From: an uncultured archaeon
GTDB taxonomy: Archaea; Asgardarchaeota; Lokiarchaeia; Sigyniarchaeales; SOKP01
Reading direction: 5' to 3'
Assembly: GCA_964583985.1 (NCBI GenBank)
Contig: CAZOYD010000030.1
Span: 1-39,678 of the forward strand
DNA length: 39,678 nucleotides
Within the stretch, counting starts at the first letter, position 1; the number at the start of each line of letters is the position of its first letter. Of the stretch, positions 1-39,678 are shown one piece after another. A model generated the notes under the pieces. The model worked only from the letters and a program-made list of their open reading frames with translations, had not been told where the DNA came from and ran no database searches. Both the position numbers and the translations under genes were made by a program.

Positions 1-235
1 TTTCATTATTTTTCCTGTTCTTAGGAACGCGCTACTCTTCAAAGAAATTTCTAAAAAAATAGCCTATTATTTTTCCTCTCTTTTTCTCAATCTAGGAAAC
101 ATTTGAATTCCACATCAAAAAGATTATCCACGAGTCAAGAAATCCACCATGCTCACATCTCTAAAAAAATTCCCATCTTATTACAATTTATGATCATACC
201 TAAATAGGAAAATTATATTAATAGTATAACAAAAA

Positions 236-261
236 ATAAATGTCATCTATCACATGATGAC
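236..261. promoter_or_regulatory. Putative regulator-binding site, copy 1
   Basis: ATAAATGTCATCTA at 236-249 recurs exactly at 817-830; inverted repeat GTCATC (242-247) N8 GATGAC (256-261). Confidence 0.35.
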
Positions 262-381
262 TGTTATAATTTAAAGAATGGATTAGAGTCGTTAATGTCC
301 ATTTCCTAGGAAGAGATTTTTAACGTTTCAGATACGTTTCGTTGAGTATAAGGGTAATATTAGTATTCGAGGTATAGCAGC

Positions 382-747
382 ATGACTTCCGTGTTAATTG
401 TTGAAGATGACATATCCTTACAACATCTTTATGAAATGATGTTAAAAGTATTTGGATTTGAGATTTTGGGCAAGGCTAACAATGGAAAGGAAGCGATCGA
501 TTTTTTTATATCTTTAAAACAAAAACCCGATGTTATATTAATGGATCATAGAATGCCCATAAAAAATGGAATTGACACAACAAAAGAAATTCTTGAAAAA
601 AGTTCACAAACTAAAATTATCTTCATCAGTGCTGATAAATCCGTTAAAAATGAAGCTTTATCGATAGGAGCGGTTCAATTCATTGAAAAACCATTCAGTA
701 TTAATAAATTGCATGAGGAAATTCATAAAATAGTACAAAATTCTTAA
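382..747 (+). CDS. Stand-alone response regulator receiver (CheY-like) protein
   Basis: VLIVEDD acidic pocket, phosphoacceptor in DVILMDHRMP, IIFISA and KPF motifs; 121 aa, no output domain. Confidence 0.93.
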   Translation: MTSVLIVEDDISLQHLYEMMLKVFGFEILGKANNGKEAIDFFISLKQKPDVILMDHRMPIKNGIDTTKEILEKSSQTKIIFISADKSVKNEALSIGAVQFIEKPFSINKLHEEIHKIVQNS

Positions 748-816
748 AAAGATCGAATACTTCGATTCTCAAGCTCAATTTAATCACTTAGCAGTATTTC
801 TCATAAATGATCTTAT

Positions 817-850
817 ATAAATGTCATCTACATTAGAATTATAAATGACA
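817..850. promoter_or_regulatory. Putative regulator-binding site, copy 2, upstream of the oxidoreductase operon
   Basis: ATAAATGTCATCTA at 817-830; inverted repeat TGTCAT (822-827) ... ATGACA (845-850). Confidence 0.35.
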
Positions 851-970
851 ATAATAATACTACTATTTTTTGACAAAGAAAATTTAAAATTTAGTCATTA
901 ATTTAGCAATTCAATACATTAACATGTAAAAAATTCAAAACTATTAAGATTAGCTAAAAGGTTAGATAAA

Positions 971-2455
971 ATGAGCTATAAATTACCTACAGAAAAAGAT
1001 CTTGAAGCAATGATCGGTATTGTCGGAAAAGAATATGCTTCTAACAATAAAGCCATTATGGCTTCATACTTGACAAAAGCCGTCATGGGCTTAGAGTCTC
1101 AAATTCCGGATATCGTCGTGCGACCAAAATATGTTGAAGAAATCCGAAAGATTCTGATATACTGCTCTCAAGAAAAAATAGCTGTCAGTCCTTTATCTGG
1201 AGGATTATCTGGCGGATTTGCGTGTCCCACGGTTAAACCTGGGGGCGTCCTTCTTGACTTAGGGCGCATGGATAGAATCATTGAAATCGATGAAAAAAAC
1301 CGATACGCTATAATTGAACCTGGTGTAACCAATGGATCACTTTGGGCTTATATGGAGAAATATCATCCTGACTGGGCACCTCCTATCGCTGATGGGGCAC
1401 CTCCTGCAGCAACCGTAATGGGAGATGCCATCGATCGTGGATTCTCACTTTATACATCCAGTGTCGGTCCTCAAGGTGATAATTTCATGGCTGGTGAAAT
1501 CGTGTTCCCTAATGGAGACGTAGTCCGAACTGGATCTTGGGCGCTCCCATTTGCGAAACCTTTCTACAAATATGGTTTGGGACCAGATATGTGGAGTTAT
1601 TTGATGGGATCTCAAGGTACAATGGGCGTGGTCACTAAAGCAGCTGTTAAGATTTATCCACATCCTAAATTCAAAACAGTAATCGCTTGGGGCATGAGCA
1701 ACCCTCAAGATATGCAAGATTTGACGCTTGAAGTCGGCATGCAAGAATTTGGTATAGCACATAATACAGTAATGGTTCAGGGAGGGAATTATCCTCTTAT
1801 TATGACCAGATGGCCTAAAGATAAAATACCACAGGATTATTCATTCTTTAAAGAACAGGGTATTCCAGAATGGTGGATGAATTGGGAATGTTGGGCCCAG
1901 AGTCAGGAAGAATTGGACTTTGTCACTAACAAGATTAATAAAATGGCAGAAGATTTTAAAGCAAATAGAGCGAAAGATGGCGATGCCATGAAACCGTGGG
2001 TACTCCATCCAAAACAGATAGCGAGCAGGCTTAAGAAACCAAATAAAATTGCGGTTCCTTATTCAATGTGGGAAGCAGGATTCTTATTTATCACGTGGTA
2101 TACTCCATGGAACGAATGTGCTCACTTCGCGGAGATGTATAATACTGCGATGGAAAAGCATGGATTCCCACCAGTCATGTGGATTGCTAGCATAGAGAGA
2201 TGTCGTCAGGCAATATGCATGCCCATTGTGTGCTTCGATAGTACTAAACCGGAAGATTTTGAGCGCGTTCAAGCATTAAATCTCGAAACTACTGAATATG
2301 GACTAAAGCAAGGTTGGTTAAATTACAGACCAGACCCTTATATCCACGTACAAGCTTATTATCAAGCTGGAATGTATTGGAAATATTTACGGGCATTTAA
2401 AAAACTCGTAGATCCAAATGGAATTTGTCACCCTGGAAGACTCGGTCTTCCATAA
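971..2455 (+). CDS. FAD-binding oxidoreductase, VAO/PCMH (GlcD/D-lactate dehydrogenase-like) family
   Basis: PDIVVRP, SGGLSGG, LDLGRMDRIIEID, IEPGVT, GSQGTMGVVT and C-terminal KKLVDPNGICHPG motifs. Confidence 0.9.
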   Translation: MSYKLPTEKDLEAMIGIVGKEYASNNKAIMASYLTKAVMGLESQIPDIVVRPKYVEEIRKILIYCSQEKIAVSPLSGGLSGGFACPTVKPGGVLLDLGRMDRIIEIDEKNRYAIIEPGVTNGSLWAYMEKYHPDWAPPIADGAPPAATVMGDAIDRGFSLYTSSVGPQGDNFMAGEIVFPNGDVVRTGSWALPFAKPFYKYGLGPDMWSYLMGSQGTMGVVTKAAVKIYPHPKFKTVIAWGMSNPQDMQDLTLEVGMQEFGIAHNTVMVQGGNYPLIMTRWPKDKIPQDYSFFKEQGIPEWWMNWECWAQSQEELDFVTNKINKMAEDFKANRAKDGDAMKPWVLHPKQIASRLKKPNKIAVPYSMWEAGFLFITWYTPWNECAHFAEMYNTAMEKHGFPPVMWIASIERCRQAICMPIVCFDSTKPEDFERVQALNLETTEYGLKQGWLNYRPDPYIHVQAYYQAGMYWKYLRAFKKLVDPNGICHPGRLGLP

Positions 2456-2473
2456 CCAAAGGAGGTAAAAAAA

Positions 2474-3976
2474 ATGGCAAAAACAGGAATGGAAAGATTA
2501 GAAGAATTAAAGCCAGAAATATATAAGTGCATTCATTGCAAAGCATGTCGATTCGCTTATTCAGGAGAGCCAAGTAGAAAGGGTATTGGTGAACATACTG
2601 GAAAGACCGGAAAATCAATCCTTTATGAAGGAATGGTGGATTCATGCCCTGCAGGAATAGAATATGGTTGGGAAGCTTTCTGGAATGCAGGAAAAGTATG
2701 GATTGCACGTTCAATCCTCTCTGGAGATTTAGAGTTTACCGAGGAAGTTAGAGACGTTATCATGCCTTGCATTACTTGCGGACAATGTTCTGCCCAATGT
2801 GAAAATAAGATTCCCACCGTTGACATCATAGAAGCTTTGAGGGCTGCTTTGGTAGAGGCAGGAGTTCCAATGATAGATAAACATCAATTAGTAGATAGGT
2901 TAGTAAAGGAACTCAATAACCCATACGGCGGGAAAGCAGATGAACGATTCAAATGGGCTAAAGATGCGGGCTTAGGGAAGTACGTGAATAATAAGGAGGC
3001 AAAGATCGGATATTATGTTGGATGTACTGCCAGTTATCGACAAGTTGAAGTAGCGATAGCAACAGCTAAACTTTTTGATCAATTAGGAATGAATTTTACG
3101 TTAATTGAAGAAGAAGTTTGTTGTGGTAGTCCATTTTTCAGAGTCGGCGCAGTTGATACAGCACAAGAGCTAATGAACAAAAATCTTGAAAATTTCAAGC
3201 ATTTAGAAAAAGTGTATTTCTCCTGTGCAGGATGTTACAGGACTTTTACCATAGATTATCCAAAATGGATGCCTGCGGGTGAAAAACTCCCATTTAAAAC
3301 GCAGCATGCTTTTGAGTTAATCTCAAGCTTGATTTCAATTCCAAAGAAGAAAAGAGAAATACCTGCTGAAATTGACGCCCTCAAGAAAAAGCTGAAAGAT
3401 AAACCTGATAAACGAATAGAAGGTCAGATCAAGCGCTTAGAAGCAGAATACTCAAAAATTAAGGAGTTTAAAGGCGAGATCAAATTTAAACCTAACAAGG
3501 AACTCAAGGGAAAAGTCGTTACGTACCATGACCCCTGCCATACCGGCCGTCACTTTGCGATCGATATGGAACAAGAAATGATCAAGGAATCCAAGAATCT
3601 CATGTTTGATATGCGCTTGATCAACCAGAAGATTGAAGAATGGTTTGAAATCCCACGTGTAATTCTCAAAAAGCTTGAGGAAGACGTTGGCATTAAATTC
3701 GTTGAAATGTACCGGATCAAATTAAATAGCATGTGCTGTGGAGCAGGTGGTGGTGTGAGAGCGGGTTATCCAGAATTTTCACTTAGAACTGCCAGCTTGC
3801 GATGTGATGAAGCAAACGCCGTAAATGCCGATATTTTGACAACCGAATGCCCATTTTGCTGGCGTAATTTAACAGATGCAAATGAGCAATACCATCATGG
3901 AATGATTGTCATGGGTGTTCTCGAAATGATTTCGAAGTACAATCTCTTGGATATTATTGAAAAACCAGAATTTTAA
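2474..3976 (+). CDS. Fe-S oxidoreductase, HdrD/GlpC-like (ferredoxin-type motifs plus two CCG domains)
   Basis: CIHCKAC...CP and CITCGQCSAQC; YYVGC..., CCGSP, SCAGC, YHDPCH, CCGAGGG, TECPFC. GGAGGT RBS at 2461-2466, 18 bp after the previous stop. Confidence 0.92.
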   Translation: MAKTGMERLEELKPEIYKCIHCKACRFAYSGEPSRKGIGEHTGKTGKSILYEGMVDSCPAGIEYGWEAFWNAGKVWIARSILSGDLEFTEEVRDVIMPCITCGQCSAQCENKIPTVDIIEALRAALVEAGVPMIDKHQLVDRLVKELNNPYGGKADERFKWAKDAGLGKYVNNKEAKIGYYVGCTASYRQVEVAIATAKLFDQLGMNFTLIEEEVCCGSPFFRVGAVDTAQELMNKNLENFKHLEKVYFSCAGCYRTFTIDYPKWMPAGEKLPFKTQHAFELISSLISIPKKKREIPAEIDALKKKLKDKPDKRIEGQIKRLEAEYSKIKEFKGEIKFKPNKELKGKVVTYHDPCHTGRHFAIDMEQEMIKESKNLMFDMRLINQKIEEWFEIPRVILKKLEEDVGIKFVEMYRIKLNSMCCGAGGGVRAGYPEFSLRTASLRCDEANAVNADILTTECPFCWRNLTDANEQYHHGMIVMGVLEMISKYNLLDIIEKPEF

Positions 3977-4005
3977 TTAATTCTTATTTTTTTATTTCTA
4001 TTTTT
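3977..4005 (+). terminator. T-rich tract, probable archaeal intrinsic terminator
   Basis: TTCTTATTTTTTTATTTCTATTTTT directly after the operon stop codon. Confidence 0.45.
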
Positions 4006-4020
4006 AATGATTTTCAAATC

Positions 4021-4459
4021 ACGCAAAATGATCAGTTAATCATATTCATGAAAGATCACGGAGTTCGAATTTTATGATTTAGTCAAGAATGTTAACTATC
4101 GCCGCATGATAATCAATCTAGATTGTTGCTTTAATGGAAATTTTTTGAACCAAAACGCGAATATCGGAGCAAGCTGGTATGATATCCCTGATTGCCTTTT
4201 TGTAACAGCCTCCTCTAACGTTTTTTCTTGGTATTGGATAAATAACAAGAATGGTGATGGATTTGCGGGTTCTTGGTTTTTTCACCAATTTTGGGAACAG
4301 CTTGATCAAAATCAAACGATCAATAATACTTTCACCTTTGCGATAAATTTCATTCCATTCAATCGTGGTGTTCCATTATTGATTTCTCAAATGCCATTGA
4401 TGTTCGATAACATGGGCATAAATATTACTTGGAGTTTCAATAGCGATCCTCCACTCTAA
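4021..4459 (+). pseudogene. Truncated, frameshifted clan CD (caspase/legumain C13-like) cysteine peptidase remnant
   Basis: Frame from 4021 reads TQNDQLIIFMKDHG (His-Gly motif) then stops at 4075. A second frame, open from 4052, reads EFYDLVKNVNYRRMIINLDCCFNGNF (D-x-C motif) into ORF 4106-4459. Confidence 0.6.
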
Positions 4460-4597
4460 CCCATTTTTTTTATCTATCTATTTTTAGCATTACAGAATTA
4501 ATTTACAAATACTTTCTTATTACCTAATGATAAAAAATATATGCTTAAATTTTCATTAATATTAAAAACATCTCATGGGTTTCGTTTTTTGACAACT

Positions 4598-7500
4598 ATG
4601 GAAGATAAAGCAGCGTATCCATACATAACGGAGTTTAAAAAAGAACCATATAAATCATATGTTCTAATTCAAAATCGGAAGATCAGAAGTTTTTATCTTA
4701 AGGAATACGATAAAATTAAAGAATTATATCGTAATTTTCAGAAACTTCTGATTCAAGAGCAAGATCTAAATTTAGAGTATTTATATTGGTTTTTATTAGG
4801 AAGGAAATTTTTAAAAGAACCGCAAGATGATCAAAAAGAAGAATTTTATAATTTTATCAAAAAATGTGAATTTGAGATCCTGGAAAAAGATCAAATTGGA
4901 TTTAAGGCGAAACCGAGTTCAGAAATGTTGCCCGATGTGTGGTCAACATACTATGCGATATCTTGTTTAAATCTCCTAGGATTATTAAAAGAGAAATTAA
5001 TTTCCGAGACAGGAGAATCGGATTTCTTGAGAAAAATCAAGAACTTCGTGTTTGACCATAAGAAACAAGATAAATTCTATCATTGTCTTGAAAAAGAGTG
5101 CAGCATCAGGAAAATGCCACTTTCGGCAAAGACATTGTATTTTGTTCTCGAAATGTTCATAATGCTCGGAATCGATGTGAGGGTGTATAAAGAGCAATTC
5201 CGAAATTATTTATCTGATAGGCATAAAAATTCCTCAATTGTTTTTAAATTACTTGATATGAAATATTTAGACCTTGAATCTGATATAAAAGATAAGGAGA
5301 TTCAATTTCTTCTTCAAAATCAAAAGAATAATGGTGGCTTTGGTTTTAATGATGTTGATAATGATCTTGATGATACTTTTTGGATTGTCAACGTGTTAGA
5401 AAGCTATTCATGGTTAATGGATTATAATCCTGTTGGTATTTATTCATTCATTAACCAAAAATTGAATCAAATTTTAGATCCGAATAATCTCATCATCAAT
5501 ATAGAGCAATTATCTAATTTATCAAGATTAATAATTTTACTAGGCTTGATCTGGAAGAAATTTATCGAATATATTGAACGCGTTTTATTTAGGGAACTCG
5601 AAAGGAACAAGTATATTGATATACATCAGATTGAGAAAAGTTTCGCTCTTTTTCATGGGATTGATGAAATTGTTTTATACATTAATCTTAGCTATTCGTT
5701 TAATCTGAAAATTATTGACAATAAGAAAGAATTTAAATCCTTCATATCAGAGATTGATGAAAAAAAAGCGTTCTTCTTGGAGGAATTTTATACTCAATTA
5801 GGAGAGAAAAGCATAATTTCATTAACAGAAATTCTCAAAAAACAAAAAAGTAAATTTCCTCATGCTTCTTTAAAATTAAGGGAAGAAATTTTCCCTCTAA
5901 TTAATAAAATGATGGAGAAAAAATTTTTTAAGGGAAATATCCGAACTAAAAGAGGATTCTCCCTTAAAACAAAATATTATTTCTTTTTAGAATTGTTCTT
6001 GGATAAAATTATCATTGCAAATACAGAAATTAATACTGAACGAATTTTTGAAGAAAAGGTTAGATTAGAGGAAATTAAGAACGACATTTTTAACATGACT
6101 CTAAATTTGAAAAATGCTACAATACAAATAAAAGATGAAATAGAATCTTATCTTCTAATCGATGAAATTAACTATGCAAAAGAGAGATTAAAGTTTTTAT
6201 TACGGAATGCTTTGATGGAAGCCGATTTTCTAAATGAAAATATTGAAAATTCATTTAATGAAGATTTAGTATATATTAATGTTCAAGCCGCATTAAAAAA
6301 TGAAATCTTAGTATGGAATAAACTCTATTCTGCCCTTCAAAAACGACTCATAGAAATCGAAAAATATCTTTTGGAAAAAATTCAAGTAAAAGTAGAATTA
6401 AGGAATTTTACCGTCCTATTAGAAAATTTGGAGGATAAAATTTTTGAACTACATGATTATATCAATAGGGATATAAATTCATTTCGAATGAGTATCCCAG
6501 AACTTTTCGAGGAGGGATATGATGATGAAAAATTCAATCTAATTACAACCCATTTGAGTAAACTATCTCAAAATGTCAATAAATACGACCAAATAATCTA
6601 TAAAATCTCTCAACAAATTTCTTCAAAAGATAAGAAAATTGTAAACAAACATAAAAAAGTAATAGATAATTGGATTAAAATTAAGACCGAATTCGATTCT
6701 CAATTTACATATTATACTACAGGTTTCCAGTTTTTTAATGAAAATCAATTTTTAATTAAAGAAGTTGTAAAGGAAATTCAATTTGGAATTCAACAAATTG
6801 AAGATGATGCGGCTAATTTAGTTAAAAACAATCAGTTTAAGGAAGCTTTTGATATAATTAAACAACAAGCGGATTTGCTTCTCGCACAAAAAAGAGTAGA
6901 GCTAAAAACGATTGGAATGAATCTTAAAAATGAAATCAAAAATAAGCAGAAACTTTTTGCTCTATACAAACACCTTCAAGAGAGTTTAGAGAGAGCGGAT
7001 GAAAATATTATAGAACTAATAGCAAAACAAGGACAAACCATTAAAAATAAAGTCATGGAAGAACGCAACCGTATCAAACTTGAGAACTTGGATAATTTTG
7101 TCATCACAGAAATGCAAGAGTATAAATCTAGATTAGAAACATATAAAATGACATTAGATCAGATGAAAAAAAAGAAAATCTCAGATGTGTTAGATGGATT
7201 TGATAATATATCTTCTGATTTTGATAATACAGATAAAAAGTTTAAAAAAAAACTTGGAACTCTTCTAAATCTTATCAATGATTTTGATGAGAACTCAATA
7301 ACAATTATTCAATGGAATCAATTCAAGGAATATTTAACTAATGAAATAACTAAATTAAAAGAAGAATATACAAATGAGATAATATCGGATGAGATAATTT
7401 TACTTACAAAAGAAGCCAGCTCTGATAAAATAGATATTAAGAGATTAGCAGATAATTTAAACCTTAAATGTAAGGCTCTTATACCTCGGATTAAAGATCT

Positions 7501-9007
7501 TATAGAAATTTCTAAAGTACAAGGGGAACTTTTTGAAGATAAAAAAGAATTATTAGTGCATACAAGGGATTATTATAAAAATAAAGAACTTACAAATTTT
7601 GTAGAGAATAAACTTTTAAAACAAGTTCAAGAGACTATCGGAAAATTCTTAGCATTATATGAGTCTTGCATGAAAAATAAAACGCTTGGTGTAAATATTT
7701 TTGAAATACAAAATAGAATTGATGACTTAAGGAATTTTGATGTGAAATTCAATAAGGAATATGAGATTAAAGTTAATGAATTGATGTTAGATAAAGAAAG
7801 AATGGAAAATATCAACACAAAAAAGCGATTAGCAGAGATTATTGAGGTATATAAACAAAGTATATCAAATATTGAAGAAAACTTAAAATCTTTCGTTGAT
7901 ATGAAAAAATTTATTGATCGCGAATATGAATCTCTCAAGTTTAATCTAGATAAAAATTTTTCTAATTTTTTTGAGGAATCGGAAAAAAAAGAATCTTATA
8001 TTAAAACAGTTGAATTCCTAAAGAATAAGACGTTGAAATTTGAAGAATATAATAAAAATGTACACGTAAAAATTGAACGAACCTTACAAAGCATTCTAAA
8101 CAAATCATCTGAAATACAGAAATTTGAAACTGAAATAAGGGAATATAATGTTAAGAAAAAAATCGAATTTAAATCATTGTATGATAAAAAGATTTTAAAA
8201 ATCCAAGAAGGAATTGAAATGATTAAATTTGAATCGTATCGTACTGAATTGTCAGGAGCGATGAATAAGACTAAAATTCATTTAAGCCAATTATTAGGAA
8301 TGTTATTAGCAAGAGTTGAGGATTATATTGAAACGGAACAATTCAAAAAGGCTTATAGCAAGATAAAATTGAGAGAGAAAGATATCGAATCTGAAATTAA
8401 AGAAAGTCATAAAAAGATCAAAAACATAGTAAGGGAATTTGACAGGTTATCAAATAATTTTGAAACGAAAAATAAGCATATAATAAGGGATTTTGAAATC
8501 TTCATTAATGAGTTCCAAGATATATTAATTGAAAAGGTAAAATCATCTGAGGAGCAAATTCTCAAAGCATATGTTCAAATGGCAATAAAAGCAATGGCTC
8601 ATCAAGTTTTAACATTGAATTTCCTTCAAAATGAGTTAAAGATAAAAAAACAAGTAATTCAGAAGCATCTAATATCATTAATTAGTGGGGATCAATTATC
8701 GGGTAAATATGATCCTCTTTTAGGTATTTATTATGAAGATCCCGAAACTCTAAAAGAATTGGATGAAAAAGAACTTGAAGTCATGACCAAGATGAATTTT
8801 CGCATCCATAGAATAATTAAGCGTTTAAAAGTGTTTGGTAGTCAATATGGGAGTGTTTTTGCAATTTTTTCCCCATTGCTTGCTGTGGTTTATTATATAT
8901 TTATGCTCTCAGGCCAAAATCCAATCACGATACTCATTTCTGGATTCTTTATAGGCATTTTACTCATCTATATCCTTTTTAAAAAGAGGAAGGAGGATAA
9001 ATTGTAG
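4598..9007 (+). CDS. Giant membrane-anchored protein: prenyltransferase/squalene-oxidase-like repeats, long coiled coils, PCI-like winged helices, two C-terminal TM helices
   Basis: DVWSTYYAISCLNLLG and LLQNQKNNGGFG...DLDDTFWIV repeats; E/K-rich helical stretches; LTLNFLQNELKI...LISLISGDQLSGKYD; hydrophobic C-terminal hairpin then KKRK. ORF is open from 4541; ATG 4598 chosen tentatively. Confidence 0.75.
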   Translation: MEDKAAYPYITEFKKEPYKSYVLIQNRKIRSFYLKEYDKIKELYRNFQKLLIQEQDLNLEYLYWFLLGRKFLKEPQDDQKEEFYNFIKKCEFEILEKDQIGFKAKPSSEMLPDVWSTYYAISCLNLLGLLKEKLISETGESDFLRKIKNFVFDHKKQDKFYHCLEKECSIRKMPLSAKTLYFVLEMFIMLGIDVRVYKEQFRNYLSDRHKNSSIVFKLLDMKYLDLESDIKDKEIQFLLQNQKNNGGFGFNDVDNDLDDTFWIVNVLESYSWLMDYNPVGIYSFINQKLNQILDPNNLIINIEQLSNLSRLIILLGLIWKKFIEYIERVLFRELERNKYIDIHQIEKSFALFHGIDEIVLYINLSYSFNLKIIDNKKEFKSFISEIDEKKAFFLEEFYTQLGEKSIISLTEILKKQKSKFPHASLKLREEIFPLINKMMEKKFFKGNIRTKRGFSLKTKYYFFLELFLDKIIIANTEINTERIFEEKVRLEEIKNDIFNMTLNLKNATIQIKDEIESYLLIDEINYAKERLKFLLRNALMEADFLNENIENSFNEDLVYINVQAALKNEILVWNKLYSALQKRLIEIEKYLLEKIQVKVELRNFTVLLENLEDKIFELHDYINRDINSFRMSIPELFEEGYDDEKFNLITTHLSKLSQNVNKYDQIIYKISQQISSKDKKIVNKHKKVIDNWIKIKTEFDSQFTYYTTGFQFFNENQFLIKEVVKEIQFGIQQIEDDAANLVKNNQFKEAFDIIKQQADLLLAQKRVELKTIGMNLKNEIKNKQKLFALYKHLQESLERADENIIELIAKQGQTIKNKVMEERNRIKLENLDNFVITEMQEYKSRLETYKMTLDQMKKKKISDVLDGFDNISSDFDNTDKKFKKKLGTLLNLINDFDENSITIIQWNQFKEYLTNEITKLKEEYTNEIISDEIILLTKEASSDKIDIKRLADNLNLKCKALIPRIKDLIEISKVQGELFEDKKELLVHTRDYYKNKELTNFVENKLLKQVQETIGKFLALYESCMKNKTLGVNIFEIQNRIDDLRNFDVKFNKEYEIKVNELMLDKERMENINTKKRLAEIIEVYKQSISNIEENLKSFVDMKKFIDREYESLKFNLDKNFSNFFEESEKKESYIKTVEFLKNKTLKFEEYNKNVHVKIERTLQSILNKSSEIQKFETEIREYNVKKKIEFKSLYDKKILKIQEGIEMIKFESYRTELSGAMNKTKIHLSQLLGMLLARVEDYIETEQFKKAYSKIKLREKDIESEIKESHKKIKNIVREFDRLSNNFETKNKHIIRDFEIFINEFQDILIEKVKSSEEQILKAYVQMAIKAMAHQVLTLNFLQNELKIKKQVIQKHLISLISGDQLSGKYDPLLGIYYEDPETLKELDEKELEVMTKMNFRIHRIIKRLKVFGSQYGSVFAIFSPLLAVVYYIFMLSGQNPITILISGFFIGILLIYILFKKRKEDKL

Positions 9008-9019
9008 TATTTTTTATTC

Positions 9020-11185
9020 TTAGTCACATTCCATTAAAAATACAACTTGATCCTTCTCTTTCTTAATATATCCTAGCTTACAAGCTTGATAAAAATGAGT
9101 ATGAAATTTTTGTTCTGTAATTTCCTCTTCTTTAGCTAATTCTTGAAATTCAGAATAGTTAATTTTCCCTTTTATATTATAAATCTTAGCTAAATTTACA
9201 AGAGTTTTCAAATTCTTGTTAAGATAGTTCTTACTTTTGCTTTTAACTTGCATATCTGTCTTATTTCCTTTCAAATTTGATACTTTTTTTTTTAGCTTGG
9301 TTCTATCTAATTTAACGAGATCTGAATAAAATGTTACTCCAAATTGCTTATATTTTCTATACAAATCACTCCTTTCAAATTCATCTATTTCATTAATAAT
9401 ATCCTCTATGGTTTTATCCGTTAAAGTTGCTTTTTCTTTTTCTCTTCTCTCCTTATAGTTTGTTAGAGAAAAAAACTTATTACTCTTTGTTAAGGATTTA
9501 TTGAAATCAATAGGTTCTCTCTTGAGATCTGTCCAAAGTTCTAGTTGTTCGGGATCTAACAATATTCTATTCATGGTACTCTCTTTGCGTAATGCTACTC
9601 CATAATATGGAATATCAACTGTACTCCGAGTGAGCATGATGTAGCATCTTCCTGGTGAATGCCTGCCAGTACGTCCTCTCCTCTGTATTAATCTGATTTC
9701 TGATGGAACAGGTTCATAAAAAATTATTGCGTCTATATTTGGAATGTCAAGACCTTCTTCTGCCACACTAGTTGCAACTAATACATTTATTAATCCCTCT
9801 CGAAACTGATCGATTATATCCATTTGTTTATTTTGAGAAAATCCATAATCTTCTGTTTTGGTAGATTGACCGATAAATTTTTCAACTATTAATTCTCCTT
9901 TAAATCTTTCATTCAATATGTGTTTAAGTTTCTCAGCCATTTCTCGATATTGAGTAAAAATTATTATCCTATCATTTTTGTATTCTCCATGTTCCTCATC
10001 TACAATTGAAATAACCTTATCGATTTTAGGATGATGAAGAAATTCATTTTCGTCTTGATTTAATTTCTCTACGATAAATTTGCAATGTTCCGAGTTTATG
10101 ATCCTTTTTGCCGAGAGAATTTCTTGCTCAGCTTTCCAATTTAAACGATCTAAAAATGATTTGAAAAGAGAAATATTCTGAGTTTCTACTAAATCTTTTC
10201 CATGAAGTAATGAAATGCAACTAGAGCAATATGAAAAAATACTTTGAATATTCAAGTCATTTTCTTTCACAATATCGATGATTTTTGGTGATTTATAGTA
10301 TAATGCTTCAAGATACTCTTCCTCACTCATTTCAAACGTATTACCATTTTCATATTTTAAAGAAATTGTTATGTCTCTTGATATTGCTAAAAATTCAAGT
10401 TTTGAATAATATGGTTTATTTGGAGGAATTAATTTCCGCTCGATGAAGAATTTAAGATAATTTTCAAATAAATTATACCATACTGCGCTAAGTTCAAGAA
10501 ATTTTAGGGGTAGATCAACGTATTCAAGGAATGTATCGATGTCGTATGTATATTTCATTACATCCTCATTAGAATATGTTTTAAACACAACCTTTTCAAT
10601 GAACAGATTGTCACATAATTGTTGAATATGACAATAATCTTTTCCTGGTGAAGCAGTCAATCCCAGAATTAAAGGATCTTGACAAGTATTGATATATTCA
10701 GGAGCAAGGTAATTATAAGCATAATTTCCTTTCGTTCGATGAGCTTCATCGAATATCAATAAGGATACATGTTCTAGACTATATCTTCCCCTCTCTACAT
10801 CGTTTTTTATTACTTGCGGAGTGGAAATGATGATTTGTGAAGATAAAAACAAATCAATTCTTCGTTCTGGGCTGATTTTACCCGTAAAAAAAACTACAGC
10901 TTCCTCATTAACAGCTAAAAATCTTAAGCAAGATTTAAAATGTTGTGTTACTAATGGTCTAGTAGGAGCAAGGATGATGATACGTGCTTTGGGATATTTT
11001 TCAAGTGCCTTCCTTATCAATAATATAGCGATTATCGTTTTCCCTAGTCCTGTGGGTAAAACTACTAATGAATTTTTATTATTACATTGATTTACGATAT
11101 TTTCTTGATATTGTCGATAGAGTAAGCGGTTCTCTTTTAAAAAAGCACCGTTAAAATACTCTACCTTATCAGATGTCATGTGCAA
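9020..11185 (-). CDS. hef: Hef/FANCM/Mph1-family DEAH helicase with no recognisable ERCC4 nuclease domain
   Basis: YRQYQ, LPTGLGKT, LAPTRPLVTQH, FDEAHR, GLTASPG, IIFTQYR, ATSVAEEGLDIP, YEPVPSEIRLIQRRGRTGR. Confidence 0.88.
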   Translation of the reverse strand: MHMTSDKVEYFNGAFLKENRLLYRQYQENIVNQCNNKNSLVVLPTGLGKTIIAILLIRKALEKYPKARIIILAPTRPLVTQHFKSCLRFLAVNEEAVVFFTGKISPERRIDLFLSSQIIISTPQVIKNDVERGRYSLEHVSLLIFDEAHRTKGNYAYNYLAPEYINTCQDPLILGLTASPGKDYCHIQQLCDNLFIEKVVFKTYSNEDVMKYTYDIDTFLEYVDLPLKFLELSAVWYNLFENYLKFFIERKLIPPNKPYYSKLEFLAISRDITISLKYENGNTFEMSEEEYLEALYYKSPKIIDIVKENDLNIQSIFSYCSSCISLLHGKDLVETQNISLFKSFLDRLNWKAEQEILSAKRIINSEHCKFIVEKLNQDENEFLHHPKIDKVISIVDEEHGEYKNDRIIIFTQYREMAEKLKHILNERFKGELIVEKFIGQSTKTEDYGFSQNKQMDIIDQFREGLINVLVATSVAEEGLDIPNIDAIIFYEPVPSEIRLIQRRGRTGRHSPGRCYIMLTRSTVDIPYYGVALRKESTMNRILLDPEQLELWTDLKREPIDFNKSLTKSNKFFSLTNYKERREKEKATLTDKTIEDIINEIDEFERSDLYRKYKQFGVTFYSDLVKLDRTKLKKKVSNLKGNKTDMQVKSKSKNYLNKNLKTLVNLAKIYNIKGKINYSEFQELAKEEEITEQKFHTHFYQACKLGYIKKEKDQVVFLMECD

Positions 11186-11430
11186 GATATTATTTCATGG
11201 TGTAGCTTTTAAATTCCATAAGTCTAAAGAATTATTAAAATTCAAGCGGTGCTATTAAATCAGAATATTTATTAACACGATTAAATTCTTGATTTCTTTA
11301 TTTATAACTGAAAATATTTTTTCAATATTTAAATGATAATTTTAAACTCGAGAAGGATTAAAGTATATAAATCATCAAGTTGAGAATTAAATAACATTTT
11401 TTTTGTTTTAATACATGATCATATATAATT

Positions 11431-12849
11431 ATGACTGAACAAAACAATAGATTAATTGAGGAAAAAGTACCAACACGCTCCAAATTAGCATTTGGAGGAG
11501 CTGTTTTTGCCAGTGGAATACTTTCAGGTTTAGGGTTAGGACCAATAACCTATTATTACAATATAACATTAGGTTTAAACGGATATTTAGTGGGTTTAGC
11601 TTGGATAATATTTATCATATGGAACTCATTAAACGATCCATTATTTGGATTTTTGGAAGATCGAACTAAATCAAAGAAATATGGACGAAGAATTCCATAC
11701 ATTCGATTTGGAGCGCCAGTTTATTCGATATTGTTTTTGTTTTGTTGGTTTCCGCTCGTTGATATCAACAATGAGATAGCCCTGTTTTTCAATTTTCTAA
11801 TTATTCTTTTTGCTTTTGATACGATCTTTACCATAATTGGTCTTATCACGTATTCTCTACCAGCAGAAATGGCAATATCGTCGAAATCTCGGGCAGGAAT
11901 TATGGTTTTCAGCTCAATCTTTAGTGGTTTAGCGCTTCTAATAACTTTTTTACTACCTACTCTCTTGTTAACAGGTGAATCTTCTCCACCTGTTGAAGTT
12001 TTCTTGACAACCATGGTAATTATCGGCATAATCTGTGGCATTATTTTGTTTATTAGTAGTTATTTCCTAAAGGAAAATAAATACACACAGCTTGAAGAAC
12101 CGTTAGGGTATTGGAAAAGTTTGATTGAAACTTTTAAAAATAAATCTTTTTTGATTTTTGAAGCTTCAAATTTCTGTTTCACGATTGCACAATACATTCT
12201 TACAACTTCCGTATTCTATTACATTGGTTTCGTTTTAAGGGCTGAGGGAATATTATCAATGTTGCCGCTATTAATCTTTTTTGTCGTAATTTTTGCGTTC
12301 ACTGTTGTCTACAACAAAATTTTGGGTAAATACGATTTAAAAAAAGTATTCTTTCTGATCTTGTTAATGACAGGGTTAAGTTTCATTGTATTCTTCTTCA
12401 TAGGATGGGATTTTACTACTGCAATTCTCGGATTGATTCTTTTAGGAATTGGTTTTTCAGGATATTTTATGACCGGACAATTAATGATAGCTGATGTTAT
12501 TGATTACGATGAGATACGTACGAAAAAGCGTCGCGAAACGAGTTATTCTGGTGTCAACGCGTTATTAACTAAGCCTGCTGTATCAATTGCTCCTTGGCTT
12601 TTCTTGACAATCATCGCATTCTTTGGTTTTGATAATGAAGCACCAACTCAAACGCCATTCGCTCAATTAGGTATAATGATTGGTTTTACAATAATACCTG
12701 CGATTTTTATTCTTCTTGCTGCTCTTTTTATTACATTTTTCCCTTTAAGTGGTCCAAAATGGAAAGAACAGAAGAGAGAGATCCAAAGAATTCACGCTGA
12801 GAAAGAAAAAGCTTATTTAAAGTATCTAAATGAGGAAGGTAAGATTTAG
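11431..12849 (+). CDS. MFS transporter, GPH (MelB-like) glycoside:cation symporter family
   Basis: WNSLNDPLFGFLEDRT...YGRRIPY and IADVIDYDE...RRE motifs; about 12 hydrophobic segments. Confidence 0.92.
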   Translation: MTEQNNRLIEEKVPTRSKLAFGGAVFASGILSGLGLGPITYYYNITLGLNGYLVGLAWIIFIIWNSLNDPLFGFLEDRTKSKKYGRRIPYIRFGAPVYSILFLFCWFPLVDINNEIALFFNFLIILFAFDTIFTIIGLITYSLPAEMAISSKSRAGIMVFSSIFSGLALLITFLLPTLLLTGESSPPVEVFLTTMVIIGIICGIILFISSYFLKENKYTQLEEPLGYWKSLIETFKNKSFLIFEASNFCFTIAQYILTTSVFYYIGFVLRAEGILSMLPLLIFFVVIFAFTVVYNKILGKYDLKKVFFLILLMTGLSFIVFFFIGWDFTTAILGLILLGIGFSGYFMTGQLMIADVIDYDEIRTKKRRETSYSGVNALLTKPAVSIAPWLFLTIIAFFGFDNEAPTQTPFAQLGIMIGFTIIPAIFILLAALFITFFPLSGPKWKEQKREIQRIHAEKEKAYLKYLNEEGKI

Positions 12850-12905
12850 GGAGAAATTATTACCTTTTTTTTATTTTTTTTTAACATTACTTATAGAGAA
12901 GTTTT

Positions 12906-14288
12906 TTAACTTTCAAACCGAGGGATCCATTGTTTTTCAGCATCAAACAGATCATCTACCATTTCTCTGATTTCTTTTGGTGAGCACACACTTGCAGTAT
13001 TAGGATCAAGCAAAACGGCATGATATACTTTTTCTCTATCTAATTCAAGAGCTCCTTCTACAGCAGCTTTTTGAACCATGATGTTTGAATTACATAACGC
13101 TTGACAAACAGTCGGTAATGCAAGACCTCCTTGGGGATGAATTCCACGATTATCGGCATAAGTATGTACCTCAACACAGCAATTTTTCGGTAAATTTGTG
13201 ATTAGCCCTCCATCTTTATTAATGACATTTCCATGGAATTTAAAGGGCTGATTTGTTTCCATTGATCCTATTATGTGTGAAATATATTCATCTGAGGGAT
13301 TGTTTTTTAATTTTAATTTACTTCTTTTTATCTTTTTTTCTATACTAGATTCTTGCAATCCAGCTTGTGCACTATCTAGATCATATGTAAATCCATGCGT
13401 TAACATGCCGTATTTTTCTCCCGGAGTTTTATACATTTCTAATAATTCTTCTCTTTTTCTATAATATGGAACGTATTCGCTAAGATGACGTGTTTCTTCA
13501 GTCATAAAGAAACCTGTCGCCTCCATCATATCCCATCGCACGCGTTCATTTTTAATCATCTCGGGATTTTCCCTGTATTTTTGATAAAGTAATGGATACG
13601 CATTTTTCCATTCTGCATTCGGATCTTTGAGTTCCTTATACAAAATTTGGAGAAACCACGCCATGTGATTGATTCCATAACAAGTAAAGGTAAAATTTTC
13701 CGGTTTAGCTCCAATCCACTGACGTAAAACCCCCGCAGTATGCTGCACTCCGTGACAGAGTCCAACTGTCGAATCAGGCACGATTGTATTGCAAAACCAA
13801 GTATTCATCGCCATTGGATTGGCATAATTCAATAAAATAGGTTTTAAGCCATCATTATCACAATTATATCCTACTTCTTGCATTAAAATAACTATCTCCT
13901 TTAACACGGAAGATGCACGAAGAAACCGAAACACTCCACCAGGTCCAATAGTGTCACCAACACATTGAGTTACTCCATATTTTAATGGAATATCCAAATC
14001 AAATTTATACGCTTCCAATCCTCCAACATGAATTGAACAAATGACATATTTTGCATCTTTTATTGCTGTTTTCAAATCCGTGGACTTTTCAAAATGAACA
14101 TGTTCCAGTTTCTCTGGATATAACTCTTTATATTTTATCATTAGACGATACATTAAATCCAAACGAATAGGATCTATATCTTCCAAACAAATTGTTATAT
14201 CTTGCGTGAGAAGAGGATGCGTGATGATATCTGTAAGAACATTCTGCCCAAATACAACGCTTCCAGCGCCTATAAACGCAATTTTCAT
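12906..14288 (-). CDS. Glycoside hydrolase family 4 (NAD+/Mn2+-dependent alpha-galactosidase/glucosidase, MelA-like)
   Basis: KIAFIGAGS, QCVGDTIGPGG, NYANPM, GLCHG, GINH, HLSEYVP, LLDP motifs. Confidence 0.92.
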   Translation of the reverse strand: MKIAFIGAGSVVFGQNVLTDIITHPLLTQDITICLEDIDPIRLDLMYRLMIKYKELYPEKLEHVHFEKSTDLKTAIKDAKYVICSIHVGGLEAYKFDLDIPLKYGVTQCVGDTIGPGGVFRFLRASSVLKEIVILMQEVGYNCDNDGLKPILLNYANPMAMNTWFCNTIVPDSTVGLCHGVQHTAGVLRQWIGAKPENFTFTCYGINHMAWFLQILYKELKDPNAEWKNAYPLLYQKYRENPEMIKNERVRWDMMEATGFFMTEETRHLSEYVPYYRKREELLEMYKTPGEKYGMLTHGFTYDLDSAQAGLQESSIEKKIKRSKLKLKNNPSDEYISHIIGSMETNQPFKFHGNVINKDGGLITNLPKNCCVEVHTYADNRGIHPQGGLALPTVCQALCNSNIMVQKAAVEGALELDREKVYHAVLLDPNTASVCSPKEIREMVDDLFDAEKQWIPRFES

Positions 14289-14356
14289 TAATTTCCCCTT
14301 TTTTAAAACTTTAAATGTATTTAATCTGAATTATAGAAATAAATTAAAGCCATTAA

Positions 14357-15376
14357 TTATATTTTATCGGAAGGAAAAAATTTGATGACTCTATCTTCTT
14401 CAATACGTCTCACTTGATTATCCTTCTCTAACATTTTTAGAGTCAAGCATACCCATCCCCGAGCTATCTCACGCAACATCCGTTTTTCATTGGGATATAT
14501 AATTTGAATAATTTCAGAAGGAGAAATTCCCATTTCTGAATGCTCCTGAACAATTTGCATCAATTGACGTGTTCTATCTTCTCGGTGATTTAAGATTTCT
14601 TCAATTCTTTCTTTCGGATTTTCGATTACATCACCATGAGCGGGTAATATTACCTTGAGGTTTGGTAGTGAATGAATGATTTCAAGTGAATGCACGTATT
14701 CTTTAATATCACAATTTGGTGGTCCAAGCCAAGTAGTTATGGATTTCAAGATGTTATCTCCGGATAATAAAATGCCTTTTTTTTCATTATATAATGATAC
14801 GTGATCAATGGCATGACCGGGTGTAGGAAATAGGTGCCATTCTTCACCATTACTTTCAATTGTGCAATCTTCTTCGATAAGTTCATCGGGTTTGCTAAGG
14901 TATGAGAGTCCATAGATACGCTTATATAAGAAACGCATAAAAACCAATTCAAAAAAATCCCGGAGTCTCTTACTCAAGCCTTTCTTTAAGATAAAATAAT
15001 CATTATATCCATCAGCGCTGAAGGATTTCATAAAACCCTTTTTATTTTTAACAATCTCAGCCATTTTTTTAGTTAGAAGTATCTTTGCACCGGTTTTCTT
15101 TCTGATTTGCATTAAACCAGAGAAATGATCCGGGTGACAGTGACTAGGAATGACACGGGTGATTGAAAATTCTTGATCCCGTGATTTAAAATAATTTGCT
15201 ACTAGTTCCACTTCTTTTATAAAATGCTTGATTGCTCCCTTATTTCCAAATCCAGCATCAAAAATCAACCCATCTTTACCAGCAATAATGTAAATATTTA
15301 TAGTGGGTTTGATGTTTCCAAATGACCCCCTTTCTCTAATGAGAAAAATATTCGGATAGATCTCTTTCATGTTCAC
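14357..15376 (-). CDS. Metallo-beta-lactamase-fold hydrolase with probable C-terminal winged helix
   Basis: SHCHPDH, TPGHAIDH, SGDNIL, PAHG metal-binding motifs. Confidence 0.9.
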   Translation of the reverse strand: MNMKEIYPNIFLIRERGSFGNIKPTINIYIIAGKDGLIFDAGFGNKGAIKHFIKEVELVANYFKSRDQEFSITRVIPSHCHPDHFSGLMQIRKKTGAKILLTKKMAEIVKNKKGFMKSFSADGYNDYFILKKGLSKRLRDFFELVFMRFLYKRIYGLSYLSKPDELIEEDCTIESNGEEWHLFPTPGHAIDHVSLYNEKKGILLSGDNILKSITTWLGPPNCDIKEYVHSLEIIHSLPNLKVILPAHGDVIENPKERIEEILNHREDRTRQLMQIVQEHSEMGISPSEIIQIIYPNEKRMLREIARGWVCLTLKMLEKDNQVRRIEEDRVIKFFPSDKI

Positions 15377-15396
15377 TAATCATTTACAGGTTTTTA

Positions 15397-16023
15397 TTAG
15401 ATATTAATTTCAAGTTTCTCTTGTCTTTTCTTCTCAATTCTATTCGCATTCTTTAAAACAAAGTAGCTAATTAGCGTTCCTACCATAAAAGGGATTAGTA
15501 TTTGAAGCCAAATGAGGTTAATTGGCAGGAGATAAGTAGGAGGTTCGTGTTGGGGGTTAGATGGAAGAGTTCTTAGATAATATGAAAAGGCGGAGGTAAT
15601 CCACGTAAATGCCCACGCGATAAATGTTGCGATACCTAACCATTTTCCTTTTCTATAGACTGAAGGCTTTTTAAAATAGGAAATATAGGTTTTCCATATA
15701 ATTATAACCATCACCGCAAAACTGGGCCATACATGAATAAAAAAACTCGGATCTGATCCTTCAAAGGGAGGAATGTTAAAAAAGATGGCTCCTATAAATC
15801 CTGTAAGTCCCGCAAATAGTCCAAGAAAATATAGTGTTGTTGCAAACCCACCAAAAGCACGATGAGACCGAAATAAGATATCATTTGTTTTAATCATCGA
15901 GATTTTTTTACGATATATTGCACCGTATGCGCCAGTGAATACTTGGACTGTTGCACATAAACATCCTAACATCGTAATAATCGTATTAAATTCTGCGACA
16001 CTATATGTTGATCCAACCAACAA
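15397..16023 (-). CDS. Uncharacterised multi-pass membrane protein
   Basis: About five hydrophobic segments, His in RSHRAFG and FIHVW; TTG start; co-oriented with the downstream MBL gene. Confidence 0.75.
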   Translation of the reverse strand: MLVGSTYSVAEFNTIITMLGCLCATVQVFTGAYGAIYRKKISMIKTNDILFRSHRAFGGFATTLYFLGLFAGLTGFIGAIFFNIPPFEGSDPSFFIHVWPSFAVMVIIIWKTYISYFKKPSVYRKGKWLGIATFIAWAFTWITSAFSYYLRTLPSNPQHEPPTYLLPINLIWLQILIPFMVGTLISYFVLKNANRIEKKRQEKLEINI

Positions 16024-16133
16024 CTTTCAACTCGGTGATTATTCCTTTACTTAATTAATTTGATATTACTTAAGATTAAAATTTTATCATGAAGAAATAG
16101 ATTTTTTTTTGATATTTACTTAATCCATATTAA

Positions 16134-16718
16134 ATGAAAAAAACTGTGTTAAAAAAGTTTCCTACAATAGCTTGTTGTGGTATTGATTGTGGATTATGCC
16201 CAACATATTATACAAAAGGACCATCTAAATGTCCCGGTTGCGGTGGTCCCAACTTTTCCAGCAAACACCCTTCTTGCTCTATTTTGACTTGCTGTACAAA
16301 AAATTATGGTTTTGAAACCTGCGCTGACTGTAATTTATATCCTTGTGAAAAATTAAATAACTGGGACAAAATTGATTCGTTTGTTACTCATAAAGCAAGT
16401 CTCCAAAATTTGTATGATATCAAGCAAAATGGAATGAAAAATTTCATTGAACAACAAAAATCAAGAATTAAAATATTGGAGATTTTACTAAATTCATTTA
16501 ATGATGGAAGATCAAAAAAAAATTTCTGTATTGCAACAGCTTTATTATCACTAGATGACTTAAACGACTGTATTAATAAAATCATAATATTAATGGAAGA
16601 GCAGGATATCGGTCATAATAACATTAAATCTAAAGCGAATTTAATGAGGGATTTGTTGACTAACTATGCGCAGAATAATAATTTAGAATTAGAATTACGC
16701 ACATATTCAAAAAAATAA
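16134..16718 (+). CDS. Cys-rich DUF3795-like protein
   Basis: IACCGIDCGLCP...CPGC...CSILTCC...TCADC...PC pattern. Confidence 0.8.
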   Translation: MKKTVLKKFPTIACCGIDCGLCPTYYTKGPSKCPGCGGPNFSSKHPSCSILTCCTKNYGFETCADCNLYPCEKLNNWDKIDSFVTHKASLQNLYDIKQNGMKNFIEQQKSRIKILEILLNSFNDGRSKKNFCIATALLSLDDLNDCINKIIILMEEQDIGHNNIKSKANLMRDLLTNYAQNNNLELELRTYSKK

Positions 16719-16770
16719 TTCATATTCCTTTTTTCATCAGCTACAATGCTTTTCCATTTCCAAATAATAA

Positions 16771-17823
16771 TTAATTGAGCCAAGGAAATAAGATCTGGTT
16801 AATACGGAGGGTTCCCATTACAGATATGACCCATCCAATCAATATTGAAATAAAGAACAAGTACCAAGCTACCTTTGATATTCTTTGATGGTAATAGTGA
16901 ATTCTTGTTCTTTTTGAAAAACCAGAAATTCCTCCCAGCACGAGAATTGAAATCGTTATCAATCCAAATATCCCGTGAATTGAATAAAAAACACCCCCTT
17001 TAAGAATTATAGTGATATAAACCCAATACATAAAAGAAATAAGTGAAAAGGAGATAAATGAAAGAGAAAAAATTAAGTGAAACTGTCTGTTCAAAAATTC
17101 GGGGAGTGTTTTATAGCGATCAGATTGAGGAATGGATTTTTGGCCAGAAATGTAAGCTAAGCCTCCCAAAATAAATGCAAAGCAAAATAGATATGCATGT
17201 GTTATCCAGAATGTGAAATTTGTTCGCATCGCATTATCACTCCATCCCCTTGATTCCCAAAATCCAATATAATCATATTCTACTGCCTCAATTTTAACAA
17301 TCCATTTAACCCATTTATATCCATAATGATCCGGACAGACTAATCGTATTGGAAAACCATGAGCAGGAGGTAAATCCACTCCATTCATTTTAAATGCTAG
17401 AAGAATGTTATCTGCTGAAGCTTCAATGATATTTAATGAGTCAGAATAAGAATCAGCCGCATAAAATAATAAATCTTTTGCGGTTATTAATAATCCAGCC
17501 ATTTCTAGAACATCCACTAAAGGTATTCCTTCCCATTCTGCCGTACCAAAAGGTCCATCAACACATTCTAAAGTTGCGACTAATTTTACAGATTCCATCT
17601 GTGTAAGATTTTCATAATTAAATATTAATTCATTCTCGACAGCTCCAGTAATTGTAAGTTTCCAATCATCTTTTTCGATCTTTGGAATTTCTCCGATTTC
17701 CAATTCAAAAAAAGTTTCATTCGGTGTGATAATGGCTCTCGATAAATGAATTAAACCTACCGAAATTAAAGGAATTGTTAGGAGGAAAATTAACCCAATA
17801 AAATATAATATAGGTTGTCTCAT
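16771..17823 (-). CDS. Molybdopterin-dependent oxidoreductase (sulfite oxidase/MsrP family) fused to a 4-TM His-containing domain
   Basis: WKLTITG, TLECV, AEWEGIPL, MNGVDLPPAHGFPIRL, YGYKWVKW, GFWESRGW; N-terminal TM; four C-terminal TM helices, each with a His in or next to it. Confidence 0.88.
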   Translation of the reverse strand: MRQPILYFIGLIFLLTIPLISVGLIHLSRAIITPNETFFELEIGEIPKIEKDDWKLTITGAVENELIFNYENLTQMESVKLVATLECVDGPFGTAEWEGIPLVDVLEMAGLLITAKDLLFYAADSYSDSLNIIEASADNILLAFKMNGVDLPPAHGFPIRLVCPDHYGYKWVKWIVKIEAVEYDYIGFWESRGWSDNAMRTNFTFWITHAYLFCFAFILGGLAYISGQKSIPQSDRYKTLPEFLNRQFHLIFSLSFISFSLISFMYWVYITIILKGGVFYSIHGIFGLITISILVLGGISGFSKRTRIHYYHQRISKVAWYLFFISILIGWVISVMGTLRINQILFPWLN

Positions 17824-17993
17824 TATCTCGGATCGATATAAATTATCAATTTAAAATTATAACAATTGAAGAAAATAATGAATTTAAAGGTCTTTATTAT
17901 TATTATAAGGTTGTCAATCCTCGAGGAAGATCTATATAGTTATTCAGTTGGAATGCATTTTGTGTTCCTTTTTTTTAAACCTCTTTTTATCAC

Positions 17994-18302
17994 TTATATT
18001 TTTAAAAATATGCTTTTTATTCTCTTTAACATCGATTTTTCAGCACCATATGACAGTCCTACTAATCCAGACTTACCTCCAGCAACAACAATAACAACTT
18101 GAAATTGATTTTCGTTAATCTGTTCAATAATTATCGTCACCGCTAAATTAGATTCAATTCTAAAGTAGAATTTTTCAGCAATAAGAACAATTACCTTACC
18201 ATCCTTATCCTTATATCGGGATAAATTATCTACTTCACGGTTAATGCCTGCTATTATATCATCTAAATTTACATTGTTAATCATGAATTTATCATTTTCC
18301 AT
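17994..18302 (-). CDS. Small conserved hypothetical protein (DUF6054-like)
   Basis: EKFYFRIESNLAVTII...VAGGKSG...GAE pattern. Confidence 0.7.
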   Translation of the reverse strand: MENDKFMINNVNLDDIIAGINREVDNLSRYKDKDGKVIVLIAEKFYFRIESNLAVTIIIEQINENQFQVVIVVAGGKSGLVGLSYGAEKSMLKRIKSIFLKI

Positions 18303-18646
18303 TTTTAGCGACCCCTTGTTTGGATTAATGTACTTATTTGATAATATTTAGTATTATCACTCGATCTTTAAAATTTTACAAATAATTTTTTTTTTATGTT
18401 TAATAGAAAAATCCTTATTTAGCATATTTAAGTAGTAGAATCGTTAACTATTCTTATTTCTCGGTTACTTTGCTTTCTTATTTCTAATATATAACTATAT
18501 TTTAATAGACAGAACATAGTTTTTTTGTTACTTTCTTCCGTTTGGGTATTTAAATTTCAAACCTAAATTTCATTAAAAATAAGAAAATAGAAAAATAATT
18601 TACAAGATAAAAATAGAAAAAAAAAAATTAAAATTCTCCCATTGGA

Positions 18647-18859
18647 TTATTTGAAGTATTTAATCGCTAAGAGAATGTCGTCCTTTGTTATCTTCTTTCT
18701 TTTTGCATGTTTGGTTAGTCCTAATGCGGTTTTGGTGATTTTTTCAGCAGATTGACTCATCCAATCAACTAATTCATCAACTGCATCTCGAGCTACGATT
18801 AATGCACCGTTGTGTTTCATTAACCGTCTAATAGGACTCCAACTAATATATTCAGCCAT
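18647..18859 (-). CDS. Archaeal histone (HMf-like fold), 70 aa
   Basis: PIRRLMK...VARDAV...HAKRKKITKDDI histone-fold signature; GGAGG RBS upstream of ATG 18859 supports this start over 18880. Confidence 0.93.
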   Translation of the reverse strand: MAEYISWSPIRRLMKHNGALIVARDAVDELVDWMSQSAEKITKTALGLTKHAKRKKITKDDILLAIKYFK

Positions 18860-18928
18860 ACTGATCATTTTCCTCCACAATTATAATTTTTAATAATTTT
18901 GTTGTTATATAAGCTATGATCAACCATT

Positions 18929-18939
18929 TATTTAAAGAT
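18929..18939 (-). promoter_or_regulatory. Probable TATA box of histone copy 1
   Basis: ATCTTTAAATA on the minus strand, exactly conserved upstream of copy 2 while the surrounding spacer has diverged. Confidence 0.55.
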
Positions 18940-19241
18940 ACTGTTTCTTGAAATAATCTGAAACGAAAGAAGTGAAAAAAATCTGTCGATAAAATTCAAA
19001 TTTGATTAATTGGTTCATTTAGAGCAAGTTTAAATCTTTTTACCATATTTAATATTTCTTTAAAATTTGCGGCGTTTAAAAGAAAAAAATTAAAATTTGA
19101 AATAACAGACTTAAACCCTCAGAATTTTAAAACGTTAGCAGCTAAAAAATAAAAAAATGAAATGAAAGGTATTCACTAGTATACAAAATAATTTATAATA
19201 AACAATAAAAATAAAATTAAAAAAAAAATTCTCCCATTGGA

Positions 19242-19454
19242 TTATTTGAAGTATTTAATCGCTAAGAGAATGTCGTCCTTTGTTATCTTCTTTCTTTTTG
19301 CATGTTTGGTTAGTCCTAATGCGGTTTTGGTGATTTTTTCAGCAGATTGACTCATCCAATCAACTAATTCATCAACTGCATCTCTAGCAACGATTATTGC
19401 ACCATTGTGTTTCATTAACCGTCTAATAGGACTCCAACTTATATATTCAGCCAT
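19242..19454 (-). CDS. Archaeal histone, tandem paralog, 70 aa
   Basis: Identical to the neighbouring histone except one Leu/Ile change; same GGAGG RBS. Confidence 0.93.
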   Translation of the reverse strand: MAEYISWSPIRRLMKHNGAIIVARDAVDELVDWMSQSAEKITKTALGLTKHAKRKKITKDDILLAIKYFK

Positions 19455-19550
19455 ATTGATCGTTTTCCTCCACAATTATATTTTTAGATAATATTTTGTT
19501 GAAATTAATTATTTTTTAAGAGTTTGTTATATAGTTATACATCTTTTCGA

Positions 19551-19561
19551 TATTTAAAGAT
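19551..19561 (-). promoter_or_regulatory. Probable TATA box of histone copy 2
   Basis: ATCTTTAAATA on the minus strand, same as 18929-18939. Confidence 0.55.
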
Positions 19562-19931
19562 TTTGGTAATTTCAGAAAATTTGGAAGAAAAAAAGTGAAA
19601 AGAATTTACGACAAAATTCCGATCCATATAATGGATCAATCTGGTGTAAGTTAGGGTATTTTAACCGAATTCTTAATTCTATCAAAATTTGAATCTCAAA
19701 TGATCAATAATTTGAGGAAAATATTATTTATAATAAATTATGAAAAAAAATCAAGAGATAGATGAATTTTTATCAAATTGTGAAGTGTTGAAAATGGATA
19801 TTTCGTACTGAGTAGACCGAAAAAAATTTCTTAAAATAATTATTTTTAACGCCAGATATTTTAAATCCAGCGAAATATAATAAGATCGGATTGATATCTT
19901 AAGGAAAGAAAGAGAAATTGGGTGATTAAAT

Positions 19932-20537
19932 TCACATTTCAGAGGTTGAGACACGATTGGTTTTTCGGGATCTTACTCCTAAAACAACAAATAATAACAC
20001 GTGAAGGATTGACCCAAATAAAATTCCATAAAATAGTTCAATAATACTTGCCATGGCAGTCAATCCCAAACCTATTAATACATACAATCCTAGTGGAATA
20101 TTTACTATTAAGCTGACGATCAATCCTGGATTATATCGCCTGAATCGAATGCTTGCAATAACATGAACAAATCCGTTAAAAGCAACAAGAGTCATTAGTA
20201 TCACCGGAAATATGATTGAAATGTTGCCTAAAACAATTAAGACCGGTGTTAGTATCCAGATTAACCCTATATTTATAATCAAAATCATTTTATCGGTCAA
20301 AACTTCGCGAGTGTTTTCTCCTCGAAGAAATATCTTGTTCATCTCCTCTTTGAATCCTCCAGGATACACGTATTCCTCGAATTGGTGGATCATGTAGAGG
20401 GGTAAGCTAAGCCAATACAACCATTCGAAACTCCCAATTGGTGCTTTTGAATTTAAGAATAGCAAGAGGAGGATAAAAATTGCTGCAATAAGTCCCGCTT
20501 TAGCCCAATATTCATAAAATAATTTCTGTTCACTCAT
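19932..20537 (-). CDS. HXXEE-domain membrane protein
   Basis: IHQFEEYVYPGGF, N...H and YNPGL motifs; multiple TM segments. Confidence 0.9.
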   Translation of the reverse strand: MSEQKLFYEYWAKAGLIAAIFILLLLFLNSKAPIGSFEWLYWLSLPLYMIHQFEEYVYPGGFKEEMNKIFLRGENTREVLTDKMILIINIGLIWILTPVLIVLGNISIIFPVILMTLVAFNGFVHVIASIRFRRYNPGLIVSLIVNIPLGLYVLIGLGLTAMASIIELFYGILFGSILHVLLFVVLGVRSRKTNRVSTSEM

Positions 20538-20645
20538 GATATATTTTATATTCTACATTCTTTTAAAGTTTAATGGGAGGTTGATTTAAAGCCCATTTCA
20601 TGATTATCAATATGAGTTTGTAGAAGTATTAAGTTAGAATTACAT

Positions 20646-21638
20646 TTACTTCCATACAATTTGTGAGTTGTTGCACTGGAGGCAAGTAATTGCGACACCC
20701 TTTTGTGGCATGTATGATAGCGGAGCTCCACAATATTCACATTCGAGATTGCGAATTTGGTCTATTGAATCAATTATCCCATCGATTAACATTTGACTTG
20801 CGAATTCGTTTGCAACCTTGGAAAGAAGAGATATGAGGAGATGTGGATTTTTAGCGATTGCGATCCATTCTATCTTGTTTTGAACTATTTGTCCAATTAT
20901 CAATACTTCATCACTTGAAACTAGGTCTACGCCAAAATACCATGCTACTCGATTTTCCTTATTCATTGTGATTAGTTGAAAGTTTTGATTTTGTATGTTT
21001 TGACATAATTTGGAAAAAAAGAAGTCGGGATCAAATTGAGTTTTTATTCCAACCCCGATACTCTTAATGGCTCTTACGTTTTCAAGTGATTTGGAGAATG
21101 GAGAGATTTGGGAGCTTGGGACGATGCATTTTTCTATGGAAAGAGGAGTTAACATGATTAGGATTGGCTTTGAATCTAATGCGCGGACAAAATCTTTATT
21201 ATTTACAAAAGTCACGTAAGATCTAATTTCTCCTTCTCTTTCAAGATCCAAGGGAGATAAAAATATATTGACTTGATGATGGGATTCTGGAGTGATTTCT
21301 TCAAACTGAATCCTTACTTGCTTTTGCTCATCTTCTTCTGGGTTGAGAGGATCTAATATCATGTGGGGAGGATCACTTCTGATAAGATCTAAGAAAGCGG
21401 GAAATCTAATTTTGGTTTTTACTTCTTTTATTGGTGCTTTACTTTGATTGGCAATTAGCGTGGAATATCGATACATGCTTCCAAATGGTTTTAATTCATG
21501 GATGAGCTTAACTTTATCTTCTTGATCTATTTGTTCAAGAGAAATAACTCGTTTTAGCAGTCCTTTTGGACTCTTTTCATCCCGAAATGATACAAGATCG
21601 CTGATTTTTTCATCAGCGGGGTTTTTCTTGTCATTCAT
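20646..21638 (-). CDS. Hypothetical protein: putative coatomer/adaptin appendage-like domain plus C-terminal zinc ribbon
   Basis: Long ORF ending in CEYC...CLQC. The appendage assignment is a by-eye pattern resemblance only. Confidence 0.7.
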   Translation of the reverse strand: MNDKKNPADEKISDLVSFRDEKSPKGLLKRVISLEQIDQEDKVKLIHELKPFGSMYRYSTLIANQSKAPIKEVKTKIRFPAFLDLIRSDPPHMILDPLNPEEDEQKQVRIQFEEITPESHHQVNIFLSPLDLEREGEIRSYVTFVNNKDFVRALDSKPILIMLTPLSIEKCIVPSSQISPFSKSLENVRAIKSIGVGIKTQFDPDFFFSKLCQNIQNQNFQLITMNKENRVAWYFGVDLVSSDEVLIIGQIVQNKIEWIAIAKNPHLLISLLSKVANEFASQMLIDGIIDSIDQIRNLECEYCGAPLSYMPQKGVAITCLQCNNSQIVWK

Positions 21639-21767
21639 ATAATTTCTTCCGATTCACGCGAAAAATCGATTTTTATCGTTATAATATTGATATGAATGTA
21701 TTGATTTTTAATTTTTTATTTTATATCATCTTTTTTTATAAATGATCACTAATACTAGGTGATAGAA

Positions 21768-22466
21768 ATGGAAATTTTGAAAGATTTGGATGCAATGTTT
21801 GAAAGTGATACAATAAAACCAACTTTCGATCACGTTCATATCTTGCTTTCTTTATTAATATTTGAAAATCATCCACAAGGAATTGGTCGATATCGTTTAA
21901 AAGAAGAATTACTCATAGGCATGGGAACTGCAAGATCGTTGATCACTCGCTTGAAGGATAGAGTGGATTTCATTAGAGTTTCAGGAGGAAAAGACCAAAA
22001 TGATCGACCTACAAAACGATTAGGGCATGTTTTGACAGAAAAAGGAACAGCATTTCTTGAAAGAGTTAAGAAGAAAATCCCCCTATTAAAAAGGGGTGAT
22101 TTAAAAGTATTAAAAGATATAATTATCGAAGCGGACAGTAATTATCCTTATATTTGTGTTGTAAAACAAGGAGAGGCTAAAATTAAATATGGTATGGAAC
22201 AACGAGATGCAGCAATCAAGGTGAATGGCTCAGGTGCTACGTGTCTTGTTTATGATGGAAGCCATTTTGTATTTCCGGCATCTTCAAGCGTGAATGATCA
22301 AGATTTCATTGAGAAAGCAAATAAAAACATTGAAGATTATTTTAAAAATCTGATTTTTTCATCAAACAACACTTTAGAAAGAGGAGATGTGTTTATTATT
22401 GGTTTAGGGAATGAACCAAATAAAGCGAGATTAGCTTCCTTAAATGCAGCACTTACGTTAATTTGA
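21768..22466 (+). CDS. Archaeal winged-HTH protein (DUF2111/DUF4443-like)
   Basis: GIGRYRLKEELLIGMGTARSLITRL HTH; GMEQRDAAIKVNGSGAT signature; AGGTGA RBS at 21757-21762 favours ATG 21768. Confidence 0.75.
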   Translation: MEILKDLDAMFESDTIKPTFDHVHILLSLLIFENHPQGIGRYRLKEELLIGMGTARSLITRLKDRVDFIRVSGGKDQNDRPTKRLGHVLTEKGTAFLERVKKKIPLLKRGDLKVLKDIIIEADSNYPYICVVKQGEAKIKYGMEQRDAAIKVNGSGATCLVYDGSHFVFPASSSVNDQDFIEKANKNIEDYFKNLIFSSNNTLERGDVFIIGLGNEPNKARLASLNAALTLI

Positions 22467-22486
22467 TGTTATAAAGATGGAGAGAT

Positions 22487-23011
22487 ATGAAGAAACAGAA
22501 CGACATACAATTATTATTAGATCCGGAGACCCTTTTAGACCTAATAAAGTGTGTAGAAAATGCCTTCCCAAGTGAAGCGTGTGGTTTAATTTTTGGAAAT
22601 ATTTTAGAAATACCAAATGAACAACAAGAAGATGATTACTATTATCAATATGTTTGCAGAAATTTTCATTGTATCTCCCCTGATAAGAGTTCTTCAGTAT
22701 CTTTTTTGATCACAAATGAGGAACTCTTACACGATATAATATTTAATGAAACGCAAGCACTCGCTGATAATAATGAAATGAGATTAATCAGCGTTTTTCA
22801 TTCTCATCCAAAAGGAACCAGCCCTAGTTTAACTGATATGGATCAAATGAAATATCTGGATTATTTCAGTTCAATAAATCATAATTATGGAAATAAAGCA
22901 TTTAAGCATTTAATTTGGGTTATTATGGACGCGGTTAATCACAATTTGGATGGATATATTTATTTTGAAAGGGAAATCCAGCAAGTTAAAATTTTATCGA
23001 GCAAAATTTAG
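22487..23011 (+). CDS. JAB1/MPN+ (JAMM, M67 family) metalloprotease
   Basis: EACG plus FHSHP-x4-PSLTD gives a complete E...HxHx7Sx2D JAMM motif. Confidence 0.9.
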   Translation: MKKQNDIQLLLDPETLLDLIKCVENAFPSEACGLIFGNILEIPNEQQEDDYYYQYVCRNFHCISPDKSSSVSFLITNEELLHDIIFNETQALADNNEMRLISVFHSHPKGTSPSLTDMDQMKYLDYFSSINHNYGNKAFKHLIWVIMDAVNHNLDGYIYFEREIQQVKILSSKI

Positions 23012-23019
23012 GAGTAATT

Positions 23020-23661
23020 TTATTGAACTTGCTTGAATCCGTTTTTATCAATCGTACAGATTTGAATTTTATGACCTGAAGCGGAATCTCTTTCTTTTGA
23101 ACTTGATATCGCTGTTTTAATTAATTCAATTCCTTGAGCTATAGTTAGGTCAGGTTTCCAATCAGCTTCCAAAACTCCAAGAGAAAAGGGTGAACCACTT
23201 CCAAAGGATAGGAATTTGTCTTCTTCATAAAATGTACCGAGCAAATCTATCCCATATAATTCTCCTTTATTCTTTTTCAAGGAAAATCCCCCAACTATCA
23301 TCATTGCTAGGTAATATGATCGACCACTAAATAATATATTTCGAGTCACGTTAGCAATATATCTGGGTTCAGGCACTTCTTCTAATTCTACTTGTTTTAG
23401 CATGGAAAATGATTTTAATTGATTAACAATGTACTGACAATCAGCAACTCCCCCTGAAATTGTAGCACAAGTGAAATCATTAATTTGGAATAGTTTTTGA
23501 GCGGTCTTCGAAGCTACGTTATAACCTGCTGTGGCTTGGCTTTCTGTTCCTACCACGACAGCATCTTTAACTATCATTCCAACAGTGGTTGTACTTGTTT
23601 TAATCACGTGTTGTATGGTTTCTTCATCAACTTTTAGATTCTTTGCAATTTTTTCCATCAT
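23020..23661 (-). CDS. psmB: 20S proteasome beta subunit
   Basis: Propeptide then TTTVG; Glu17, Lys33, SGGVAD, GSGS and RDSASG motifs. Confidence 0.93.
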   Translation of the reverse strand: MMEKIAKNLKVDEETIQHVIKTSTTTVGMIVKDAVVVGTESQATAGYNVASKTAQKLFQINDFTCATISGGVADCQYIVNQLKSFSMLKQVELEEVPEPRYIANVTRNILFSGRSYYLAMMIVGGFSLKKNKGELYGIDLLGTFYEEDKFLSFGSGSPFSLGVLEADWKPDLTIAQGIELIKTAISSSKERDSASGHKIQICTIDKNGFKQVQ

Positions 23662-23830
23662 TTTCCCAAACAGACCTTTTTCATGTAAATAGATATCAAT
23701 TATTAAGATAATAAATTATTTTCTCTATATTTATTTTTCTTTTAAAAATTATAAATAAATAACTATTTCAGCAAACAGCAAAATTTTAAAGATATCCTCC
23801 TTTTTAATAATTTAATATCATCTTTTTGAG

Positions 23831-24217
23831 GTGTTTACATTAGCTAGATCACAAGCCAGAAGCAAGCGCAAATTCACCGGAAAAAAATATAAACGGTTTC
23901 ATAAAAAAAGGAAGAGAGAACTCGAACGACCTCCGATAGAGACTGAAGTTGGTCAAGAAAAAAAGAAGAAACAAAGAACAATGGGAGGTAATTTTAAGCT
24001 TAAGTTATTCTCGGCGACACATATCAATGTTACGGACTTAAAATCAAATAAAACGTCAAAAGTTAAGATCTTGAAATTTGATTCCAATGAATCTTCCAAA
24101 GATTTAAATCGGCGTCATATCATCACCAAGGGAGCAATAGTAGAGACTGAGCTCGGTAAGGCTAAGGTAACTAGTAGACCGGGACAACACGGCGTGATGA
24201 ATGGCGTCTTAATTTAA
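23831..24217 (+). CDS. rps8e: Ribosomal protein S8e (eS8)
   Basis: RSKRKFTG, KRKREL, RTMGGN, IITKGAIVETELG, VTSRPGQHGVMNGVL. Start uncertain. Confidence 0.95.
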   Translation: MFTLARSQARSKRKFTGKKYKRFHKKRKRELERPPIETEVGQEKKKKQRTMGGNFKLKLFSATHINVTDLKSNKTSKVKILKFDSNESSKDLNRRHIITKGAIVETELGKAKVTSRPGQHGVMNGVLI

Positions 24218-24231
24218 CAAATTTTCATAAA

Positions 24232-24942
24232 TTAAATCTTAGACTTGTAATAAATTAAACCATCTAAGACGCGTTCATCAGAATATTTTTGAAGATTTTG
24301 GATGGAAAGCCACCATAAATCATTTTCCCATTCATATTTATCACTTTTTACTTTCTTTTCAGGAAAGAATTCTGTAGATTCATCCATCACTACTGATATT
24401 AAGAATGTAACTGATACATCATTCCAACCTGTCAAAATTGCTAATAATTGATTGCATTTTCGATAATTTAGAGGAGCTTCTTCGTAAATTTCTCTCATTA
24501 ATGAATCCTTTGGAGGAGTGGTTAAATCATCTTTTTCTAACATTCCTCCTGGAATTGTTAACGCCCCCGGATAATATTCTTGAGCCATGGTCCTCTGCCC
24601 TACTAAAATGTAATCTTTGCGTGGAGAAAAAACTAAACATTGCATTCCTAACATCCCAATACCTTTATCAACGGCTATTTTATTCTGCGCCATGTAAATA
24701 ACAGTTGAGAATTTTATCGTCCCAACTCCTAATATCAATTGCTCATTTTCAATTTTAAAATCATAAAGATATAATAAAGTACCATCGTAATCATTTGGAA
24801 ATTTCTTTGCATGATTTTCCCAATAATCTATTCTTTTTTCATCCAAATTAGAATTTAGTTTATACTCTGGATAATTTGTAATACCCCAACTTATATAATC
24901 AAGATCAAGAGATCCTTCCCATCTTATTTTAATTTCTCGCAT
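24232..24942 (-). CDS. NUDIX-domain hydrolase
   Basis: PGGMLE...LMREIYEEA Nudix box; start moved to ATG 24942 (MREIKIR), the ORF is open from 25005. Confidence 0.82.
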   Translation of the reverse strand: MREIKIRWEGSLDLDYISWGITNYPEYKLNSNLDEKRIDYWENHAKKFPNDYDGTLLYLYDFKIENEQLILGVGTIKFSTVIYMAQNKIAVDKGIGMLGMQCLVFSPRKDYILVGQRTMAQEYYPGALTIPGGMLEKDDLTTPPKDSLMREIYEEAPLNYRKCNQLLAILTGWNDVSVTFLISVVMDESTEFFPEKKVKSDKYEWENDLWWLSIQNLQKYSDERVLDGLIYYKSKI

Positions 24943-25001
24943 TTTCAATTTTAGAGATAGTTTTCCGGGTATAATGAGAATACATAATGCGATTCCAAGA
25001 A

Positions 25002-25373
25002 TCATTCTTGAATTTTTATGTTGCGAATGTTCGCTTTTTTCCCATCAATAATTTCAGTATTCTTACTTTCACAATGCTTGCATTGAAATAGTTGGAGCCC
25101 TGTTAAATAGGATTCCTCACTGAGTGAAACAGTAGATGTTTTCCCACATTCTCTACATCTTATATGTCCGGGTATAATTTCAATAACCAATTCTGCACCT
25201 TCAGCTATTGACCCTGTCGTCGCCATTTTAAAAGATTGTTTTAATAATTCCGGAACTATTAAAGTTAATTCACCAATTTCAAGATAAACTTCGGTGATTT
25301 TATTCGAATTATATTTTAACGCTGTAGCTTCAGCTATTTTAAAGATCTGATAAGCAAATGAGAATTCGTGCAT
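25002..25373 (-). CDS. hypA: Hydrogenase maturation nickel metallochaperone HypA
   Basis: N-terminal MHE, IGELT, CRECG and CKHC zinc site. Confidence 0.95.
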   Translation of the reverse strand: MHEFSFAYQIFKIAEATALKYNSNKITEVYLEIGELTLIVPELLKQSFKMATTGSIAEGAELVIEIIPGHIRCRECGKTSTVSLSEESYLTGLQLFQCKHCESKNTEIIDGKKANIRNIKIQE

Positions 25374-25389
25374 AATAAAAACGATATGT

Positions 25390-25686
25390 TTATTTCTTAG
25401 ATTGGGATTGTTTTAATTCTTTAGCGATTTCTATCAATACAGTTGATTTCTTTTTTCCTTTAACATCGACTGCAATTCTTCCAGAATCATCCCACCACGT
25501 TCTAGGATACTTATAACCAGTTTCTAATTGAGTATTATATCCTAATTTACGAGCAGAATTATTTAAATCTTTTGCAGTCACTCGATCAATTGCGTATTTT
25601 ATAGGCACGCGTCTTCCTTGAGCTCGCGTTCTTTTGGAATCAAAATATTGTGGCCAAAAGAGAATAAATGGTTTTCGAGCACGCAT
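25390..25686 (-). CDS. srp19: Signal recognition particle protein SRP19
   Basis: WPQYFDSKRTRAQGRRVP, YPRTWW, GRIAV, KKSTVLIEIA; start at ATG 25686, since the ORF extension to 25788 looks non-coding. Confidence 0.93.
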   Translation of the reverse strand: MRARKPFILFWPQYFDSKRTRAQGRRVPIKYAIDRVTAKDLNNSARKLGYNTQLETGYKYPRTWWDDSGRIAVDVKGKKKSTVLIEIAKELKQSQSKK

Positions 25687-25873
25687 TAATGTTATCCTAC
25701 AATTATTAAATTTATTAAGAATAAAAACCCTCGAAACAATATAAAAATTATTAGAATGATTAATAAGATAATTAAAAATAAATACCATTTAGAATTTCAT
25801 AAAACAGCCCCCTTTTCAAAGGAAATAAATTAACCTAAAATAGAGTTATTTAGCCCGTTCATCAATATCTATT

Positions 25874-25977
25874 GGGAGGGTGGTCTAGCTTGGTATGATA
25901 CAACAACTCAAGCATCTTGGGTAATATTAAATTGGCTGGGGGCCAAGTGGTCGAGGGTTCGAATCCCTCTCCTCCCA
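25874..25977 (+). tRNA. tRNA-Pro(GGG) with a 30-nt intron (25902-25931) at position 27/28
   Basis: Acceptor GGGAGGG/TCCTCCC+A; removing the intron restores stem CTTGG/CCAAG around loop CTGGGGG; T arm GAGGG-TTCGAAT-CCCTC; BHB central helix TGAT/ATTA. Confidence 0.9.
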
Positions 25978-26052
25978 CTTATTTTTCAAATAAATTTTAT
26001 AATATAACGTGAATTATAATTATCAAATTTTTAATATTAAAGAGAAAGAATA

Positions 26053-26697
26053 ATGATATTATTACATAATCCTCAAGCAACTCAAGATGCTTTAAATATA
26101 TTGAGAAGGGGAGATCTTTTTGATTTAAGTGTCATATTCATGCTTGTAGTAGTGCTCTATATTTATTTCAGTGAAGTTAAAAATAAAAATTGGGGAGCCA
26201 TCACTGCTGGTTTATCATTATATACAATTCATTGGTTTGTTGAAATCATCAACAGCTTGGTTCAGACATTTTCGGGTCATGCATTGTGGACCGTTCCCGC
26301 GGGAACGTCCTTCTTAATCTTGATTGGTTTAGGAATAGAATTAAATTTAATGTTTGCTATCGTTGGGATCGCTCAGAGCAAATTATTACCCGATAATCCA
26401 AAAGAAATCATGTTCTCAATTGGGAGAATAGCTGTTCCAAAACCACTTGCTATTGCTATAGGTAATGCTTTAATAGCATCGATAATAGAGATATTCCTCA
26501 CTTATACACGAACGTTTGTATGGGTGTGGGAATGGTGGAATGCAATAACAGTATTTATTTTTGTATACATTCCTTTCTTTGTAGTTTCTGCCTATTCTTA
26601 TTATTGGAAACCTAAAACGCAGAAATCATTCTTAATATCCATGGGAATCATTGATGTGACCTTACTAATTGTCTTTGGCAGCTTACACATGATTTAA
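26053..26697 (+). CDS. Uncharacterised multi-pass membrane protein
   Basis: Six to seven hydrophobic segments; HWFVEIIN, GIEL and IIEI with intramembrane Glu. Confidence 0.8.
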   Translation: MILLHNPQATQDALNILRRGDLFDLSVIFMLVVVLYIYFSEVKNKNWGAITAGLSLYTIHWFVEIINSLVQTFSGHALWTVPAGTSFLILIGLGIELNLMFAIVGIAQSKLLPDNPKEIMFSIGRIAVPKPLAIAIGNALIASIIEIFLTYTRTFVWVWEWWNAITVFIFVYIPFFVVSAYSYYWKPKTQKSFLISMGIIDVTLLIVFGSLHMI

Positions 26698-26817
26698 TTT
26701 TTAAAATCTTTTCTTTTTCTTTTTAAATAACCATAATAAATTAGTTTTAGGTATAATTATTTATATTTGAATATTCTATGTTTATATTATATTTACAAGA
26801 AAAGAGATCGATCCAAC

Positions 26818-27117
26818 ATGAGCGAAGCGGAAGCAGCAGATAAGGGAATGCGCGTATTAGCAGTTTTTGGTGGACTTGTGGCAATTATAGAGGCCGTATT
26901 GCAATTTATAGGTGCCGGTTTAATGCCTTATGGTTTTGGTATATTAGGAGCTGTTTTTTCGGTAGTATTTGCTATTATAGCTATTGCACTAGGAATTAAA
27001 CCAATAAGTTATACTCCTTTTATAATCGCAATTTTAGGTGTACTTTTAATAGTATTTGCAAGTCTGATTGGAGGAATAATAGTTCTTCTTGCCACATTTA
27101 TAGGATTTATAAGCTAA
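26818..27117 (+). CDS. Small hydrophobic membrane protein
   Basis: ATG 26818 (MSEAEAADKG) then 3-4 Gly/Ala-rich TM segments; T-rich tract after the stop. Confidence 0.75.
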   Translation: MSEAEAADKGMRVLAVFGGLVAIIEAVLQFIGAGLMPYGFGILGAVFSVVFAIIAIALGIKPISYTPFIIAILGVLLIVFASLIGGIIVLLATFIGFIS

Positions 27118-27154
27118 ATCACAGTCTTTTTTTTATTTTCATTTTTCAATATAA

Positions 27155-28015
27155 TTAAATGCGATTTGAAAGCAAAGAGAGCGCTATTTTTATCGCCCCT
27201 ATTATCTCAGATATGTTGCCAACTCTTGAAGTGTCAATTATTAACTTTTCTAAACCTAAATATAACGCGCCATAAGCCTTTCCACCTCCAAGATGCACCA
27301 GAGTGCGATAAATTAGATTTCCTGAGATTCCATCTGGAGCAAATATTAGATTTGATTTATTTTCTATGGCTTTTTCAATCAAAATCTCGGCATTAAACAT
27401 TTGAATTTCAGGGTCTTTTTCTTGAAAGAATGATACTATTTTTTCAGCTATTTCAAGTGATTTATCAACGAGGATATCGCGTCCTTTGTCTTCTTTTCTA
27501 CCACCACTTAAAATGCTTACTTTAGGCGTTATTCCAACAAAAAGGAAAAATTTTAACGCACTTTCAATAAAGTCAATCTTGCTTTTGTAATCTCCATATT
27601 CATCAATTCCTACGGGGGCAAAGAAAAACTGATGTCCTTTATAGGTTTCTAATAAAGCCAATCGATTTATTTTTGTTATTTTGAAAAGATTTCTAATATT
27701 TTCAAGGAACTTATTTGAACTCAAACTTCCGCGTATAGCTGTATCAATCAGATCATCCTTTAAATATTTTAATATTTCATACTCAGGCACATCACTCTTA
27801 ATCAGATGAATTTTTGTTTTAGATTTATCCAATTCAATATTTTGAGAGAGAATGTTAAAATCGTTATCACTAATAAATAAATATATCTTAGTTTCATATT
27901 TACTTTGAAAATTTGTTATCGCAGAGGCAATTTTAAGGTTTTGCTCCTTAGATTTCCCTAATCCAATCCCAATTTTTGCTTCCTTTTTTAGCTCAATAGA
28001 ATTAAAATACTTCAT
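27155..28015 (-). CDS. mtxX: MtxX / methanogenesis marker 4 family protein
   Basis: AIRGSLSS, FFAPVGIDE, SGGRKEDKGRD, ILIE, APDGISGNLIYRTLVHLGGG...GA, DTSR. Confidence 0.85.
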   Translation of the reverse strand: MKYFNSIELKKEAKIGIGLGKSKEQNLKIASAITNFQSKYETKIYLFISDNDFNILSQNIELDKSKTKIHLIKSDVPEYEILKYLKDDLIDTAIRGSLSSNKFLENIRNLFKITKINRLALLETYKGHQFFFAPVGIDEYGDYKSKIDFIESALKFFLFVGITPKVSILSGGRKEDKGRDILVDKSLEIAEKIVSFFQEKDPEIQMFNAEILIEKAIENKSNLIFAPDGISGNLIYRTLVHLGGGKAYGALYLGLEKLIIDTSRVGNISEIIGAIKIALSLLSNRI

Positions 28016-28037
28016 AATATCAAACTGATTTGAGTAA

Positions 28038-37402: not shown

Positions 37403-38425
37403 TCATTTAAATCTAATTCTTGGATCGAGGAATCCGATTAAGAGATCAGTGATCAAATTAAAAATAATAACGGTGCAAGCAAATATAAAAATTAATGCGT
37501 TAAATACGGAATAGTCAAAACTTAAGACGGCCTGTCTAAAAAGGTACCCTATACCAATAAAATGATAGGCTACTTCCACAGCAACCATTCCACCCATAAT
37601 TATTGGAAATCCCATCCCTGAAATCGTGATTACAGGAGGAATTGCAAGTTTCATGACATGTTTGTTAATTATCGTTCTATTTGAACATCCTTTAGCTTTT
37701 GCCGTTCTTATAAAATCCATTTGCAATATTTCAATAATGCTCGATCTCGTTTGCCTAATAATTGCGACCATTTGTAGAATTGTCATTGTCGATACTGGGA
37801 CTATTAAATGCCATAATAAATCAATGAACAAATATGTCTCGCCTGCTAATATACTATCTATTAATGGAAATCCTGTAATGAATGTTGGATCAGGATAATA
37901 TAAAGTTTTATAACCAAACAGTGGTAAAATTTTGAACGGAGTATTGACATATAACAGAACAAAAAAGATTATAATTACAAAACCGGGAATAGAGAGAATG
38001 AGATACATTAAAATTCTTATAAAATAATCACTAAAAGAATTCGCTCTTTTAGCGGTTACTTTTCCAAACATAATACCTAAAGCTATAGCAAAAAACATGC
38101 TAATAAATACAACTTCGAAAGTTCTTGGTAAATAAAAGCGGATTAAATCCCATACAGAACTATCTTTTACAATTGAATAAGAAAATCCCCAATTCCCCGA
38201 AAATAAATCACTCATATATACAAAGAATTGGTAAATAATGGGTTTATCAAGACCTAATCTAAGACGTTCCTCATAATAATCTTGCAATGTAGCTTTAGGA
38301 TTTAATCGGAGCCATACAGGATCTCCTGGCAAAGCTCGTGAAATAAAGAACGTCAGTACAACAATGCATAATAATGTAACAACTGAAAGTAAAAGTCTCC
38401 GTATGAAAAATTTTAAATAACCCAT
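37403..38425 (-). CDS. dppB: Peptide/nickel ABC transporter permease, DppB/OppB type
   Basis: FFIRRLL, LPGDP, LGLDKP, GNWGFS, DFIRTAKAKG, LDPRIR. Confidence 0.9.
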   Translation of the reverse strand: MGYLKFFIRRLLLSVVTLLCIVVLTFFISRALPGDPVWLRLNPKATLQDYYEERLRLGLDKPIIYQFFVYMSDLFSGNWGFSYSIVKDSSVWDLIRFYLPRTFEVVFISMFFAIALGIMFGKVTAKRANSFSDYFIRILMYLILSIPGFVIIIFFVLLYVNTPFKILPLFGYKTLYYPDPTFITGFPLIDSILAGETYLFIDLLWHLIVPVSTMTILQMVAIIRQTRSSIIEILQMDFIRTAKAKGCSNRTIINKHVMKLAIPPVITISGMGFPIIMGGMVAVEVAYHFIGIGYLFRQAVLSFDYSVFNALIFIFACTVIIFNLITDLLIGFLDPRIRFK

Positions 38426-38593
38426 TAAATTGGAAGGTTATTGAGTATTAAAAAATATTTCCAATAATGCCCTTTTTAGCAATACTTCAAACAATTGTGT
38501 AAAAATCACCTTATAAACACGTTATAAATAAAATAAATAAGATATGAGTATTTTTCTATTCTATATTACATATATAGGATACCTGAAAATAAA

Positions 38594-39619
38594 ATGTCTC
38601 ACCTTAAAAATGATAATCTCCAACTAGATCTTAAAAAGAAGGATAATAGCAATGAGAACAACATCGCTAAGATAATCCTTTTATGGATAGTCCATAATCT
38701 TAAATTCCTCTTTATACCTGGATATTATTTAGAAGATTTAGAAGAACGCAAAGTACAATATGAATTTCTATTTTATAAAAAACGCAAATATTATCGATTA
38801 AACTCCCCTTTATTTATCATTGGAATACTTATCATTATAATCCTTGTTACGATAGCAGTATTCCAAGATTGGATCTCACCTTATACTTATGAGGAAGTAA
38901 CTATTTATAGTGGATTGAATTTGGAAAAATTTTTCCCCCCTTCTCCTGGACACCCTTTGGGACAAACTTTTTTGGGATATGATGTTTTAGCGAGGATTAT
39001 TTTTGGAGCTAGACCCGTATTATTATTTAGTCTAGCCTCCACCTTTTTTGCAGGCTTACTAGGAATCTTCATTGGAGCTATTTCAGCATATTATGGAGGA
39101 TGGTTAGATACTATAATCATGAGGAGCATGGAAATTATTTTATCTTTTCCAGGGGTTGTTTTTGCTATTATCTTTTTAACTATCTGGGGAAGAGATTTTA
39201 TAATCTTAATAATTGTATATACCATCATAGGTATACCTTATTTTGCCCGTGTAATTAGAACTAGTGTTTTAAAAGAGAAAGAACTTCCTTATATTGCGTC
39301 AGGGAAAGTAGCAGGGGCAAAGAGTTTCAGGATAATATTTAGGCATATTATACCAAATTGTTCTCAACCTTTAATTGTTGCAGCTAGTTTTAATATTAGT
39401 AGGAATATATTGAGTTTAGCAGTATTAGGCTTTTTGAGACTTCAAGGCATTGGATGGATAGAATGGGGATATGATATTGCAATAGCAATAAATTTTCTTA
39501 CCACCGCACCTTGGGCGATATTTTATCCATGTTTAATGATTTTGTTATCAGTTTTGAGTTTTTTACTACTTGGCGATAGTTTAAGCGTTGTTAGTTCAAA
39601 GAGATTAGAGAAACTATAA
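38594..39619 (+). CDS. dppC: Peptide/nickel ABC transporter permease, DppC/OppC type
   Basis: PPSPGHPLGQ...GYDVLARIIFGAR, YYGGWLD, YIASGKVAGA...IIFRHIIPN, EWG, LLGDSL. Confidence 0.9.
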   Translation: MSHLKNDNLQLDLKKKDNSNENNIAKIILLWIVHNLKFLFIPGYYLEDLEERKVQYEFLFYKKRKYYRLNSPLFIIGILIIIILVTIAVFQDWISPYTYEEVTIYSGLNLEKFFPPSPGHPLGQTFLGYDVLARIIFGARPVLLFSLASTFFAGLLGIFIGAISAYYGGWLDTIIMRSMEIILSFPGVVFAIIFLTIWGRDFIILIIVYTIIGIPYFARVIRTSVLKEKELPYIASGKVAGAKSFRIIFRHIIPNCSQPLIVAASFNISRNILSLAVLGFLRLQGIGWIEWGYDIAIAINFLTTAPWAIFYPCLMILLSVLSFLLLGDSLSVVSSKRLEKL

Positions 39620-39678
39620 TTCAGCTATTAATAATATGTTTAATAAAAGAGAAATTTTTTTGAAAGAATCAAATAAGA

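Follow-up and report, generated by a model that had tools for sequence, protein, structure and literature searches.

The 39.7-kb window analysed here (the whole stretch of DNA, 39,678 nucleotides) carries a gene for a small, free-standing protein that is predicted to combine both lobes of an adaptin/COPI-type ear, or appendage, with a C-terminal zinc ribbon. Ears serve eukaryotic coat adaptors as hubs for interactions, and relatives of these domains in archaea are informative about the assembly of the trafficking machinery. The present protein, an ear with a zinc ribbon only, is the simplest ear form seen so far, and its family, nearly universal in one Lokiarchaeia-type family, is without annotation in every database searched. 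The domain class itself has already been published, and the finding is no demonstration that these archaea have coats. Most likely, the protein is best read as a soluble ear-type docking protein, while a vesicle-coat function is unsupported.

More specifically, we put at roughly 0.6 the probability that the gene encodes a soluble protein in which a free-standing ear is joined to a zinc ribbon, and which arose by loss of a PCI domain and acts as a docking hub. Its Ig-like sandwich and TBP-like platform are predicted to be arranged as in the AP/COPI large-subunit appendage and are followed by a C4 zinc ribbon; its ancestor would most likely have been a PCI–ear–zinc-ribbon protein, of the kind still present in the sister family, from which the PCI domain was lost. 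The platform sheet and the sandwich may bind short motifs or partner proteins, with the zinc ribbon providing a putative second attachment point. What the analysis itself shows is the gene, its predicted fold, its paralogy and the synteny; hub action and partners are inferences. Being small and, by prediction, soluble, the protein should be convenient for learning what an archaeal ear binds.

The gene and its predicted domains

The open reading frame of 330 codons on the minus strand is present exactly as the sequence-only reading had described it, and every peptide segment quoted there is found in the translation, on predicted strands and helices. We retrieved 57 near-length homologues with 40–81% identity, all annotated hypothetical, and 65 representatives when the homologue search was run without a length limit; related genes occupy 76 genomic loci. 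The source is an Asgard archaeon: homologues bear the names Promethearchaeota or Lokiarchaeota, and genes for archaeal histones, a proteasome beta subunit, S8e and SRP19 surround the ear gene. Such numbers are far beyond chance, and the gene is real and under selection. It occurs once in its own genome, and all of its close relatives measure 324–354 aa. Because the open frame extends just five codons further upstream, to 335 codons, it holds no hidden N-terminal domain. The gene and its parts are as follows.

20646–21638, minus strand: ear-plus-zinc-ribbon CDS, 330 aa plus stop (ORF list, 57 homologues, single copy)
21522–21638, minus strand: N-terminal tail, residues 1–39, predicted disordered, pLDDT 30–36
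21129–21521, minus strand: Ig-like beta-sandwich of nine strands, residues 40–170 (the ear 'sandwich' lobe)
20769–21128, minus strand: linker helix and platform lobe, residues 171–290, beta-alpha-beta4-alpha, TBP/helix-grip topology
20649–20756, minus strand: zinc ribbon, CxxC-x15-CxxC, residues 295–330, pLDDT 85–91, invariant Cys

The whole protein was modelled with AlphaFold2 without templates on a 36-sequence alignment (mean pLDDT 74.7). Within the tail, L15 and F18 are invariant ('LVxF'). The sandwich was also modelled alone, from 67 sequences, and reached a pLDDT of 91.2 and a pTM of 0.82; this model has nine strands. TFVNNxDFVRALDS, the motif with the highest conservation in the family, belongs to this lobe; it is disordered in the full model and forms the last strands when the sandwich is modelled alone. 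A linker helix (residues 175–183) leads into the platform, whose beta-alpha-beta4-alpha unit (188–285, pLDDT 86–95) forms a TBP-like five-strand sheet with two helices and is matched best by ear platforms. This lobe contains a conserved WYFG strand, of which W233-Y234-F235 is, judging from its conservation, a candidate aromatic binding site for motifs of the DPF/W, FxDxF or helical kind. The whole-model pTM is 0.53 and two-lobe superpositions give an rmsd of 8.6–15 Å, so that the packing of the lobes against each other is not confidently predicted.

The zinc ribbon that had been proposed from the CEYC-x15-CLQC pattern corresponds to C300, C303, C319 and C322, and all four cysteines are invariant in 36 close homologues as well as in 43 homologues reaching 15–25% identity. 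Strands are predicted at 295–297, 316–318 and 325–327, making a small three-strand ribbon. In agreement, the best matches of the broader family profile among PDB sequences are the zinc ribbons of LysW (0.018) and S27e (0.034), beyond which the search returned noise alone (arrestin and GGA2 GAE at E = 0.4–0.5). The observation of an ear-plus-zinc-ribbon gene is confirmed.

Likeness to adaptin and COPI ears

The proposed sandwich-plus-platform appendage fold proved right. When the whole model was compared with the PDB by Foldseek, the best matches were the COPI appendage 9qpq_H (E = 2e-7), the AP-2 alpha ear, gamma-COP, the beta2 ear and BBSome subunits, in alignments of 240–320 columns that cover both lobes; to ears, the two lobes align collinearly over 240–289 columns. 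With VIA-align, the best 16 rows are all adaptin/COPI ears, the weakest of them only just exceeding the top generic fold; the aligned stretch takes in the ear-type linker helix. Protein-language-model features list clusters of eukaryotic alpha-adaptin ears at a score of 0.76, which we take only as a lead.

The sandwich-only searches gave a different picture. The sequence-only reading had set an ear against generic surface Ig domains, and, whereas ears are best for the whole model, the sandwich by itself finds generic Ig-like sandwiches. The Foldseek matches, which include integrin, YcnI and cohesin, differ little in score (E = 1e-4 to 1e-3), with COPI at rank 9, the GGA2 GAE domain at 11 and the alpha ear at 50; in VIA, pilins and cohesins head the top 50 (BBS9 GAE 11.2, mu2 homology domain 10.9, ArnB 10.7), with adaptin-ear sandwiches absent from those 50. 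As modelled, the sandwich is compatible with the ear assignment but not diagnostic; the specific ear signal is therefore carried by the platform and the domain order.

The ear likeness might reflect a shared fold only, namely a generic Ig domain, a helix-grip/TBP-like domain and a zinc ribbon in a protein that acts in transcription or binds ligands or nucleic acids, either under the divergent DUF4443 winged-helix regulator or together with it, and near the histone genes. The all-ear VIA-align rows with their linker helix, narrow as the step down to the best generic fold is, and the collinear match of both lobes to ears argue against such a reading, as does the homology to the ears of Vps28-C proteins linked to ESCRT (see below), and we regard it as improbable.

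At the sequence level, neither Pfam, NCBIfam nor the PDB (phmmer) contains a match to the protein, and the Pfam ear families PF02883, PF09066, PF02296 and PF08752 do not match it. Alpha_adaptinC2 (PF02883, the ear sandwich family) is found below threshold in 18 of 43 family members, at best with E = 0.0049, and the Pfam platform models return nothing from the whole genome even at E ≤ 10. Identity to the ears of AP-2 alpha/beta2, AP-4 beta and COPI beta-/gamma-COP (1e42, 1w80, 2mj7, 9qpq_H, 1pzd/1r4x) is 8–15%. Compared with these, our protein has neither hinge nor alpha-solenoid trunk, carries an additional C-terminal zinc ribbon, and has a sandwich that is not specifically ear-like and falls outside the Pfam ear families. 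The expectation that it lacks the solenoid trunk holds: with an open frame of 335 codons, relatives of 324–354 aa and no solenoid gene in the window, it is free-standing. In comparison to the GAE-plus-platform parts of BBS2/7/9 (6vbu), it has no beta-propeller or helical domain, and those parts score no better against it than generic sandwiches do.

Archaeal ears have been reported before. Both ear Pfam subdomains occur among Asgard proteins, 'not fused to each other' (Eme et al. 2023, PMC10307638), and complete Ig-plus-TBP appendage regions have been described in several archaeal ESCRT systems, among them a euryarchaeal zinc-ribbon ear protein and Asgard proteins combining Vps28-C, ear and longin/PCI/TPR parts (Makarova et al. 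2024, 10.1101/2024.02.06.579148). We found no description of the free ear–zinc-ribbon family in the literature, which for Makarova et al. 2024 means the work apart from its supplementary tables. Since Asgard and other archaeal ears are already published, the present protein adds a free-standing, as yet undescribed member to a known class. Compared by description, it resembles Meth_adaptin of euryarchaeal ESCRT loci (WP_013898571.1) in having an Ig-plus-TBP appendage followed by a zinc ribbon; Meth_adaptin, however, has an N-terminal domain ahead of the appendage and lies in Vps4/ESCRT-III loci, which our protein does not.

PCI-bearing relatives, a paralogue and the coat question

The distribution of the family was determined with its narrow profile at E ≤ 1e-5 in 300 Asgard genomes, 72 of which gave matches. 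These include 59 of the 67 genomes of the host's GTDB family (none of the four in genus g4) and all seven genomes of the sister family. Elsewhere in Asgard archaea, 5 of 225 genomes match, in the platform and zinc ribbon only and inside ORFs of up to about 1260 codons. The ear–zinc-ribbon family is single-copy and near-universal in the host's family and its sister family.

Several genomes of the same genus have a second frame of ~110 codons that contains only the platform end and the zinc ribbon (profile positions ~206–330). These frames look like tandem partial duplicates or decaying copies: among the following three, two directly follow the full-length gene on its downstream side, and stop codons interrupt some copies.

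G161:C45:9632–9955, partial frame
G071:C62:72–461, partial frame
G227:C233:250–576, partial frame

Orthologues from the sister family, which belongs to the same order, are 386–429 aa long and begin with a PCI-type winged helix; one of them (locus L079) matches Pfam PCI with 27.4 bits at a cut-off of 22. More distant relatives, all Asgard and annotated hypothetical, have PCI or TPR parts ahead of the ear–zinc-ribbon unit. In a MAFFT alignment, the tail of our protein falls beneath the final strand of the wing in the PCI domain of the long relatives, suggesting that the free form arose by PCI loss, a step that we infer, and that the tail may be what remains of the PCI winged helix.

One large Asgard protein, of 1258 aa, encoded on the minus strand at L085:2761–6537 (genome G039), likewise ends in an ear–zinc-ribbon unit, which is preceded by a GIFT/ABC_transp_aux-like N-terminus and by UFL1/DDRGK-like winged-helix, PCI and DUF11 Ig parts.

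The protein is also a paralogue of the ear region of Asgard winged-helix/PCI–ear–Vps28-C proteins, of which its own genome encodes an example.

L087:3711–6086, minus strand: same-genome paralogue, 791 aa (contig C9 of G000)

This paralogue consists of a DDRGK/UFL1/PCI winged-helix array, an Ig region with weak BBS-GAE matches, a platform and Vps28-C, an architecture described for Asgard ESCRT-associated proteins (Makarova et al. 2024, 10.1101/2024.02.06.579148). Its ear region was aligned by hhalign with the broader family profile, which includes the PCI-bearing relatives, at 98.9% and E = 1.3e-17 over 237 columns, corresponding to residues 34–294 of our protein; searched as an HMM, the same profile finds the ORF with E = 9.9e-24. 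The narrow profile alone gives a weak match (hhalign, E = 1.6e-3, probability 16%), and the link therefore depends on the PCI-bearing relatives in the profile. Like the winged-helix/PCI–appendage–Vps28-C proteins, the sister-family orthologues start with a PCI winged helix, whereas the window's protein has lost the PCI/winged-helix array and keeps residues 1–39 as a disordered tail. It has a zinc ribbon in the place of Vps28-C and is therefore without the ESCRT-II docking module.

The NCBIfam family 'Sel_Asgard, putative selenocysteine system protein' weakly matches the C-terminal 190 residues of the paralogue (E = 1.8e-8, far below cut-off), so that the name given to this family may refer to a platform-plus-Vps28-C-like module. 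Vps28 is present in the genome, where PF03997 (Vps28-C) matches contigs C27 and C9 only. A third candidate ear, on contig C23, was rejected as just TPR repeats plus an Ig-like sandwich.

The sequence-only reading had proposed a vesicle-coat adaptor module, and a free ear might act as a true component of vesicle coats or trafficking if a HEAT-repeat trunk, a small GTPase or a membrane coat recruited it in trans. The ear fold agrees with this, Asgard genomes encode other AP/COPI-type domains (Eme et al. 2023, PMC10307638), and on contig C117 of the genome there are HEAT-repeat ORFs that match Adaptin_N weakly. These matches, however, hit the same HEAT stretch repeatedly and are generic HEAT-repeat matches of a sort that control genomes give too; no sigma-type subunit was found in the genome, and the full-length family is confined to one order. 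The neighbourhood survey that had been suggested for longin, small GTPase or solenoid partners found none in the 39.7-kb window. With none of these genes in the window and no convincing adaptin trunk or sigma subunit in the genome, the proposed adaptor role is unsupported, and we give a coat function little credence.

A conserved neighbourhood and its possible meaning

The ear gene lies divergently beside a block of genes that recurs in most loci of the family, represented in the window by the following features.

21639–21758, no strand assigned: divergent intergenic region of 120 bp with two back-to-back AT-rich TATA-like boxes
21759–22466, plus strand: DUF4443/PH0730-like winged-helix gene, the divergent neighbour (Pfam DUF4443, E = 4e-18; PDB 2p8t, E = 9.5e-5)
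22487–23011, plus strand: JAB/MPN+ metalloprotease, deubiquitinase/desampylase-like (Pfam Prok-JAB, E = 8e-11; weak NCBIfam desampylase match)
23020–23661, minus strand: proteasome beta subunit (Pfam Proteasome, E = 1e-45)

The divergent spacer has a median length of 122 bp and measures 86–140 bp in 64 of 73 loci. Its conserved boxes are of the TATAACGATA type, which lies some 35 bp upstream of where the ear gene starts its coding sequence, and TTTATAAAAAAA, facing DUF4443; a search of the spacer for an operator-like element returned these TATA-like boxes only. The JAB protein (174 aa) keeps the metalloprotease motif E...HSHP-x6-S-x2-D in its translation. DUF4443 adjoins the ear gene in 73 of 75 loci, and JAB is present in 68; further conserved neighbours are proteasome beta (65), S8e (61), HypA (61) and SRP19 (60), and a histone gene lies downstream of the ear gene in 64. 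The trio of DUF4443, JAB and proteasome beta stands beside the divergent ear gene in about 90% of loci. In most family loci JAB is directly upstream of, and convergent with, the proteasome beta gene.

In the sister family, the DUF4443 pairing is kept at locus L080, where identity to our protein is only 23%, and at L078 and L079 the PCI-bearing orthologue is directly divergent from JAB. Locus L080 (G209:C1:1302468–1319064) encodes a 422-aa PCI–ear–zinc-ribbon orthologue that is divergent from DUF4443 and lies beside a long TFIIB-like gene. Its genome, a complete single-contig assembly of 4.4 Mb, would offer a practical experimental system if it comes from a cultured strain.

This gene order raises the question of whether the protein is a receptor or adaptor of a ubiquitin-like/proteasome pathway, cooperating with the JAB (MPN+) protease and the proteasome beta subunit encoded next to it; with the PCI domain of the sister-family orthologues, this would amount to a PCI–MPN pair such as the proteasome lid, CSN and eIF3 contain. 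Besides the counts given above for DUF4443, JAB and proteasome beta and the JAB-facing orthologues at L078/L079, such a role is favoured by the paralogue, whose UFL1/DDRGK-like winged helices, PCI and Vps28-C are ubiquitin/ESCRT-type parts. However, genus g4 retains the DUF4443–JAB–proteasome beta block with an unrelated DUF711 gene in the slot of the ear gene, JAB is not adjacent at L080/L081, and the form in the window has no PCI domain. The block moreover contains the housekeeping genes S8e, SRP19 and HypA, and vertical synteny within one order could explain its conservation. Taken together, we consider a role in this pathway unlikely.

DUF4443 itself is found in 55 of 80 Asgard genomes and has other neighbours elsewhere. 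Considering this wide occurrence, the exception in g4 and the housekeeping genes in the block, the linkage is conserved but not obligatory, and the gene order may be largely vertical synteny. The 434-aa ORF that fills the slot in g4 was tried as a diverged ear and rejected, being DUF711.

For the soluble docking hub that we favour, the candidate partners would be the divergent DUF4443 winged-helix protein, the JAB protease and ESCRT/ubiquitin components; the 39.7-kb window contains no ESCRT or ubiquitin genes. A more far-reaching version, in which the ear–zinc-ribbon protein and its PCI-bearing orthologues are the subunit that docks substrates or partners in an Asgard PCI–MPN module with the adjacent JAB and the proteasome, is speculative and, in our estimate, a long shot. 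If true, lid/CSN-type receptor logic would have an archaeal precursor whose recognition element is an adaptin-type ear, and the origins of coat ears would be linked to ubiquitin-like proteolysis rather than to vesicle coats.

On the other side of the ear gene, an HXXEE-family membrane protein gene (19932–20537, minus strand) lies between it and the histone genes; such a gene is found in only one of 75 related loci and therefore seems to have been inserted locally into a gene order that is fixed elsewhere. The histone genes themselves are a tandem pair, nearly identical and encoding archaeal histones of 77 aa (18647–18880 and 19242–19475, minus strand). Most related loci have one histone match at this place, which suggests a recent duplication in the window.
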